DNA of 64,000 bases from Salinivirgaceae bacterium. Its GTDB lineage: Bacteria; Bacteroidota; Bacteroidia; Bacteroidales; SZUA-534. The stretch spans positions 40,755-104,754 of the forward strand of contig JAKSOL010000007.1 of the NCBI GenBank assembly GCA_024405635.1, given 5' to 3'. Below the pieces are notes generated by a model, which was not told where the DNA came from, did not search any database, and saw nothing but the letters and a program-made list of their open reading frames with translations. This document shows, in pieces, positions 1 through 64,000 of this stretch. The position numbers and the translations under genes are program-made. Numbering within the stretch: the first letter of the stretch is position 1; every line of letters begins with the position of its first letter.

Positions 1-48
1 CCAGAAAGAATTAATTGACAGATGTTTAACTAATAAAAATTCAGAATT

Positions 49-396
49 ATGAAGAAAATTGAGGCAATTATTCGTAAGACGAAATTTGAGGAAGTAAAAG
101 ATGCCCTCCTCAATTCGAACATCGACTGGTTTGAGTACTGCCCAGTACATGGTATTGGTCAAAGCCGACAAGAACGCATCTATCGTGGTGTGGTTTACAG
201 CACCGATATGATTGAGCGTATGAAAATTACCATTGTTTGCCGCGACGTGTTGGTTGATGCAACAGTTAAAGTTATTCGCGAAACTGCACACACTGGAAAT
301 GTAGGTGACGGCCGAATCTTTATCTCCGAAGTACTTGACTGCTGGTCAATTCGTACAGGCGACAATGGCGACACAGTACTAAAAGACAAGAAATAA
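49..396 (+). CDS. glnK: P-II family nitrogen regulatory protein
   Basis: 115-aa ORF with a P-II-like N-terminus (MKKIEAII), YRG in the T-loop region and a TG..GDGRIF motif. It lies directly upstream of an Amt transporter, the classic glnK-amtB pairing. Confidence 0.85.
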   Translation: MKKIEAIIRKTKFEEVKDALLNSNIDWFEYCPVHGIGQSRQERIYRGVVYSTDMIERMKITIVCRDVLVDATVKVIRETAHTGNVGDGRIFISEVLDCWSIRTGDNGDTVLKDKK

Positions 397-432
397 CCAT
401 TTGTTTATTAATCATTTAAATGTTTTGAAATT

Positions 433-1689
433 ATGTTAGCAACTATATTACAGGCCGTAGCCGAAAGTGCTATGGTTGAAGAAGCAAAGGACTTTGTAAA
501 CGGTTTGGATACCCTTTGGGTACTGTTGGGCGCTATGCTCGTGTTTTGGATGCAGCCAGGTTTTGCGTTGGTTGAGGCTGGTTTAACTCAAGCCAAAAAC
601 ACCGCCAACATTCTTATGAAGAACTTTATGGACTTTATGGCCGGTACTGTTCTTTATTGGATTCTTGGTTTTTCAATCATGTATGGTGCAGGCAACGCAT
701 TGTTTGGTTGGAGCGGTTTCTTCTTCATTGGCGAAGACAGCAACGTTCCTGCTGAGGCTACTTTCATTTTCCAAACTGTGTTTGCAGCAACCACAGCAAC
801 CATTGTTTCGGGTGCTATGGCTGAGCGTACCAAATTCTCAATGTATGTAATCTACTCAATGCTCATCTCTGCCTTTATTTACCCAATTGAGGGTCACTGG
901 TCATGGGGTGGCGGTTGGATGAGCGAACTTGGTTTCCACGACTTTGCAGGTTCAACTGTAGTTCACCTTTGCGGTGGAGCCTTGGCTTTGGCTGGTGCCA
1001 TTGTACTTGGTCCACGTATTGGCAAATACGACAAAAACGGCAACTCACGCGCTATTCCAGGTCACAACCTAGTGCTTTGCGCTTTGGGCGTGTTCTGCTT
1101 GTGGATTGGTTGGTTTGGTTTCAACCCATGTTCAACTGTTGCTGCAACTGGCTACGCAAATGCAGTGTCAATGTCGCACGTGTTTGTAACTACCAACATG
1201 GCTGCTGCAGTGGGCGGTTTGGTTGCTTTGTTCTACACTTGGATTGTAGAGGGAAAACCAGGTTTGTCAATGGTTTGCAACGGTGTGTTGGCCGGTTTGG
1301 TTGGTATAACTGCAGGTTGCGATTGCGTTGACATTTGGGCAGCTGCAATTATTGGTGGCGTTGTGTCATTGGTAATGTGTATGTCGGTAAGCTTTATCGA
1401 TAAGGTGCTAAAAGTTGACGACCCTGTTGGTGCTGTTTCAGTTCACGGCGTGGGCGGTTTGCTTGGTACCATTCTTACTGGCGTATTCTGCAACACTGAG
1501 GCTTACGGAGTAGAGGCTAGCATTGGCGTTCAAACTCTTGGCGCTGTTGCAGTTGCAGTGTTTGCCTTTGTAGTTGGCATGGTATTGTTCACCATCATTA
1601 AAAAGACCCACGGCTTGCGTTGCGATCGTCGCATCGAGGAAGAAGGTCTTGATGTTTACGAACACGGCGAGTCAGCTTACAACAACTAA
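433..1689 (+). CDS. amtB: ammonium transporter (Amt family)
   Basis: 418-aa polytopic membrane protein with Amt signatures (DFAGSTVVHLCGG, SVHGVGGLLG). It is paired with the P-II gene. Confidence 0.9.
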   Translation: MLATILQAVAESAMVEEAKDFVNGLDTLWVLLGAMLVFWMQPGFALVEAGLTQAKNTANILMKNFMDFMAGTVLYWILGFSIMYGAGNALFGWSGFFFIGEDSNVPAEATFIFQTVFAATTATIVSGAMAERTKFSMYVIYSMLISAFIYPIEGHWSWGGGWMSELGFHDFAGSTVVHLCGGALALAGAIVLGPRIGKYDKNGNSRAIPGHNLVLCALGVFCLWIGWFGFNPCSTVAATGYANAVSMSHVFVTTNMAAAVGGLVALFYTWIVEGKPGLSMVCNGVLAGLVGITAGCDCVDIWAAAIIGGVVSLVMCMSVSFIDKVLKVDDPVGAVSVHGVGGLLGTILTGVFCNTEAYGVEASIGVQTLGAVAVAVFAFVVGMVLFTIIKKTHGLRCDRRIEEEGLDVYEHGESAYNN

Positions 1690-1844
1690 TAACAGATTTG
1701 TTGAGTATCAGTTTTTATGGGGGCGGCCTTAGGGCCGTCTCTATTTTAATTTAACTGATGCTCCATTATAAAAACTGATAATTAAACAAACCGATGTCTT
1801 TGCTGAACAGACATCAATTTAACTAACTAAAAATTTAACGAACG

Positions 1845-3509
1845 ATGTGTGGAATTGTAGGTATTTTCAATATTGAGCAGCAATCAACCGAGCTGCGTAA
1901 CAAGGCGTTAGCCATGTCGGCAAAAATTCGTCACCGTGGTCCCGATTGGAGTGGTATTTACTGCGGTCAACGTTGCATCTTGGCTCACGAGCGCCTTTCA
2001 ATTGTCGATCCTCAAAGTGGTCGCCAACCTTTGTACTCGCCCGACCGCAAACAAGTTTTGGCGGTTAATGGCGAAATTTACAACCATCAAGCTATTCGTG
2101 CTCAATATGCTGGCAAATACGAGTTTCAAACTGGCTCCGACTGCGAAGTTATTCTTGCTCTTTACCGCGAAAAAGGCATCAATTTTCTTGAAGATTTGAA
2201 TGGCATTTTTGCTTTTGCTCTTTACGACGAGGAGCGCGACGAATTTCTTATTGCACGCGACCCAATTGGCGTTATTCCTCTTTACATTGGCAAAGATGCC
2301 GATGGCAAAGTGTATGTTGCCAGCGAGTTAAAAGCTCTTGAGGGCTTTTGCGATAGCTACGAACCTTTCCTTCCGGGCCATTACTATCACAGTGCCGAAG
2401 GTGAACTTAAACGCTGGTGGACTCGCGACTGGTTTGAGTATAATGCAGTAAAAAACAACCCAGCAAGTGTTGCCGAATTGCACGATGCTCTTGAGGCTGC
2501 AGTTAAGCGCCAACTTATGAGCGATGTGCCTTACGGTGTATTGCTATCGGGCGGTTTAGATAGTTCGGTAACTTCGGCTATTGCTAAAAAATTTGCTAGT
2601 AAACGTATTGAGAGTGGCGACAAAACCGAAGCTTGGTGGCCTCAACTTCACTCGTTTGCTGTGGGCCTAAAAGGTGCTCCCGATTTGGCCAAAGCCCGCG
2701 AGGTTGCTAAACACATTGGAACCGTTCATCACGAGATAAACTACACCGTGCAAGAGGGCTTAGACGCCATTCGCGATGTGATTTATTTTATTGAAACATA
2801 CGATGTTACAACCATTCGTGCCAGCACTCCAATGTATTTGCTTGCCCGTGTAATTCGCAGCATGGGTATAAAAATGGTATTGAGTGGCGAGGGTGCCGAC
2901 GAGATTTTTGGCGGTTACCTTTACTTCCACAAAGCTCCAAGTGCCGAAGAGTTCCACAAAGAAACTGTGCGCAAACTTGGTAAACTATATATGTACGACT
3001 GCCTACGTGCCAACAAATCGCTGAGCGCTTGGGGCATCGAAGGTCGCGTGCCTTTCCTCGACAAAGAATTTCTTGATGTTGCAATGCGCCTAAATCCTGA
3101 AGTTAAAATGTGCCCTGGTTCAACCATCGAAAAGAAAATTGTGCGCGAGGCATTTGCCGATATGTTGCCCGAGAGCGTTGCATGGCGTCAAAAAGAGCAA
3201 TTCTCCGACGGCGTAGGCTACAGCTGGATTGATAGCTTGAAAGAACTAACAGCAAGCCAAGTAACCGACGAGCAAATGGCTCATGCTGCCGAGCGTTTCC
3301 CAATAAACCCACCAATGAACAAAGAAGAGTACTACTATCGCAGCATCTTTGAGCAACACTTCCCAAGCGATTCGGCTGCGCGTAGTGTGCCTAGCGAAAA
3401 AAGTGTGGCTTGCTCTACTGCCATCGCTCTTGAGTGGGACGAGGCTTTCAAAAACCTTAACGACCCTAGCGGCCGCGCTGTAAAAGGTGTTCACGAAAGT
3501 GCTTATTAA
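1845..3509 (+). CDS. asnB: asparagine synthase (glutamine-hydrolysing)
   Basis: 554 aa. It has an MCGI Ntn-amidotransferase N-terminus and the SGGLDSS PP-loop motif. Confidence 0.9.
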   Translation: MCGIVGIFNIEQQSTELRNKALAMSAKIRHRGPDWSGIYCGQRCILAHERLSIVDPQSGRQPLYSPDRKQVLAVNGEIYNHQAIRAQYAGKYEFQTGSDCEVILALYREKGINFLEDLNGIFAFALYDEERDEFLIARDPIGVIPLYIGKDADGKVYVASELKALEGFCDSYEPFLPGHYYHSAEGELKRWWTRDWFEYNAVKNNPASVAELHDALEAAVKRQLMSDVPYGVLLSGGLDSSVTSAIAKKFASKRIESGDKTEAWWPQLHSFAVGLKGAPDLAKAREVAKHIGTVHHEINYTVQEGLDAIRDVIYFIETYDVTTIRASTPMYLLARVIRSMGIKMVLSGEGADEIFGGYLYFHKAPSAEEFHKETVRKLGKLYMYDCLRANKSLSAWGIEGRVPFLDKEFLDVAMRLNPEVKMCPGSTIEKKIVREAFADMLPESVAWRQKEQFSDGVGYSWIDSLKELTASQVTDEQMAHAAERFPINPPMNKEEYYYRSIFEQHFPSDSAARSVPSEKSVACSTAIALEWDEAFKNLNDPSGRAVKGVHESAY

Positions 3510-3576
3510 TTTCAGTTAATCGGTTTATAACGAATAACTAACACAAAAAGGTGAAACGTTTAACAAGAAACTGAGT

Positions 3577-4947
3577 ATGGATTCTTTGCACGAAGAATGT
3601 GGCGTTTTTGGCATCTTTGGCGTCGAAAATGCAGCCGAAATGGCCTACTATGGACTTCATGCGTTGCAACATCGTGGTCAAGAGGGTTGCGGCATTGTTG
3701 CTGTCGATTCTAACGGACAACTTAAACGCATTAAAGGCGAAGGGCTTGTTCACGAGGTGTTTAACGAGGATAAAATTGCTAATCTGACTGGCAATATGGC
3801 CATTGGCCACGTGCGTTACTCAACCACAGGTGGCGGTGGCATCGAAAATGTGCAGCCGTTTATGTACATACACAGTACAGGCGATTTTGCCTTAGCTCAT
3901 AATGGCAATCTTGTTAACTACAAGCATCTGCGCGAGCAAATGGAAGAGACTGGTAGTTTGTTCCGCTCGTCAAGCGATAGCGAAATTCTAGCTCATCTTA
4001 TTAAGAAAACAACCACAGGCAAAGACCAACCTCGCATCTATGCTCTTATTGATGCTCTTAACGTAATTGAGGGCGCCTTTGCATTCTTAATAATGACCGC
4101 CAACCGCATTTATGCTTGCCGCGACCGCAACGGTTTACGCCCGCTTGCTATTGGCACTTTGCCCAACGGCGGCTATGTTGTTGCTAGCGAAACATGTGCA
4201 TTCGACACCATTGGTGCCACTTTTTTGCGCGATGTTGAACCTGGCGAAATAGTGTCAATCGACAATCACGGTTTGCGAAGCAATTTCTTCACCCAAAACA
4301 CACGTCATGCCATGTGTGCCATGGAGTTCATATACTTTGCTCGCCCCGATAGCGATATTGACGGCTGCAATGTTCACACGTTTCGCAAAGAGTCGGGCCG
4401 ACGTTTGTTTGCCGAGGCTCCTGCCAATGCCGATATGGTGGTTGGTGTGCCCGACAGTAGTTTGAGCGCTGCTATGGGTTACGCCGAGGCTAGCGGTTTG
4501 CCCTACGAAATGGGGTTGATTAAAAACAAATACATTGCCCGAACCTTTATTCAACCATCGCAAGCGTTGCGCGAAAAAGGTGTTCGCATGAAACTCTCGG
4601 CTGTAAAGTCGGTGGTTAACGGAAAAAGGGTAGTGCTAATCGATGATTCAATTGTGCGAGGTACTACATCGTTGCGTATTGTAAACATGCTTCGCGAGGC
4701 TGGTGCTACCGAGGTTCATGTGCGCATTGCTAGCGCACCATTGCGCAAACCTTGTTTCTATGGCGTCGATATAAGTAACGAAGATGAACTTATTAGCGCT
4801 CGCTTTTCGGTTGACGAGGTTTGCAAAAAAATTGGAGCCGACTCGCTCGCTTTTCTTTCAGAAGATGCAATGAAAGCTAGTGCAAACCGCAACGACATGT
4901 GTTTTGCTTGTTTTAACGGAAAATATCCAACCAATGTTAATGGTTAA
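3577..4947 (+). CDS. purF: amidophosphoribosyltransferase
   Basis: 456 aa. It has a CGVFGI N-terminal nucleophile region and the PRPP-binding motif VVLIDDSIVRGTT. Confidence 0.9.
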   Translation: MDSLHEECGVFGIFGVENAAEMAYYGLHALQHRGQEGCGIVAVDSNGQLKRIKGEGLVHEVFNEDKIANLTGNMAIGHVRYSTTGGGGIENVQPFMYIHSTGDFALAHNGNLVNYKHLREQMEETGSLFRSSSDSEILAHLIKKTTTGKDQPRIYALIDALNVIEGAFAFLIMTANRIYACRDRNGLRPLAIGTLPNGGYVVASETCAFDTIGATFLRDVEPGEIVSIDNHGLRSNFFTQNTRHAMCAMEFIYFARPDSDIDGCNVHTFRKESGRRLFAEAPANADMVVGVPDSSLSAAMGYAEASGLPYEMGLIKNKYIARTFIQPSQALREKGVRMKLSAVKSVVNGKRVVLIDDSIVRGTTSLRIVNMLREAGATEVHVRIASAPLRKPCFYGVDISNEDELISARFSVDEVCKKIGADSLAFLSEDAMKASANRNDMCFACFNGKYPTNVNG

Positions 4948-4995
4948 ATAGCCATTCCCCCAAAAAAAAACGAGAAACGAAAAACGAATAAATAA

Positions 4996-6606
<1,611 letters not shown>

Positions 6607-6629
6607 CCTTATTTTAAGTTTATTAAAAC

Positions 6630-6665
6630 AAAAAATCCCCAAGTTTTGGCTTGGGGATTTTTTTG
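6630..6665. terminator. bidirectional rho-independent terminator between pyrG and the EamA gene
   Basis: Hairpin ATCCCCAAG/CTTGGGGAT flanked by an A-run and a T-run. Confidence 0.7.
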
Positions 6666-6687
6666 TATTGATAGTAAAAATGACTTG

Positions 6688-7614
6688 CTATTCGGTTTTT
6701 ATCAAATCGCTCTTGGCCTTGCTTTTGTTTACCATTATAACACCAACAACAACCAAAATGGCGGCTACCATTTTTTGCCAGTTGAGCGAGTCCATTCCAA
6801 GATAAATGCTCATTACAGCAGCAATTAGTGGTTGCAAATAAGTGTAAAGGCTTACAACGGTTGGCCGCAGACTTTTTTGTCCCACGGGAATAAGAAAATA
6901 GGCCACAAAGGTTGCCATAATAATCAAGTAGGATAGTTCAAGGTAGTAGTTTGTAGGAATGGTTGAGTAATTAACGCTTGCAAGGTCGGTTACACTGAAG
7001 GGCAACGACACTAAAAGCGAAAACAAAAACATCCACTTCATAAACGTAACTACACTGTATTTGGCAATTAGTGGGCGGAAAATGCCAAGGTACATGGCAA
7101 AAAATACGTTGTTGAAAATTAAAAGCACCACGCCCATCGGTTTGGTTTCCGATACACCATTTGAGCCTAGGCTTACGCTGTTGAGTATAAGCATCACCAC
7201 ACCAGCAAAACCAATAATCACGCCGCCTGCTTTTTTCCATGTAATTGGTTCTTTAAGAGCTATGGCGGCCACAATCATTGTAAAAATGGGCACAAGAGGC
7301 GAAATAATTGCAGCATCAAGTGATGTGGTTATGGTTATGCCAACCAAAAAAGTCATTTGGGTAAGAAACAAACCTAACATTGATGCTATGAATATTTTGC
7401 AAAAGTCGGCACGGTCAATTTTTTCTTTTGGCATAAAAACCGAAGCTAACCAAAGTAGCGCACTAGCGCCAAGTGCACGCAAGGTAAACAACCCTATGGG
7501 CGAAATTATGTGCGAGTTGGCAATACCTTTGCACACAATAATGTTGAATCCAAAAATGGCGTATGCCGTAAAGGCTGCAGCGTGGCCAATAAGTTTGTTG
7601 TTGTTTGCGTCCAT
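6688..7614 (-). CDS. EamA/DMT family transporter
   Basis: 308 aa with about 10 predicted TM helices and the two-fold EamA-like architecture. Confidence 0.75.
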   Translation of the reverse strand: MDANNNKLIGHAAAFTAYAIFGFNIIVCKGIANSHIISPIGLFTLRALGASALLWLASVFMPKEKIDRADFCKIFIASMLGLFLTQMTFLVGITITTSLDAAIISPLVPIFTMIVAAIALKEPITWKKAGGVIIGFAGVVMLILNSVSLGSNGVSETKPMGVVLLIFNNVFFAMYLGIFRPLIAKYSVVTFMKWMFLFSLLVSLPFSVTDLASVNYSTIPTNYYLELSYLIIMATFVAYFLIPVGQKSLRPTVVSLYTYLQPLIAAVMSIYLGMDSLNWQKMVAAILVVVGVIMVNKSKAKSDLIKTE

Positions 7615-7634
7615 TCTTTATGTTGTTGTTTGTG

Positions 7635-9737
7635 CTACGAAATGCGGCCCCAATCAAACTCATATCGCCAACGGCGGGTTAATTCGCTTAGCAGAATAGA
7701 GTTGTTGTTATTGGCAAGGGTAGGGTCGTTGTCTAGTACTTGCTCGGCAGCATTTCGGGCAATAATCAAAATTTGGTTGTCGGTGCTAAGGTTGGCAATT
7801 TTCAGGTTAATGTCTAGTCCGCTTTGTTGTGTTCCTTCAAGGTCGCCAGGTCCGCGCAGTTTAAGGTCGGCTTCGGCAATGGCAAAACCGTCGCTTGTTT
7901 GCACCATGGTTTGCAAGCGTTGGCGAGCATCGGTGGTAAGTTTATTGCCCGACATGAGTATGCAGTACGACTGGTCAGCTCCACGGCCTACACGTCCGCG
8001 TAATTGGTGCAGTTGGCTCAAACCAAATCGTTCAGCGCTTTCAATAACCATTACCGAGGCATTTGGCACGTTTACACCTACTTCAATCACTGTGGTTGCT
8101 ATCAGTATATCGGCCTGATGGTTTATGAAGTAGTTCATCGATATGTCTTTGTCGGCTGGTTTCATTTGTCCGTGTACCACGCTTATTGAGTATTGCGGTG
8201 GCGGAAAAGCGCGCAATATGCTTTCAACTCCATCTTCAAGGTACTTGTAGTCGCTCGACTCCGATTCCTTTATCATTGGATACACAATGTAAATCTGTCG
8301 GCCAAGTTTTATTTGGTCGCGCATAAATTGAAATACTTGCAGCCTTTTTGTGTCGAAGAAATGGTAGGTTTTAATTGGTTTTCGGCCTGGTGGCAGTTCG
8401 TCAATTACCGACACGTCGAGGTCGCCATACAGAGTCATTGCCAAGGTGCGAGGAATGGGTGTGGCGGTCATTATAAGCACGTGTGGTGGTGTGTTGTTTT
8501 TCTTCCACAATTTGGCGCGTTGTGCTACTCCAAAACGGTGTTGTTCGTCAATCACTACCATGCCAATGTTGTTAAACACCACGTTGTCTTCAATAAGTGC
8601 GTGAGTTCCAACCACAATTTTTAGTTGTCCTGAAGCTAAATCGTCAAGCAATTTTTTTCGCACCGATTGTTTGGTTGATCCTGTGAGTAATGCTACAGGC
8701 AGTCCCATTGGTTGCAGCAAATCGCAAAACGACTTGTAGTGCTGTGTGGCCAATATTTCGGTTGGTGCCATAATGCAAGCTTGAAAACCGTTGTCAATGG
8801 CCAACAATATGCTCATAAGTGCTACAAGTGTTTTTCCGCTACCAACATCGCCTTGCAGCAAACGGTTCATTTGGTAACCAGTGTTGGTGTCGTGTCTAAT
8901 CTCGTGTAGCACTCGTTTTTGTGCTCCAGTTAGTTCAAACGGAAGGTGCTTTGAGTAAAAGGTGTTAAAATATTCGCCTACAGTGGTAAACCTATGCCCG
9001 CCAAAGGCTTTGGCTCTATGTCCTTTTATTCGTAGCATTTTAAGTTGTATGTAAAACAACTCTTCAAATTTTAATCGAAAACGAGCCCTTTCAAGTTCTG
9101 CTTGGCTTTGTGGAATGTGTATGTTCATTAGCGCATCGCCAAGTTTCATAAGATTTAGTTGCTCAATAATGTAGGCGGGTAAAGTTTCGTGTATCGAGCC
9201 TTTTATTTGTTGGTGTAGAGCTATTTGAATGTTGTGAATGGTGCGCGATGTTACATTGCGCGTTTTCATTTTTTCGGTAGTGTTATATAGTGGCAATAGC
9301 GCTGCCGATAGGTTTTGTTTGTGCTTGTCCATTGTCTCCATTTCGGGGTGAACAATGTTCAAGTTGCGGTTAAATTCGCTAGGCTTACCAAACACCACAT
9401 ATTCCTCGTTCAGTTTTAGCGACGAGCGTATCCATTTAATTCCGCGAAACCATACCAACTGAATCAGTCCTGTTTCGTCGGCAAAATAGGCTATCATTCG
9501 CTGTTGACGGCCTTCGCCAATAACATCAACTTTGGTAATTCGGCCTTTAATCTGAACCCAACCAAGTTGCTCGTTTAATTGGTTAATGGGGTAGTATCGA
9601 GTGCGGTCAAGATGTCGGTACGGAAAGTAATACAACATGTCGCGAACTGTTTTTATGTTCAGTTCGGTTGCTAAAATGTTGGCTCGTTCGGTTCCAACAC
9701 CTTTTAGGTACGTTATGTTGTCGTCAAGGTTTAGCAA
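7635..9737 (-). CDS. recG: ATP-dependent DNA helicase RecG
   Basis: 700 aa. It has Walker A GDVGSGKT, DEQHRFG, and SF2 helicase motifs, with an N-terminal wedge-domain-length region. Confidence 0.9.
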   Translation of the reverse strand: MLNLDDNITYLKGVGTERANILATELNIKTVRDMLYYFPYRHLDRTRYYPINQLNEQLGWVQIKGRITKVDVIGEGRQQRMIAYFADETGLIQLVWFRGIKWIRSSLKLNEEYVVFGKPSEFNRNLNIVHPEMETMDKHKQNLSAALLPLYNTTEKMKTRNVTSRTIHNIQIALHQQIKGSIHETLPAYIIEQLNLMKLGDALMNIHIPQSQAELERARFRLKFEELFYIQLKMLRIKGHRAKAFGGHRFTTVGEYFNTFYSKHLPFELTGAQKRVLHEIRHDTNTGYQMNRLLQGDVGSGKTLVALMSILLAIDNGFQACIMAPTEILATQHYKSFCDLLQPMGLPVALLTGSTKQSVRKKLLDDLASGQLKIVVGTHALIEDNVVFNNIGMVVIDEQHRFGVAQRAKLWKKNNTPPHVLIMTATPIPRTLAMTLYGDLDVSVIDELPPGRKPIKTYHFFDTKRLQVFQFMRDQIKLGRQIYIVYPMIKESESSDYKYLEDGVESILRAFPPPQYSISVVHGQMKPADKDISMNYFINHQADILIATTVIEVGVNVPNASVMVIESAERFGLSQLHQLRGRVGRGADQSYCILMSGNKLTTDARQRLQTMVQTSDGFAIAEADLKLRGPGDLEGTQQSGLDINLKIANLSTDNQILIIARNAAEQVLDNDPTLANNNNSILLSELTRRWRYEFDWGRIS

Positions 9738-9752
9738 TGTGTTACCGTTTAA

Positions 9753-12449
9753 CTAAAAGTTGTCGTACCAGCTACGGCTCTTGTTGTATTTCAAGTCTTG
9801 CAAAACGGCCGATTTTACGTTAATGCTGAAACTATAGCTTTGGCGGGCTCCAAATGGAACCAATCGAACCGAAGCAACCCAGCAGTGCAAGTCGCGCGAT
9901 ATTGACATACTTGTATGTGTGAATTGTTTTGTGTCGAAATCGAAACCTGAATTCAAACCAATTTTCCATTTTGGAGTTAGGCTTAAGTCGCCGTTAAAAC
10001 TTAATGTTTGGCTAATTTTTTGCGACAAACCTTGGTTGGTGTATGTCAGGCTATAGTTTAACGACAAGCTCCAAGGCACATTAAAGTAGTCGTACTCGCG
10101 CAATTCGTCGCTCACGCCATCGCTGTGGTCTGCATCAATGTTTTTGGTTTCTTCGTCTTTGTTCTTTTCTGCTCGTTTTTTCGCTATGTCTTTCGAATTG
10201 AATTGATAACTGGTTGATAGCGAAGCTCGTGTTATGCGGAAAGGTTTGCCAGTAACGTCGTATTCAAATTTATCGATGCGCTTGCCCAAGTCGTCAAGTG
10301 CATAAAGGTCGCCTGTTGCATTAAAGTTTACGTTCAGTGTTTTAAACAATTTTGTGCGGCCTGTCATCGATATGTTGCTCCATTTGAATTGCTCGGCTAG
10401 CATATTGTAAGAGGTTGAAAAATTCAACGCATCAAAAATTACCACTTTGCGAGTTTGTGTTATTGTGTCTTTTAAGTCGCGCACTTTCATTTCAACTCGG
10501 TTGCCTAACGAGAACGAGAACGAACTTGTTTTTCCTTTGCCCGGTACTCCGTAAACAGCGTTCTTAAATATCGAATAACGCTTGCTAATGTCGTTTGCAT
10601 AAGCAGGGCAAGGGTCGCTGCGGTAGTATCCAAATTGATTGGTGCTAAAATCGGGTTTGTAACTATACGATATGCTTGGAGTCATTACGTGGCGCAATGC
10701 CAATATCGGTCCAATTTTGTATTGGTACATGCCATACAATGTGGTATTTACGCCTAACGATACGCCATACTCGTGCAACCATTTAAACTGATTGTGTTCT
10801 ACTTCTTTGTAATGGTAGTCGTATACTTTTTTGTTTGCGCTCGATCTTGCCTCGTTGAGTGTTGAATCGACAAATACTTTTTCGGTGTATTTCCAATACC
10901 ATCGGCCTGTGTAGTTCACACCAGGCGACACACTTAGGTATTTAAGCACCTTAAACGATTTGCTTATGGTTGGTTTGTGTTGTGCTCCGTATATAAACTT
11001 GTCTTTGGTTGATGGCGCAAACAAACTATCGATGTGTGTTTTTACCGAATTTTTGAACGATCCTGAGTACGATATGCCAATGTCTTCGTACCAACGTTGT
11101 TTGCCAACTGCATTTTTACGTTTAAATGGTTGAATGCGGCGCATCGATAGCGACAAATTAGGCAGTGTTAGGCTCAAACTTGAGTCGCGTGTGTTTTGTG
11201 TGTGCAACACGTTTATTGATGCATTAAACGGCGAGTTCCAAATACTATTCATTTGGTACGATATGCTCGACGATGTGGTGTTGGTTAAGTAATCGGACGA
11301 CGATGTTGAAACCTTTTTGTTGTACTCGCTGCTCGAAAAGTTTACGTTGGCGCTAAAGGTTGTGTTTGGTCGGAATTTTGGGTCTTGTGTGTGTGTCCAA
11401 GTTAGTTTGTACGATGTTCCTTCGCTGTAGTCGCTTAAGCCTTTTTCGCCTGTTACGGTTTTGGCGTATGTAAACGACATGTTGCCCGAGAATTTGTATC
11501 TCACTTTGTATCGGGTTGTTGAAGTTGCGTTCCACGAGCCTTTTGAGTAAACGCTACCACGAACAGTAAAATCAAAGTAATCGTTAATGGCCAAATAATA
11601 ACCACCGTCTGATAGGTAGAAACCACGGTTGCGCTCTTCGCCTACACGTGGCATTATAAAGCCCGATGTTCGTTTTTTGGTAATGGGGAAGTAACCAAAC
11701 GGCAATGCCAATGGAAGCGGTATGTCGGCCATAACCATATATGCGGGTCCCGACACTATGGCTTTGTCGGGTATAACTTTTCCTTTTGTTAGCATCAGGT
11801 AAAAGTGTGGGTCTTCCAACTCGCAAGTAGTGTATTTTCCGTGCAGAATGTTAATTGAGTTGTCGGCTTCTTTTTTTGTGAGTTGGCTGTGCAAATAGCC
11901 ATCTTGTTGTTCGCTATATAGGTTTTCAATGTAGCCGCGCTGTGTGTTTACGTTGTAGGTCAGCGTTTTAGCTTTCATTTCTTCATTTCCTTGTTTAAAT
12001 ACAGGAGCGCCAGTAACGTTGCCAGTGCTATCGGCAACTCCTTCGGCATACACAATGCCTTGGTCCATATCGGCCTCAATGTATGCGGCGGTAAGGTTAA
12101 TGTCGTCAAACTGAATTTCGGCATCGCCATAAAGGTAAACCTTGCCACCATCGAGCGAAAAAATGGTAGAGTCTTTGGCTGAGGTTGAAATGGTTGATTT
12201 GAATAGCGGCTTTTTATTTTTTTGAGCAGAATCGTTGGCTGCAATAGCAGATTTGCTCGCATCATTAGCTGGTTTTGATTGAAACTCGCTGCGAGTTTCT
12301 GTCGTTGCTATGTGCGATGCAGTGTCGGCTTTTGCAGTTGTAGTGTCTGTTGCCGGTTTATTATTGTTATTTTCAGCAGTTTGTCCCGATGCACTTGTTG
12401 CGCACATCAGTAAAACCAACACCGCTGAGAATATTCCTTTTGCTTTCAA
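9753..12449 (-). CDS. large outer-membrane protein, LptD-like (putative LPS assembly protein)
   Basis: 898 aa with a signal peptide, an OstA-like N-terminal region (GKVYLYGDAEIQFDDINLTA) and a long beta-rich C-terminus ending in an aromatic residue. Confidence 0.5.
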   Translation of the reverse strand: MKAKGIFSAVLVLLMCATSASGQTAENNNNKPATDTTTAKADTASHIATTETRSEFQSKPANDASKSAIAANDSAQKNKKPLFKSTISTSAKDSTIFSLDGGKVYLYGDAEIQFDDINLTAAYIEADMDQGIVYAEGVADSTGNVTGAPVFKQGNEEMKAKTLTYNVNTQRGYIENLYSEQQDGYLHSQLTKKEADNSINILHGKYTTCELEDPHFYLMLTKGKVIPDKAIVSGPAYMVMADIPLPLALPFGYFPITKKRTSGFIMPRVGEERNRGFYLSDGGYYLAINDYFDFTVRGSVYSKGSWNATSTTRYKVRYKFSGNMSFTYAKTVTGEKGLSDYSEGTSYKLTWTHTQDPKFRPNTTFSANVNFSSSEYNKKVSTSSSDYLTNTTSSSISYQMNSIWNSPFNASINVLHTQNTRDSSLSLTLPNLSLSMRRIQPFKRKNAVGKQRWYEDIGISYSGSFKNSVKTHIDSLFAPSTKDKFIYGAQHKPTISKSFKVLKYLSVSPGVNYTGRWYWKYTEKVFVDSTLNEARSSANKKVYDYHYKEVEHNQFKWLHEYGVSLGVNTTLYGMYQYKIGPILALRHVMTPSISYSYKPDFSTNQFGYYRSDPCPAYANDISKRYSIFKNAVYGVPGKGKTSSFSFSLGNRVEMKVRDLKDTITQTRKVVIFDALNFSTSYNMLAEQFKWSNISMTGRTKLFKTLNVNFNATGDLYALDDLGKRIDKFEYDVTGKPFRITRASLSTSYQFNSKDIAKKRAEKNKDEETKNIDADHSDGVSDELREYDYFNVPWSLSLNYSLTYTNQGLSQKISQTLSFNGDLSLTPKWKIGLNSGFDFDTKQFTHTSMSISRDLHCWVASVRLVPFGARQSYSFSINVKSAVLQDLKYNKSRSWYDNF

Positions 12450-12536
12450 ATCAAATAGATTGTACTACTTTTGTTAACCAAAAAATGGCAAAAAAATTGC
12501 CGTCAAAACTAATCAAAATTAAAGAGCCATTAAAGC

Positions 12537-13787
12537 ATGAATAAAAAAATAGCAACTTTGCTGATATTCTTTAATATAGCCACTTTTGGCAACTGTGTTT
12601 CGGCTCAGCAAAATGCGTCGGCACAACATTTGGTGGTGCTCGATGCTGGCCATGGTGGCCACGACACTGGTGCTATTGGTAAAAACAGCCGCGAAAAAGA
12701 TATTGTTCTTGCCATTACGCTTAAAGTGGGCGAGTACATTACCCAAAACGTACCTAACGTTAAGGTTATGTACACTCGCAAAACCGACGAGTTTATTGCT
12801 CTTGATGAGCGTGCTAACATTGCCAATCGTAACAATGCTGACTTGTTTGTGTCTATTCACGCCAACTCAAACAAAAGCAACAAACCTTTTGGTACCGAAA
12901 CTTTTGCAATGGGTTTGCATAAGTCGCAAGGCAACCTCGATGTGGCTCAAAAAGAGAACTCGGTTATTGTAATGGAGGACGATTACAACACTAAGTACGA
13001 GGGTTTTGACCCATCGTCGGCCGAATCGTACATCATCTTTTCGCTAATGCAAAACGTGTTTCTTGATAAAAGTTTGTCGCTTGCTAAACAGGTGCAAGAC
13101 GAGTTTCGCGACCGCGCCCGTCGTACCGACCGAGGTGTAAAACAAGCAGGTTTCTTGGTGCTTTGGCACACCAAAATGCCTAGCATACTCATCGAAACTG
13201 GTTTTATTTCTAATCCCGAAGAGGAAAAGTTCATTAGTTCAACTAACGGACAAGATTTGCTTGCATCGGCTATTTATCGTGCTATTAAAAACTACTTTGC
13301 CGAAATTGACAAGGACGAAGATTTGATGCGCCAAACCAAACCGCAAGCTTCTGAAACTAAAAAAGAGGATAAAAAGACCGACAAAAAACCAGCAAACGAG
13401 CAACCTAAATCTGAGGCAAAACCTGAACCTAAAGTTGAACCTAAACCTCAGCCAAAAACTGAACAAACAACCGCTCCTTCGGCTCAAAAAACGCAACCTC
13501 AAGCGCCAAAAACAGTAGCCGAGGCTCACAACATTTGCTACCGTGTGCAAGTTGCTACTTCAAACTCAAAACTCGACGCTAAAGCTAAGCAGTTTGCGGG
13601 TTTTAGCAATGTTTACGAGTTTTGCGAAGGAGGTAAGTATAAATACACGGTTGGTAAATTCGCAACCATTGCCGAGGCTAAAAAGTATCAGCAACAGGTT
13701 CGCGCAAAATATCCCGATGCTTTTGTCGTTGCTTTTGATGGTGATAAGAAAATATCGGTGTCTGAAGCACAAAAACTTGAAAAATAA
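12537..13787 (+). CDS. N-acetylmuramoyl-L-alanine amidase with P/K/E-rich linker and C-terminal SPOR-like domain
   Basis: Amidase_3 motifs (LDAGHGGHDTGA, SIHAN, ETGF), a low-complexity KPEPK linker, and a C-terminal YRVQVA...YKYTVGKF...A segment typical of SPOR. Confidence 0.85.
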   Translation: MNKKIATLLIFFNIATFGNCVSAQQNASAQHLVVLDAGHGGHDTGAIGKNSREKDIVLAITLKVGEYITQNVPNVKVMYTRKTDEFIALDERANIANRNNADLFVSIHANSNKSNKPFGTETFAMGLHKSQGNLDVAQKENSVIVMEDDYNTKYEGFDPSSAESYIIFSLMQNVFLDKSLSLAKQVQDEFRDRARRTDRGVKQAGFLVLWHTKMPSILIETGFISNPEEEKFISSTNGQDLLASAIYRAIKNYFAEIDKDEDLMRQTKPQASETKKEDKKTDKKPANEQPKSEAKPEPKVEPKPQPKTEQTTAPSAQKTQPQAPKTVAEAHNICYRVQVATSNSKLDAKAKQFAGFSNVYEFCEGGKYKYTVGKFATIAEAKKYQQQVRAKYPDAFVVAFDGDKKISVSEAQKLEK

Positions 13788-13793
13788 ACTGAC

Positions 13794-15026
13794 GTGAAAA
13801 GTCGCATTTTAACAATAACTGGCCTACTTGCGTTTGTTGCAATTGTAGGAGCCTACGTAGGCATTAATTACTTGAAAGGTTTAAGTGTGTTTAGTCATGC
13901 AAACACTTATGTTGTATCGTACTCGCGCATCGACGGTTTGCAAAAATCGGCTCATGTGGTGGTCAATGGTTTTCAAATTGGTAACGTAAGCAACGTTTAT
14001 CTCGATCCCGACCATTCGGGCAACATTACTGTTGAACTTACTGTAAATCAACAATACACCATTCCTAAAGCGTCAACTGCAAAAATCTACAGTAGCGACC
14101 TTATGGGCACCAAAGCTATTGAGATTATTTATAGCACCGACACTGCAATGATGCAAAACGGCGACACCTTACGTGCCGACTTTGAAGGCAGCCTTACCGA
14201 AATGGTTAGCGTGCAAATGCTTCCACTTAAAAACAAAGCCGAAGATTTGATTAAAGAAATGCAAGAGGTAATGGCTATCATTTCGTACATTTTTAATTCC
14301 GAAACTCGACAAAACATTACCGAAAGCTTTAGTCACATTAGAGCTACAATTGCTCATCTCGAAATGTCGTCAATTGCTCTCGATACCATCGTTTCGGGTC
14401 AGCAACGTCGCATCAATCGCATTATGTCAAACGTTGAGCAACTTGCGCAAACTTTGGGCAACCAATCGGACAATATCAACCAATCGTTGCAAAACATTGC
14501 AGGCATCACTTCCGATTTAAACAACGCCGATTTGCAAGGTTTGTTATTGTCAATCGACACTGTTGCTCAGTCGCTTAAAACGGTGCTTGCTACTGTTGAG
14601 CAAGGGCAGGGCACTGTTGGTAAACTTATGGCCAACGATACACTTTACTACAACATTCAGAACCTTTGTGCTAGCTTAAACAATCTTACCGACGACCTTT
14701 ATGCTAATCCGGGCAAATACATCAATGTGTCGATGATTGGTAAAAGCAAAAGCACCGTTGTCGCTCCCGACCAAACGCCTATTGAGGGCAACTCTTATTA
14801 TCGAATTTGCTTAATGTCATCGCGCACCGAATTGCAAACTACCGACAAGGTTTTTGCTGGTTACAATGTGGTTCGTTATGCTACAAACGGCACTTATCAC
14901 TATTTGTATGGCAACTACAAAAAGCAAAACAAAGCTTCCGACGATTTGGCTGAAATAAAAGCTAAGTTCCCTCAAGCTTGCCTTGTTGAAATGCGAGGTG
15001 GCTTTATTGTCGAATTCTTGAAGTAG
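13794..15026 (+). CDS. MlaD/MCE-family protein with C-terminal SPOR-like domain
   Basis: 410 aa with an N-terminal TM helix and an MCE-like region (VVSYSRIDGLQKSAHVVVNGFQIGNV). The C-terminus resembles the SPOR region of the neighbouring amidase. The start codon is GTG. Confidence 0.6.
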   Translation: MKSRILTITGLLAFVAIVGAYVGINYLKGLSVFSHANTYVVSYSRIDGLQKSAHVVVNGFQIGNVSNVYLDPDHSGNITVELTVNQQYTIPKASTAKIYSSDLMGTKAIEIIYSTDTAMMQNGDTLRADFEGSLTEMVSVQMLPLKNKAEDLIKEMQEVMAIISYIFNSETRQNITESFSHIRATIAHLEMSSIALDTIVSGQQRRINRIMSNVEQLAQTLGNQSDNINQSLQNIAGITSDLNNADLQGLLLSIDTVAQSLKTVLATVEQGQGTVGKLMANDTLYYNIQNLCASLNNLTDDLYANPGKYINVSMIGKSKSTVVAPDQTPIEGNSYYRICLMSSRTELQTTDKVFAGYNVVRYATNGTYHYLYGNYKKQNKASDDLAEIKAKFPQACLVEMRGGFIVEFLK

Positions 15027-15153
15027 TTTTTGCTTGTTGGCTCAAAACCTTGAGTCTTTGTATTTTGGTTTATACACAAAAAAAAGCCGGCAACTTAAAA
15101 GTGTCGGCTTTTTCAACTAATAAACATTTATGAAGTGATTCGGCTATCAAGTG

Positions 15154-15873
15154 TTAAATAGAGCGCTTTTCAACAAATTCGTTAAAAATGTCTTTGTACT
15201 TGTCGGCAACAATAATCATTTCACCGTTAATAACCACGTGGTTGCGTTCAATGGCTTCAATGGCATTAAGCGCAATGATAAACGAGCGGTGAATGCGCAT
15301 AAAACGGTCGGCAGGTAAATTCTCCTCAAGCGTTTTAAGGCTCATAAGCGTAAGCAACGGGCGTTGGCGCGATTTGGTCCAAACCTTAACATAATCTTTC
15401 AAACCCTCAAAGTAATACACATCGTCAAAGTCGATGCGAATTTGTTTGTAGTCCGATTTTATAAAAATGTAGTCGGCTGCAACTTGAGGTTTTTCGTCGG
15501 CTTGTTTTACTAATTTAAACCATTCAAGAGCTTTGTTTGCTGCGGTAAGAAACTCGTTGTAGTCAAACGGCTTAAGAAGGTAGTCAAGAGCATCAACCTT
15601 AAACCCGTCAACGGCATATTTGTCGTAAGCAGTAGTAAAAATGATGCGGCAGTTTTTGTTAATTAGCATTTTCGACATTTCCATACCAGTTAAACCAGGC
15701 ATTTGAATGTCAAGAAAAAGCAAATCAACTTGGTTTTGGTTAACAAAGTTAAGCGCATCCAAACCGTTGCTGAATTTGCCTTTTAGTTCCAAAAACGCAG
15801 TTTTGTTAACATAGTCTTCAATCAAGTCGAGCGCCATTGGCTCGTCGTCGGCAATGATGCAAGTAATGTTCAT
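15154..15873 (-). CDS. LytR/AlgR-family response regulator (REC + LytTR)
   Basis: 239 aa with a receiver domain (IIADDE...DIQMPG) and a LytTR C-terminus (RIHRSFII). Confidence 0.85.
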   Translation of the reverse strand: MNITCIIADDEPMALDLIEDYVNKTAFLELKGKFSNGLDALNFVNQNQVDLLFLDIQMPGLTGMEMSKMLINKNCRIIFTTAYDKYAVDGFKVDALDYLLKPFDYNEFLTAANKALEWFKLVKQADEKPQVAADYIFIKSDYKQIRIDFDDVYYFEGLKDYVKVWTKSRQRPLLTLMSLKTLEENLPADRFMRIHRSFIIALNAIEAIERNHVVINGEMIIVADKYKDIFNEFVEKRSI

Positions 15874-15876
15874 AAT

Positions 15877-16902
15877 CTACACTGTTTCAATTGATAAATA
15901 TGCGTGGTAGCAATCGTTTTCAATATAAGTCTTAAACTCGTGCTTGTTTGGATAAAGCAACAAAAGTTGTTTGCTAAGGTTTTCAATTCCTATCGATGCC
16001 TTTTCGGTAAGGTCGGCACTCTCTTGTTTAACGTATGGGTTTTTTGATGTAAAGGTTATTCTTGTTCCTTCAATGCTAATGTTAAATATGAGTTGCGATT
16101 TGCCTTGAGGCAATATTCCATGTTTAAACGAGTTCTCAATAAGCGAAATAAACATAAGCGGTGCAACTGTAATGCCGTTGGTCGAAGATGGAAAGTTTAC
16201 TTCAACTTCGGTGTGGGCAGCTGTACGCAGTTTCATTAAGTCGATGTATTTGCTCATAAAGTCAATTTCTTTGCTAAACTCAACGCGTTCTGAGTTGGTT
16301 TCGTAAAGCAAATAGCGCATCAGTTTACTCAAACTAATTAGGGTTTCTTTGGCCTTTTCGGGCGAACGGTCAACTAACGAGTAAATGTTGTTGAGCGAAT
16401 TGAAGAAAAAGTGGGGTTGTAGTTGGTATTTAAGGTGTTGCAGTTCTGACATAAGACGTTTGTTGTCGTTGTCGCGCTGTATTTGTTCCATGTTCTGTAG
16501 CCGCGAGTAAGTGCGTATAGCTAAAGCTATAAACAATGGCATAAGCAACGATATTGCGTTAAAGTAGAACATGTACGAGTTAAACATTGGCCTGTCCATT
16601 CCTGGATGGAAAATGTAGTGGCGCAGAATGCTCATTAAGTACGAGCATGCAAACAATGCGGCAATGTTTATTATTACAAATAATATCTTCTTGTTGTTAA
16701 AGAAAAACTTTTTGATGAAGTAGAAGTAGTTGACATAAAACACTACGGCATAAAAAGCAGTGTTAATCCACGAGTGTTCAATTAAAGCTCGCCACCTAAA
16801 AGGTTGTGCGCCGCCTAACATAAACATTGCTGGTATGCCTAACATTGCAATCCACACTAGCAAGTGGCTAATAATAATGGTTGGAGTTCCTGGTTTATTC
16901 AT
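15877..16902 (-). CDS. sensor histidine kinase (LytS/YehU-type His_kinase domain)
   Basis: 341 aa with N-terminal TM helices and the QLQPHFFFNSLN H-box. It is adjacent to the LytTR regulator. Confidence 0.8.
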   Translation of the reverse strand: MNKPGTPTIIISHLLVWIAMLGIPAMFMLGGAQPFRWRALIEHSWINTAFYAVVFYVNYFYFIKKFFFNNKKILFVIINIAALFACSYLMSILRHYIFHPGMDRPMFNSYMFYFNAISLLMPLFIALAIRTYSRLQNMEQIQRDNDNKRLMSELQHLKYQLQPHFFFNSLNNIYSLVDRSPEKAKETLISLSKLMRYLLYETNSERVEFSKEIDFMSKYIDLMKLRTAAHTEVEVNFPSSTNGITVAPLMFISLIENSFKHGILPQGKSQLIFNISIEGTRITFTSKNPYVKQESADLTEKASIGIENLSKQLLLLYPNKHEFKTYIENDCYHAYLSIETV

Positions 16903-17241
16903 ATTTCTTATTATAACAAACGTACGAATGTATTGGTTTGCTATTAGTTGTCCTAAAAATATAGAAGTTTGGGCAAAATTGAACTATAAAATGGCTGAAT
17001 GTGTTGCACATTTTTAATGTTGCTTTGTTCCAAAACTAAAGTTTTTGAATGGGTTTAGAATAATGTAACCTTGCAACTAAATAATTGATATTGGTAAAAT
17101 ATTGTTGGATTTTATTGAAAAAGTTGCATAAAAGTAAAATGTACTTTTATATTTGTAGTAGCACATTAAAGATGTGTGGCTATAAATATAAACGATTGAT
17201 AATTAAATAAATAGGGTAAAAATAAAAGGCCCATTTACATA

Positions 17242-17931
17242 ATGAGAACATCAGAAGAATACGAAATGCAAGAACGTCAGTTGGTGTCAATTGACTGCGC
17301 AATATTCGGCTATCACGAGGGCGAACTTAAACTATTGCTTTTTCATCGCGAAAAGGAACCTATGATTGGGCATTGGTCGTTGGTTGGTGGCTGGGTTAAT
17401 GGCAACGAGTCGGTTGACGATGCTGCGCAACGTGTTTTGCAACGCATAACAGGCCTTAACCACATATTTATGGAGCAAGTGTCGGTTTTTTCTGATCCAC
17501 AGCGCGATTCGGGTGGCCGCGTAATAAGCGTGTTGTTTTACTCGCTTATTGTGCTAAACGAGCAAACAATGGCTTTGTCAAACGAGTTTAATGCTCAATG
17601 GTGTTCGGTAAACGATTTGCCACAACTTATTTTTGACCATAACCAAATGGTTGACCAAGCATTGGCTAAATTGCAGCAAAAGGCAAGTTACTCGCTAATT
17701 GGTCGCGAATTGTTGCCTCAAAACTTTACTATAACTCAGTTGCGCAGTCTTTACGATTCTATTTTCAATAGAACTTTCGATCCGGGCAATTTTCGTAAAA
17801 AAGTTTTGTCGCTTGGTGTGTTGCAACGTCTTGATACAAAAGATAATAGCGAGTCGCGTAAAGGCGCTTATTACTATTGTTTCAACAATAACATTATTCC
17901 TGAATTATCTGGAAACATAATAAAACTATAA
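17242..17931 (+). CDS. NUDIX-domain protein with C-terminal DNA-binding-like domain (NrtR-like regulator)
   Basis: 229 aa with a NUDIX fold region (GHWSLVGGWV...E...AAQRVLQRITG) and a C-terminal extension. It is the first gene in front of galK-galT-galE. Confidence 0.6.
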   Translation: MRTSEEYEMQERQLVSIDCAIFGYHEGELKLLLFHREKEPMIGHWSLVGGWVNGNESVDDAAQRVLQRITGLNHIFMEQVSVFSDPQRDSGGRVISVLFYSLIVLNEQTMALSNEFNAQWCSVNDLPQLIFDHNQMVDQALAKLQQKASYSLIGRELLPQNFTITQLRSLYDSIFNRTFDPGNFRKKVLSLGVLQRLDTKDNSESRKGAYYYCFNNNIIPELSGNIIKL

Positions 17932-17943
17932 ATCTGCATAAAT

Positions 17944-19083
17944 ATGGGCATACAACAGAAATTTGTTGAGTTATTTGGTTCAGAACCAGTAATGTTTGAG
18001 GCTCCTGGTCGTGTTAATCTTATAGGCGAGCATACTGATTATAACGAGGGTTTTGTTCTTCCTGCGGCAGTTGACAAGGCTATAAAGTTTGCAATAAAAC
18101 CAAACTCTGTAGGTAAATATCGCTTTTATGCTTTTGATTTAAATGAGTCGTTTGAAACGGCTGATAACCAAATACATAAAAGTAATACTGCGTGGGCAAA
18201 TTATTTACTTGGTGTTATTGCTCAATTTGAAAAAGATGGAAACATGGTTCCCGCATTTGATTGCGTGTTTGGAGGCAACGTACCATTGGGAGCAGGCATG
18301 TCATCGTCGGCAGCCATTGAGGTTGGTATGGCGTTTGCCATTGATGTTACTTTTGGTTTTGGATACAACCGTTTACAACTTGTAAAATTCGCCCAAGAGG
18401 CTGAGCATGAGTATGCTGGTGTTAATTGCGGTATCATGGATCAATTTGCATCAATGTTTGGCAAAGCAGGACACGTAATAAAACTTGATTGCCGAAGCCT
18501 TGAATATCGCCATTTCCCTCTCGATATGTCGAAATATATGCTAGTGTTGGTAAACACAGGTGTAAAGCATTCGCTTGCTTCGAGCGAGTACAATAAACGC
18601 CGAGACGAGTGCGAAACTGGCGTGTCGGTTATTGCAAAGCATTATGCTAATATTAAGTCGCTACGCGATGTTACACTTGATATGCTTAATGACCATAAAG
18701 CCGAAATGGGCGATGTGGTTTACAAACGTTGCTCGTATATTGTTGAGGAAAATGCAAGACTTGAGGCCGGTTGTGAAGCTTTGAGTAGAGGAAATTTTGA
18801 AGAATTTGGTCGCTGTATGTTTGGTTCGCATGCGGGTTTACGCGATAAATACGAGGTTAGTTGCTCTGAACTTGACACGTTGGTTGAAATTGCAAGCAAA
18901 TCGGCAGGTGTACTTGGTTCGCGCATGATGGGCGGAGGCTTTGGTGGTTGCACCATTACACTGATTAACAAGAAAAATGTTGCTGAATTTGAAGCCACAG
19001 TTCGTTCGCAGTATCAAACTCCCGATGGCAAACAACCTGATATTTTTGAAGTTGTGATTGCTGATGGTGCACATCTTATTTAA
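17944..19083 (+). CDS. galK: galactokinase
   Basis: GRVNLIGEHTDYNEG signature and the GHMP motif GAGMSSSAA. Confidence 0.9.
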   Translation: MGIQQKFVELFGSEPVMFEAPGRVNLIGEHTDYNEGFVLPAAVDKAIKFAIKPNSVGKYRFYAFDLNESFETADNQIHKSNTAWANYLLGVIAQFEKDGNMVPAFDCVFGGNVPLGAGMSSSAAIEVGMAFAIDVTFGFGYNRLQLVKFAQEAEHEYAGVNCGIMDQFASMFGKAGHVIKLDCRSLEYRHFPLDMSKYMLVLVNTGVKHSLASSEYNKRRDECETGVSVIAKHYANIKSLRDVTLDMLNDHKAEMGDVVYKRCSYIVEENARLEAGCEALSRGNFEEFGRCMFGSHAGLRDKYEVSCSELDTLVEIASKSAGVLGSRMMGGGFGGCTITLINKKNVAEFEATVRSQYQTPDGKQPDIFEVVIADGAHLI

Positions 19084-19113
19084 TTGTTAATTAGCATTTT
19101 ATAACATTTTGAA

Positions 19114-20151
19114 ATGGATTTTACCGAAACAACACACCGTCGATTCAATCAGCTAAACGGCGAATGGGTATTAGTGTCGCCACATCGTGCAAAACGACCA
19201 TGGCTGGGGCAAGTTGAAAAAACTACACCCGATAATCGTCCGTCGTACGATCCTAAATGCTATTTGTGCCCAGGTAACACTCGCTCAGAAGGTGCAGTTA
19301 ACGACAATTATACTAGTACATACGTTTTTACTAACGATTTTAGTGCTTTGTTGCCAAATTCTGAAACGGGCGTTTACAAAGACAATTTGTTGTTGGCCGA
19401 AGCTGAACGTGGCATTTGCAAGGTTATTTGCTTCTCGCCCAATCATAGCCTTACTGTTCCCGAAATGACAGTTGAAGCCATTGCGCATGTTATTCAAGTG
19501 TGGATTGAGCAATTTAAGGAACTGGGCTCGATGAATTTTATCAATCACATTCAAATTTTTGAAAACAAAGGCAGCATAATGGGGTGCAGCAACCCGCATC
19601 CACATGGCCAAATTTGGGCGCAATCAACTGTGCCAGTTGAAGTTAGCAAAGAGCAAGCACACCAACAGGCTTATTTTGATGCAAATGGCCGCACTTTGCT
19701 CGAAGATTATGTGGCACTTGAACTTGAAAAACGCGAGCGCATTGTGGTTGAAAACGACACTTTTGTTGCTTTAGTACCTTTTTGGGCAACTTGGCCATTC
19801 GAAACAATGATTCTTCCAAAGCGAGCAGTGCAAAATATTACTCAACTAACTGATAAAGAACAAGTTGATTTTGCCGATTGTTACAAACGCTTGACCGTAA
19901 AATACGATAACCTTTTTGAGGTCTCGTTCCCGTATTCGGCAGGTGTGCATCAAGCTCCAACCGATGGCGCTAATCATCCAGAGTGGCATTTGCACATGCA
20001 TTTTTATCCACCATTGTTGCGATCGGCTACCGTTAAAAAATTTATGGTAGGATATGAGATGATGGCAAATGCTCAACGTGATTTAACTGCCGAACAAGCA
20101 GCTGCTAGGTTGAAAGATTTGTCAGAAGTGCATTATAAACAAAAAATGTAG
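19114..20151 (+). CDS. galT: galactose-1-phosphate uridylyltransferase
   Basis: 345 aa with the CYLCPGN zinc motif and the HPHGQ active-site motif. Confidence 0.9.
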
Positions 20152-20186
20152 ATAATCTTGGTTATATAATTAAAAATCAATATAAT

Positions 20187-21224
20187 ATGAAAGGTAAAAT
20201 TTTAGTAACAGGAGGTACGGGCTACATAGGTTCGCATACAGTGGTTGAACTTATTGAGCAAGGTTACGAGGTTGTGATTGTGGACAATCTGTCGAACTCA
20301 GAGCGTGAGGTAGTTGACCGCATTGAAAAGATTACTGGTGTTAAGCCAAAGTTTTACGAGTTCGATTTAAAAGATCAGCTAAAGGTTGACCAATTGTTTG
20401 CAACCGAAACAGGCATAAATGGTATTATACATTTTGCAGCATCAAAAGCTGTTGGCGAATCGGTACAAATGCCATTGGTTTATTATCGCAACAACCTGGT
20501 ATCGCTTGTAAATTTATTGGAAGCAATGCAAAAATATAACGTGCCAAACATTGTATTCTCGTCATCGTGTACAGTATATGGCCAGCCCGACAAGTTGCCT
20601 GTTGACGAGTCGGCTCCAATAAAGCCAGCCGAGTCGCCTTATGGCTACACAAAACAAGTGTGCGAGAATATTTTGCGCGATTCAATTCGTGCATTTGCAG
20701 GATCGGTTCATGGTATTGCGTTGCGTTACTTCAACCCAATTGGTGCGCATCCTTCTGGTTTAATTGGCGAGTTGCCTCGCGGTGTGCCAAATAACCTTAT
20801 GCCATACATCACCCAAACAGGTTACGGTATTCGCGAGCAATTGAGCGTGTTTGGTGACGATTATAATACTCCCGATGGTAGTTGCATTCGCGACTATATT
20901 CACGTTGTTGACCTTGCAAAGGCGCATATTGTGGCCATCAATCGTATGATTTCAGGTAAAAACAAAGCCGATTTTGAGATGTTTAACATTGGTACCGGCA
21001 ATGGCTATTCGGTATTCGATATTATTAAATCGTTTGAGCGTACCTCAGGCAAAAAACTGAATTACAAAGTAGTAGGCCGTAGAGCTGGCGATATTGAGCA
21101 AATTTGGGCCGATACTACTATTGCAAACAACGAGTTAGGTTGGAAAGCACAACTTACAATCGACGATATGACTCGCTCGGCTTGGCAGTGGGAGTTGAAT
21201 TGTCGCGAAAAAATGCAGAAATAG
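20187..21224 (+). CDS. galE: UDP-glucose 4-epimerase
   Basis: GGTGYIGSH Rossmann motif and the YGYTK catalytic motif. Confidence 0.9.
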   Translation: MKGKILVTGGTGYIGSHTVVELIEQGYEVVIVDNLSNSEREVVDRIEKITGVKPKFYEFDLKDQLKVDQLFATETGINGIIHFAASKAVGESVQMPLVYYRNNLVSLVNLLEAMQKYNVPNIVFSSSCTVYGQPDKLPVDESAPIKPAESPYGYTKQVCENILRDSIRAFAGSVHGIALRYFNPIGAHPSGLIGELPRGVPNNLMPYITQTGYGIREQLSVFGDDYNTPDGSCIRDYIHVVDLAKAHIVAINRMISGKNKADFEMFNIGTGNGYSVFDIIKSFERTSGKKLNYKVVGRRAGDIEQIWADTTIANNELGWKAQLTIDDMTRSAWQWELNCREKMQK

Positions 21225-21432
21225 AGTTCGTTTTTAGGTTGTTACTAAAGCCGCTTGTGCAATTGCAGAGCGGCTTTTTTATTGTCTATTTATTGATAGT
21301 TTGTGCCAAAAACAATTGGTTAGTATGCTGGGGCTTTTGGTTGATTATTGGTTGATGCCTTTTTGCCAAAATAATAGTGTATGTTGGTTATAGGTGTTAT
21401 TTTAGCGGCATATCATTAAACAACAATCAAAA

Positions 21433-22995
21433 ATGAACAACAATCATCCAAAAGGACTAATAGCAGCCGCTTTAGCTAACATGGGCGAGCGTTTCGGTTA
21501 CTATATCATGAATGCCGTATTGCTGCTATTTCTTTGCTCAAAGTTTGGCTTGAGCGACCAAACAAGCGGAATAATCTATTCGGTTTTTTATGCGCTTATT
21601 TATGTTTTGAGTCTTGTAGGTGGCATTATTGCCGACCGAAAACAAAACTACAAGGGAACCATTATGTCGGGACTTATTGTAATGGCTGTAGGGTATGTGT
21701 TGTTGTCGGTTCCAATAATGGCAACATCGTCAAATATGGTTTGGCTACTACCATTTACGTGTGCAGCTTTGCTTATGATAGCTTTTGGCAATGGTATGTT
21801 TAAAGGTAATTTGCAAGCTATTGTTGGTCAAATGTACGACAACTACGAAGCTGAAGCAGCAAAGCAAGGCGAAGAGGCTTTGCGCATAGCAAAAAGTAAA
21901 CGCGATTCGGGTTTTCAAATATTCTATGTGTTTATAAACATTGGTGGTTTGGTTGCTCCATTTGTAGCGCCTTTGCTACGCGGTTGGTGGCTTAGTCAAA
22001 ACGGATTGGCTTACAATGCAAGTTTGCCTGCACTTTGCCATAAGTATATAAACGATGCGGCAACAATGAATCAACTTGAATTGTCGAATCTTACAACACT
22101 TATTGAACAAGTTGGTGGCTCGGTGAACAACATGACTGATTTTTGTATGCAGTACCTGAATGTATTTAACACCGGAGTGCATTATTCGTTTGTTGCATCG
22201 GTAGTAGCCATGCTTATTTCACTTGTTATTTTCATTTGCACAAAGAATTTGTTTCCAACGCCTGCCAAAAAAACAGCAACAGTGGCAGTGGAGTACACCG
22301 CTGACGAAAAAGCTGCAATGGCTGCCGAAATAAAACAGCGATTATATGCGTTGTTTGCAGTGCTTGGCATTGCCATTTTCTTTTGGTTCTCGTTCCATCA
22401 AAATGGGCAATCGTTGTCAGTTTTTGCTCGCGATTTTGTGGTCACATCTTCTATTCCTCCTGAGATTTGGCAAGCTGTTAATCCGTTTTTTGTAATAGTA
22501 CTTACTCCAATTATCATGTTGATATTCGGTTCGTTAAGTCGAAAAGGTAAAGAAATATCAACACCAAAGAAAATAGCTATTGGTATGGGCATTGCAGCTC
22601 TTGCATACCTGTTTTTGGCTGTGTATGCAGCTGTTCAGTCATATCCTTCGGGAAACGCTTTTCGTGCAATGGATGTGGCAGCACAAGACCCAATGAAAGC
22701 AGGACCTTGGGTACTTATAGTTACTTACTTTTTCCTTACAGTTGCCGAGTTGTTCATTTCGCCTCTTGGTTTGTCGTTTGTGTCAAAAGTGGCGCCTAAA
22801 AACTTGCAAGGGCTTTGCCAAGGTTTGTGGCTTGGTGCTACAGCAGTAGGTAACTTGCTAATATGGATAGGTCCGCTTATGTATAACAATTTTGAACACC
22901 AATCAATGTGTTGGATAGTTTTCCTAGTTGTTTGCATAATATCAATGGGTGTTATGTTTGGTATGGTTAAATGGCTTGAACGTGTTTGTAAGTAG
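21433..22995 (+). CDS. POT/PTR2-family peptide MFS transporter
   Basis: 520-aa polytopic protein with an N-terminal ERFGYY-type motif (GERFGYYIMNAVL). Confidence 0.8.
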   Translation: MNNNHPKGLIAAALANMGERFGYYIMNAVLLLFLCSKFGLSDQTSGIIYSVFYALIYVLSLVGGIIADRKQNYKGTIMSGLIVMAVGYVLLSVPIMATSSNMVWLLPFTCAALLMIAFGNGMFKGNLQAIVGQMYDNYEAEAAKQGEEALRIAKSKRDSGFQIFYVFINIGGLVAPFVAPLLRGWWLSQNGLAYNASLPALCHKYINDAATMNQLELSNLTTLIEQVGGSVNNMTDFCMQYLNVFNTGVHYSFVASVVAMLISLVIFICTKNLFPTPAKKTATVAVEYTADEKAAMAAEIKQRLYALFAVLGIAIFFWFSFHQNGQSLSVFARDFVVTSSIPPEIWQAVNPFFVIVLTPIIMLIFGSLSRKGKEISTPKKIAIGMGIAALAYLFLAVYAAVQSYPSGNAFRAMDVAAQDPMKAGPWVLIVTYFFLTVAELFISPLGLSFVSKVAPKNLQGLCQGLWLGATAVGNLLIWIGPLMYNNFEHQSMCWIVFLVVCIISMGVMFGMVKWLERVCK

Positions 22996-23057
22996 TTCAT
23001 TTACAATAAAATAAAAGCGCTAACGGTGTGTAGCCGTTAGCATTTTTTTCAAAGTAG

Positions 23058-23645
23058 TTGCATGGCTTTATTAATTCACAATCGAAAAAACTAAAATTTG
23101 AAATGTTTATAGCTCGCGAAAAAAAGAGAACCAATATTGGCGAATACTTCTTGTACATGTTTCAAATTGAAGATATGATACGAGCTTGTAAGTTCGATTC
23201 TCAACTTATTGAGCAATATATACTTCCTCGTTATCCGTCTGATCCAGCAACGCGTTCGCAAATAGGTCAGTGGTATTTCGATTTGGCAGCAATGATGATA
23301 GAGGAGCATATTGAACAATCTGGCCATTTGCTAACCATTCGCAACAAGATTGACGAGGTTTTTGATTTTCACCAGTATTTGCTAACCAATAAAAAAGAAG
23401 GTGCGTATCAGCTTGAATTTGAGCAAGTTTGTCCGATTTTGTGTGAATTGCAAGCTAAGCAAACAAGTGAGCAAACCGACCTTATGGTGGCGCTAAACGC
23501 CATTTATGGCATTGTGTTGCTCAAAATGCAAAACAAAACAGTGTCAGCAGAAACCTTGTCGGCTATTACACAACTTTCCAAATGGATTGGAACACTATCG
23601 CTTCGGTTTAAAGAATATGAGGAAGGCGAGTTTAAATTAGAATAG
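23058..23645 (+). CDS. DUF4924-like protein
   Basis: The N-terminal region KRTNIGEYFLYMFQIEDMIRA matches my recollection of DUF4924. The likely true start is the ATG at 23103. Confidence 0.5.
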   Translation: MHGFINSQSKKLKFEMFIAREKKRTNIGEYFLYMFQIEDMIRACKFDSQLIEQYILPRYPSDPATRSQIGQWYFDLAAMMIEEHIEQSGHLLTIRNKIDEVFDFHQYLLTNKKEGAYQLEFEQVCPILCELQAKQTSEQTDLMVALNAIYGIVLLKMQNKTVSAETLSAITQLSKWIGTLSLRFKEYEEGEFKLE

Positions 23646-26265
23646 TACCACCTCGCATTTGCTCCTTTTCTTCTTTGTTCCGAACAATATTACGAACACC
23701 AATCACAAGCACATCGTCAATTTGTTCACGACTGCCTTTCCATTCTTCAAAGGTGTTTTTGAGTAGGTCGCGTTGCTCATTCATAGATAAATCGTAGTTG
23801 TCAACAATCAGTTGTTTTAGCCTTTTTGCCATAAATTTCATACCGTTGTCGCCACCAAATTGGTCTTGGTAGCCATCGGAGAATATGTAGAACGTGTCGC
23901 CATCCTTAAAAGGATATGTATGGTTTGTGTATTCTTCGGTTGAAGTGTTTGTGATGTTGCAAGTGATAGGAATTTTGTTTCCTTTAAGTTCAATCAGCTC
24001 TTTGTTCTGGAACAAAAACATTGGTCGCATTGCTCCAGCAAATTCTAAGGTTTCAGTATCAGCATCAATTACTGCAAGGGCAATATCCATACCATCGTTG
24101 TGGTTTTCGTGCACGCTACCGCCTTTTAACGATATTTTGATTTTTCGGTTTAAGTGTTTAAGAATTGTTGCAGGCTCGTATATGCCGTTGTGAATTATAA
24201 TAGAGTTGAGTAGGTAGTTGCCCACAATTGACATAAAGGCACCCGGTACTCCATGACCAGTACAATCAACAGCTGCAATAAAGTATTTGTTGTTAATGCG
24301 GTGGTACCAATAAAAATCGCCACTAACAATGTCTTTGGGCATAAATAGAACAAAACTTTCGGGGAATTCGCGCTGTAGATGCGAAATTTTGGGCATTAGG
24401 GCTGTTTGTATGCGTTTTGCATACTTTATACTTCCAAAAATCTCTTCTTGTTTTAATTCAAGTTCTTCTTTTTGTCGCAAAGCATTGTTACGTTGTTTTT
24501 CTGATTCGCGTTTTTGAACTTCAATTCGGGTTTCGTAAGTTTTTAGCGATGTTATGTCAGTTTCAATTGAAATAATAATCTTAACCCGGTTGTTTTTGTC
24601 CATTACAGGGGTTAATGTTGTTTGTGTCCATTTAGATTCATTACCATTTGGGTCTTTGTATTCGGTTTCATAATCTTGGTGCATTTTTTCGCGAATACAT
24701 GTAGGTAATACCAATTGAAGTTCTTTGTTTTTTATCACATCAAGAATATTCATTGGATGTCCTGATTTGTAGGTTTCCAAACTCATATTCATGTGGCGTG
24801 AGAATTGCGAGTTAAACCATGTTATGGTTCCGTCGGTTTTAAAAATGGCTATACTATTTTGTGTTTTGTCGGTTACTTGAGTTACTTGCTCAAGGGCTAT
24901 TGTTCGTTGCTCAAGTATCTCTTTTTGCGCTCTAAGCAACTCTCGTTGGTCAAGCAGGTCGTTGCGTTGTTTGGTAACCAAATCGTGTTGTAGACGAATT
25001 TCTTCTTTTTGGCGGTTAATAGTATCGGTGCGCTCTTTTGTGTTTTGAGCAACGGTTTTGTTCATGTTTAGCACTTTTTGGCGCGATGCATGAAAGTTGT
25101 CAAAATACACATATACAATAAATATCATTACTAGTACAGTTGCTATTGTTGTGTGTTCTGTGCCTTCTACTGGAGTACCAAATGTTTCGCAAATCAATGG
25201 CCACAAAATCAATATGTGTATGGTTATTAAAACTCCAAGTTTAATATAGTAGTCAGGATTTTTTTGTTTGTAATTGTATGCTGCAACTGTTAATAGGAAA
25301 AGCGATAACAATTCAAGTAATAGAGTAGGATGTATCATAACTCTATAGGGCAACACCAACGACACCAACGACACAATCAATCCTAATGTAATGGTAGTAT
25401 ATCCAACTTTACGTGAAAACTTTTGGTCTGGGTCAACCATGCACATTGTAATAAAGTAGTTGATTAGCAACAAACTGAGCATGAATAAGAATGTGCGTAT
25501 AATAGTTAATGTTGCTGTGGGCGAGGTTATTATGTTGCTTATTATGCACGGGTGCTGGCTTAAAAGCATGGTTAACGAACCTAAAACCAAAGCAACAAAT
25601 CCCGAAGTGCTTGCTGTTCGTTCAGCCCAAAGCATGTTTATCGATAGCCATAACTCAACAAACAATATCCAAAACAATCCACCTATCAGTAATTCATGTT
25701 TATTGGTCTTGTGTAAATATTCCTTAAACGATGTAAGGCTTATTTTAGTTGTTTGTGAGTATGGTAGATTTGAAATGCGAGCAGCGTATGTATATTCTGT
25801 TTTTGATTCAATGCTAAAATTTACATCAAAGTAATCTGATGGAATAGGGCGAGTTATAAATGGTTTTGTGCAACCAGTTTTTATAACGCCATGAAATTTA
25901 GTTGAGTAAAATTCAACATTACTCAAAAAACTATTTTTTAAACGCCAAACCAACGATTGGGCAACATTCGATTCGTTGCGAATGGTTACAAAAACCCAAT
26001 ATGTTTTGTTGTTTTGAACAGTAAACATTGGTTCGCTTAACAATGTGCAGTTCCTTAAATTGCTATCGGCTATAACCTGTTGAAAGGTCATTGTGTCGGT
26101 AGGGTCGTAAAACAAAAATGCTTCCTCTTCTAAACTCAAATTACCATCAAAATAGTAAAGTGAATCTATTACAATGTCGCATCGGCCTACTAGTGCCGAA
26201 CAAATAAATATGCCTAATAAAAGGCTTTTGATGGCTATTTGTTTTAGTTTTTCTATTAGTTGCAT
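23632..26265 (-). CDS. 7TMR-DISM sensor with PAS-like region and SpoIIE/PP2C phosphatase domain
   Basis: 877 aa with a signal/extracellular domain, 7 TM helices, a coiled coil, and a C-terminal PP2C-like region (DCTGHGVPGAFMS ... FSDGYQDQFGG). Confidence 0.7.
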   Translation of the reverse strand: MQLIEKLKQIAIKSLLLGIFICSALVGRCDIVIDSLYYFDGNLSLEEEAFLFYDPTDTMTFQQVIADSNLRNCTLLSEPMFTVQNNKTYWVFVTIRNESNVAQSLVWRLKNSFLSNVEFYSTKFHGVIKTGCTKPFITRPIPSDYFDVNFSIESKTEYTYAARISNLPYSQTTKISLTSFKEYLHKTNKHELLIGGLFWILFVELWLSINMLWAERTASTSGFVALVLGSLTMLLSQHPCIISNIITSPTATLTIIRTFLFMLSLLLINYFITMCMVDPDQKFSRKVGYTTITLGLIVSLVSLVLPYRVMIHPTLLLELLSLFLLTVAAYNYKQKNPDYYIKLGVLITIHILILWPLICETFGTPVEGTEHTTIATVLVMIFIVYVYFDNFHASRQKVLNMNKTVAQNTKERTDTINRQKEEIRLQHDLVTKQRNDLLDQRELLRAQKEILEQRTIALEQVTQVTDKTQNSIAIFKTDGTITWFNSQFSRHMNMSLETYKSGHPMNILDVIKNKELQLVLPTCIREKMHQDYETEYKDPNGNESKWTQTTLTPVMDKNNRVKIIISIETDITSLKTYETRIEVQKRESEKQRNNALRQKEELELKQEEIFGSIKYAKRIQTALMPKISHLQREFPESFVLFMPKDIVSGDFYWYHRINNKYFIAAVDCTGHGVPGAFMSIVGNYLLNSIIIHNGIYEPATILKHLNRKIKISLKGGSVHENHNDGMDIALAVIDADTETLEFAGAMRPMFLFQNKELIELKGNKIPITCNITNTSTEEYTNHTYPFKDGDTFYIFSDGYQDQFGGDNGMKFMAKRLKQLIVDNYDLSMNEQRDLLKNTFEEWKGSREQIDDVLVIGVRNIVRNKEEKEQMRGGTILI

Positions 26266-26270
26266 CTCTT

Positions 26271-28262
26271 TTATCGGTTTTTATAGGCTGTTATTCCACT
26301 ATTTAAATATTCTATAAATGCATCAACATTTAAGTTATATCCGCGTGGTTCTGCCAATAGGTTTTCGTCAGCGTCAAGCAGGCAGTAGTATGGTTGAGCA
26401 TTTATGTTGAATTTGCTCACTTGAATATCGGAATTGACTTTGCCTATTGTGGTTTTCATTTTTCCATCGTAGTCAGATTTTTTCCAATCTTGTTCATCAA
26501 GTTCGGTTTTGTCGTCAACGTATAGTTCAACTATTATGTAGTTGTCTGTCAATGTTTTAAGTACTCGGCTGTCTGACCATACACGAGCTTCCATCTCGCG
26601 ACAGTTTACGCATCCGTGACCTGTAAAACTTACAAACAAAGGTTTGTTTTGTTTGCGTGCACAATTTAGTGCTTGCTCATAGTCAAAATATCCTTGTAAA
26701 CCATGTGGTAAATGCAATATGTTGGCATATTTTGGATTTTCGCACAAATCAAATGTTTTACCATTGCTTTGTAGTGTAGTTTGTTGTACAAAGTCCATTG
26801 TTGACATTGGAGGTAAATATCCAGCTAGTGCTTTTAATGGAGCGCCCCACATGCCAGGAATTAAGTAAACCACAAATGCAAATGTGACAATTGATGTAAA
26901 TAATCGGCCAACCGATAGCTTCTCAATTGATTCATCATCGTTTGGTAGTTTTATCTTTCCAATTAGATAAAGTCCTAATAACGAGAAAATTACAATCCAT
27001 AAAGCAATGTAAACTTCGCGGTCAAGAATGCCCCAATGGTATGTTTGGTCGGCTACGCTTAAAAATTTTAAACCAAGTGCCAATTCAATAAACCCAAGCA
27101 CTACTTTAATAGTGTTTAACCAACTTCCTGATTTTGGTAGTTTATTTAACCAACTAGGAAAAAAAGCAAACAAAGTAAATGGTAGTGCAAATGCTACAGA
27201 AAAGGCAATCATTGTAATTATTGGTTCCCAAATGTCGCCACGAGTCGATTCAACTATAATTGTTCCAACAATTGGTCCTGTGCACGAGAACGAAACCAAT
27301 ACTAAAGTTGCTGCCATAAAAAATACACCAAGCAATCCGCCTTTATCTGCGTTTTGGTCGGCTTTGTTAACTAACCAACTTGGTAATGTAATTTCAAATG
27401 CACCTAAAAATGATGCAGCAAACACCATAAAAATTACAAAAAACAACACATTTGGTAGCCAATGGGTTGATATCCAATTAAAAATATCAGCAGTAATAGA
27501 TTGACCTCCAATAAAATATGTTGCAAGTATTATAATTGCTATGGGTAAGGTGTATAATGCTACGATTGACAAACCGTATGCCGATGCATTTAATCTGCTC
27601 TGTGATTTGCTTTTGCTATTTCGTATAAAAAACGAAACTGTCATTGGTATCATTGGAAATACGCAAGGTGTTAACAGTGCTGCAAATCCCCAAAGAATAG
27701 CTTCAAGTATTATTTTCCATAAAGTTGACAAGCTGCGCGTTGTTGCCGCTTCTATCTCTTTTTCAGTAGTTTGTTCGCTTATGTCTTCTGCTTGAAAAAT
27801 GCTGAAAACTTTTTCACCATTTGTGCATAGTTCGTCGTTGCATGCTTGATAATTTACTGTTACAGTTGCTGTAGGATTTTTTGTACTAACCTTTATTTGT
27901 TGTACAAACACTGCTGTTTGTGAAAAGTAGTAGGTCATTACATTGGCTATTTTGTCCATTTCGGCAATAGCTTTGCTAACTTCTATCACCGAATCAATAA
28001 GTTCAACTCCATTACCAACTGAAAATTCAAATTGCGTAGGTAGAACATAATTGCCTTCTGGCAACGATTGAGCATAAATGTGCCAACCTTTGTCAATGTT
28101 AGCAGTCAATTTTAATTCATAAGTTGAATCGGATGTCTGTTTGCAGCTTTTTTGCCATTTAACGGGCTCAATTAGTTGTGCTTTGGCTGCAATCGATAGC
28201 AATAGTACCAATGTTACAAGTGCTATTTGCTTTATATATGTTCTCATATATCTATATTTCAA
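26271..28262 (-). CDS. dsbD: protein-disulfide reductase DsbD family
   Basis: 663 aa. The central TM domain has CVFPMIP and SCTGPIVG motifs, and the C-terminal thioredoxin fold has a CVNC motif. Confidence 0.8.
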   Translation of the reverse strand: MKYRYMRTYIKQIALVTLVLLLSIAAKAQLIEPVKWQKSCKQTSDSTYELKLTANIDKGWHIYAQSLPEGNYVLPTQFEFSVGNGVELIDSVIEVSKAIAEMDKIANVMTYYFSQTAVFVQQIKVSTKNPTATVTVNYQACNDELCTNGEKVFSIFQAEDISEQTTEKEIEAATTRSLSTLWKIILEAILWGFAALLTPCVFPMIPMTVSFFIRNSKSKSQSRLNASAYGLSIVALYTLPIAIIILATYFIGGQSITADIFNWISTHWLPNVLFFVIFMVFAASFLGAFEITLPSWLVNKADQNADKGGLLGVFFMAATLVLVSFSCTGPIVGTIIVESTRGDIWEPIITMIAFSVAFALPFTLFAFFPSWLNKLPKSGSWLNTIKVVLGFIELALGLKFLSVADQTYHWGILDREVYIALWIVIFSLLGLYLIGKIKLPNDDESIEKLSVGRLFTSIVTFAFVVYLIPGMWGAPLKALAGYLPPMSTMDFVQQTTLQSNGKTFDLCENPKYANILHLPHGLQGYFDYEQALNCARKQNKPLFVSFTGHGCVNCREMEARVWSDSRVLKTLTDNYIIVELYVDDKTELDEQDWKKSDYDGKMKTTIGKVNSDIQVSKFNINAQPYYCLLDADENLLAEPRGYNLNVDAFIEYLNSGITAYKNR

Positions 28263-28344
28263 AATCTTTGTTCCGAAATATAGTAAATAGCTTGCTAAAC
28301 GCGTTGATTTTGGGGCATAAAAAAACGCAACGGTAAATGCTGCG

Positions 28345-29895
28345 TTACAAGTATATTTTTTCGTTCTTTTTATCCAAGAAATTGAACTCTAGGAAAGTAT
28401 TTGCTATTGAAGGGATAACTCGTAAGCGATGTAAGTATCGCATTTTCCAACGCATCTTTATTGAAAACAAACCTTTGTTTAGATAAGCTGCAATAAATGG
28501 GTGAACAACAAGGTTCACTCGTTTGTTTTTATAGTTTGTTAAGCCCCATCGAATAATATTTTCCAATTCGTCAACAATAAGGAATGGGGGAGTAACTTCG
28601 CCAGTTCCGTTGCACGAAGGGCATTTTTCGGTAGTGTGTACCTTTGTTTCAGGGCGCACACGTTGGCGAGTTATTTGTATTAGTCCAAATTTACTCAATG
28701 GCAGAACGTGATGACGTGCGCGGTCGCCTGCCATACATTCTTTCATGTATTCGTATAGTTTCTGCTTGTTTTCAGCAGTGTGCATATCAATAAAGTCAAT
28801 AACAATGATGCCGCCCATATCGCGCAACCTAAGTTGGCGAGCAATCTCAGCTGCAGCAATCATGTTAACATCAATTGCATTATCTTCTTGATTGATATTG
28901 TTTTGTGTCCGGTTGCCAGAGTTTACATCAATTACGTGCAGTGCCTCAGTGTGCTCAATTACCAAGTATGCACCTTTTTGCATTACTACAACCTTGCCAA
29001 ATAGTGTTTTAATCTGTTTTTCAAGGCCAAAATGGTCAAAAATTGGTTGTCCTTTATCGTAGAACTTTACAATTTTTTCTTGCTCAGGAGCAATAGCGTG
29101 GATGTAGTTATAGGCTTCCTCAAAAATCTTCTTGTCGTTTGTGTAAATGCTATTAAAGTCGGGGCTGAATGAGTCTCGTAGCATTGATGTTGTACGATCA
29201 AGTTCGCCAATCACCAATTTTGGTGGGGTCGATTTTCTAATAATGTTAAAGGCATTTTCCCATTTTTCAACCAATTCGCGTAATTCTGCGTCAAGGTCTG
29301 AAATTCGACAATTTTCAGCAACTGTACGTACAATTACACCATAGTTTTTAGGTTTAACACTTTCAATCATTTGGTGTAAGTGTTTCTTAACCTCGTCGCT
29401 TTTTATTTTTTGTGAAATAGAAACTCTGTTTGAAAATGGAATTAGTACCAAATTTCGCCCAGCTATTGATATTTCAGAAGTTAGTCTTGGGCCTTTGGTT
29501 GAAATGGGTTCTTTTGCTATCTGCACTAGGATTAGTTGACCTTCTTTAAGTACTTGATTTATTTTCCCGTGCTTGTCGATGTCTGGAGCCAATTCGAGAT
29601 TGTTGATTGATACAGGCCAATTCTTGCGCGATATAACGTTCTGAAGGTGGTCGTTCAACGATTTGAATTGGGGACCAAGGTCAAGGTAGTGTAGAAAAGC
29701 ATCTTTTTCATAACCAACATTTACAAACGCTGCATTCAGCCCAGGCATAACCTTTTTTACCTTAGCTAAATAGATATCACCAACCGCGTAATTGAAGTTA
29801 GTTTTTTCGCGGTTAAGTTCTACCAGTCGTTTGTCTTCCATAAGTGCAATTACAACCTCGCTTGGAGTTGAATTGATCACTAGTTCTTTATTCAC
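28345..29895 (-). CDS. rng: Rne/Rng-family ribonuclease (RNase G)
   Basis: 516 aa with an S1-like N-terminus, a catalytic core (IDVNSG, IVIDFIDM) and a CPSCNGTG zinc link. Confidence 0.85.
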   Translation of the reverse strand: MNKELVINSTPSEVVIALMEDKRLVELNREKTNFNYAVGDIYLAKVKKVMPGLNAAFVNVGYEKDAFLHYLDLGPQFKSLNDHLQNVISRKNWPVSINNLELAPDIDKHGKINQVLKEGQLILVQIAKEPISTKGPRLTSEISIAGRNLVLIPFSNRVSISQKIKSDEVKKHLHQMIESVKPKNYGVIVRTVAENCRISDLDAELRELVEKWENAFNIIRKSTPPKLVIGELDRTTSMLRDSFSPDFNSIYTNDKKIFEEAYNYIHAIAPEQEKIVKFYDKGQPIFDHFGLEKQIKTLFGKVVVMQKGAYLVIEHTEALHVIDVNSGNRTQNNINQEDNAIDVNMIAAAEIARQLRLRDMGGIIVIDFIDMHTAENKQKLYEYMKECMAGDRARHHVLPLSKFGLIQITRQRVRPETKVHTTEKCPSCNGTGEVTPPFLIVDELENIIRWGLTNYKNKRVNLVVHPFIAAYLNKGLFSIKMRWKMRYLHRLRVIPSIANTFLEFNFLDKKNEKIYL

Positions 29896-30045
29896 AATGT
29901 TGATTATTGATGGTTACGTTTCTATCAAAAAATGCTGATTGCTAAATTGATAGAAAGTTAGAGTTTTTGTTTGTTGCATAAAAAAACAATAAACCTTGAG
30001 AGGCCTAGCTCCGAAGGTTTATTGCTTGAAAAGTTAATTAACTAA

Positions 30046-30135
30046 TTAGCTTTTTTTGTGGCGATTCTTGCGCAAACGTTTTTTACGTTTGTGAGTAGCC
30101 ATTTTATGTCTTTTGTGTTTTTTACCGTTTGGCAT
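30046..30135 (-). CDS. 29-aa highly basic peptide (bS22 / AURKAIP1-COX24-like small ribosomal protein candidate)
   Basis: Hand-translated as MPNGKKHKRHKMATHKRKKRLRKNRHKKS*. It is too short for the ORF track. It lies just downstream of hup on the same strand and is followed by a hairpin and T-run terminator (about 29985-30022). Confidence 0.5.
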   Translation of the reverse strand: MPNGKKHKRHKMATHKRKKRLRKNRHKKS

Positions 30136-30155
30136 AGTTGTATATTTTTAAATGA

Positions 30156-30440
30156 TTATTTTTTTACGCTTTTTACTTTAACTGAGAAAGTTTTAGCTGG
30201 CTTAAATGATGGAATTGAGTGCTCAGGGATAATCAAAGTTGTGTTCTTTGAAATATTGCGTGCTGTTTTTTGAGCTCTTGTTTTTACAACAAAACTACCA
30301 AAACCTCTTAAGTATACGTTTTCTCCTTTTTCCAACGAAGCTTTGATTGAGTTCATGAAAGCCTCTACTGATTTTTGTACTGTTACTTTCTCGATGCCTG
30401 TGTGTCTCGAGATTTCGTTAACGATGTCTGCTTTTGTCAT
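30156..30440 (-). CDS. hup: HU family DNA-binding protein
   Basis: 94 aa: MTKADIVNEIS...GFGSF..K.R..R..RN typical of HU/IHF. Confidence 0.9.
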   Translation of the reverse strand: MTKADIVNEISRHTGIEKVTVQKSVEAFMNSIKASLEKGENVYLRGFGSFVVKTRAQKTARNISKNTTLIIPEHSIPSFKPAKTFSVKVKSVKK

Positions 30441-30639
30441 AGCTAAATCTTTTTATAATCAATAATTTAAGTTTTCCTCAAATGAGACCGCAAATATAGA
30501 GATTGAATAATGAACTCAAAACAAAAACTCAAAAAAAAAATCTTAAAATTTTCACTATTAAATGGATGCGTTTTTGCCTTATATATTATTGCGTAAATAT
30601 GGTTTTTATGAGGTGTTGTGTGTGTTTTATATTGCTTAA

Positions 30640-30975
30640 TTACAACATGTCTTTAACTTCTTTTAGCATGTCGCGAATCGATTCAAGCGAGCGAATGACT
30701 TCAAAGTTATTTATGGTGTCCTCTTTGTTGTCTTTTAGCTTTTTCTTAGCACCGTCAAGTGTGAGCCCGCGTTCTTTTACAAGGTGGTAAATAATGCCAA
30801 AGTTGTTTACATCGTTTTGAGTAAACATGCGGTTGCCTTTTTTGTTTCTTTGTGGTTTAATGACATCAAATTCGCGCTCCCAATATCTTATTAGCGAGGC
30901 ATTTACGTTAAACATGTCGGCTATTTCACCAATGGTGAAGAATAGCTTTTCTGTGGGTTGTTCTTTATATGGCAT
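30640..30975 (-). CDS. MerR family transcriptional regulator
   Basis: 111 aa with an N-terminal HTH: FTIGEIADMFNVNASLIRYWEREF. Confidence 0.8.
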   Translation of the reverse strand: MPYKEQPTEKLFFTIGEIADMFNVNASLIRYWEREFDVIKPQRNKKGNRMFTQNDVNNFGIIYHLVKERGLTLDGAKKKLKDNKEDTINNFEVIRSLESIRDMLKEVKDML

Positions 30976-30987
30976 AATAAATAGGTA

Positions 30988-31959
30988 TTAGTCAAAACTC
31001 ATTGTCATTTGGCTTGATGCGTTTATCATCTCGTCGTATTCCTCTGGTGTGAGGTCTGCATAGTAGTAGTTTACTGGGTTTTCGGTTTTGTCATTTTTTC
31101 GTACTTCGTAGTGTAAGTGTGGTGCTGTTGAACGTCCAGTGTTGCCAACTTCGCCAATTATATCGCCGCGCTTAACTTTTTTGCCCACTTTAACATATGT
31201 ATCGTTAAGATGTGCGTATAATGTTTTGTATCCAAAACCGTGGTCTATTATTACTTTTTTACCATAGCCACCGCTTGAAAATCCTGCACTAACAACAACA
31301 CCATCGCCTGTAGCGTGAACTTGTGTGCCAACTGGTGCTGTAAGGTCAATGCCGTTGTGCATTTTTAGTGTGCGGTATATTGGGTGTATTCTGTATCCAA
31401 AACCCGATGCAAATCGAGTTAGGTTTTTGTCTGAAATGGGAGATATAGCAGGTATTGATTTTAAATACTGTTCTTTTTCTTGTATCATTTTCATAACCTC
31501 GCTATACGATTCGGTTTGAGTTACAATTTTGTGCGTTAATCCGTCAATTTTGCTGGCTGTTTCAACCAATAGTTCTGAATTCGAAAGTTCTGATAAGTCT
31601 TTGTAAGGATCAACGCCTCCATGTCCTCCTTGTTTTTGGTCGTCTGTCATGGGGTCAATACCAAATATTAAGCGATAAATATTGTTGTCGTGCTTTTGAA
31701 TCTCGTCCATGCTTTGCTCTAAGGTCTTTAATTTTTGGTTCAAAATGTTGTATTGGGCCAAAAGCTCTTTATTCTCGCGTTTTTGATATTTCTCTGCAGG
31801 TGTGTCAAAAAAGAATGAGAAAACAAATACTATGAGGCATGAAATAGAAAAAAGTATCAGCACATTTTTGAAAAATCGGAGTACACGTTGCTTGCCTGTA
31901 ACTACAATTTCTTCGTAGCTAAGGTTATCGGGGTTGAATTTGTACTTGATTTTTGACAT
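30988..31959 (-). CDS. M23 family metallopeptidase
   Basis: 323 aa with a TM anchor, a coiled coil, and HNGIDL ... GNTGRSTAPHLHYE motifs. Confidence 0.85.
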   Translation of the reverse strand: MSKIKYKFNPDNLSYEEIVVTGKQRVLRFFKNVLILFSISCLIVFVFSFFFDTPAEKYQKRENKELLAQYNILNQKLKTLEQSMDEIQKHDNNIYRLIFGIDPMTDDQKQGGHGGVDPYKDLSELSNSELLVETASKIDGLTHKIVTQTESYSEVMKMIQEKEQYLKSIPAISPISDKNLTRFASGFGYRIHPIYRTLKMHNGIDLTAPVGTQVHATGDGVVVSAGFSSGGYGKKVIIDHGFGYKTLYAHLNDTYVKVGKKVKRGDIIGEVGNTGRSTAPHLHYEVRKNDKTENPVNYYYADLTPEEYDEMINASSQMTMSFD

Positions 31960-32053
31960 TTTCTTAACGTTTGACAGGCAAAACTAATGAAAAAAGATAT
32001 TTTTGCAATCTTTTTGAGAAAGTAAAATACATAACAACGATAATTGTAACTTT

Positions 32054-34663
32054 ATGAATTCTAAAGAGATACGTAACACCTTTAAGGAGTTTTTCGCATC
32101 AAAACAACACCAAATTGTGAGCAGTGCTCCAATGGTTGTGAAAGGTGACCCTACGTTGATGTTCACCAACGCAGGTATGAACCAATTTAAAGACATCTTT
32201 TTGGGCATATCGCCTCGTAAATGGCCTCGTGTTGCAAACAGCCAAAAATGTTTGCGCGTTTCAGGTAAGCATAACGACTTGGAGGAGGTTGGTCACGACA
32301 CCTACCACCATACAATGTTTGAAATGCTTGGAAACTGGTCGTTTGGCGATTACTTTAAAGAGGAGGCAATTGCTTGGGCATGGGAGTTGTTAACCGAAGT
32401 GTATAAACTTCCTGTCGATCGCTTGTATGCTACTGTGTTTGAGGGCGATGAGTCTGAAAACCTTGCGCTTGATACTGAGGCTGAAAACTTTTGGTTAAAA
32501 TATCTTCCTCGCGAACGTGTTATTCATGGCAACAAACATGATAACTTTTGGGAGATGGGCGCTACAGGTCCTTGCGGTCCTTGCTCTGAAATTCATATTG
32601 ACTTGCGCGACGATTCGGAACGCGAAAAAATTCCAGGCCGTGAGTTGGTTAACCAAAGCAACCCTCAAGTGATTGAAATTTGGAACCTTGTGTTTATGCA
32701 ATATAACCGCAAGGCCGACGGCTCGCTTGAATTGCTACCTCACAAACATGTTGATACCGGTATGGGTTTTGAACGCTTGTGCATGGCTTTGCAAGGCAAA
32801 AAATCAAACTACGATACCGATGTTTTTCAGCCTATAATTAAAGCTATTGGTAAACTTTGCGGTTGTGAGTATGGAAAATCGGAACAAGTTGACGTTGCAA
32901 TGCGTGTGGTTGCTGACCACTTGCGTACCATTGCATTCTCAATTACCGATGGCCAGTTGCCTTCAAACGCTAAAGCTGGTTACGTTATTCGCCGAATTTT
33001 GCGTCGTGCTGTTCGTTATGGATACACATTCTTGGGCCAACGTAACTCGTTTATGTATAAGTTATTGCCTGCTTTGATTGATAATATGGGCGATGCTTAT
33101 CCTGAACTTGGATTGCAAAAAAACTTGGTTGAAAAAGTGATGAAAGAGGAGGAAGATGCATTTCTTCGTACACTCGAAACTGGTATTAAATTGCTTGACA
33201 AGGTGATGGCAGAAACTAAAGCTGCTGGTAAAACACAAATTACAGGTGTAGAGGCATTTACATTGTACGATACCTTCGGTTTTCCTCTCGATTTAACAGA
33301 ACTGATTCTTCGCGAAAATGGATTGACCGTTAATCAAGAAGAATTTGATGCTGAAATGCAAAAGCAAAAAGACCGTGCTCGAAATGCTGCATCAATTGAA
33401 ACTGGCGATTGGGTTGAACTGAAAGAGGGCGAGAGTGAGTTTGTTGGCTATGATGTACTTGATGTTGATGTTGAGGTACTTCGTTACCGCAAAATCAAAC
33501 AAAAGAACAAAGAGTTGTTCCAAATAGTACTTAATCGTACTCCTTTCTATGCTGAAATGGGTGGTCAGTTGGGCGATACTGGTTATCTTGAGAGCGAAGA
33601 TGGTCGTATTGACATTATTGACACCAAGAAAGAAAACAACTTGAGTGTGCATTATGCTGAAAAAATGCCAGCAGATCCAACTGTTTCGTTCCGCGCAGTG
33701 GTTGATACCGAAAAACGTGAACAAACAACTTGCAACCATACTGCAACTCACTTGTTGCACTATGCATTGCGTCAAGTGCTAGGTACTCATGTTGAGCAAA
33801 AAGGATCTTTGGTATCGCCTAATAGTTTGCGTTTCGATTTCTCGCATTTCCAAAAAGTAACAGACGAAGAGTTGCGCCAAGTTGAGATTATTGCAAACAA
33901 ACTAGTTCGCGAAGATTTGCCACTTGACGAGGCTCGTAATATGCCAATTGACCAAGCAAAGGCAATGGGAGCAATGGCATTGTTTGGTGAAAAATATGGC
34001 GATTCGGTTCGAGTTATAAAATATGGCCCATCGGTTGAACTTTGCGGTGGTACTCACGTAGCATCAACTGGTCACATAGGTTCAATTCGTATTTTGGCCG
34101 AAAGTTCTGTTGCTGCAGGTGTTCGCCGTATTGAGGCTGTTACAGCTGCCAAAGCTGACGAAGTTTTTTACGCATCTCAAGATATTCACCGCAACATTAA
34201 AGCTTTGTTCAATAACACACCAAATCTTGAGCAAACAATACGCAAAGCTCTTGACGAAAACGTTGAATTGAAAAAGCAGATTGAGGAATTTATGGCCGAA
34301 AAAGCTAAAGCAGTAAAAGACGAGATTCTTGCTAAAGCTGAAATTAAAAATGGAGTGAAATTGGTAGTGCTTAAAGGCATTTATCCTGCCGATTTTGTTA
34401 AAAATGTTGCATTCCAAATTCGCGGACAAGAGAAAAACGCAACAGCATTTATTGCTGCAACCGTTGATACAGAAAAACCATTAATTACTGTTGCTTTGAG
34501 CGACGATCTTGTTGTTGCTGGTAAAAATGCAACAAATATGATTCGTAGCGTTGCCAAAGAAATTCAAGGTGGTGGCGGTGGTCAACCTTTCTTTGCGACT
34601 GCGGGCGGTAAAAATGCATCAGGTCTTGAAACTGCATTAAAAATGCTTGTTGAGTCAATTTAA
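32054..34663 (+). CDS. alaS: alanine--tRNA ligase
   Basis: 869 aa with the class II core, the editing-domain HTATHLLH motif, and a C-terminal DHHA1-like GGGG region. Confidence 0.95.
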
Positions 34664-34940
34664 TTAGGTTTTGTTTTTATATAAAAAGCGAGCAGAAATG
34701 TTCGCTTTTTTTGTTTTAGTAGGGTTCTCTTTAGCAAAAAAGCCGCCTCGCAATTGAGACGGCTTTTAGCAACTTTACAAAAACCTATTTATGAAAAAAA
34801 CTTATGAAGCAGATTGTATTATTTCTTCATTTGAACAAGACAAAGATACGGCGGTAAAAAACAGCAAAGAGTTAAGGTGTGGTTAAAAACTGTTAAGATT
34901 TGGTTAAAACGCGTTAACGGCCATTTAACTTTAACTACTT

Positions 34941-36542
34941 TTGGTCAATGCTAATAAATACACAACAGAATTGAAACGTCAACATTTTTCGGGATTGATT
35001 GTACTTATGATTCTTTCGCTAGTGGGGATTATAATGGTGCAAGTTTTTTGGATAAAACAAGCAATGAGTGTTCGTGACGAGCAGTTTGCTCAACATGTAA
35101 ATTGGGCATTGTCTCGAGCATCTTATCGCATTGAACGAAACCAAAACTTGTTGTATATAAATCATATAGCGCGTCATGCAGTTAGTCATCCTCATAATCG
35201 CGAGGAGTCTTTAATTATGACGTTAAATGATTTTGCCGATAATAGTCAACCTATTGAACTAACAATAAACGACAAAAAAATGCATGTTACGCACCATAAA
35301 AATGGGCTAAATACCGTAACAATGCAGTTCGACACCGTGATAAACAATGGAAATTACTCGCAAAACATAAAAACATACACATCAGTTACTCAAGGTGTCG
35401 ACGATGAAATTGACGATAATAGAGTAGATATTGAAAAACTGATGAACCAAATGGCCTATGAAATGGAAATGGGGCAGAATCCTGCTAATTATTTGGAACT
35501 ATCAGTTGTAAAATCGGCATTGGCATACGAACTACGAAATGTTGGACTTGATGCTCCGTTTGAGTTTGCGGTTACTAGCGATGGAAAACCTATGCAAAAC
35601 CTATCAAGCAAAGGTTTTCGAAATTCGTATCTAAAACACGCATATCGCACCAATTTGTTCCCAAACGAGATTTTTGCGCATTCAAACCAATTGGTTGTCT
35701 TTTTCCCTAATCGATTACAATCAATACTTCGTAAAATATTGTTGCCAATAGCAGCATCGGTACTATTTGCACTAATAATACTTATAACATTTGGCGTTAC
35801 GTTGCGAATGATGATTAACCAAAAACGAACTACCGAGGTCAAAACTGACTTTATGAACAACATGACGCATGAATTTAAAACACCATTGGCTACTATTCAA
35901 TTAGCAGCCGATTCAATATCGTCGCCAGGTGTGATAACCGAACCTGAAAAAATTCAACGTTTTATACAAATTATAAAGGAAGAAAACCGAAGAATGAATC
36001 GCCAAGTTGAGAGCGTGTTGCAAATGTCGTTACTTGACAAAAAAGATTTTAATCTTAACTTGCAACCTGCTCATATAGAACCAATTGTGGCAAAGGCAGT
36101 AAATAACTTTGGCCTTCAGATTGAAAAACGAAATGGCACCATAACATTTACCAATATGGCCGAAAACGATTGTTCGCGCATAGATGTGAATCACTTTGCA
36201 AATGTGATTTATAACCTTATTGACAATGCAAACAAGTACACTATTGATACTGAACCGCATATTGAAGTGCTAATGCGCAATGTGGGAAAGCACTTGTTTA
36301 TTGAGGTGAAAGACAATGGAATAGGAATGGATAGAGAAACTCAAGAAAAGATTTTTGAGAAATTTTATCGCCATCCAACTGGCGACGTACATACTGTAAA
36401 AGGTTTTGGGTTGGGCTTGAGTTATGCCAAGATAATTGTAATGTCGTGTAAAGGCGAAATACGCGTATCGAGCCAAAAAGGCGAGGGTAGTACATTTGAA
36501 ATATGCTTGCCTACAATTGAATCGTATGAAGTTGAAAATTAA
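34941..36542 (+). CDS. sensor histidine kinase (HisKA + HATPase_c)
   Basis: 533 aa with 2 TM helices, the H-box FMNNMTHEFKTPL, an N box and the G box GFGLGLS. It is followed by an OmpR-type regulator. Confidence 0.8.
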   Translation: MVNANKYTTELKRQHFSGLIVLMILSLVGIIMVQVFWIKQAMSVRDEQFAQHVNWALSRASYRIERNQNLLYINHIARHAVSHPHNREESLIMTLNDFADNSQPIELTINDKKMHVTHHKNGLNTVTMQFDTVINNGNYSQNIKTYTSVTQGVDDEIDDNRVDIEKLMNQMAYEMEMGQNPANYLELSVVKSALAYELRNVGLDAPFEFAVTSDGKPMQNLSSKGFRNSYLKHAYRTNLFPNEIFAHSNQLVVFFPNRLQSILRKILLPIAASVLFALIILITFGVTLRMMINQKRTTEVKTDFMNNMTHEFKTPLATIQLAADSISSPGVITEPEKIQRFIQIIKEENRRMNRQVESVLQMSLLDKKDFNLNLQPAHIEPIVAKAVNNFGLQIEKRNGTITFTNMAENDCSRIDVNHFANVIYNLIDNANKYTIDTEPHIEVLMRNVGKHLFIEVKDNGIGMDRETQEKIFEKFYRHPTGDVHTVKGFGLGLSYAKIIVMSCKGEIRVSSQKGEGSTFEICLPTIESYEVEN

Positions 36543-36553
36543 TTAGTTGCAAT

Positions 36554-37255
36554 ATGACAAAAAAACATATCCTTTTAGTTGAAGATGATTTGAACTTTGG
36601 TTCAGTAATGAAATCGTTTCTTGAAATGAACGATTTATATGTCGATTGGGTTGATGATGGCCAAAACGCTATTGATACGTTTAAAAAAGGTTTCTATGAT
36701 CTTTGCATACTTGATGTAATGTTGCCACATGTTGATGGTTTTACCATTGGTACGCAGATTAAGCAAACGAAACCAGCTATGCCTATCATTTATCTTACGG
36801 CTAAAAACATGAAAGAGGATATTATTAAAGGTTTTAAGATTGGTGCTGACGATTATATTACTAAACCATTTGACTCTGAGGTTCTTATATATAAAATAAA
36901 AGCCATTTTAAAACGTAATCCGTTTTCGCCAGCCGAGGCCGAACGTAACGATACCACTGTGAATATTGGTAGGTTTGTGTTTAACTTTCGCGATCGCTCG
37001 CTTACATTTGAAGATGGCACACAAAGCAAATTGTCGCCCAAAGAGGCTGATTTGCTCTTCTTTTTGCACCAAAATGTAAATAATGTTCTTGATCGCAATT
37101 ACACGCTTGAAAAAATATGGGGCGAAACTGGATATTTTACAGCTCGCAGTATGGATGTTTTTATTACTCGTTTGCGTAAGTTGCTAAAAGCCGACGAGAA
37201 TATTGAAATATCAAACGTACACGGTAGTGGCTACATTCTGAAAGTTAAGGAGTAG
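36554..37255 (+). CDS. OmpR/PhoB-family response regulator
   Basis: 233 aa with a receiver domain (LLVEDD...DVMLP) and a winged-helix C-terminus. Confidence 0.9.
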   Translation: MTKKHILLVEDDLNFGSVMKSFLEMNDLYVDWVDDGQNAIDTFKKGFYDLCILDVMLPHVDGFTIGTQIKQTKPAMPIIYLTAKNMKEDIIKGFKIGADDYITKPFDSEVLIYKIKAILKRNPFSPAEAERNDTTVNIGRFVFNFRDRSLTFEDGTQSKLSPKEADLLFFLHQNVNNVLDRNYTLEKIWGETGYFTARSMDVFITRLRKLLKADENIEISNVHGSGYILKVKE

Positions 37256-37342
37256 CGTCATTTGCTTATTTATTGCAACCAGTTGAAAACAAAAAGGGAA
37301 TTCACAATGTGAACTCCCTTTTTTATTGATAGTTTATTTTGC

Positions 37343-38023
37343 TTATTCAGCAACGTTCAAACTTGCTGCTTTTTCAGGCATATCAAGTGTTGTGTAAATG
37401 TTTTGAAGACCTTTAACAACGTTTTTGTTTGTTGGGTCGTACTCGTATGCTTTTTCAAACAAAGGCAAAGCTTCTTGGAATTTAGCATCAGCTTTAGCAT
37501 ATTCTGCTTTAAATTTATCAGGGTCGCTAGTGTTCATGCCACTTTCGTTAGCTGCTTTTTTAATGCTATTTGCTTCGTTGTACAATGGCATAGCTTTCTT
37601 TTGATAGCAACTACCAATAAGTTTTTTCATTGAAGCATCGTCAGGGAATTTGCCCAAACCTGCATTAAGGGTTTCAATTGCACCATCAACATCTTTGGTG
37701 TCCATTTGAATTTTGCCAAGTTGTTGGTACGATTTGTCAACCTTATAATCGGCCTCAATCGATTTGCGGAACAAAGCTATAGCTTCGTCGTTCATTTTTG
37801 CTTTAGCAGCGCAGTAAGCCGCGTTGTAGTTAATGTTTTTGTCAAGTTCTTTGCCATTTTTTTCGTTATCGGCAAGTACTTGAGTGTAAAGTTCGTATGC
37901 TTTTTTGTAGTCTTTGTTGCGATAAGCTTCGTTGCCGCTGTTTGTTGCTTCAACTACATCAAAATCTTGCGCTTGCACTGTCATTGCGAAGGCCAAAAGC
38001 GCCAAGGTGAATAAATTTTTCAT
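37343..38023 (-). CDS. tetratricopeptide-repeat protein (secreted or lipoprotein)
   Basis: 226 aa with a signal peptide and repeated TPR-like A..Y..A....P motifs. Confidence 0.7.
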   Translation of the reverse strand: MKNLFTLALLAFAMTVQAQDFDVVEATNSGNEAYRNKDYKKAYELYTQVLADNEKNGKELDKNINYNAAYCAAKAKMNDEAIALFRKSIEADYKVDKSYQQLGKIQMDTKDVDGAIETLNAGLGKFPDDASMKKLIGSCYQKKAMPLYNEANSIKKAANESGMNTSDPDKFKAEYAKADAKFQEALPLFEKAYEYDPTNKNVVKGLQNIYTTLDMPEKAASLNVAE

Positions 38024-38051
38024 AATACTAATGGTTTTAAAGGTTTATGTT

Positions 38052-38918
38052 TTATCCAAATACAATAGTCTTGTTGTTGTATACCAATATGCGGCGTTGA
38101 ATGTGATAGCGAATGGCTCGCGATAGCACAATTTTTTCAAGGTCTCGACCTTTCAACACTAGCGAGTCAATTGTGTCGCGGTGTGTAATGCGAGTAACAT
38201 CTTGTTCAATTATTGGACCTTCGTCAAGGTCGGTGGTTACGTAATGCGAAGTTGCACCAATAATTTTTACACCGCGTTTAAATGCTGCATGGTATGGTTT
38301 TGCGCCAGTGAATGCTGGCAAAAACGAGTGGTGTATATTGATGATTTTGTTTGGGTAGTGGTTTATAAAATCTTCTGACACTACTTGCATGTAACGAGCT
38401 AAAACAACAAATGATATGTCGTTGTCTTCCAATAATTTAAGCTCTTTTGCTTCTTGTTCTGCTTTATTTTCTTTAGTGATAGGAAAACAATAGTAAGGTA
38501 TGCCAAATTGCTCAACAACTTTACGCATGTCTTCGTGATTGCTTATAACCAATGGAATTTCAACTTCCCATTCTTTTGATTGGTATCGAGCCAAAATATC
38601 GAACAAGCAGTGGTCCATTTTTGATACAAACAACGCCATGCGAGGTTTGTCTTCCGATAGGTATATTTTAAACTCCATATCGTACGATGATGCGATAAGA
38701 GTTTGGAAATAGTCTTGAATCTTGTTTTTAGGAATAATAAATTCGCTTAAATCCCACTGAATGCGCATAAAAAACTGCCCATCTTCGTGGTCAACGTGCT
38801 GGTCAAGCTGAAGTATGTTTCCGTGGTTATTTTGAATAAACTCTGTAACCTTGGCTACAATTCCGCGTTGGTCGCGGCAGTGCATCAATATGGTTGCAGT
38901 GCTAACAGTAGTGTTCAT
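38052..38918 (-). CDS. purU: formyltetrahydrofolate deformylase
   Basis: 288 aa with an N-terminal ACT domain and a formyltransferase core (IINIHHSFLPAF.GA.PY). Confidence 0.85.
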   Translation of the reverse strand: MNTTVSTATILMHCRDQRGIVAKVTEFIQNNHGNILQLDQHVDHEDGQFFMRIQWDLSEFIIPKNKIQDYFQTLIASSYDMEFKIYLSEDKPRMALFVSKMDHCLFDILARYQSKEWEVEIPLVISNHEDMRKVVEQFGIPYYCFPITKENKAEQEAKELKLLEDNDISFVVLARYMQVVSEDFINHYPNKIINIHHSFLPAFTGAKPYHAAFKRGVKIIGATSHYVTTDLDEGPIIEQDVTRITHRDTIDSLVLKGRDLEKIVLSRAIRYHIQRRILVYNNKTIVFG

Positions 38919-39042
38919 TGTATATACTTTTTTTGAAAAACAGTGCCAAATGTATAAAAAACCTTACTTGCACAAAAATAATACGCGGGACTTTTTAGAT
39001 AGCTGAGGATGCTGAGTCAAATAACAAGAACGAAAGTGTTAC

Positions 39043-39077
39043 GTATTATATAATGCTCAATCTAAGACAAGTAAAAC
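39043..39077. repeat. repeat copy 1 (most degenerate, 31/35)
   Basis: GTATTATATAATGCTCAATCTAAGACAAGTAAAAC. Confidence 0.8.
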
Positions 39078-39253
39078 CATATCTACTCTTATCAACGGAA
39101 ATGGACTAAAATGATGTGGAATGTCTACTTTTGTAAAACTAAAACGCAGAAAAACAACGCCGATGTCTACTTCGGTAAATTATTAATTCAATAAAAAATT
39201 TTCTGTGTCTACTTTTTTGAGCTGGTACAAATTTTTTGGTCCAATGTTTTCAT

Positions 39254-39367
39254 TACCGTCATTTTGATATCAATTTTCGAAAAAAGTTACTGTCATTTTG
39301 AGTAGATTTTCCAATATTTTTACCGTCATTTTGAAACTAAATCATAATATTTGTACCGTCATTTTGA
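39254..39367 (+). repeat. four iteron-like copies of TAC(C/T)GTCATTTTGA at 33-34 bp spacing
   Basis: Copies start at 39254, 39288, 39321 and 39354. The last ends 19 bp before the ATG of the DUF4143 ATPase gene. Confidence 0.7.
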
Positions 39368-39385
39368 GCTCAATACTTATTTATC

Positions 39386-40732
39386 ATGGCCGAAATATAT
39401 CAAAGAGAGGCATTGCAAAGCCTCAGGGAATGGAAGGAAAAGGCTGAACGCAAACCACTTATATTAAGAGGTCCGCGTCAGGTTGGGAAAACTACACTCG
39501 TGGATATTTTCTCAAAGGATTTTGAATCGTACGTTTACCTAAACCTTGAAATCGAGGAAAACGCAAAACTATTCGATACGAGCAAAAACATAAACGAGCT
39601 AATAACCTCGATATTTTTCATTGGCGGGCAAAAGATCAACAAGACAAGCAGCCTACTTTTCATCGACGAGATACAGAACTCGGCACAGGCTGTTATGATG
39701 CTGAGATATTTCTACGAGCAGGCTCCATGGCTTTATGTAATATCAGCAGGCTCACTATTGGAAAACCTTGAAAAAAGGAATATCTCATTCCCTGTGGGCA
39801 GAGTGGAATATATGGCTTTGCGTCCATTCTCGTTCAAGGAATATGCGTGGGCAAATCTAGGCGAGGATGTCTACAACGCCATCAACTCCGTATCCATACC
39901 AGAGGCTTATCACAGCAAGCTGATAAAGGAATTCAACACATACACATTGATAGGCGGCATGCCAGAAGTGGTATCCAACTTCATAAAATACAAAGATATT
40001 CTGAAACTGAACGAGATATACGACACCCTGCTGACCGCGTATCGTGATGACATAGAGAAATACGCTCCAAGAGAGAGCATAACCAAGGCAATGCGTTACA
40101 TAATGGAACACGGTTTCCCATACGCGTCGCAGGAAATAGTATTGGGAGGCTTTGCAGGATCGGCTTACAAGTCAAGGGAAATCGGAGAGGCATTCTCGCT
40201 GCTATCAAAATCGATGCTAACAGAACTTGTGTATCCATCCACGTCAACCGAGATACCGGCTCCTCCAGATATGAAGCGCAGACCCAAACTAATGTGGCTC
40301 GATACAGGAATAGTAAACTACGCCTCTGGCCTTAGGAAAGAGATACTTGGCGCCAATGATATTCTCGACGTTTACAAAGGTAAGATTGCGGAACACATTG
40401 TAGGCCAGGAAATAATATCGACCGACAGCAGATGCTCTTTCCGAAGAAGCTACTGGGTAAGAAACAAACAAGGCTCTGACGCAGAAATGGATTTCACCTT
40501 ACAGAAAGACAACAAGATGATCCCAATAGAAGTAAAAGCAGGAACCAACGCACACTTAAAATCGCTTCACATCTATATGGAAGAATCAGATCAGAATGTA
40601 GCCATCAGAATTTGGTCGAACCCGATGCAAATAGATGACATAAAAACTCCGAAAGGCAAAACTTTCAAACTGATTAACCTGCCTTTCTACTATGTGAGCA
40701 AGATAAACGAGATTTTGGAAAAGGAGATATAA
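39386..40732 (+). CDS. AAA+ ATPase with DUF4143-type C-terminal domain
   Basis: 448 aa with Walker A GPRQVGKTT and Walker B LLFIDEIQ. Its length and architecture are typical of COG1373-like ATPases. It lies between the two degenerate repeats. Confidence 0.8.
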   Translation: MAEIYQREALQSLREWKEKAERKPLILRGPRQVGKTTLVDIFSKDFESYVYLNLEIEENAKLFDTSKNINELITSIFFIGGQKINKTSSLLFIDEIQNSAQAVMMLRYFYEQAPWLYVISAGSLLENLEKRNISFPVGRVEYMALRPFSFKEYAWANLGEDVYNAINSVSIPEAYHSKLIKEFNTYTLIGGMPEVVSNFIKYKDILKLNEIYDTLLTAYRDDIEKYAPRESITKAMRYIMEHGFPYASQEIVLGGFAGSAYKSREIGEAFSLLSKSMLTELVYPSTSTEIPAPPDMKRRPKLMWLDTGIVNYASGLRKEILGANDILDVYKGKIAEHIVGQEIISTDSRCSFRRSYWVRNKQGSDAEMDFTLQKDNKMIPIEVKAGTNAHLKSLHIYMEESDQNVAIRIWSNPMQIDDIKTPKGKTFKLINLPFYYVSKINEILEKEI

Positions 40733-40951
40733 GAAAAAAATCGGAGTTTTAGCGGAATCTATCTAAAAAGGGCACATTCCGCTAAAACTCCGAAAGGCAA
40801 ATTTTTAATTATTTATCTGATATTGTGAAAATTAGGCTATGTTCTCAGCAAAATGAGGTAGGGCGTTTTTAGGGATTTTAGGGGAAGTTCGAAAAGGTGA
40901 ATAACCTGCCTTTCTGGTATACGAGCAAGATTTATGTATCGTGATACATAA

Positions 40952-40986
40952 GTTTTACATAATGCTCAATCTAAGACAAGTAAAAC
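40952..40986. repeat. repeat copy 2 (33/35, shares the AATCTAAG variant with copy 1)
   Basis: GTTTTACATAATGCTCAATCTAAGACAAGTAAAAC. Confidence 0.95.
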
Positions 40987-41220
40987 ATAAGCCATACCCA
41001 AATCGCCTTCGTCGATTATTATATTTTTCAATTGTTCGCCTGTAATACGACGTGTTTGCAAAGTTTCCCAACCAAACGGCAGTGTGCCGTCGTTGTTGGC
41101 TTGAATGTAGTTCACAGCCTTAACATTAAGATCAGTTCTTGTTTCTGCTTCGATACAGAAGTAAACATTTTCGTCGCCTTTTATACGAAAAAAATGTCGT
41201 TGAATGTCTATTAGTTTCAT
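40966..41220 (-). CDS. hypothetical protein; last codons and stop are supplied by repeat copy 2
   Basis: 84-aa ORF. The C-terminal VLLVLD* is encoded by the reverse complement of the repeat, so the native 3' end is probably missing. Confidence 0.35.
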   Translation of the reverse strand: MKLIDIQRHFFRIKGDENVYFCIEAETRTDLNVKAVNYIQANNDGTLPFGWETLQTRRITGEQLKNIIIDEGDLGMAYVLLVLD

Positions 41221-41440
41221 AATTCTTGTTTTTATGTATTGTTTAGTTAGTTATTTGTTTATTTTTGCATCGAGTTCAGCGTCTTTATCGCTAAACAATG
41301 AATTGGCTTCCAACAGCGAGAGCAATTGTAGCTCTCCCATCGCGGATAGCCAATTTTTAATTTTACGACTATCGTAATACCACACATTGTTAGTAGCAAT
41401 AGATTGCTCTATTTTAGTACATATTTTATTGTCATTTTGA

Positions 41441-41475
41441 GTTTTACATAATGCTCAAACTCAGACAAGTAAAAC
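41441..41475. repeat. repeat copy 3 (consensus)
   Basis: Exact 35-mer. Confidence 0.95.
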
Positions 41476-41531
41476 TAATACAGAACAAGTACAACGAACT
41501 TGTTAACCGCATGCAGGCGGTGGTCTTTTAG
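41476..41531 (+). pseudogene. 3'-terminal fragment (last ~17 codons) of a HicB-like gene
   Basis: Encodes IQNKYNELVNRMQAVVF*, near-identical to the C-terminus of 43913..44308. It starts exactly at the repeat boundary. Confidence 0.8.
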
Positions 41532-41610
41532 GACTTAATCAACATTAAGGCGGTGCTGCATTCACCGCTTTTTTTTTGCTTTTAAAAAAAATTTTGTAAT
41601 TTTGTAGTGC

Positions 41611-41697
41611 TTTATAAGCATCCCTGGACTCGCTCCGAGATTGGGTTTGTGTCGAAAGGCTCATACCACCAAAGCCTAACAGTGTTAGGCTTTTTTT
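41611..41697 (+). ncRNA. candidate structured small RNA, copy A
   Basis: Upstream lie TTTG (41575-41578), an 18-nt spacer and TAATTTTG (41597-41604), which fit the Bacteroidetes -33/-7 promoter. The body contains a GAAA-tetraloop hairpin. It ends in the terminator AAAGCCTAAC-AGT-GTTAGGCTTTTTTT (41671-41697). A diverged homologous copy lies at 43741-43832 on the minus strand. Confidence 0.45.
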
Positions 41698-41927
41698 GTT
41701 AATGACGAGTTTGTTTTGATGACATTATAGCCGTCGTCAAAGTAATAATATACCTTTATTTTATCTATATGCCACAAATTGTACAATGCGTTGATAGCCT
41801 TATCTGTATCAATACCTCTTTCTAAGCATTGCAACACGATTTCAGCCTTTTGATGATTTATGGCATAACGTGCTTTTTTTTCAATATTACCAGTTCCTTT
41901 GGTTTGTTTCAAATCTGCTGGAATGCC
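41685..41927 (-). pseudogene. 3' half of a gene homologous to 43235..43734, truncated at the repeat
   Basis: The reading frame GIPADLKQTKGTGNIEKKARYA... runs right up to repeat copy 4. It aligns with ...DGIPADLKQTKGTGNIEKYARYA... of the longer copy. Confidence 0.8.
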
Positions 41928-41962
41928 GTTTTACATAATGCTCAAACTCAGACAAGTAAAAC
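41928..41962. repeat. repeat copy 4 (consensus)
   Basis: Exact 35-mer. Confidence 0.95.
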
Positions 41963-42374
41963 TTACAATACCCTTTACAGTGATGTTTTTTATGGTTGCA
42001 CCGCTCGAATACCCGAATAATCCGATACTGCGTGTTTCAGCCGAACTGTCAGCAACATTCATATTCGAAATGGTGTGGTTGTTGCCGTCAAAAACACCTT
42101 TAAACGGATTCCTTGCCTCGCCAATGCTAAACCACGGTTGATTGTTCAGGTCGATGTCCGCAATAAGTTTATAGTGCAAAGTATCAAATCCCTGTGTTCC
42201 GGCACTAACAACATACGACATAAACGCCAGTTCGTTAGCGGTTCCAATAATATATGGCGACTCTTTGCTGCCATCACCTTCTGTGAATTCTTCCATGGCG
42301 CCTTCCCATGCGTCTGCCGCATGAGTGTTAATCACCGCCAACACCATGACGATGCTAATGAATGTAATCTTTCT
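41963..42374 (-). pseudogene. internal fragment of a secreted GLUG-motif-type surface protein gene, truncated at both repeat boundaries
   Basis: The minus-strand frame begins mid-signal-peptide (RKITFISIVMVLAVINTHAADA) directly after a stop contributed by the repeat. It contains PFKGVFDGNNHTISNMNV and IGLFGYSSGATIKNITVKG and ends after about 137 codons inside repeat copy 4. Confidence 0.7.
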
Positions 42375-42409
42375 GTTTTACATAATGCTCAAACTCAGAC
42401 AAGTAAAAC
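42375..42409. repeat. repeat copy 5 (consensus)
   Basis: Exact 35-mer. Confidence 0.95.
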
Positions 42410-42604
42410 TTTTAGATGTTTCAAATCGGAGGGCGAGAATTTGCCCACCTCCGCCTTGTAAGTAACACGTGTTATTTTGCCGTTCTTTACGTAAAAAGAA
42501 ACTTTTACTACATTGCCGTTCTTTACAGCGTGAACGTGAATGGGTTTGTGTTCGCCAGAATAGAACAAAATTTTTATTCCAAGATATTCGTATATTACAG
42601 GCAT
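42395..42604 (-). CDS. DUF4160 family protein, 3' end replaced by repeat sequence
   Basis: MPVIYEYLGIKILFYSGEHKPIHVHA is typical of DUF4160. The terminal VLLV* is encoded by repeat copy 5. Confidence 0.75.
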   Translation of the reverse strand: MPVIYEYLGIKILFYSGEHKPIHVHAVKNGNVVKVSFYVKNGKITRVTYKAEVGKFSPSDLKHLKVLLV

Positions 42605-42676
42605 AAATTAAAACTCCTTATAATGATTATTTGTAATTCCCACGAAAGGCTTACTACTACTAAACGTTGCACAACA

Positions 42677-42943
42677 ATGTGCATTAACAAGATTATTGCC
42701 GATTGTAAAGCATTTAAGATTGGCAAAACTGGCGACCCTCAAAGCAGGGCGGCCAATTATGGCGATTTTGACAAAATGTATCTTTTGGTTCAAAGCAAAA
42801 ATTCGCTTCTGATTGATAGGCTTGAAGGCTACTATACCCAAAAGTATTACGGCCATAAAAAAAATATGAATATAAACAGAGGTTCTGCGGCTGTTATGGC
42901 TTCTTCTCATAGGACTTACTATTTATATATTGTTGTCAAATAG
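42677..42943 (+). CDS. hypothetical protein (88 aa)
   Basis: The start is taken at ATG 42677 (MCINKIIADCKAFKIGKTGDPQSR...). The upstream part of track ORF 42416..42943 is antisense to the DUF4160 gene. No family was recognised with confidence. Confidence 0.35.
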   Translation: MCINKIIADCKAFKIGKTGDPQSRAANYGDFDKMYLLVQSKNSLLIDRLEGYYTQKYYGHKKNMNINRGSAAVMASSHRTYYLYIVVK

Positions 42944-43192
42944 GCCATTATACATACTTAACGGATTTATGTCTGCTCCGTTGTCCCAAGTAACAATGCC
43001 GTCAACTACGCCAACTTTGGCAAATAATTCTTTGTCGATTAAGGCCTTAAAAACTGGGAAATAGCCTTTTTGTATGTTGTTTTTTAGATAGCATATTTTT
43101 TCTGTGCCATCATAAAATTGCACTTGTAAGGCATATTCGTCTATGTTATATACTTTAACCGACTTCACATCAAAAAAGGCTTTTTCCTTCAT
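42923..43192 (-). CDS. DUF2442 family protein
   Basis: 89 aa. The segment ...YALQVQFYDGTEKICYL...VDGIVTWDNGADINPLSMY is typical of DUF2442. The start codon lies only 7 nt from repeat copy 6. Confidence 0.8.
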   Translation of the reverse strand: MKEKAFFDVKSVKVYNIDEYALQVQFYDGTEKICYLKNNIQKGYFPVFKALIDKELFAKVGVVDGIVTWDNGADINPLSMYNGLFDNNI

Positions 43193-43199
43193 TGTTTTG

Positions 43200-43234
43200 G
43201 TTTTACATAATGCTCAAACTCAGACAAGTAAAAC
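43200..43234. repeat. repeat copy 6 (consensus)
   Basis: Exact 35-mer. Confidence 0.95.
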
Positions 43235-43734
43235 ACGATATTAGCAATATTAGTGAGTTGGCTGAAAATCGTGCAGAGTTCATGGCGTATGCGACAAATC
43301 CTGATTATACATCTACGTTCGACACTGGCAGCGGTGGTTTCTTGGCTAAACATAACTCACGAATACCTAACGACTCAACGTCAAAGAACGATATAGAGAA
43401 GTATGAGAAAGAAATAAGAATGTGCGATGTATTCGTAAAGGCTGGGCACAAGATTGTTTACAAAGAAGATGTCCAAGGGGAGTATGATGTGTTATTTGAC
43501 GGAATTCCAGCAGATTTGAAACAAACCAAAGGAACTGGTAATATCGAGAAATACGCAAGGTACGCCGTGAAGAGTCAGAAAGCAAAAATGGTGCTTTTTT
43601 GTTTGGAAAAGGACATAAATAGAAACAAAGCGGAGGAGGCACTAAGAGCGTTGTATATAGTAGATAAAATCAAAGTGTTGTATTATTATGAGGACAATAC
43701 GAATGTTGTTTTGTCTAATAAATCACTTCTATAA
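43235..43734 (+). CDS. hypothetical protein with possible PD-(D/E)xK-like motif (polymorphic-toxin / polyvalent-protein style)
   Basis: The frame is open from repeat copy 6, and the first internal ATG is at 43282 (MAYATNPDY...). The motif EYDVLFDGIPADLKQTKG suggests a D...D-x-K nuclease. The family assignment is tentative. Confidence 0.4.
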
Positions 43735-43740
43735 AATAGA

Positions 43741-43832
43741 AAAGCCCAACAATAACATTGTCAGGCTTTTAGTGGTACGAGTCTTTCGACACGTACCCTA
43801 TCTCGGGGCTAACCCAGGGACTGCCATTTAAG
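43741..43832 (-). ncRNA. candidate structured small RNA, copy B
   Basis: The reverse strand carries TTTG (43865-43868), an 18-nt spacer and TAATTTTG (43839-43846), the same promoter geometry as copy A. It has a 10-bp stem with a GAAA loop and a terminator hairpin (43741-43770) shared with the convergent gene. Confidence 0.45.
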
Positions 43833-43912
43833 ACACTACAAAATTACAAAATTTTTTATAAAAGCAAAAGAAAAAGCGGTGAATGCAGCACCGCCTTAAT
43901 GTTGATTAAGTC

Positions 43913-44308
43913 CTAAAAGACCACCGCCTGCATGCGGTTTACAAGTTCGTTGTACTTGTTCTGTATTATTGCTTTCTGCTTGTCCGATACTGGTACAAGT
44001 TTACGTTTGTATTTGCGCATCATTGCTGCGTTTAGACCTATTTCCTTGGCGAATGCTGTGGCGTTGATAAATGGAAATTGCTCAAAGAACCCAGATATGT
44101 CGTACACGTATTCTACTGCGATATTGTCACTATACCAATCTGGGTATTTCCCTGTTTGTTCCATGTGGTATTTGGCTTGCTCAACCATAACTTCCTCGAA
44201 GCATGTTTTAGCCTCTTGTTCTGTCATGCCACTGCCGTACACGCCTTGCGCATCGTTGGTGTAAATAGCAAAACCTCCGTCTGCGCCCCTCTCAATAACT
44301 GCTTTCAT
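43913..44308 (-). CDS. HicB-like antitoxin family protein (no hicA partner present)
   Basis: 131 aa. The N-terminus MKAVIERGADGGFAIYTNDAQGVYGSGMTEQEAKTCFEE is typical of the HicB/UPF0150 fold, and the C-terminal region is HTH-like. Confidence 0.6.
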   Translation of the reverse strand: MKAVIERGADGGFAIYTNDAQGVYGSGMTEQEAKTCFEEVMVEQAKYHMEQTGKYPDWYSDNIAVEYVYDISGFFEQFPFINATAFAKEIGLNAAMMRKYKRKLVPVSDKQKAIIQNKYNELVNRMQAVVF

Positions 44309-44393
44309 GTTCGTTTAGTTTTATCATTGTTCTTTAAAAAAAAAGTTGAACTGCCCCCCACTAAGGGGAGCAGCGTTCTACTTTAGTCCTGCG

Positions 44394-44428
44394 GTTTTAC
44401 ATAATGCTCAAACTCAGACAAGTAAAAC
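44394..44428. repeat. repeat copy 7 (consensus)
   Basis: Exact 35-mer. Confidence 0.95.
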
Positions 44429-45293
44429 GGCTAACGCTTTTTCAAAGGCAATTACCGAGCGCGAAGTCCGCAAAACCGACAAGTATGCTGCCGAGATTAA
44501 CGCCATTAAAGGCAAGTTGCTCGACTTTATCAACAAAGGCGCTGAAATTAAAGATTCGCACTTTGACAAATACAACGATATTGCTAACAAACAAGTGTTG
44601 CACCCATTTGTAAAAATTGTGCGTGCTTACATTAAGATTAACGGCAAAGAAAACGTTAAAAAGCAAGCCAACACCATTTGCACCAACATTGCAAATCTTT
44701 GCAAAGTATTGCCAGCCGATTTTGAATTTATGGCACAACTTAAAGCAATTGAAAAAAGCTTAAACAACTACATTGAGGGCAAAACAGCAACGCCTAAAAT
44801 GTTGCAAACCGAATTAAGCGGTTTAGGTCGCATTGCCGATAACGACGAAGATGCAAGCACTGCATATTTAGTTACTCTATCAAGAAAAGAAGTGTACGAA
44901 GATGGTTACAGAGATAGTGAAACATTGCTAAAATCTAACGACTACAATGCCGCTATTGCATTTTTTAATGACAAGAAAAAGCAATTGCAAAATATGGCAG
45001 AAGATGATGTTTGCGATTATGATTTAACTATGTGGGTAGGCGACTATGAGGATATTGTAGAAGAAGAATTTGCAGATTTTATAGGAGAACCAACCGATGG
45101 TTATGCGGTTTTAATTAAAGACAGCCATGGTTACTTAATAGAAAATGGCGATGGAAAAACCGAAAGGGATTTTGTGCTCGAAGATTGTAAGGTAAAATTA
45201 GTTAAGAAAGACGAATTAACAGACGAAATACAAATTAGTTTTGGATTTCCAAAACGATGGGTAAAATTAGGTTTAATACCTTCAAGATTATAA
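44429..45293 (+). pseudogene. 5'-truncated ORF of unknown function (mobile-element-like)
   Basis: The frame is open from repeat copy 7 for 100 codons before the first ATG. Track ORF 44346..45293 reads through the repeat (VLHNAQTQTSKT). It shares a YI-x-x-x-TATP motif with the N-terminal part of 45929..46789. Confidence 0.55.
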
Positions 45294-45309
45294 GATATAA
45301 CTAACAACA

Positions 45310-45340
45310 AAAAAGCCGCGCTTAAAGGCGTGGCTTTTTT
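45310..45340 (+). terminator. rho-independent terminator
   Basis: AAAAAGCCGCGC-TTAAA-GGCGTGGCTTTTTT. Confidence 0.7.
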
Positions 45341-45426
45341 ACTTTGACAAGGCAAAGTACCTTGATGGCGCAGGGGCGTTAATCAATATTTCAGCCTAAC
45401 GACAACGTCCGAAACGTATTCCCTGA

Positions 45427-45948
45427 TTGTCCGATGCAAGTATAAGGAAAAAATATATACACAAACAAGATATGCGAGAAAAAATAATAGAATATATCAA
45501 AAAGGCGTGGAACGGCGAAAAATGCAGCAGATTGCTGGATATAACCAGTGCAATTGACATACAAGCACTGGAAGTTGCAAATAGTATAATTGATAAATTA
45601 AACGAAATACAAGATAGAGAAAAATACGACCACATTAAAAAAGTTAAAATATATGCAGTCGATTTTGATCACACAAAAGAAAGACATTTTGGTGCAAATG
45701 AAACAAGGACAGACCAAATACCTTTAACATTTGATGATATACCTTTGTTAGTCGATACTTTATTGTCGCCGCAATTGGTAAGATTAGGAACATTACGCCA
45801 AGATACAGGAGCAGGAATACACTTTATTAGCCAGTTGGATAATGGTAAAATGATTTGCGTACTAATAAAAGTTAAGCCGCAAAAAGAAACTTATAAAAAT
45901 AGAACAATATATAAAAAGAAATTAAAAGATGGAAGCAAGAATAGTTGA
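45427..45948 (+). CDS. PBECR-like (Barnase/EndoU/ColicinE5-RelE-like) nuclease domain protein
   Basis: The motif DFDHTKERHFGANETRTDQIPLTFDDIPLLVDTLLSP resembles the H-x3-RH ... pit-x-eDi pattern of polyvalent-protein nuclease domains. The likely start is ATG 45472. Confidence 0.45.
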   Translation: MSDASIRKKYIHKQDMREKIIEYIKKAWNGEKCSRLLDITSAIDIQALEVANSIIDKLNEIQDREKYDHIKKVKIYAVDFDHTKERHFGANETRTDQIPLTFDDIPLLVDTLLSPQLVRLGTLRQDTGAGIHFISQLDNGKMICVLIKVKPQKETYKNRTIYKKKLKDGSKNS

Positions 45949-46789
45949 TTTTTATATGGTAGAAAACACCAATAAGGACAAACGCCTACGCTTAATGAAA
46001 ATGAAAGCGCTTGCACTGGCTGAACCGCTTGACGGTTTAGCCACAACCAAGTGTGCTAACAATCAACCTGCCGATATTGTTAATCGATATTTGGATTTAC
46101 TCGATAAGCCAACACGCGCCGCCGCAATGGGCGTTTTGTCGTCGGTTGAGCGCTTTATTGAGCAAGCCGATAATAATTACCCTTATATGGCTGAATTTGC
46201 GGCTATGGCTGTAAGTTTGAGCGATTATATTAACGAAGAAACGGCAACACCACAAATTGCAGCCATCGACCTTAATAACATTCATAAAATATCAGGCGTT
46301 AATGTTGATAATAGCGAATTAAAAGGCATTGTAAGTAGTAAAACGCTGCTTGCTCATCAGTTTGAGCCGCTGAACTTTGGTGGTAAGTGGAAACTGTTAT
46401 TTGGTCGCCCAACCGCGCCTTTTAAGGTAATGGTACACGGAGCGCCCGGAAATGGCAAATCAACTTTTGCTATACAATTCGCTAAATACCTTGCCAGCAG
46501 CCACAAGTTGCGTGTATTGTATATTGCTAATGAAGAGAGTTTTACATACACCTTTCAGGAGAAACTTATGCGCCTGAACGCAATAGACGACAACCTGAAA
46601 ATAGCCGATTCGCTACCTGATAACTTTGACGATTATGATGTAGCGTTTTTCGATTCAGTAAACACAATGAAACTCGATATTGACGATTTACGACGAATAT
46701 TCAAACAAAACGACAAAACTTCGTTTGTGTTGATTTTTCAAAACAACAAGAAAGGTCAATTTAGGGGTTCGCTTGAGTGTTTTACATAA
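45929..46789 (+). CDS. RecA-like/AAA ATPase (phage or plasmid type), 3' end cut by repeat
   Basis: Walker A is HGAPGNGKST and Walker B-like is YDVAFFDS. The ORF ends ...GSLECFT* with the last codons and the stop inside repeat copy 8. Confidence 0.55.
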   Translation: MEARIVDFYMVENTNKDKRLRLMKMKALALAEPLDGLATTKCANNQPADIVNRYLDLLDKPTRAAAMGVLSSVERFIEQADNNYPYMAEFAAMAVSLSDYINEETATPQIAAIDLNNIHKISGVNVDNSELKGIVSSKTLLAHQFEPLNFGGKWKLLFGRPTAPFKVMVHGAPGNGKSTFAIQFAKYLASSHKLRVLYIANEESFTYTFQEKLMRLNAIDDNLKIADSLPDNFDDYDVAFFDSVNTMKLDIDDLRRIFKQNDKTSFVLIFQNNKKGQFRGSLECFT

Positions 46790-46813
46790 TGCTCAAACTC
46801 AGACAAGTAAAAC
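46779..46813. repeat. repeat copy 8 (consensus, cas2-proximal)
   Basis: Exact 35-mer, 50 bp from the cas2 stop codon. Confidence 0.95.
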
Positions 46814-46863
46814 AGACTATTGGCTAATTTATTGAATAAGAGTATACTATCATTGGTTTGCTG

Positions 46864-47184
46864 TTAAAAAAAATCAATCAAATCGGGCTTTTTTAGCAAA
46901 ATCTCGTCATTTTTTCGTTTCTGTTTTCGTCCAAAATAATGGTAAGAAGCTTCGTTGTGTTTGTCATCTACCACTACTACACTTATTTGGCATTTGCCGC
47001 AAATAGCTTCCATTATTCGCTTTTTATGAACTAATGCGTTGGCCATAGAGTAACAATACCGTATATATAGATTGGAGTATAACTTATTGAATCCGTCCTT
47101 CTCTAGTTGACGCGAAAAATTCTTTTTACATTCCTTGCCTGTTGATGTGCGGTTGGAAATGTTCATAAAAACGTAAATCCACAT
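46864..47184 (-). CDS. cas2: CRISPR-associated endoribonuclease Cas2 (type II-like)
   Basis: 106 aa. MWIYVF.N...........F...L.KDGF......LY.RYC aligns with my recollection of type II-C Cas2. It lies immediately downstream of cas1 (3-nt gap). Confidence 0.8.
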   Translation of the reverse strand: MWIYVFMNISNRTSTGKECKKNFSRQLEKDGFNKLYSNLYIRYCYSMANALVHKKRIMEAICGKCQISVVVVDDKHNEASYHYFGRKQKRKNDEILLKKPDLIDFF

Positions 47185-47187
47185 AAC

Positions 47188-48045
47188 TTAAAACAATGAA
47201 GGGTAATATATTACACGTCGCTCACCTAAGTAAATCTGCGATAGCGAATAAGTTGTTTGTGACACATCGTCGGGTTTTATTGACTCGTAGAATAGCTCCA
47301 AAATGGCTTTTTTGAAGTTGTGGTCAATGCATCTTTGGCCGATGGTGTATAGTTCAAGCACTTTTTCGTCAACAAATGGTCGATATGGTTCCATAACATC
47401 GTCGCTCAACGGAAAGGAGTTGTATCGGTTTTTATGAAAAACACCAATCATTGGCAATAAACCTGAATTCATTAGCGCACGCGATACTACCGACCGCAAA
47501 ATGGCATATCCGTAGTTTAGCATATCGTTGGGACAATTGCCGTAACGGTCGCGTATAAAATCTTTGCCTAGCAAAAGTTTCCAATATGTTGCGGCTGCCA
47601 AAGCCTCGCGATTTGTTGTGTCGCCACTTTTAACATTCTTATGGTACTTGCTCAACACATCTTCTCCCTTGCCCAATTTTTGTAGCAATAGCGACTGGTT
47701 GTGTATCTTATGTTCTATTATCTGTTTCCAGATTTGTTTTCTAACGGGTTCTGTTGTCGCTAACTGCGCGTTAAAGGTCATTGTTTGCCGTACGTTTGAC
47801 TCTAAGTCTAAAGTCATGCTTACGGGCATGTGGCGCTCGTCGCAAAAAACTATGCTTATGTTGTTTTGAGACAACTTGTTAAGCAGTGGCACAGTGATGC
47901 GTACCGAATGGTTATCGACTAAAATACCCGACACGTCCTCTAACGAACGCATGATTGGGTCTTTATCTTCTTGACAAATTAAAAGCTGCCCATCTTTCAA
48001 CGATAGATCGGCTTTGTTTTCAAATACAAGTGTTTGTTTTGGCAT
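47188..48045 (-). CDS. cas1: CRISPR-associated endonuclease Cas1 (type II subtype)
   Basis: 285 aa, collinear with type II Cas1: IVFCDERHMP, NREALAAATYW, LNYGYAILRS, GVFHKNRYNSFPLSDDVMEPYRPFVD. The catalytic E, H and D/E positions are retained. Confidence 0.9.
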   Translation of the reverse strand: MPKQTLVFENKADLSLKDGQLLICQEDKDPIMRSLEDVSGILVDNHSVRITVPLLNKLSQNNISIVFCDERHMPVSMTLDLESNVRQTMTFNAQLATTEPVRKQIWKQIIEHKIHNQSLLLQKLGKGEDVLSKYHKNVKSGDTTNREALAAATYWKLLLGKDFIRDRYGNCPNDMLNYGYAILRSVVSRALMNSGLLPMIGVFHKNRYNSFPLSDDVMEPYRPFVDEKVLELYTIGQRCIDHNFKKAILELFYESIKPDDVSQTTYSLSQIYLGERRVIYYPSLF

Positions 48046-48167
48046 AATTGTTTTCTAAATGGTTTCTACTAAAGAATGAAAATAACAATGGGTGTGTAGG
48101 TTTGGTTGTACACAACCATATTTTTATTAACCTTGCAGTCTAAAATTTTGGTGGAGATATATCCACT

Positions 48168-48198
48168 AGAGTGCTTGGTAACCTCTTAAAAAACAAGG
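48168..48198 (+). promoter_or_regulatory. preQ1-I riboswitch candidate
   Basis: AGAGUGCUUGGUAACCUCUUAAAAAACAAGG. P1 pairs AGAG with CUCU. The loop CUUG (48174-48177) can pair with the tail CAAG (48194-48197) to form the pseudoknot. There is an A-rich tail, and the ATG at 48201 follows. The pattern parallels the Bacillus and Thermoanaerobacter preQ1-I aptamers, and the downstream genes are yhhQ-queC-queF. Confidence 0.7.
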
Positions 48199-48200
48199 AT

Positions 48201-48890
48201 ATGGTAAAAAAACAACCAACAGTGAGTGTGCTGTTTATGCTTTTCAGTGTACTCTTTTGTGTTTGCTTAATAGCTGCAAACATTTTCGAAACAAAGCAAG
48301 TGGCATTTTTCAGTCACAGCCAAACTGCAGGTGTAATTGTGTTTCCAATTTCGTACATCATAAACGATTGTGTGTGCGAGGTTTGGGGGTACAAAAAAAC
48401 ACGTTTACTCATTTGGCTTGGATTCTTAATGAATTTCTTTTTTGTAGCAGTTGGTGCTTTGTGCGATGCGCTTCCTCCTGCCGAGTATTGGGACAATCAA
48501 GCTGGTTTTCATGCAATTTTTGGACTTGCACCACGCATTGCAGCCGCGTCGTTTGTGGCTTTTGTTTGTGGCTCGTTTATCAATGCTTATGTAATGTCGC
48601 GAATGAAACTTCGCGATGGCGAGAATCGTTTTTCGCTTCGAGCTATCTTAAGTACAATTTTTGGCGAAAGTGTTGACTCTATTATATTTTTCCCATTGGC
48701 TTTGGGCGGCATTGTACCTTGGTCCGAAATGCCATGGCTAATGCTTTTTCAAGTTGGGTTAAAAACTGTGTACGAAATAATTGCTTTGCCAATCACTATT
48801 CGTGTAGTTCGTGCAGTTAAGCGAGCTGAAGGAACCGATGTTTACGATGAAGGTATTTCGTATAGCATTTGGAAATTGTTCGATTTGTAG
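48201..48890 (+). CDS. yhhQ: queuosine precursor transporter (YhhQ/VUT family)
   Basis: Polytopic membrane protein with the VFPISYIINDCVCEVWGY motif. The start is moved from the track GTG at 48171 to ATG 48201, because 48171-48198 is the riboswitch. Confidence 0.8.
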   Translation: MVKKQPTVSVLFMLFSVLFCVCLIAANIFETKQVAFFSHSQTAGVIVFPISYIINDCVCEVWGYKKTRLLIWLGFLMNFFFVAVGALCDALPPAEYWDNQAGFHAIFGLAPRIAAASFVAFVCGSFINAYVMSRMKLRDGENRFSLRAILSTIFGESVDSIIFFPLALGGIVPWSEMPWLMLFQVGLKTVYEIIALPITIRVVRAVKRAEGTDVYDEGISYSIWKLFDL

Positions 48891-48924
48891 GTGCGAGTAA
48901 ATTTTTAACCTAAAACCAAAAAAC

Positions 48925-49578
48925 ATGGATAGTGCATTAGTGGTTTTTAGTGGTGGACAAGATTCTACCACGTGCTTGTTTTGGGCAAAACAAAAGTTTA
49001 ATAGGGTTGTGGCCTTGTCGTTTACCTACGGACAAAAGCATGCAAAAGAAGTAGAGCAAGCAGAAATTATTGCTCGCGAGGCTGGTATAGAATGGCAATG
49101 TATTGATGCTAGTTTTATTTCAAATTTAGCATCTAACTCGTTAACCAACAGTACGATGCAAATGGATACTGAAAAACCCGCAGGTTCGCCTCCAAATACG
49201 TTTGTGCCTGGGCGGAATTTGTTCTTTTTGAGCATTGCAGCGGTAGTTGCTCGTGAACATGGCATAAAAAATATTGTTACAGGGGTTTCGCAAACCGATT
49301 TCAGTGGTTATCCCGATTGCCGCGACGAGTTTATTAAAAGTCTTAATCAAACCATAAATCTAGCAATGGATTACCAGTTTACTATACACACACCGCTAAT
49401 GTGGATTGATAAATGTCAAACTTGGGAAATGGCAGATAAGTTGGGCGTTTTTAATATTATTCGTACGCAAACAATAACTTGCTACAATGGAGTTATTGGC
49501 GATGGTTGTGGCAATTGTCCTGCTTGTAAATTACGTAAAATAGGATTGGATAAATATTTAAAAATCAGAAAAATATGA
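48925..49578 (+). CDS. queC: 7-cyano-7-deazaguanine synthase
   Basis: [15 protein letters not shown]-loop and a C-terminal Cys cluster, CYNG...[10 protein letters not shown]. Confidence 0.95.
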
Positions 49579-50030
49579 AAAGAGAAGATGAAGGCTTGCA
49601 ACAACTTGGACGCAAAACCGAATACCGACAAGATTACGCTCCAGAGGTGCTTGAAACATTTATGAACAAACACCCCGAAAACGATTATTGGGTGCGGTTT
49701 AATTGTCCAGAATTCACATCGTTATGTCCAATTACCGGTCAGCCCGATTTTGCTGAAATTGTGATAAAGTACATACCTGACCAAAAGATGGTTGAGAGCA
49801 AAAGTTTGAAACTATATCTATTTAGTTTCCGTAATCATGGCGATTTTCATGAGGATTGCGTTAATATAATAATGAAAGACCTTATTAAGTTAATGGATCC
49901 AAAATACATTGAAGTTATAGGTCTTTTTACGCCGCGCGGAGGTATAAGTATTTATCCTTATGTAAATTACGGACGTCCGGGTACAAAGTATGCAGAACTG
50001 GCAAGTAAGCGTTTTGCTGAACACGAATAG
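49575..50030 (+). CDS. queF: NADPH-dependent 7-cyano-7-deazaguanine reductase
   Basis: 151 aa with the [11 protein letters not shown] and [18 protein letters not shown] motifs. An ATGA overlap joins it to queC. Confidence 0.95.
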
Positions 50031-50178
50031 CAATAAATATGCATAAGCAACGGTTGCTAACTTGAAAACTTGTTGAAAAATTAAGAGAAAGTACGTAGTC
50101 GTTTGTTCTTGTTCAATGGGTAAAATACATTAGTTTCGCAACACGAATAATAGTGCGCAAGCATTATAAAACAAAAAT

Positions 50179-51900
50179 ATGATGAGTGACCTTTTCGAAG
50201 TCCTTAAATGGCTTTTTGTTTTTGTAGGTGCCTTGGGTGTGTTCCTTTATGGAATGAAACTAATGAGCGAGGCAGTACAAAAACTTGCAGGCGATGGAAT
50301 GCGTGGTATTTTGTCGCGAATGACCTCAAAACCATTCAATGGTATTCTAACTGGATTGGTAGTTACAACAGCAACCCAATCGTCGTCGGCAACAACGGTG
50401 ATGGTGGTTAGTTTTGTTAACGCTGGCCTTATTACGTTGGCGGGTGCAATAGGCATCATTATGGGAGCCAATATAGGTTCAACGGTAACATCGTGGATTA
50501 TCTCTATTTTTGGTCTTAAATTTTCACTTTCAGCAATAACACTTCCAATGGTAGCCATTTCGCTACCATTTATTTTTTCGTCAGATGCTAAACGTAAGTC
50601 GTTGGGCGAGTTCCTGATTGGCTTTTCGTTGTTGTTTCTTGGTCTCGATTTTATGACCGACAGTATTCCAGATGTTAGCCAATTTCCTGAAGTACTGAAA
50701 ATTATTGCAAGTTGGTCAAGTCACGGATATTTGTCAATTATATTATTTGCGCTGATTGGTGCAGTGTTTACAATGATAGCGCAAGCATCGTCGGCCATTA
50801 TGGCGGTTACTTTGTTTATGTGTAACAAAGGTTGGATTGGCTTTGATATGGCTGTTGCTTTGGTTATGGGACAAAACATTGGTACAACTATCACAGCAAA
50901 TTTGGCTGCAATGGTTGCAAATGTTACAGCTAAGAAAGCCGCTCGCGCACACTTGATTTTTAATTTGGTGGGTGTCATTCTTTGTTTGGTGGTTTTTTAT
51001 CCATTTATGCATCTACTTGACAATATATCAATGAGCGTGCAAGGCATGTCGCCATACAGTGAGCCAAGTGCAATTCCGTTGACATTGTCGCTTTTCCATA
51101 CAATATTCAATGTGGCAAATACTGTGATTTTGGTTGGGTTTATTCCTCAACTTATCAAGTTGGTAAATGTTTTGGTAAAATCAAATAAAGAGGAGGACGA
51201 AGAGTTCCGCTTGAAATTTATTTCTGGCGGTATGATGAGTACAGCCGAATTGTCGATAGTTGAGACGTTTAAAGAGATTGGTTTTTTTGCTGAACGGGTT
51301 CAGAAAATGTTTGGTTTTGACCAAGAGTTGCTTTATATCGACAACGAAAAAGATCACAACAAGTTGTTGGGTAGAATTGAAAAGTACGAGAAGATTTGTG
51401 ACAACCTAGAGTTGGAGATTGGCAGATACATAAACAAAATATCAGAGGGTAAGTTAAGTGCCGCATCAAAGCAGAAAACCATCTACATTTATCGAGAGGT
51501 GTCGGAGATTGAAAGCATTGGCGATAGTTGCTACAATCTTTCGCGCCACATCAATACAGCATTTTCTGCAAAAGCTCAGTTTACCGATAATCAGCATGCA
51601 AACATAAAGCAAATGTTTAATCTTGTTGATTTTGCATTAAACAACATGGTTACTTTGGTAAAAGACCGAACAAATGCAGAAGCTATAAATAAAGCCTATG
51701 CGCTTGAAAATGAGATAAATGATTTGCGCGCTAAGCTCAAGGCTCAAAATATATCCGATGTGGGCAATCAAGTTTATGATTATCAGCTTGGAGTGTGGTA
51801 TTTGGATATTATCACTGAGTGCGAAAAAATAGGCGATTACATAATAAATGTGATTGAGGCTCGGACTGAAACTAGTAGGAAAACAGTTTCTCAAATATAA
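50179..51900 (+). CDS. Na/Pi cotransporter family protein with PhoU-like C-terminal domain
   Basis: 573 aa with duplicated QSSSAT/QASSA motifs and a helical C-terminal domain. Confidence 0.85.
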   Translation: MMSDLFEVLKWLFVFVGALGVFLYGMKLMSEAVQKLAGDGMRGILSRMTSKPFNGILTGLVVTTATQSSSATTVMVVSFVNAGLITLAGAIGIIMGANIGSTVTSWIISIFGLKFSLSAITLPMVAISLPFIFSSDAKRKSLGEFLIGFSLLFLGLDFMTDSIPDVSQFPEVLKIIASWSSHGYLSIILFALIGAVFTMIAQASSAIMAVTLFMCNKGWIGFDMAVALVMGQNIGTTITANLAAMVANVTAKKAARAHLIFNLVGVILCLVVFYPFMHLLDNISMSVQGMSPYSEPSAIPLTLSLFHTIFNVANTVILVGFIPQLIKLVNVLVKSNKEEDEEFRLKFISGGMMSTAELSIVETFKEIGFFAERVQKMFGFDQELLYIDNEKDHNKLLGRIEKYEKICDNLELEIGRYINKISEGKLSAASKQKTIYIYREVSEIESIGDSCYNLSRHINTAFSAKAQFTDNQHANIKQMFNLVDFALNNMVTLVKDRTNAEAINKAYALENEINDLRAKLKAQNISDVGNQVYDYQLGVWYLDIITECEKIGDYIINVIEARTETSRKTVSQI

Positions 51901-51909
51901 TCAAACATT

Positions 51910-51936
51910 GAACGGGCTTCGGTCCGTTCTTTTTTT
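51910..51936 (+). terminator. rho-independent terminator
   Basis: GAACGG-GCTTCGGT-CCGTTC followed by T7. Confidence 0.8.
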
Positions 51937-51946
51937 AAGCAATTGT

Positions 51947-53218
51947 ATGGGTAGCGGATTGTTGCGATTTAGGTTGATTTTGATGAATTTCCTCGAATTT
52001 GCAATTTGGGGTGCATATTTAACTTGTATGGGAACCTATTTGGCATCGCATAATTTAGCGGCCAACATTGGAGTGTTTTATTCCATTCAAGGTGTGGTTT
52101 CTATTTTTATGCCAGCATTAATGGGCGTTATTGCCGATCGTTGGATTCCTGCACAAAAGACTCTTGGTATTTGTCATATTGTTGCTGGTGTGGCAATGAT
52201 AGGGGCAGGTTACTATGGTGTTATGTCGGGAGAAACGGTTCAGTTTGCTCCTTTGTTTGGTTTGTATGCTTTAGGCGTGGCGTTTTATATGCCAACACTG
52301 GCAATTTCAAATGCAGTAGCTTACAACGCACTTGATAGAGCTGGATTAGATACAATTAAAACTTATCCGCCAATACGAATTTTTGGAACAGTTGGTTTTA
52401 TAGTGTCAATGTTGTTTGTCGATTGGTTTGGATTTCAAAATTCGGCAGCACAGTTTGTTGTTAGTGGGGTGTTGGGAATAGTGCTTGGTGTGTATGCTTT
52501 TACATTGCCACATTGTGATGTTGGTTCTGCAACCGAAAAAAAATCGCTTGTAGAAGTGCTTGGGTTAAATGCTTTTGCATTATTTAAACAGAAAAAGATG
52601 GCGTTGTTTTTCATCTTTTCAATGTTGTTGGGTGTTTCGTTGCAAATAACTAATGGCTTTGCAAATCCATTTCTTGCCAGTTTTGAAGACATATCGCAAT
52701 ATGCCGATACTTTTGGTGTGAAACATGCAAATACACTTATTTCAATATCGCAAGTGTCTGAAACACTTTGTATTTTATTAATACCTTTTTGTTTGCATAG
52801 ATACGGAATAAAGCGGGTGATGCTAATTGCAATGTTTGCATGGGTGTTTCGGTTTGCATTCTTTGGATTAGGAAATCCAGGCAATGGCGTATGGCTATTT
52901 GTTCTATCGTGCATTGTATATGGAGTTGCTTTCGATTTTTTCAATATCAGCGGGTCGTTATTTGTTGATAAGGAAACAAATGTTGAAATACGAGCATCGG
53001 CACAAGGTTTGTTTATGCTTATGACAAATGGCGTTGGTGCAACTATTGGAACGTTAATGGCGCAAATGGTTGTTAATAGGTTTGTGTATTCGCAAACCGA
53101 GCCAATGTTAATATGGCAAGGCTGGCAAACTTCGTGGTATGTTTTTTCAGGATACGCACTTGTTGTGGCAGTGTTGTTTGCACTGATTTTTAAATACAAG
53201 CATCAGCTAGATAAATAA
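51947..53218 (+). CDS. nucleoside permease (NupG/XapB-like MFS)
   Basis: The start is taken at ATG 51947, after the terminator; track ORF 51854 overlaps the upstream gene. The N-terminus LRFRLILMNFLEFAIWGAYLT resembles NupG-family proteins, and there are 12 TM helices. Confidence 0.75.
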   Translation: MGSGLLRFRLILMNFLEFAIWGAYLTCMGTYLASHNLAANIGVFYSIQGVVSIFMPALMGVIADRWIPAQKTLGICHIVAGVAMIGAGYYGVMSGETVQFAPLFGLYALGVAFYMPTLAISNAVAYNALDRAGLDTIKTYPPIRIFGTVGFIVSMLFVDWFGFQNSAAQFVVSGVLGIVLGVYAFTLPHCDVGSATEKKSLVEVLGLNAFALFKQKKMALFFIFSMLLGVSLQITNGFANPFLASFEDISQYADTFGVKHANTLISISQVSETLCILLIPFCLHRYGIKRVMLIAMFAWVFRFAFFGLGNPGNGVWLFVLSCIVYGVAFDFFNISGSLFVDKETNVEIRASAQGLFMLMTNGVGATIGTLMAQMVVNRFVYSQTEPMLIWQGWQTSWYVFSGYALVVAVLFALIFKYKHQLDK

Positions 53219-53233
53219 ATTACAAAAAATCAA

Positions 53234-54190
53234 ATGGTTATGAAACGTATTTCGGTTGGTATTGACATAGGAGGAACCAACACTGCGCTTGGGTTGGTTG
53301 ATGTTGATGGAAATGTTTTGGCTCAAGATTCGGTAAAGACTTGTGCCGATGTGAATGACGAGGTTAAAACAATTGCCGATACTATTAGCAAATTGTTGCA
53401 AAGTATTGAACCTGTTGAAGTTGTGGGTATTGGCATTGGTGCTCCAAATGGTAATTATTATAGTGGATGTATTGAAGGGGCAGCAAATCTGCATTGGAAA
53501 GGCAAAGTTGAACTTGTTAAATTGATGCGTCAGTATATTGATGTTCCTACATTTCTTACAAACGATGCAAATGCTGCAGCAATAGGTGAAATGGTGTATG
53601 GAGCGGCAAAGGGAATGAAAGATTTTATTGTGATAACGCTAGGAACGGGGCTTGGTAGCGGTATTGTTGTTAACGGACGTTTGCTGTATGGTCACGATGG
53701 TTTTGCTGGCGAACTTGGGCATGTTAATGCTATTCGTAATGGGCGAATTTGTGGTTGCGGACGCCGTGGCTGTGTTGAAACGTATGTTTCTGCAACTGGA
53801 GTGGTGCGTACAGCAACAGAACTATTATCGGAAAGTATGGAGCCAAGCGAGTTGCGCAGTATTCCAAACTCAGAACTTACAAGTCTTGCGGTAACACAGG
53901 CGGCTAATCGTGGCGATTCAATAGCTAAGCAAGTATTTGAGCGTACTGGCGAAATTCTTGGTCGTGCGTTGGCTGACGCAATTGCGTTTTCTAGTCCACA
54001 AGCCATTTTCTTGTTTGGAGGATTAGCTGGCGCGGGCGATTTACTATTTGAACCTACACGTCGAAGTTTAGACGAAAATGTACTGAGTATATTTAAAGGG
54101 AAAGCAAAAATATTGCCATCAGGATTAAAATCGAATGCTGCTATATTGGGAGCAAGCGCTCTTGTTTGGGGTGAGCTTAATCAGAATTAA
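53234..54190 (+). CDS. ROK family sugar kinase (glucokinase-like)
   Basis: GIDIGGTNT, the ROK Cys motif CGCGRRGCVETY, and GELGH. Confidence 0.85.
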   Translation: MVMKRISVGIDIGGTNTALGLVDVDGNVLAQDSVKTCADVNDEVKTIADTISKLLQSIEPVEVVGIGIGAPNGNYYSGCIEGAANLHWKGKVELVKLMRQYIDVPTFLTNDANAAAIGEMVYGAAKGMKDFIVITLGTGLGSGIVVNGRLLYGHDGFAGELGHVNAIRNGRICGCGRRGCVETYVSATGVVRTATELLSESMEPSELRSIPNSELTSLAVTQAANRGDSIAKQVFERTGEILGRALADAIAFSSPQAIFLFGGLAGAGDLLFEPTRRSLDENVLSIFKGKAKILPSGLKSNAAILGASALVWGELNQN

Positions 54191-55109
54191 TTTGCTTTTG
54201 AGCTTATATGGTATTAAAGGCTGGCCAACTTGGTTAGCCTTTTTTTTGTTAAATCAAATCTGCATTCTTGAATCAATGTTGTTAAAACGCAAATTTTTGC
54301 ATCCTCCTGCATTGTGAGTTCAATCAATAATCGTCGCCCATGCTGTCAGTAACCTGTGTGTCGAGTTTACGAATTCCCGAAGCAGGATTGTAGGCTAGGC
54401 CACTCTCAAGGCGTTCAAATGAAAGTTAAACTTTGCTTCTGTACAGAAGAATATACGTTCGTTATTCTTCAACTAGAATGTTCAGTGTTGGCTTTTAATC
54501 TGTTTCATTTTTTTTCTAGTTGTTTCGCTGTTGCTCAGTAATGAAGTTTATTGTGCTGATTAATAGTGGATTACTATTGATTTGACCTGCTTTTAACCTT
54601 CTGACGTTTCAATATTTGTTTTTTAGCTTGCAGTGATACGTAAATAATTGATTTTTCAAGTGCTATTGTGGCTTTTTGCGTTTCGAAAGTAGAAAAGTGG
54701 TGTTTGTGAAATTCGGCAATCAGTTTCCTGTTGAAACAAAAGAGTAGAGTAGGAGGCGGTTCAGCTTGAGATGTGATTCTATGCTTTGGTTGAATAGTTA
54801 GCGTTTATTGTTCTTGTTTTGAAGTTTCTTGAAAAGTAACAATTTGTAAGTATTTCGAATTGTAATATAAGGTACAATCTCTATTTTTTACAATCATCAA
54901 TAATTTAGTTTGTTGTGTGTAAAAGTCGCGTAATCAATCATTTACGTCATTTATTTAAAACAAAACAACAAGCAGTTGCGGCAATTAATTAAAATTTGGA
55001 TTGTTTTAGGATTATTTTAAGTCACTAACTAATTAAAAATCAATAATATATACTATTAAAGTTAAATATAAAGTTTAACCCTTAAGGCTAGAATTATAAA
55101 TTTATCTAT

Positions 55110-55180
55110 TTACATTTGTAACAATTCAAAATTTACAAATGTGATATTTTGAAAATTTACAAATGTTACATTTGCAAAAA
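55110..55180 (+). promoter_or_regulatory. cluster of TTTACAAATGT / ACATTTG(T/C)AA(A) inverted motifs, putative promoter/operator of the XRE gene
   Basis: Forward copies are at 55132-55142 and 55156-55166. Inverted copies are at 55112-55121 and 55168-55178. TACATTTG at 55167-55174 fits the TAnnTTTG -7 box, 30 nt before ATG 55204. Confidence 0.45.
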
Positions 55181-55203
55181 AGTAACAACAAAGGTTTTTA
55201 TAA

Positions 55204-55704
55204 ATGGAAATAAGTGAACGAATAAAACGAATGATAACAGCCGAAGGGCTTACATCGTCGCAATTTGCTGACAGGGCTGGCATAGCACGTTCAAATGTGT
55301 CGCACATTTTGTCGGGGCGCAGTGCTCCGGGACTAGAAGCGTTGCAAAAAATGTTAGCAGCTTTTCCTAGATTTAATGCTGAATGGCTGGTTTTAGACAA
55401 GGGACCAATGTATAAAGAACCTCGCCAAACAAGCATTTTCGAAGCAATAGCAGAGGCTACAGGTGAGTCGGTTGACGATTTAACAGTTACAGAACAAGTA
55501 AATAAAACAGAGGTAGAGGAGTCTTCTTCAGTAAATGCTTTGTCGGCCAAAAGAGTTAATGTTGTTAGTTCTGGCAATCAAACTCAGGCTGTTATGTCTG
55601 AATTTGTGGAGCCGTCGTTGCCCATTGAGCATAAAGAACGAGAAATTGAGCGCATTGTGGTGTTTTATAAAGATCATACGTTTACTGAATACATCAATCA
55701 GTAA
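55204..55704 (+). CDS. XRE-family helix-turn-helix protein
   Basis: 166 aa with an N-terminal HTH: LTSSQFADRAGIARSNVSHILSGRSAPGLEALQKML. The antisense track ORF 55110..55577 is rejected. Confidence 0.7.
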   Translation: MEISERIKRMITAEGLTSSQFADRAGIARSNVSHILSGRSAPGLEALQKMLAAFPRFNAEWLVLDKGPMYKEPRQTSIFEAIAEATGESVDDLTVTEQVNKTEVEESSSVNALSAKRVNVVSSGNQTQAVMSEFVEPSLPIEHKEREIERIVVFYKDHTFTEYINQ

Positions 55705-55758
55705 ACAAAAAAAGGCGATCAATTAAGGTCGCCTTTTTTGTTGTCGTAATATCTTGGT

Positions 55759-56688
55759 TTATCCTTTAATTTCAAGCATTGCATCAATCGATTTTTGCGC
55801 CTTTTGGCTCAATTCAGCATTTAGCGAAACTACATTTGTTTCATTTTCAAGCACGTCAAGAACTTTTTCTAGTGTTATTTTCTTCATTTGAGCACAAATT
55901 AGCTTATCGTTCAATGGTATAAACTCTTTTTCTGGGCTGTCTTGCTGAAGTTTATATATAGTTCCTAGTTCTGTAGCTATCACAAACTGTTTTTTGTTTG
56001 AATTTTTTGCATGCTTAACCATTCCAGCGGTTGAGTACATATAAACGTTTTGCATCGATAGCACTTCGTCGTCCCATGAGCATAAGGCTTCTGGATGAAT
56101 CAAAATATCAGCATTAGGAAACTTCTCGGCAGCTTGTTTTATCATATCGGCCGATATTTTATGGTGAACGCAGCAGTTTCCATTCCATAAGTTTAGTTTG
56201 CGTCCTGTTTTTTTCTGAATCCAACCTCCAAGGTTAGCGTCTGGCACAAACAGTATTTCTTTGTCTTTTGGAAGCGACGAAACTACGTTTAGTGCATTTG
56301 CCGATGTGCAACAAACATCAGTGTAAGCTTTAGTTTCGGCTGTAGTGTTTACATAGCTCACAACCAATCCATTAGAATTTGCTTCTTTCCATTTCTTTAG
56401 TTCGTATCCAGTAATCGATTCGGCCAAAGAACAACCAGCAGTAGGATCGGGTATTAGCACTTTTTTATTGGGAGAGATTACAGCTGCAGTTTCTGCCATA
56501 AAGTGAACACCACAAAAAACAATAATACTAGCATTAGTTCTGCCAGCTTCTTGCGACAAGCCTAACGAATCGCCCAGATAATCAGCTATGTCTTGAATTT
56601 CTGGTCGGGTATAATAGTGGGCAAGAATTACGGCGTTTTTTTCGCGTTTAAGTTGCTCAATGCGTTTAATAATCTCTTTGTTGTCCAT
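55759..56688 (-). CDS. nadA: quinolinate synthase
   Basis: NadA-like throughout (ILAHYY, FCGVHFMAETA, CCVHHK). The start is taken at MDNKEII (56688) rather than at the track start 56736. Confidence 0.9.
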   Translation of the reverse strand: MDNKEIIKRIEQLKREKNAVILAHYYTRPEIQDIADYLGDSLGLSQEAGRTNASIIVFCGVHFMAETAAVISPNKKVLIPDPTAGCSLAESITGYELKKWKEANSNGLVVSYVNTTAETKAYTDVCCTSANALNVVSSLPKDKEILFVPDANLGGWIQKKTGRKLNLWNGNCCVHHKISADMIKQAAEKFPNADILIHPEALCSWDDEVLSMQNVYMYSTAGMVKHAKNSNKKQFVIATELGTIYKLQQDSPEKEFIPLNDKLICAQMKKITLEKVLDVLENETNVVSLNAELSQKAQKSIDAMLEIKG

Positions 56689-57123
56689 ATTGTAAATTGT
56701 TGGATTTATTAAGTGCAAATTTGGCAAATTGTGCATAGCTTATCAATAAACTATCTGGGATTTTTTTCGAAAATAAAAAAGAAGTGTAGTCATACTACTA
56801 GGTTAATTCAAGTATATGATTGGTTTTGCGACAGCTTAACGAATGTTTTAAAGTTGTTCTTTTAATAGACAAGTGGCTGTTAGTAAACATAAGTCGATAT
56901 GTTGAAATTGGAGGATATGTGTTTTTATTTTTGTACAAATGCTTGTGGGTTCAATGATTTGTTTAGTTGTAATAAATTGAATAATAGGCGGGTCAATTAT
57001 TGTTTACAAGTGTAAAAATGTTTCAAAACTGCATAAATACAAATGTAAATTACGTAAAGCGATTTATCGTTGAAATATGTAAATTGACATAAACGGGCGT
57101 TTGGTGATTAAGAATAAGGGGAT

Positions 57124-57666
57124 ATGTACTTTCAAATTGATAGAAAAATGTTACAAATTGTAAGAAGGCTTTTTCGCTGCTTTATTTTGGTTTGTATGCT
57201 ATGCGGATGCGTTTCGACGCAAATGGCAACAAGTTCAAAAGATGAAACTAAAGTGTTATCTTCCAAATTTGGAGTTCAATTATCTCAAAAGAAGGATAAC
57301 ATTGCATTATATAGTGAATGTGCATCGTGGATAGGAACTCCATACAAGACTGGTGGAACTTCTCGTAGTGGTGTCGATTGCTCTGGCTTTGTACAAAGTG
57401 TATATAAAAAGGTGTATAACAAGAAGTTAAGTCGCGAATCAATTGAAATGTTGCGTGTAGATTGCAGCAAGATTATGAAAAGCCGCTTGCGCGAAGGCGA
57501 TTTGGTTTTTTTTCATACGGGTAAGAAACGCAAACCAAACCATGTTGGTATTTACTTGAAAGATGGCAAGTTTGTTCATGCTAGTTCTTCAAGAGGCGTT
57601 ATGGTTAGTGATTTGAGTGAAACTTATTTCTTAGACACTTGGCACACGGCTGGTAGAGTTAAATAA
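57124..57666 (+). CDS. NlpC/P60 (C40) family peptidase lipoprotein
   Basis: Lipobox-like LCGC, the catalytic GVDCSGFV motif, and HVGIY. Confidence 0.8.
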   Translation: MYFQIDRKMLQIVRRLFRCFILVCMLCGCVSTQMATSSKDETKVLSSKFGVQLSQKKDNIALYSECASWIGTPYKTGGTSRSGVDCSGFVQSVYKKVYNKKLSRESIEMLRVDCSKIMKSRLREGDLVFFHTGKKRKPNHVGIYLKDGKFVHASSSRGVMVSDLSETYFLDTWHTAGRVK

Positions 57667-58353
57667 ATCTATTTAACATAATGTATTGCGTGAGATTTGT
57701 GCGATTAAATTTTGCTTGTAGAAATAGGAAAGTGGGCTATTTTTTGTAAATGTGTAATGGTTAGCAATTGTGTCTTTTTTCTGATTAATCATTGCGTCTC
57801 AAAATAGTAGGTTTATTTTTAGTGAGTATAATTCTTATTTTACGTAACCAAATTTTGATTCTTGTTGTTTGTCATTAAATCAAATTTTTTGTTGAGCAAT
57901 AAATTTTAGACACGCATATATAAGTATCGGTTTGTTATAATTGTCTGTTAGATTTCAGATTATTTTCATTCTTAACAATTTGTATCTGCAAATGCTACCA
58001 AATTTTTTTTTGGTAATCATTATATATGTATTGGCGCTTTAAATTCCTAACTATTAAAGGCATTTTTCCATTAAAAAATATAATTACCATTTTGTCTTAT
58101 AATTTATATTATGTTAAATAGCATGTTTGAAAAAATGTAGCCTATTCTCAAAAATGTTGCATATAATTAACAGATTATCAAATAAATAGTAATGCGAAAA
58201 ATAAGTCCCGATTGTTGTCGGGACTTTCAAAGCAGATATTTTATTGACTAATTATTTTCAAAAAAACGGAAAGTTGGTTTGTGATAACGTAAACAAAAAA
58301 CCTGTGCTTAGAAACTTTGGCAAATGCCAATTAGTCAATCAAGAACCGAAAGA

Positions 58354-58596
58354 TTATTTTTCGCGAGCTTGACTAACAACCAATTTACGACCTAAAAATT
58401 CGCTGCCAGCTAGTTGGTCAATTGCGTTTTGAGCTGCGGCATTGTCGGTCATTTCAACAAAACCGAATCCTTTGCTGCGTTTTGTTGCTTTGTCAACAAT
58501 GATTTTTGACGATACAACTTCGCCAAATGCGCTGAAAACTTCTTTCAACTGTTCTTCTGTAGCCTTGTAATTTAGGTTACCAACGTAAATGTTCAT
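58354..58596 (-). CDS. RNA-binding protein with RRM domain
   Basis: 80 aa with RNP-2 IYVGNL and RNP-1 KGFGFVEM. Confidence 0.9.
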   Translation of the reverse strand: MNIYVGNLNYKATEEQLKEVFSAFGEVVSSKIIVDKATKRSKGFGFVEMTDNAAAQNAIDQLAGSEFLGRKLVVSQAREK

Positions 58597-58950
58597 AAAA
58601 AATACTAATAAGTTATTAAAATGGTCTAATTGAACTTGTTATGGTTCAATTATTTAGACAAATGTATCATTATTTTAATTCAGAAAAATAAAAATGAAAT
58701 TTTATTTTTATTACATAAACGTAATGTAAATCAATTAGTTACAATTGAATGGTATTTATTATATAAGCCTCTACTCCACTGCTTGTTGTCTTTTTAAAAC
58801 GCACAAAGCTCCTCTTATTTTTAACTCTTGTTAGAACAGATTTACTTAATATTATATGGTGTATTTTGCTCGTACATTGGTGAGTTTTTTGGTCTTTTAA
58901 GTGTTGTGGTATTCAATTCTTTATTACATTTGCGGCCGAATAGAAAAATT

Positions 58951-59001
58951 ATGAACAACACACTACATCATCATCACCATCATTGCAATTCAAGCCGCTA
59001 A
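58951..59001 (+). CDS. his operon leader peptide (16 aa, six consecutive His codons)
   Basis: Hand-translated as ATG AAC AAC ACA CTA CAT CAT CAT CAC CAT CAT TGC AAT TCA AGC CGC TAA = MNNTLHHHHHHCNSSR*. It lies about 100 nt upstream of hisG. Confidence 0.7.
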   Translation: MNNTLHHHHHHCNSSR

Positions 59002-59042
59002 TGCCGCATGAACTGATGATGCTGTAGGTAAAGATAATCCAA

Positions 59043-59068
59043 GGCTCGCAGGAATGCGGGCCTTTTTT
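59043..59068 (+). terminator. attenuator terminator of the his leader
   Basis: GGCTCGC-AGGAAT-GCGGGCC followed by T6. Alternative pairings exist: the His-codon run 58969-58976 with 59014-59021, and 59004-59009 with 59054-59059. Confidence 0.65.
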
Positions 59069-59104
59069 GTTTATGACTGAATAACTATAAAAATATTACG
59101 AATT

Positions 59105-59959
59105 ATGTTACTACGAATTGCTGTACAAGCCAAAGGTCGCTTGTTTGAAGAAACTATGACAATGCTTTCGGAATCAAGCATCAAAATTGAGCAAAGTAAA
59201 CGTACATTGCTAATGCCAGCAAAGAACTTCCCTGTTGAGATTCTTTATTTGCGCGATGATGATATTCCACAAGCAGTTGCAAGTGGTATTGCCGACGTTG
59301 GTATTGTGGGCGAAAATGAATTTGAAGAGCGTGCTGAGGATGCTGAAATTATTAAACGTTTAGATTTCAGTAAGTGTCGTCTTTCTATTGCTATACCAAA
59401 AGAAATTGACTATGATGGTCCACAATGGTTAAATGGCAAAAAGATTGCCACTTCGTACCCTGGTATTTTGCAACGTTTTCTTGATAAAAACGGAGTGAAA
59501 GCTGAAATTCATGTAATTACAGGTTCGGTTGAAATTGCTCCTGGCATTGGTCTTGCCGATTGCATTTTTGACATTGTAAGTTCAGGTAGTACTTTGGTTA
59601 GCAATAACTTAAAGGAAGTTGAAGTTGTAATGAAATCGGAAGCTGTTCTTATTGGAAACAAACAACTTTGTGCTGAAAAACGTGAGATATTGAGCGAATT
59701 GCTATTCCGTTTCGACTCATATAAAAATGCTGAAGGCAAGAAGTATATCATTCTAAATATTCCAAACAATAAGATTCAAGCCGCAACAGAATTGCTTCCA
59801 GGAATGAAATCGCCAACTGTTACCCCACTTGCAACCGAGGGTTGGTCGTCGCTAGCATCGGTTATTGAGGAAAAAACATTTTGGGAAGTTATTGGAAAGC
59901 TAAAAGGACTTGGAGCAGAAGGCATTTTGGTAATGCCTATCGAAAAAATGATTCTTTAA
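59105..59959 (+). CDS. hisG: ATP phosphoribosyltransferase (long form)
   Basis: 284 aa. LRIAVQ.KGRL at the N-terminus and a C-terminal regulatory domain. Confidence 0.9.
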   Translation: MLLRIAVQAKGRLFEETMTMLSESSIKIEQSKRTLLMPAKNFPVEILYLRDDDIPQAVASGIADVGIVGENEFEERAEDAEIIKRLDFSKCRLSIAIPKEIDYDGPQWLNGKKIATSYPGILQRFLDKNGVKAEIHVITGSVEIAPGIGLADCIFDIVSSGSTLVSNNLKEVEVVMKSEAVLIGNKQLCAEKREILSELLFRFDSYKNAEGKKYIILNIPNNKIQAATELLPGMKSPTVTPLATEGWSSLASVIEEKTFWEVIGKLKGLGAEGILVMPIEKMIL

Positions 59960-59960
59960 T

Positions 59961-61244
59961 ATGAAGATTGTAAAATATCCGAATAAGGCTGAATGGGCAG
60001 AACTATTGGCTCGTCCGTCGTTTGATAACTCAAGCCTTACAGCTACTGTTAAAGGAGTTTTGGATGATATTCGCACTCGTGGCGATGTGGCTGTGCGCGA
60101 ATACGAACTAAAGTTTGACAAAGTACAACTAGTTGATCTTAGAGTTTCGGACGCAGAGTTTGTTGAAGCTGAAGCTTTGATATCAGACGAGTTAAAAAGT
60201 GCAATTTGCTCAGCAAAAGAGAATATTGCCAAATTTCATGCAGCGCAAGACACTCCATTACCTTGTGTTGAAACAATGCAAGGCGTTAAGTGTTGGCAAA
60301 AAGCAATGCCAATTCAGCGTGTTGGGTTGTATATTCCTGGTGGTACTGCCCCACTTTTTTCAACCGTATTGATGCTTGCAGTTCCTGCACAAATAGCAGG
60401 TTGTAAGGAGATTACACTTTGTTCGCCTCCAAATAAAGAAGGAAAAATACACCCTGCAGTATTGTATGCAGCAAAAGTTGCCGGTGTTAACAACATTTTT
60501 AAGATTGGTGGAGTTCAAGCAATTGGTGCTATGGCTTATGGAACCGAATCGGTGAACAAAGTATATAAGATATTTGGTCCTGGTAATCAGTTTGTTACAT
60601 GTGCAAAGCAGATTGTAAGTTTGAAAGATGTTGCAATTGATATGCCAGCAGGACCATCGGAAGTTGAAGTTATTGCCGACGAAACAGCAAACGCTTCATT
60701 TGTAGCAGCCGATTTATTGTCGCAAGCTGAGCATGGTGCTGATAGTCAAGCTATTCTTATTACATCGAGCGAAAAACTTGCAACCGATGTAATGGTAGAA
60801 GTTGAGCGTCAGGTGGCGGCACTTCCACGTTTAGCTTTGGCCGAAAAGTCGCTTGAACATAGCCGAATTATTGTGGTTCACAATCTTGAGGAGGTAATTG
60901 ATATTACAAACGAGTATGCCCCAGAGCACTTGATTATTCAAACCAAAAACTACATGGAGATTGCTGAGCGTATTTGCAATGCCGGCTCACTATTCCTTGG
61001 TCACTTAACCCCAGAAAGTGCTGGCGATTACGCATCAGGAACTAACCATACACTGCCTACTAGCGGTTATGCAAAGGCTTACAGTGGTGTGAATCTTGAT
61101 AGTTTCCGCAAAAAAATGACTTACCAAGAAATAACTTCAGAAGGTATAAGAAACATAGCCGAAATTGTGGAAACGATGGCAGAGAACGAAGAGTTGTTTG
61201 CTCATAAAAACGCAATGACACTGAGAAAAATGAGTAATAAATAG
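59961..61244 (+). CDS. hisD: histidinol dehydrogenase
   Basis: 427 aa with the motifs IDMPAGPSEV and SQAEHG. Confidence 0.95.
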   Translation: MKIVKYPNKAEWAELLARPSFDNSSLTATVKGVLDDIRTRGDVAVREYELKFDKVQLVDLRVSDAEFVEAEALISDELKSAICSAKENIAKFHAAQDTPLPCVETMQGVKCWQKAMPIQRVGLYIPGGTAPLFSTVLMLAVPAQIAGCKEITLCSPPNKEGKIHPAVLYAAKVAGVNNIFKIGGVQAIGAMAYGTESVNKVYKIFGPGNQFVTCAKQIVSLKDVAIDMPAGPSEVEVIADETANASFVAADLLSQAEHGADSQAILITSSEKLATDVMVEVERQVAALPRLALAEKSLEHSRIIVVHNLEEVIDITNEYAPEHLIIQTKNYMEIAERICNAGSLFLGHLTPESAGDYASGTNHTLPTSGYAKAYSGVNLDSFRKKMTYQEITSEGIRNIAEIVETMAENEELFAHKNAMTLRKMSNK

Positions 61245-61269
61245 TTGGTTAATATAAATTCAAAACCAG

Positions 61270-62310
61270 ATGAATATGTTGAATATCAACACATTAGTTC
61301 GCCCATGCATAGCACGATTAAAACCATACTCGTGTGCTCGCGATGAGTTTAAGGGTGAGGCTCGTGTTTTTGTTGATGCAAACGAAAATCCGTTTGACGA
61401 AAACAAATACAACCGCTATCCTGATCCATTGCAGATGGCTGTTAAACAGCAAATTGCAGGGCTGAAAAAAGTTCGTCCAACTCAAATTATGCTTGGTAAT
61501 GGTAGCGATGAACCCATCGATTTGATTTACCGCATTTTTTGTGAACCTACAGTAAACAATGCAGTTGCAATTGCTCCAACATACGGAATGTATGGTGTTT
61601 GTGCCGACATTAACAATGTTGAGTATAGGTCGGTTAACTTAAACGATGATTACTCGCTTGATGCTAGTAGATTACTTGCCGCAGTTGATGCTAATACTCG
61701 AGTTATTTGGCTTTGTTCGCCAAACAATCCAACAGGTAATTTGCTCAATCGTAGCGAAATAAAGAAGATTCTTGTTGGTTTTAATGGCATTGTTGTTGTT
61801 GACGAAGCTTATGTTGACTTTTCATCTGAAGAGTCGTGGTTAAGTGAGTTGAGTAACTACCCTAATTTGATTGTGTTACAAACATTTAGCAAGGCTTGGG
61901 GAATGGCATCGGTACGTTGTGGAATGGCATTTGCTAGCGAAGAGATTATTGGCTATTTCAACAAAGTAAAGTATCCGTATAACATTAACAAGTTGACCCA
62001 AGAGTTTGTTCTTAGCCGCTTGCAGAATGTTGAATTAAAGGAAAAACAAACCAAAATAATTCTAGATGAACGTCCAAAATTAGTGTCGGAACTTGAAAAA
62101 CTTTCAGTTGTAGAAAAAGTTTATGCAAGCGATGCTAACTTCTTGCTAGTCAGGGTTGACAATGCTCCCAAAATATACAACGAATTAGCTATCAGAGGTA
62201 TTGTTGTTCGTAGCCGCCACAACATAGTTTTGTGTAACAACTGTTTGCGCATCACTATAGGAACGGCTGACGAAAACAAGATTATTGTTGAAACATTGAA
62301 AGAACTATAA
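61270..62310 (+). CDS. hisC: histidinol-phosphate aminotransferase
   Basis: 346 aa class II aminotransferase with the PLP-lysine context TFSKAWG. Confidence 0.9.
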
Positions 62311-62311
62311 C

Positions 62312-63463
62312 ATGGCGCGCAAACTATTATTTATTGACCGCGACGGAACTCTTATTAAAGAACCAGCTGACGAGCAAATTGACAGTCTTGAAAAATTGCA
62401 GTTTGTACCTGAAATGTTTCGTAATTTGTCGTTTGTGGCAAAAAATCTTGACTTTGAACTAGTTATGGTGTCAAATCAAGACGGTTTAGGCACCGACGCT
62501 TATCCTGAAAGTCAATTTAGACCTTTACATAATCTAATAATTCAAACACTTAAAGGCGAAGGCATTTGTTTTTCAGCCGAAAAAATTGACAACCACTTCC
62601 CTGCCGATAATCATCCAAACCGCAAACCGGGAATAGGAATGCTCTCCGAGTACATAAATAATCCTAATTATGATTTGGCAGGTAGTTATGTGATTGGTGA
62701 CCGCGAAACTGATGCTCAGTTGGCTCGAAATTTGGGCTGTAAAGCTTTGATTATTTCAAATCCAGACATTACAACCATTGAAGGAAAAACCGATTTTTCT
62801 TCGGTTCACGAACTAGGCCCACAAGCCGATGGTGTTACTTATGTTGACTCGTGGAATCGTATTTCGGAGTTGCTTTTTGCTGGTGAGCGAACAGCAACCG
62901 TTAAGCGAACAACCAAAGAAACAGATATTTACGTAAACATTAATCTTGACGGTACTGGTAAATGTGAAATAAGTACCGGATTGGGATTTTTTGACCACAT
63001 GCTTGAGCAAATTGGACGACATTCAGGCTCTGACTTAACAATTAAAGTTAAAGGAGACTTACATGTTGATGAGCATCACACAATTGAAGACACTGCAATA
63101 GCTCTAGGCGAGGCTATTTTGAAGGCACTTGGCGACAAACGAGGTATTGAGCGATATGGTTTTTGCTTGCCAATGGACGATTGTTTGTGTCAGGTTGCAC
63201 TTGATTTTGGTGGCCGTGCTTGGCTTGTTTATGATGCAGAATTTAAACGCGAAAAAATTGGAGATATGCCAACCGAAATGTTCCTTCATTTTTTCAAAAG
63301 TTTGAGCGATGCTGCACGTATGAACTTGAATATTAAGGCTGAAGGTGAAAATGAGCATCACAAAATTGAAGGCATATTCAAAGCATTAGCCAAATCGATA
63401 AAAATGGCAGTGAAACGTGATATTTATAAATACGAACTACCCAGCACAAAAGGAATGCTATGA
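62312..63463 (+). CDS. hisB: bifunctional histidinol-phosphatase / imidazoleglycerol-phosphate dehydratase
   Basis: 383 aa with an N-terminal HAD motif (FIDRDGT) and C-terminal IGPD motifs ([17 protein letters not shown]). Confidence 0.9.
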
Positions 63464-64000
63464 AAATAGTTGTAATTAAATACAATGCAGGCAACATTCG
63501 CTCGGTTTGCAATGCGCTTAAACGCTTAGGCTACGAGGCTGAAATTACCGACGATGTTGAAAAAATTAAAGCAGCCGACAAAGTGATTTTTCCTGGCGTT
63601 GGCGAGGCTTCAACCACAATGAAATACCTTCGCGAATCGGGGTTAGATAAAGTGATTGTAAGTTTAAAACAACCCGTTTTGGGCATCTGCCTAGGCATGC
63701 AACTGATGTGTAAATTTTCAGAAGAAGGCAATGTTGATTGTCTTGGCATTTTTGATGTGCCAGTAAAACGATTTCAACTCCCAGCACAAAACGTTGATAA
63801 TCTGAAAATTCCACAAATGGGTTGGAATACCATCACTTCAGTTAAGAGCCCACTTTATAATGCTCAGCTCGAAAATCAGTATGTTTATTTTGTTCACAGC
63901 TACTATGTTCCTCTTTGCGATTATACCGCTGCAACAACCAACTATACAATAAGTTATAGCTCGTCGTTGCATCGCGATAATTTTTATGCAACACAGTTTC
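63460..64000 (+). CDS. hisH: imidazole glycerol phosphate synthase glutaminase subunit (partial, runs off the window)
   Basis: Hand-translated from ATG 63460, which overlaps the hisB stop as ATGA: [32 protein letters not shown]...GVG...GICLGMQL. It is absent from the ORF track because no stop codon falls inside the window. Confidence 0.85.

Follow-up and report, generated by a model that had tools for sequence, protein, structure and literature searches.

The window, by which we mean the whole 64-kb stretch of DNA analyzed (64,000 nucleotides), carries at 39043–48045 the genes cas1 and cas2 and, beside them, an array of long units lying between eight copies of a 35-nt direct repeat; the segments distinguished in a preliminary description of this DNA are these units. 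A search with the repeat returned seven matches at three or fewer mismatches, against none expected, plus one degenerate copy. Read from the cas end, the features of the locus are:

47188–48045, minus strand: cas1, type II family, of a Cas9-less clade (PF01867, E = 1e-30)
46864–47184, minus strand: cas2, divergent, 106 aa (weak TIGR01573 match, 17 bits, below the cutoff)
46814–46863, minus strand: leader-like stretch of 50 bp between cas2 and repeat R1
46779–46813, minus strand: R1, the cas-proximal repeat, reading GTTTTACTTGTCTGAGTTTGAGCATTATGTAAAAC in the cas direction
44429–46778: unit S7, 2350 bp, nearest to the cas genes, three ORFs
43235–44393: unit S6, 1159 bp, the long member of an inverted pair
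44378–44392, minus strand: 3′ remnant of hicA in S6 (AGLK-stop), four codons left, cut by the unit edge at 44393
43913–44308, minus strand: complete HicB-like antitoxin ORF in S6 (ORF and profile searches, phage-contig relative)
43735–43850, minus strand: small-RNA-like region in S6, predicted by fold comparison, ending in a terminator hairpin (43770–43740)
43501–43968, plus strand: part of S6 that matches S3 in pairwise alignment
42410–43199: unit S5, 790 bp, with DUF4160, a small ORF and DUF2442
41963–42374: unit S4, 412 bp, an internal gene fragment (phrog_30905)
41476–41927: unit S3, 452 bp, the short, inverted member of the pair
40987–41440: unit S2, 454 bp, of which a diverged relative with other bounds is the first unit of strain L014
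40952–40986, minus strand: repeat R7, whose two mismatches are the ancestral CTTAGATTG state, as in the repeats of the relative L001
39078–40951: unit S1, 1874 bp, predicted to be the oldest, with a complete AAA_14/DUF4143 ATPase gene
39043–39077, minus strand: repeat R8, terminal and degenerate, with four mismatches, all in its outer half

Repeats identical to R1 lie at 44394–44428, 43200–43234, 42375–42409, 41928–41962, and 41441–41475, and the termini of the array repeats are inverted (GTTTTAC/GTAAAAC). The order of the units in the window rests on the assembly of a metagenome-assembled genome (MAG).

The cas genes and the search for an effector

Cas1 matched TIGR03639 (cas1_NMENI) with 284 bits against a cutoff of 120, and its catalytic E/H/E residues (E147, H204, and E219) are invariant in an alignment of 37 sequences of the clade. 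Cas2 aligns with the Cas2 proteins of canonical II-C loci and is without the N-terminal ~10 aa and the Asp of the FDLP motif. The dN/dS ratios, 0.066 for cas1 (measured against L001) and 0.076 for cas2, show at the level of sequence comparison that both genes are under purifying selection. L014 and L015 have exactly the same leader-like 50 bp, which L001 conserves in part.

Neither cas9 nor any other effector was found in the 64-kb window, in which no ORF near cas1 exceeds 900 aa and all large ORFs are housekeeping genes; a Cas9-sized ORF was also absent from nine related loci with 10 kb visible on either side. A search of the window for a tracrRNA-like anti-repeat gave nothing above background, the best repeat-like matches outside the array scoring 14–16 and shuffled repeats 12–17. 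Scans with Pfam, NCBIfam, and PHROG identified no recombinase gene among the array ORFs.

Content and boundaries of the units

Genes run in mixed orientation across the units, and many are incomplete. In S7, the unit edge leaves the first ORF open, and the last encodes an ATPase cut C-terminally, which matches phrog_6891 at profile positions 13–159 of 310 and AAA_24 in part. The ORF at 43192–43734 in S6 matches phrog_23416 only at positions 270–391 of 459, and the hicA remnant of the same unit was recognized by comparison with L010, where HicA ends in ...QAGLK 50–68 bp upstream of hicB. The start codon of DUF2442 lies 7 nt from the edge of S5, and S4 is one open frame from end to end (137 stop-free codons), with a signal peptide that is without its start. 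To judge from this gene content, the units are arbitrary pieces of phage- or MGE-like DNA with genes cut at the unit edges.

An IMG/VR phage contig encodes, beside hicA and an integrase, a protein with 64% identity to the HicB-like one of S6; no other query found a phage contig. The array as a blastn query matched none of 50,697 phage or 72,556 plasmid records, IMG/VR did not contain an exact 26-mer taken from the conserved pair arm, and back-translated queries of the polyvalent-protein fragment and the ATPase had no IMG/VR relative. A protein search with the 165-aa fragment matched only itself, in a Salinivirgaceae MAG; none of the phage, plasmid, IMG/VR, and protein collections yielded the source element of the pair. 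The GC content of the units (35–44%) is not distinguishable from that of the flanks, and their tetranucleotide distance is marginally over the flank maximum (0.212 vs. 0.207).

Terminal inverted repeats are absent from the units, and no consensus emerged from the 8 nt at either end of ~45 units in a search for a unit-end motif or PAM. Two independent cut positions carry the string GTATTA (S3 at its end, and the L014 unit at its start, in S2 context); it is absent from every other unit end and was therefore treated as coincidence. Inspection by eye found no conserved Bacteroidetes-type promoter motif among the different repeat sequences.

The inverted pair

The preliminary description presented 41476–41927 as the reverse complement of 43501–43968, the latter within 43235–44393, and pairwise local alignment bore this out over the whole 452 bp of S3. 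The alignment has 478 columns with 75% identity (blastn E = 2e-87), and the two copies are 1.6 kb apart at one locus. Divergence is strongly non-uniform, uniformity being the pattern that the description had named as contrary to its reading: identities per 60-column block are 53, 35, 34, 32, 44, 47, and 58 of 60, and 57 of 58 in the last, which gives a mosaic of 97–98%, ~55%, ~75%, and 97%, with both ends at 97–98% around a middle of ~55%. The near-identical flanks and diverged middle reported earlier are thus real, and the flank strings quoted for them (GGCATTCC... and GGAATTCC...) and the single base change between the two HicB tails are correct. Arms of 118–120 nt are 93–97% identical. The near-identity of the ends could in part reflect gene conversion between the two units.

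The middle of the pair is the 3′ end of a protein gene, of which the last 77–80 codons are colinear, with the reading frame intact in both copies and no internal frameshift. Forty-eight of 80 encoded residues are identical, in line with the earlier estimate of about half, and pS is 0.74 vs. a pN of 0.28 (dN/dS ~0.12), a sign of purifying selection. Since a truncated, non-functional fragment decaying in situ could not diverge in this selected manner, the copies diverged within their source elements; the pattern of substitutions implies that the gene diverged while it was working, before capture and not in situ.

All the other features that had been listed (the HicB end, the terminators, and a structured RNA, next to the 3′ half of the ORF) were located in the pair. 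The first terminator hairpin lies at 43740–43770 with its counterpart at 41671–41693, and the second at 43873–43897 with its counterpart at 41547–41571. The small structured region between them retains its folds in both copies, with two compensatory pairs, and Rfam held no family matching either this putative small RNA or the array repeats. The matched stretch of S6 includes the final 56 nt of the HicB-like ORF (43913–44308, minus strand). S3 accordingly reads: HicB tail (41476–41531, plus strand), terminator (41547–41571), small-RNA-like region, terminator (41671–41693), and ORF 3′ end (41685–41927, minus strand).

Recurrence and growth of long-unit arrays

The same layout occurs in nine independent Bacteroidales metagenome arrays, each with a different repeat sequence, which hold 50 units of 187–5223 bp (median ~620 bp). 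All nine adjoin one contiguous Cas1 group, Cas9-less, in an unbootstrapped NJ ordering. In the neighboring Cas1 groups (~70 loci), a Cas9-sized ORF (900–1,560 codons), scored wherever upstream sequence sufficed, mostly ends at cas1, and every array found has a spacing of 65–79 bp (spacers of 29–32 bp). The Cas1 clade holds more than 100 clusters at 52–95% identity, from rumen, gut, and bioreactor samples; its repeats co-vary with Cas1, and its arrays retain perfect repeats. The array is upstream of cas1 at five loci and downstream of cas2 at four with the repeat orientation constant, so the leader logic is not canonical. At one locus, L017, cas1-cas2 is located between two repeats. A long 'array' at L070 was rejected as a member of the family, being a palindromic REP-like element.

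Related units lie inside one array, in either orientation, in four of the nine arrays; together with the L014 relative of S2, this agrees with the earlier proposal that one invader family was sampled repeatedly, as in CRISPR arrays. In the other arrays, many units have no closed frame at either edge. The two units of L096 nearest to the cas genes lie within a phage DNA polymerase A gene of 1947 bp and a tape-measure gene of 4.8 kb, and some units elsewhere carry chromosomal-looking genes (CstA, SDR, AraC).

The six cas-proximal repeats of the window share two derived substitutions, the two distal copies having the state of L001; the repeats of L096 show the same derived/ancestral pattern, and terminal distal repeat copies are degenerate. 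L014 is identical to the window in Cas1, flanks, leader, and first repeat and differs in its first unit, a mosaic, differently bounded relative of S2. These comparisons indicate that arrays would grow at the cas-proximal end with repeat duplication.

Discussion

The stretch 39043–48045 is probably a CRISPR-like locus composed of a II-C-derived cas1-cas2 and a 35-nt-repeat array of long fragments, and the inverted pair probably represents two independent captures. The preliminary description had likewise proposed independent captures from related but distinct elements; the non-uniform divergence, the purifying selection, and the placement of the copies in two different units, each arbitrarily bounded in its own way and flanked by identical direct repeats, argue for it. 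From the association of the genes with the arrays, we infer that Cas1-Cas2 performs the insertion and acts on long DNA. The integrase would insert long double-stranded invader fragments at the cas-proximal repeat and duplicate that repeat each time, with no sequence-specific ends, in either orientation, and without need of Cas9. On this model, 41476–41927 would be the older entry and 43235–44393 the later one, both taken from the same region of two related, distinct elements, in which the 3′ end of a polyvalent-protein-like gene would be followed by a terminator, the small RNA, a second terminator, and hicB-hicA.

It is rather unlikely that the locus is a functionless relic, namely a II-C module that lost Cas9 and then length control, occasionally takes up random long inserts with no readout, and holds the pair as a reflection of DNA abundance. 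That no effector and no tracrRNA lie in the window, that terminators occur within units, some of which look chromosomal, and that Cas2 is without conserved N-terminal features would fit such a history. Against this, the Cas1 clade is large and diverse (>100 clusters), the catalytic residues are invariant, dN/dS is ~0.07 on both cas genes, and perfect repeats are kept that co-vary with Cas1, all of which indicates maintained activity. Independent capture of the pair is compatible with a relic as well.

An integron-like cassette array, with the repeats as recombination sites and the units kept for their gene products (toxin-antitoxin, ATPases), is very improbable. Some units do carry complete cassette-type genes (HicB, DUF4160/DUF2442, AAA ATPase), but genes are cut at most unit edges, some units come from the interior of phage polymerase or tape-measure genes or consist of one frame with neither start nor stop, gene orientation is mixed, no tyrosine recombinase was found in the locus, and cas1-cas2 are the only conserved neighbors.

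Slighter still is the chance of an old local inverted duplication of part of 43235–44393 that diverged in place, perhaps with gene conversion at the ends. The copies are close together at the same locus, and conversion could explain ends that are 97–98% identical; however, the middle diverged at dN/dS ~0.12 with the frame undisturbed, and with the gene truncated in both copies no selection on it was possible in situ. Moreover, the short copy is exactly one unit between intact direct repeats, which a segmental duplication would not create, and related, differently bounded units occur between strains and in other arrays. The in-frame divergence and the unit bounds thus uphold the earlier statement that a simple local duplication would not give this pattern. 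We give just as little weight to an assembly artefact in which the shared 35-nt repeats led two strain variants of one unit to be joined: the assembly is a MAG, and in relatives (L014, L011, L005) the contig often ends at the array, but the same architecture is found in many independent assemblies, the repeat is shorter than the reads and the final assembly k-mers, and the copies differ in end points and in orientation relative to the repeats and are therefore not allelic. Least probable is that the pair forms the arms of one invertible segment (a phase-variable switch or shufflon), a possibility that the preliminary description had named against itself: arms of 118–120 nt at 93–97% identity could drive homologous inversion of the intervening 2.25 kb, but no invertase or recombinase gene was identified in the array or among the flanking ORFs scanned, the interval holds three repeat copies, all direct, and two unrelated units, the arms run on into diverged sequence with no defined end sites, and other arrays show related units in direct orientation, so that nothing supports inversion.

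Returning to capture by Cas1-Cas2, the locus resembles the adaptation module of Bacteroidales type II-C systems in its TIGR03639 Cas1, its Cas2 partner, its 35–36-nt direct repeats with inverted termini, and its array beside the cas genes with cas-proximal growth, a degenerate terminal repeat, and phage/MGE-derived content. It differs from them in having no Cas9 and no tracrRNA-like anti-repeat in the 64-kb window, inserts of 187–5223 bp vs. a uniform ~30 bp, a Cas2 without the N-terminal segment and conserved Asp, arrays that are sometimes upstream of cas1, and repeat termini of GTTTTA...AAAAC vs. GTTGTG...ACAAC. Near-identical short direct repeats (23–55 nt class) with a degenerate terminal copy are those of CRISPR arrays in general; uniform short spacers (~26–72 bp) are not present, the units of the window being 412–2350 bp long.

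Casposons carry Cas1 inside the mobile unit together with terminal inverted repeats and a family B polymerase. The present locus shares with them a Cas1-family integrase tied to kilobase DNA inserts with direct target duplication; unlike in casposons, the integrase of the window lies outside the inserts, the units have neither terminal inverted repeats nor a polymerase gene, the 35-nt array repeat is a target reused repeatedly, and Cas1 is a derived type II protein, not a casposase. In integrons, the units are whole ORFs that share one orientation and mostly have no promoter. Ordered gene-sized units between short repeats, growth at one end by an integrase gene, and some toxin-antitoxin-type genes recall integrons, whereas the locus has no detectable IntI tyrosine recombinase and no attC structure, cut genes in mixed orientation, and 35-nt identical repeats vs. 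imperfect palindromes of 60–140 nt. By analogy, the array may also be likened to animal piRNA clusters as an archive of MGE fragments in both orientations with several diverged fragments per family; no small-RNA pathway or Argonaute is linked to it, and the likeness is limited to archive architecture.

Spacer length in CRISPR systems normally stays in a narrow range, which Cas1-Cas2 is believed to set as a molecular ruler, and the presumed role of adaptation modules is to serve an effector. It is quite possible, although we propose it tentatively, that a widespread Bacteroidales II-C-derived Cas1-Cas2 without Cas9 and length ruler archives phage/MGE fragments of 0.2–5 kb and is selected through a readout unlike that of known CRISPR types. 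Candidates for such a readout would be long antisense or sense transcripts, homology-dependent interference, or the neutralizing of invader addiction or regulatory modules. As to what the archive is for, our preferred guess, a more doubtful one, is an invader memory read either without a dedicated Cas effector (for example by homology or through antisense transcripts) or by an effector encoded at another site; chief among the alternatives is an integrase kept by selection whose archive is never read out. A single transcript along the whole array is made less likely by the strong bidirectional terminators within units, and the case for a readout of memory through RNA is weakened accordingly.

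The wider Cas9-less long-unit system appears to be undescribed; the searchable full-text literature gave no account of kilobase spacers or Cas9-less long-unit arrays, which does not by itself prove novelty. Standard CRISPR finders cap spacer length, so arrays of this kind would be systematically missed. If the interpretation is correct, a natural Cas1-Cas2 can place kilobase DNA at a defined 35-nt site, which would be relevant to how casposons and CRISPR are linked in evolution and to tools that write or record DNA. It would also mean that an adaptation module can persist under purifying selection without a linked effector, raising the question of the purpose of a long-fragment archive. The pair serves as an internal control, its signature of selection pointing to sampling from evolving elements and not to local duplication; if the array is indeed an archive, the pair would document directly that one evolving invader family was met twice in succession.

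An inverted pair of units with conserved ends and a diverged centre

The unit at 41476-41927 (452 bp) aligned over its entire length, as the reverse complement, to 43501-43968 within the longer unit 43235-44393 (478 columns, 75% identity by local alignment; E = 2e-87 by blastn of one unit against the other). Identity was highly uneven lengthwise, with 53, 35, 34, 32, 44, 47, and 58 matches in successive 60-column blocks and 57 of 58 in the last, which puts both ends at 97-98% and the centre at about 55%. The preliminary description had reported this inverted relationship, the near-identical flanks around a diverged middle, the content of the match, and a single-base difference in the HicB tail, all of which the alignment bore out.

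Features present in both copies of the pair (window coordinates)
ORF 3' end, final 77-80 codons
43740-43770 and 41671-41693, first terminator hairpin
Small structured region between the terminators, predicted helices kept despite two double-sided changes
43873-43897 and 41547-41571, second terminator
HicB-like ORF, final 56 nt, one position differing between the copies

The coding part of the pair is colinear, with 48 of 80 residues identical, and the only length difference is three additional C-terminal residues in the short copy. Synonymous divergence is near saturation (pS 0.74), and non-synonymous changes are few (pN 0.28), giving a dN/dS of about 0.12. Because the gene is truncated in both units, the selection on it cannot have acted inside the array; judging from the substitution pattern, the divergence of the two sequences must predate capture, at a time when each was part of a working gene in one of two related elements. 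Two captures from related but distinct elements had been proposed, a reading at odds with uniform divergence, and the non-uniform divergence upholds it. No source element was found for either member of the pair. The alternative that the two copies are arms of a single invertible element found no support: no recombinase gene was identified in the array or among those flanking ORFs scanned, the arms are separated by two unrelated units and by three copies of the repeat, all direct, and analogous pairs in other arrays sit in direct orientation.

Under the two-capture reading, the conserved flanks around a replaced gene end are ordinary mobile-element mosaicism, and the same pattern was seen in a third capture at L014, a related Cas1 locus from a different metagenome. 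Its Cas1 protein is identical to that of the window, and its flanking genes, leader, and first repeat are the same; its first unit is unlike that of the window. The visible 144 bp of this unit align to window positions 41374-41231, starting 66 bp from the edge of the window unit, with 75% identity over the first 60 bp and 98% thereafter. The first unit of L014 is an independent capture, with boundaries of its own, of a sequence related to window unit 40987-41440.

The array adjoins cas1 and cas2

The window lies on a contig of a MAG. The units are separated from one another by a 35-nt direct repeat, GTTTTACATAATGCTCAAACTCAGACAAGTAAAAC (plus strand), whose termini are inverted (GTTTTAC and GTAAAAC) and of which no copy is expected by chance in the window.

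Features of the array and its adaptation genes (window coordinates)
39043, degenerate repeat copy
40952, repeat copy with two mismatches
41441, 41928, 42375, 43200, 44394, and 46779, starts of six identical repeat copies
46864-47184, minus strand, divergent cas2, 106 aa
47188-48045, minus strand, cas1, 285 aa, TIGR03639 (type II Cas1 model) 284 bits against a cutoff of 120

The inter-repeat units measure 1874, 454, 452, 412, 790, 1159, and 2350 bp, and the two minus-strand genes lie fifty bases past repeat copy 46779. Genes for Vut_1, QueC, QueF, and a Na/Pi transporter follow past cas1, PurU is on the far side of the array, and the large ORFs throughout the 64-kb window are all housekeeping genes (LptD, RecG, AlaRS, DsbD, RNase G, and others). 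The locus consists of cas1, cas2, and the array only, without Cas9 or a detectable tracrRNA, since no effector gene was found in the 64-kb window, no repeat-like anti-repeat match exceeded shuffled controls, and no Rfam family matched the repeats or the small RNA.

Two derived substitutions (CTGAGTTTG) are common to the six repeats nearest cas, and the two distal ones retain CTTAGATTG, the state of the array at L001, a closely related locus; such a pattern is expected if a cas-proximal repeat mutated and was then duplicated again and again. The repeats of L096, another related locus, are likewise derived proximally and ancestral distally. Degenerate copies were detected in six arrays (window, L001, L012, L016, L096, and L100), always in the outermost position.

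Units are arbitrary pieces of foreign DNA

Integron-like gene capture is unlikely; the window units are arbitrary pieces of foreign DNA rather than cassettes. Unit 43235-44393 starts within an ORF whose match to the 459-position phage protein family profile phrog_23416 is confined to positions 270-391, and the unit ends four codons ahead of the hicA stop (44378-44392, minus strand, reads AGLK-stop). On an IMG/VR phage contig, hicA (ending QAGLK) is followed by hicB, an integrase, and head and portal genes, and that hicB is 64% identical to the window protein. In unit 41963-42374, a single reading frame stays open across the whole unit and includes a signal peptide whose start is missing, and unit 44429-46778 begins in an open frame and breaks off within an ATPase whose match to a 310-position phage profile spans positions 13-159. 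Gene orientation in the window units is mixed, and the unit ends compared have no common motif.

The two cas-proximal units of L096 are likewise internal pieces of genes found in Bacteroides phages: one, of 397 bp, falls within a 1947-bp DNA polymerase A gene of Bacuni_F1, the other within a 4.8-kb tape-measure gene of BS-TP2. Units at three loci encode LPD3 polyvalent-protein domains, an L007 unit encodes a HicB-like protein, and other units encode phrog_23416 again, a CdiA_C-like domain, and a DNA methylase with Vsr. A few units carry chromosomal-looking genes, such as a fragment of CstA and an AraC-type regulator together with an SDR (short-chain dehydrogenase), at L003:11863-14115 and L017:11403-13617. 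Capture may therefore not be confined to mobile elements, or the intervals concerned may be native DNA bracketed by stray repeats.

Related sequence occurs in two units of one array in four of nine arrays: the window, L007 (70-75% nucleotide identity, both units keeping a small membrane protein ORF), L096 (162 nt at 91%), and L100 (63 nt at 87%). These arrays therefore have as a general property that they sample one element family more than once, as the preliminary description had proposed for the window. Separately, about 170 nt of L017 between cas2 and the downstream repeat (L017:11198-11367) are 78% identical, in inverted orientation, to L096:7696-7871 within an L096 unit; thus, the same foreign sequence family occurs in arrays of different genomes.

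Some loci also carry local duplications. At L017 (9846-13752), cas1-cas2 is flanked by two array repeats (9846 and 11368), and an exact second copy of the 100 bp that separate repeat 9846 from the cas1 side is found behind the last repeat (13618), where IS66-like genes come next. The array thus looks as if it had its own adaptation genes as one of its units, or else repeat plus leader was duplicated on both sides of them. At L096, a repeat plus about 91 nt of leader-like sequence, as found from the last repeat to cas1, is duplicated at 98% inside the array (6482-6609 and 9847-9974), and a 76-nt palindromic MITE-like element follows the duplicate and recurs at 433 and 2277, which suggests rearrangements where repeat and leader join. 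In the oldest unit of the window, four tandem copies of about 33 nt, ending ...AC(C/T)GTCATTTTGA, lie at 39246-39367 upstream of an AAA_14/DUF4143 ATPase gene; a similar 29-mer (41412-41440) closes unit 40987-41440, abutting the repeat. Partial duplication is also seen at 40643-40931, where the ATPase ORF ends and in the stretch downstream (40671-40704 and 40898-40931 at 85%; 40643-40665 and 40784-40806 at 91%) around a perfect 18-nt inverted repeat at 40741-40793. ATPase genes of ATPase_2, AAA_14, DUF4143, or DUF234 type recur at or near the cas-distal end of several loci (L013:11444-12760, L096:653-2065, and window 39386-40732); chance, an early capture that the loci have in common, or an accessory role of the gene could account for this.

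A Cas9-less family of Cas1 loci

Cas1 relatives were gathered from GTDB genomes, ENA, Logan, JGI, NCBI assemblies, and a metagenome scan, and about 100 loci were surveyed automatically; together with an NJ ordering that was not bootstrapped, the survey gave two kinds of locus. In the group of the window (window, L001-L003, L005-L009, L011-L019, and L096-L101), Cas1 is 47-100% identical to that of the window, and a Cas9-sized ORF never lies beside cas1; the lone large upstream ORF, at L005, is PurL. All arrays seen in this group have 34-36-nt repeats that start G(T/A)TT(T/A)A in the cas direction, set hundreds to thousands of bases apart; nine of these arrays, no two with the same repeat sequence, together hold 50 units that are complete, ranging from 187 to 5223 bp around a median of about 620 bp. 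In the neighbouring groups (about 70 loci), most loci with sufficient upstream sequence carry a Cas9-sized ORF of 900-1,560 codons that ends at the cas1 start, and arrays are canonical, with a spacing of 65-66 or 76-79 bp.

The adaptation genes of the Cas9-less group are maintained: the Cas1 catalytic residues E147, H204, and E219 are invariant in the group alignment, and purifying selection between the window and L001 is strong (dN/dS 0.066 for cas1 and 0.076 for cas2). Compared with the canonical II-C Cas2 of Cas9-bearing Bacteroidales loci, Cas2 throughout the Cas9-less clade (window and L001-L017) is shorter by ~10 residues at the N-terminus and does not have the aspartate conserved in FDLP, a divergence that may be linked to loss of spacer-length control. 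The housekeeping genes flanking the modules differ from genome to genome. Five loci have the array upstream of cas1 and four have it downstream of cas2, the repeats being oriented alike, and therefore the leader logic is unlike that of canonical arrays.

Mechanism and use of the archive

The best-supported reading is long-fragment insertion by this Cas1-Cas2. The complex of the Cas9-less clade would insert long DNA fragments at the cas-proximal repeat, which would be duplicated each time, with ends that are not sequence-specific and no preferred orientation. The architecture, the exclusive tie to one Cas1 clade, the conserved catalytic residues, the polarity, the strain turnover, and the fragmentary foreign content can be read from the sequences; the integration chemistry we infer from what is established for Cas1-Cas2. 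Strong internal terminators argue against a single long precursor transcript of the array. A limited search of the open-access full-text literature returned no description of such arrays.

The locus has no linked effector within 64 kb. That the integrase is maintained while the archive has no readout is a real possibility, though less than an even chance. We consider it slightly more likely, if still short of even, that the archive serves as a functional memory, either independent of an effector or read by an effector acting in trans.

Follow-up and report, generated by a model that had tools for sequence, protein, structure and literature searches.

A putative structured small-RNA partner of a PD-(D/E)xK toxin domain in Mu-like Bacteroidales phages, carried twice in a gene-bearing repeat array

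The 64,000-nt stretch of a Salinivirgaceae genome analysed here (the window) carries, twice, a short intergenic element that resembles a small RNA (sRNA) gene and lies between a hicB gene and a toxin-like gene, which raises the questions of whether it is an RNA gene at all, to which of its neighbours it belongs, and what it might do. The original prediction was of a structured RNA with its own Bacteroidetes-type promoter, possibly an RNA antitoxin or a regulator of the mobile element it came from.

Two RNA copies within captured array segments

Both promoters were found as described: TTTG-N18-TAATTTTG, a motif match to the Bacteroidetes -33/-7 type, is present at 41575-41604 on the plus strand (copy A) and at 43839-43868 on the minus strand (copy B), and the two are identical apart from a single spacer base. 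The copy A sRNA (41604-41697, plus strand, about 89-94 nt), delimited by fold, terminator and covariance models, consists of a 5' hairpin (41607-41621), P2 (41620-41641), the hairpin P3 with its GAAA loop and a U.U mismatch (41644-41667), and a terminator (41671-41697). The copy B sRNA (43741-43839, minus strand, about 94-99 nt), delimited by fold z-score, terminator and covariance models, has P2 at 43800-43821, P3 at 43774-43797 and a terminator at 43740-43770, the U-tail of which runs into the stop codon of the toxin gene. Intrinsic terminators were detected for both RNAs, in agreement with the hairpin and U-run ends claimed earlier, and also for hicB upstream of each. Copy B folded far better than its shuffles (z = -4.4) and copy A modestly so (z = -1.9). 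The hairpin of ten positions exists in both copies, but it had been described as a 10-bp GAAA-capped stem and the U.U mismatch at position 7 had gone unmentioned. The substitutions listed between the copies (U-A to C-G, U-G to U-A, and one pair lost in copy A) were correct, and so was the GGA/UCC to GGG/CCC change in a second small stem, although this stem proved not to be conserved across the family.

No conserved reading frame was found in the RNA body, in which indels between copies A and B break every frame; this ruled out a small peptide gene and upheld the view that the element is not a protein-coding leader. Taken alone, the promoter motif was not above chance frequency within the window: the TTTG-N18-TAATTTTG pattern had 6 matches in this AT-rich sequence versus 4.7 expected, although two of the other matches lie directly upstream of real genes, an HU-like ORF (30491-30520) and a purU-like ORF (38947-38976). 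The statistics obtained from copies A and B alone were only suggestive and insufficient for an RNA fold, with an alifold column-shuffle z of -2.0 to -2.3 for the non-terminator core, and a substitution simulation giving P = 0.05 or 0.008 by choice of reference copy, a value that is biased because the structure was derived from the same two sequences. Both copies have what defines a canonical intergenic sRNA of the Bacteroidetes, namely their own sigma-ABfr promoter (TTTG ... TAnnTTTG), a Rho-independent terminator (Ryan et al. 2020, PMC7366714) and no ORF. Both are probably real sRNA genes, predicted to be transcribed independently.

Rfam 15 gave no match in the window at gathering thresholds, and over 40900-46900, with E values up to 10 allowed, nothing but noise, so the expectation that no known RNA family is involved held. 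Further copies were sought in the 2.66-Mb genome and none were found beyond the two already reported. A covariance model of the RNA (R1) scored copy A at 81.1 bits and a model of the hairpin alone (R2) scored it at 44.8 bits; R1 was then applied to 833 Bacteroidota genomes (33 of the family, 400 of the order and 400 of the phylum) and recovered only the window's two copies and two chance matches, of which one lay in coding sequence and the other was an ordinary terminator. The whole segment had no blastn match among phage and plasmid records, degenerate patterns of the hairpin and P2 had none in viral and metagenome contigs, and the promoter-plus-start pattern returned 12 metagenome loci, all unrelated. 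Literature searches found no description of the RNA family, which is uncatalogued, nor did full-text searches show an RNA described as the partner of a MuF toxin.

The surroundings of the two copies are unusual. An array of 35-bp direct repeats extends over 39043-48045 of the window, with gene-bearing 'spacers' of 0.4-2.4 kb, and adjoins a type II-C cas1 (TIGR03639, 284 bits) and cas2; Cas9 (TIGR01865) was not found in the whole 2.66-Mb genome. Two repeat copies lie outside the window, one with 1 mismatch at a contig start directly after two GNAT acetyltransferase ORFs (C8:646-680) and one with 7 mismatches near a contig end (C5:66901-66935), and could represent a second or split array locus. 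On the minus strand of another array segment (42395-43192), a DUF4160 gene (42395-42604) is paired with a DUF2442 gene (42923-43192), a combination typical of mobile elements.

Copy A lies in a segment bounded by the plus-strand repeats at 41441-41475 and 41928-41962, and copy B in one bounded by the plus-strand repeats at 43200-43234 and 44394-44428. Stretch 41476-41927 is the reverse complement of 43495-43968, and the RNA copies are part of this inverted duplication. Identity along it is a mosaic: 99% over the end of hicB, the hicB terminator and the sRNA promoter, about 80% across the RNA body, about 70% at the nucleotide level across the convergent toxin gene (60% in amino acids) and 97% in the last 60 nt, with the RNA body thus diverging together with the toxin gene. 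Such a mosaic has the appearance of two captures from related elements, and it looks as if two related phage fragments had been taken up in opposite orientation into gene-sized segments of the cas1-cas2 array, which would account for the presence of two RNA copies. In their captured fragments, copy A faces only a 75-codon stump of its partner gene and copy B a complete toxin domain without the MuF part. The repeat at 43200-43234 provides an in-frame ATG (MLKLRQVK) that reads into this complete domain (43192-43734), so the captured domain could be translated from the repeat.

The gene upstream of the RNA is a true hicB, as its relatives follow hicA. The hicB antitoxin gene upstream of copy B occupies 43913-44308 on the same (minus) strand, with its terminator at 43873-97, and the copy A side retains the final hicB codons and a terminator at 41547-41571 (41476-41571, plus strand), 99% identical to copy B. 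The position of the RNA between hicB and the toxin-like gene was described correctly, but the RNA was absent from all six hicAB homologue loci at which it was sought (64-84% identity), so its association with hicB is incidental. At L033, one of the loci described below, a RelE/ParE-like gene and an antitoxin lie upstream of the sRNA and on its strand (~2175-2625 in toxin orientation). This layout is the same as hicA-hicB-sRNA in the window, and toxin-antitoxin 'morons' therefore seem to insert repeatedly at this junction. As the route via hicB homologues was RNA-negative, relatives were then sought via the convergent gene.

The convergent toxin-domain gene and the RNAs behind its relatives

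The partner of copy B (43237-43734, plus strand) encodes what HMMER and the predicted structure identify as a complete PD-(D/E)xK toxin domain of 165 codons, 5'-truncated at the repeat 43200-43234. The partner of copy A (41685-41912, minus strand) is the 3'-terminal 75-codon fragment of such a gene, cut by the repeat at 41928, with 60% amino acid identity to the copy B gene and a 76.6-bit profile match. A word-indexed protein search with the toxin fragment (43237-43731) returned no relatives; a full HMMER scan returned about 200 representative proteins. In many of these the domain is the C-terminal tail of a protein of 400-550 aa with an N-terminal Phage_Mu_F domain; the combination of this N-terminal domain with a variable C-terminal toxin domain is present in homologues P0015, P0016 and P0020, and the homologue loci show portal-MuF synteny. 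Other homologues gave weak CdiA_C and PF18451 matches. Judged by these sequences, the toxin domain is usually the C-terminal tail of a MuF head protein of Mu-like Bacteroidales phages, which bears out the mobile-element origin proposed at the outset. A MuF head protein with a variable C-terminal toxin tail is the polymorphic-toxin architecture of temperate phages (Jamet et al. 2017, PMC5576092; Iyer et al. 2017, PMC5512222).

An AlphaFold (AF2) model of the toxin domain, built from a 9-row alignment, reached a pLDDT of 93.7, and Foldseek returned a single significant PDB match, 4G6V_A (E 1.8e-5, probability 1.00, TM 0.58/0.70), at 16% sequence identity; a PDB sequence search with the domain gave no match. 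4G6V is the CdiA-CT of B. pseudomallei 1026b, a PD-(D/E)xK tRNase that cuts the acceptor stem of tRNA-Ala (PMC9086364). D84 and K95 are invariant in the toxin-domain alignment and the motif D-x8-A(D/E)LK is kept, as read from the sequence alignment alone, and this combination would fit a PD-(D/E)xK fold. On the strength of the model, the convergent gene is a PD-(D/E)xK toxin domain, predicted to be tRNase-like and related to CdiA-CT 1026b, and the nuclease- or toxin-like neighbour of the original prediction is thereby given a fold. The toxin-domain proteins at RNA loci are 154-634 aa long and of predicted soluble nuclease type.

The closest full-length relative of the toxin, P0015 (405 aa), lies behind a Mu portal gene in four phage contigs (L026-L029). 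Immediately past its stop codon, in antisense orientation, a third RNA homologue was found (R1 37.8 bits, E 2e-10), with TTTG-N19-TACTTTTG upstream and a terminator U-run that overlaps the toxin stop codon. A fourth, with a GCAA loop, follows the toxin-domain gene in a further phage group (L046, L047; R2 40.6 bits). Only these four distinct RNAs are joined by significant covariance-model scores.

A profile search with the toxin domain in 400 genomes of the order found it in 11 other genomes, a scan of viral contigs added five more loci, and the 200-300 nt past each toxin stop codon were read on the antisense strand. A TAnnTTTG box, an RNA of 70-130 nt and a terminator abutting the stop codon recurred at L032, L033, L035, L036, L037, L042, L045 and L046/47, and the more distant L030 and L031 carried a promoter-RNA-terminator unit as well. 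The RNAs of L032, L033, L036 and L037 were missed by both R1 and R2, and the best model score of the L045 RNA was 9.3 bits (E 5.7). Because R1 and R2 failed to recover the UUCG-type RNAs, and as MAFFT gave no in-register alignment of hairpins differing in length, these five were placed in register by hand, which biases the pair counts given below. They share a 3' strand C-U-Y-N-U-A-C-C at equal distance from the stop codon, from which L032 deviates slightly; the approximate form of this motif has a chance rate of 0.08 per region and matched 4 of the 5 hand-placed RNAs and both window copies.

At L035 (1498-2050), a stand-alone 154-aa toxin domain with its convergent sRNA unit sits between xerD and pckA, outside any phage, in a genome of the window's own family; this cassette resembles a two-gene toxin/RNA pair. 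No immunity ORF was found between toxin and RNA at the loci examined, and on the toxin strand a late phage gene comes next (methyltransferase, virion-morphogenesis or tape-measure-like). L030 and L031 have an ORF of 56-60 aa after the RNA unit, which could encode a protein immunity. These two Mu-like phage contigs carry several antisense promoter-short RNA-terminator units (L030 4680-4770 and 4290-4395; L031 2740-2830) with nearly identical promoters (TTTGGTNATTAAA...TTATTTGTACTTTTGCAGTG) and unrelated RNA bodies, and the layout is thus not confined to the toxin junction. A different conserved antisense element (...UCGUCGUCUGCGGAUGGCAGCAA.AUAAAGGAAGCUCUGG...CUUCCU), shared by three genomes, was seen behind the stand-alone toxin-like genes of L038, L039 and L040; its last hairpin includes the stop codon of the toxin gene. 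Judged from its recurrence in sequence, the conserved partner of the RNA is probably the toxin-domain gene, in a specific pairing.

Hairpin P3, the RNA strand and rival readings

What is conserved family-wide is the GAAA-type hairpin and the terminator only; neither the 5' hairpin nor the small second stem is kept. P3 has six outer pairs, which begin GG.../...ACC; these are followed by a U.U mismatch and by an inner stem that a GNRA or UUCG loop closes. In the four sequences of the significant models, 94.4% of its cells were paired, and three pairs changed on both sides (C-G/U-A, G-C/A-U and C-G/G-C/U-A/U-G). Controls with slid partners gave 25-42% pairing in the same sequences, and the covariation score was reached by 3/500 partner shuffles, a control that overstates significance because the sequences are related. 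The covariation claimed for the two copies thus extends to a larger alignment. Among nine RNAs registered by hand, pairs 5, 6, 8 and 9 were canonical in 36/36 cells with 2-4 pair types each, a result matched by 0/20,000 partner shuffles; these nine-RNA numbers are generous, as the alignment was structure-guided and the sequences are related. The internal mismatch is U.U in 8/9 RNAs and G.G in one, and the inner stem varies in length and ends in a GAAA, GCAA, UUCG or longer loop. L033 and L037 have identical apical halves and outer stems that differ by compensated changes.

The strand named for the RNA agrees with these data, which point to the strand antisense to the toxin gene: G-U pairs outnumbered A.C mismatches 9 to 1 in the nine hand-registered RNAs, the GNRA and UUCG tetraloops read correctly solely on this strand, it folded better in 11/13 units, and it carried a U-run at the 3' end in 13/13.

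The best-surviving rival, which is nonetheless rather unlikely, is a cis-antisense regulator of the phage late operon, similar to OOP or sar, that would pair with the read-through late mRNA linking the MuF gene to the following head gene, set the stability of this mRNA or downstream expression, and have no antidote role. It would suit the units of L026, L036, L042 and L047, which lie inside co-directional late gene strings, and the several units with near-identical promoters in L030 and L031. However, the L035 unit accompanies a stand-alone chromosomal toxin with no late operon, the units in the window and L033 face convergent toxin-antitoxin genes and not a late gene, and plain antisense pairing needs neither a conserved mismatch, nor stable tetraloops, nor many G-U pairs.

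It is improbable that there is no RNA gene at all, and that the end of the MuF gene is marked by a terminator or insulator acting in both directions, together with an element at the mRNA or DNA level, next to a chance promoter match in AT-rich spacer DNA. This reading draws on the near-chance frequency of the promoter pattern in the window, on the ability of a hairpin to fold on either strand, on copy A, whose two strands do not differ in folding energy, and on two units that fold slightly better on the sense strand, but the TAnnTTTG box recurs at the right distance at nearly all loci despite unrelated flanks, G-U pairs are in excess over A.C, and the U-run after the terminator and the correct tetraloops are found on the antisense strand alone.

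Its place within a CRISPR-like array, shortly after hicB and in the orientation of that gene, might suggest that the RNA regulates the hicAB module or is a component of it, or that it serves the cas1-cas2 array as a guide or tracr-type RNA. This is hardly conceivable given the six hicAB homologue loci that lack the RNA, the phages that carry the RNA and neither hicAB nor array, and duplex energies with the repeat that were within the shuffle distribution on either strand (fraction as low or lower 0.06-0.50), the last of which sustains the earlier statement that it is not a tracrRNA.

Putative function and comparison with known systems

The preferred reading, held tentatively and at somewhat less than even confidence, is that of a ~90-nt structured sRNA gene of Mu-like Bacteroidales phages that would be the toxin's dedicated partner and most likely its antidote; the antidote function considered by itself is a possibility to be put slightly lower. 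I infer both the transcription of the RNA and its antidote role. The sRNA would be transcribed from its sigma-ABfr-type promoter, convergent to the toxin domain, and would end at the intrinsic terminator with its U-tail touching the toxin stop codon, and the RNA would keep the nuclease harmless in the producing cell. This might happen in one of two ways. The RNA could bind the nuclease as a pseudo-substrate hairpin, in a type III-like manner, a role with which the conservation of the mismatch, the invariance of the GG/ACC base and the 3' N-C tail would be in keeping. Alternatively, the RNA could pair with a late transcript running through its complement, which that transcript must contain where the unit lies inside the late operon (L026, L036, L042 and L047). 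For the one stand-alone sRNA tested, that of L035, no pairing was found with the start region of its own toxin, which argues against a par-type 5' interaction.

A more speculative version of the pseudo-substrate idea, which is quite unlikely to be right, would make the hairpin a mimic of the tRNA acceptor/T-arm minihelix, acting as a decoy in the toxin's active site until MuF is packaged; its sole basis is the fold match to an acceptor-stem tRNase and the general shape. Mimic-like features are a helix of about 10-12 bp that begins with G1-C and G2-C, and the single-stranded 3' tail, N-C-N-N, in which the C is invariant in 9/9 RNAs. Mimicry of one specific host tRNA was rejected: the best candidate was the acceptor stem of tRNA-Asp, at 11/12 for L026 and 10/12 for copy B, a resemblance no greater than the tRNA-versus-tRNA background.

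Convergent RNAs that share a terminator are known from type I toxin-antitoxin systems, namely par/Fst of pAD1, txpA/RatA and bsrG/SR4, where small membrane peptides act as the toxins and the overlap between the RNAs and the toxin mRNAs is extensive. The present RNA likewise runs toward the 3' end of the toxin gene, with its terminator at or overlapping that end, and is borne on mobile elements, but the toxin is a 160-aa nuclease domain, often in a protein of at least 400 aa, and the RNA overlaps its ORF by 0-5 nt and has a conserved fold. A strict type I system was rejected, as there is no small hydrophobic toxin peptide and the L035 sRNA is unpaired with the toxin start. Type III antitoxins (ToxIN, CptIN, TenpIN) consist of tandem repeats that precede the toxin gene in the same orientation and that the toxin processes. 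They share with the present case a nuclease toxin that would be neutralised by a structured RNA and a link to phages and plasmids, while here the toxin fold differs and the RNA is a single, convergent unit without tandem repeats, for which reason a strict type III system was rejected as well. Lambda OOP and P22 sar are short phage antisense RNAs with their own promoter and terminator that act purely by pairing. The present RNA is like them in being short, in having its own promoter and terminator, and in being antisense to the end of a neighbouring gene; to our knowledge, neither of them has a conserved internal-loop hairpin or a linkage to a toxin domain. By analogy, the RNA unit would work most like an RNA antitoxin or an OOP-type phage antisense RNA.

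The MuF toxin-immunity modules (PMC5576092, PMC5512222) are similar in that a toxin-tailed MuF protein lies behind the portal gene and the downstream partner locus diverges with the tail. They differ in that their partners are immunity proteins and here a convergent structured sRNA gene stands in that place, and in that the tail here has a PD-(D/E)xK fold and no listed Pfam PBECR or MuF-C match. A downstream immunity protein gene was not found; the antisense RNA terminator abuts the stop codon. The CdiA-CT(II) 1026b/CdiI pair (4G6V; PMC9086364) shares the PD-(D/E)xK fold and is the best structural match to the toxin domain (E 1.8e-5, TM 0.70), but its toxin is CDI-delivered and not carried by a phage head, and the protein that neutralises this toxin does so by covering the active site.

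The array segments of this genome are captured pieces of Mu-like phage head modules, and across the toxin-domain family as a whole a folded antisense RNA appears to be kept where an immunity gene normally sits, a pattern that covers Mu-like Bacteroidales phages and a stand-alone copy on at least one chromosome. Protein immunity genes are the presumed counterparts of polymorphic toxins, those of the MuF family in phage heads included. If the tRNA-mimic idea were true, a nuclease toxin would be restrained by a substrate decoy instead of a protein, and the RNA would be an immunity factor for a phage-delivered polymorphic toxin. Neutralisation of the toxin by the RNA, if it occurs by whichever route, would extend RNA antitoxins to phage-injected effectors, in the form of a compact toxin/RNA pair that is directly testable.
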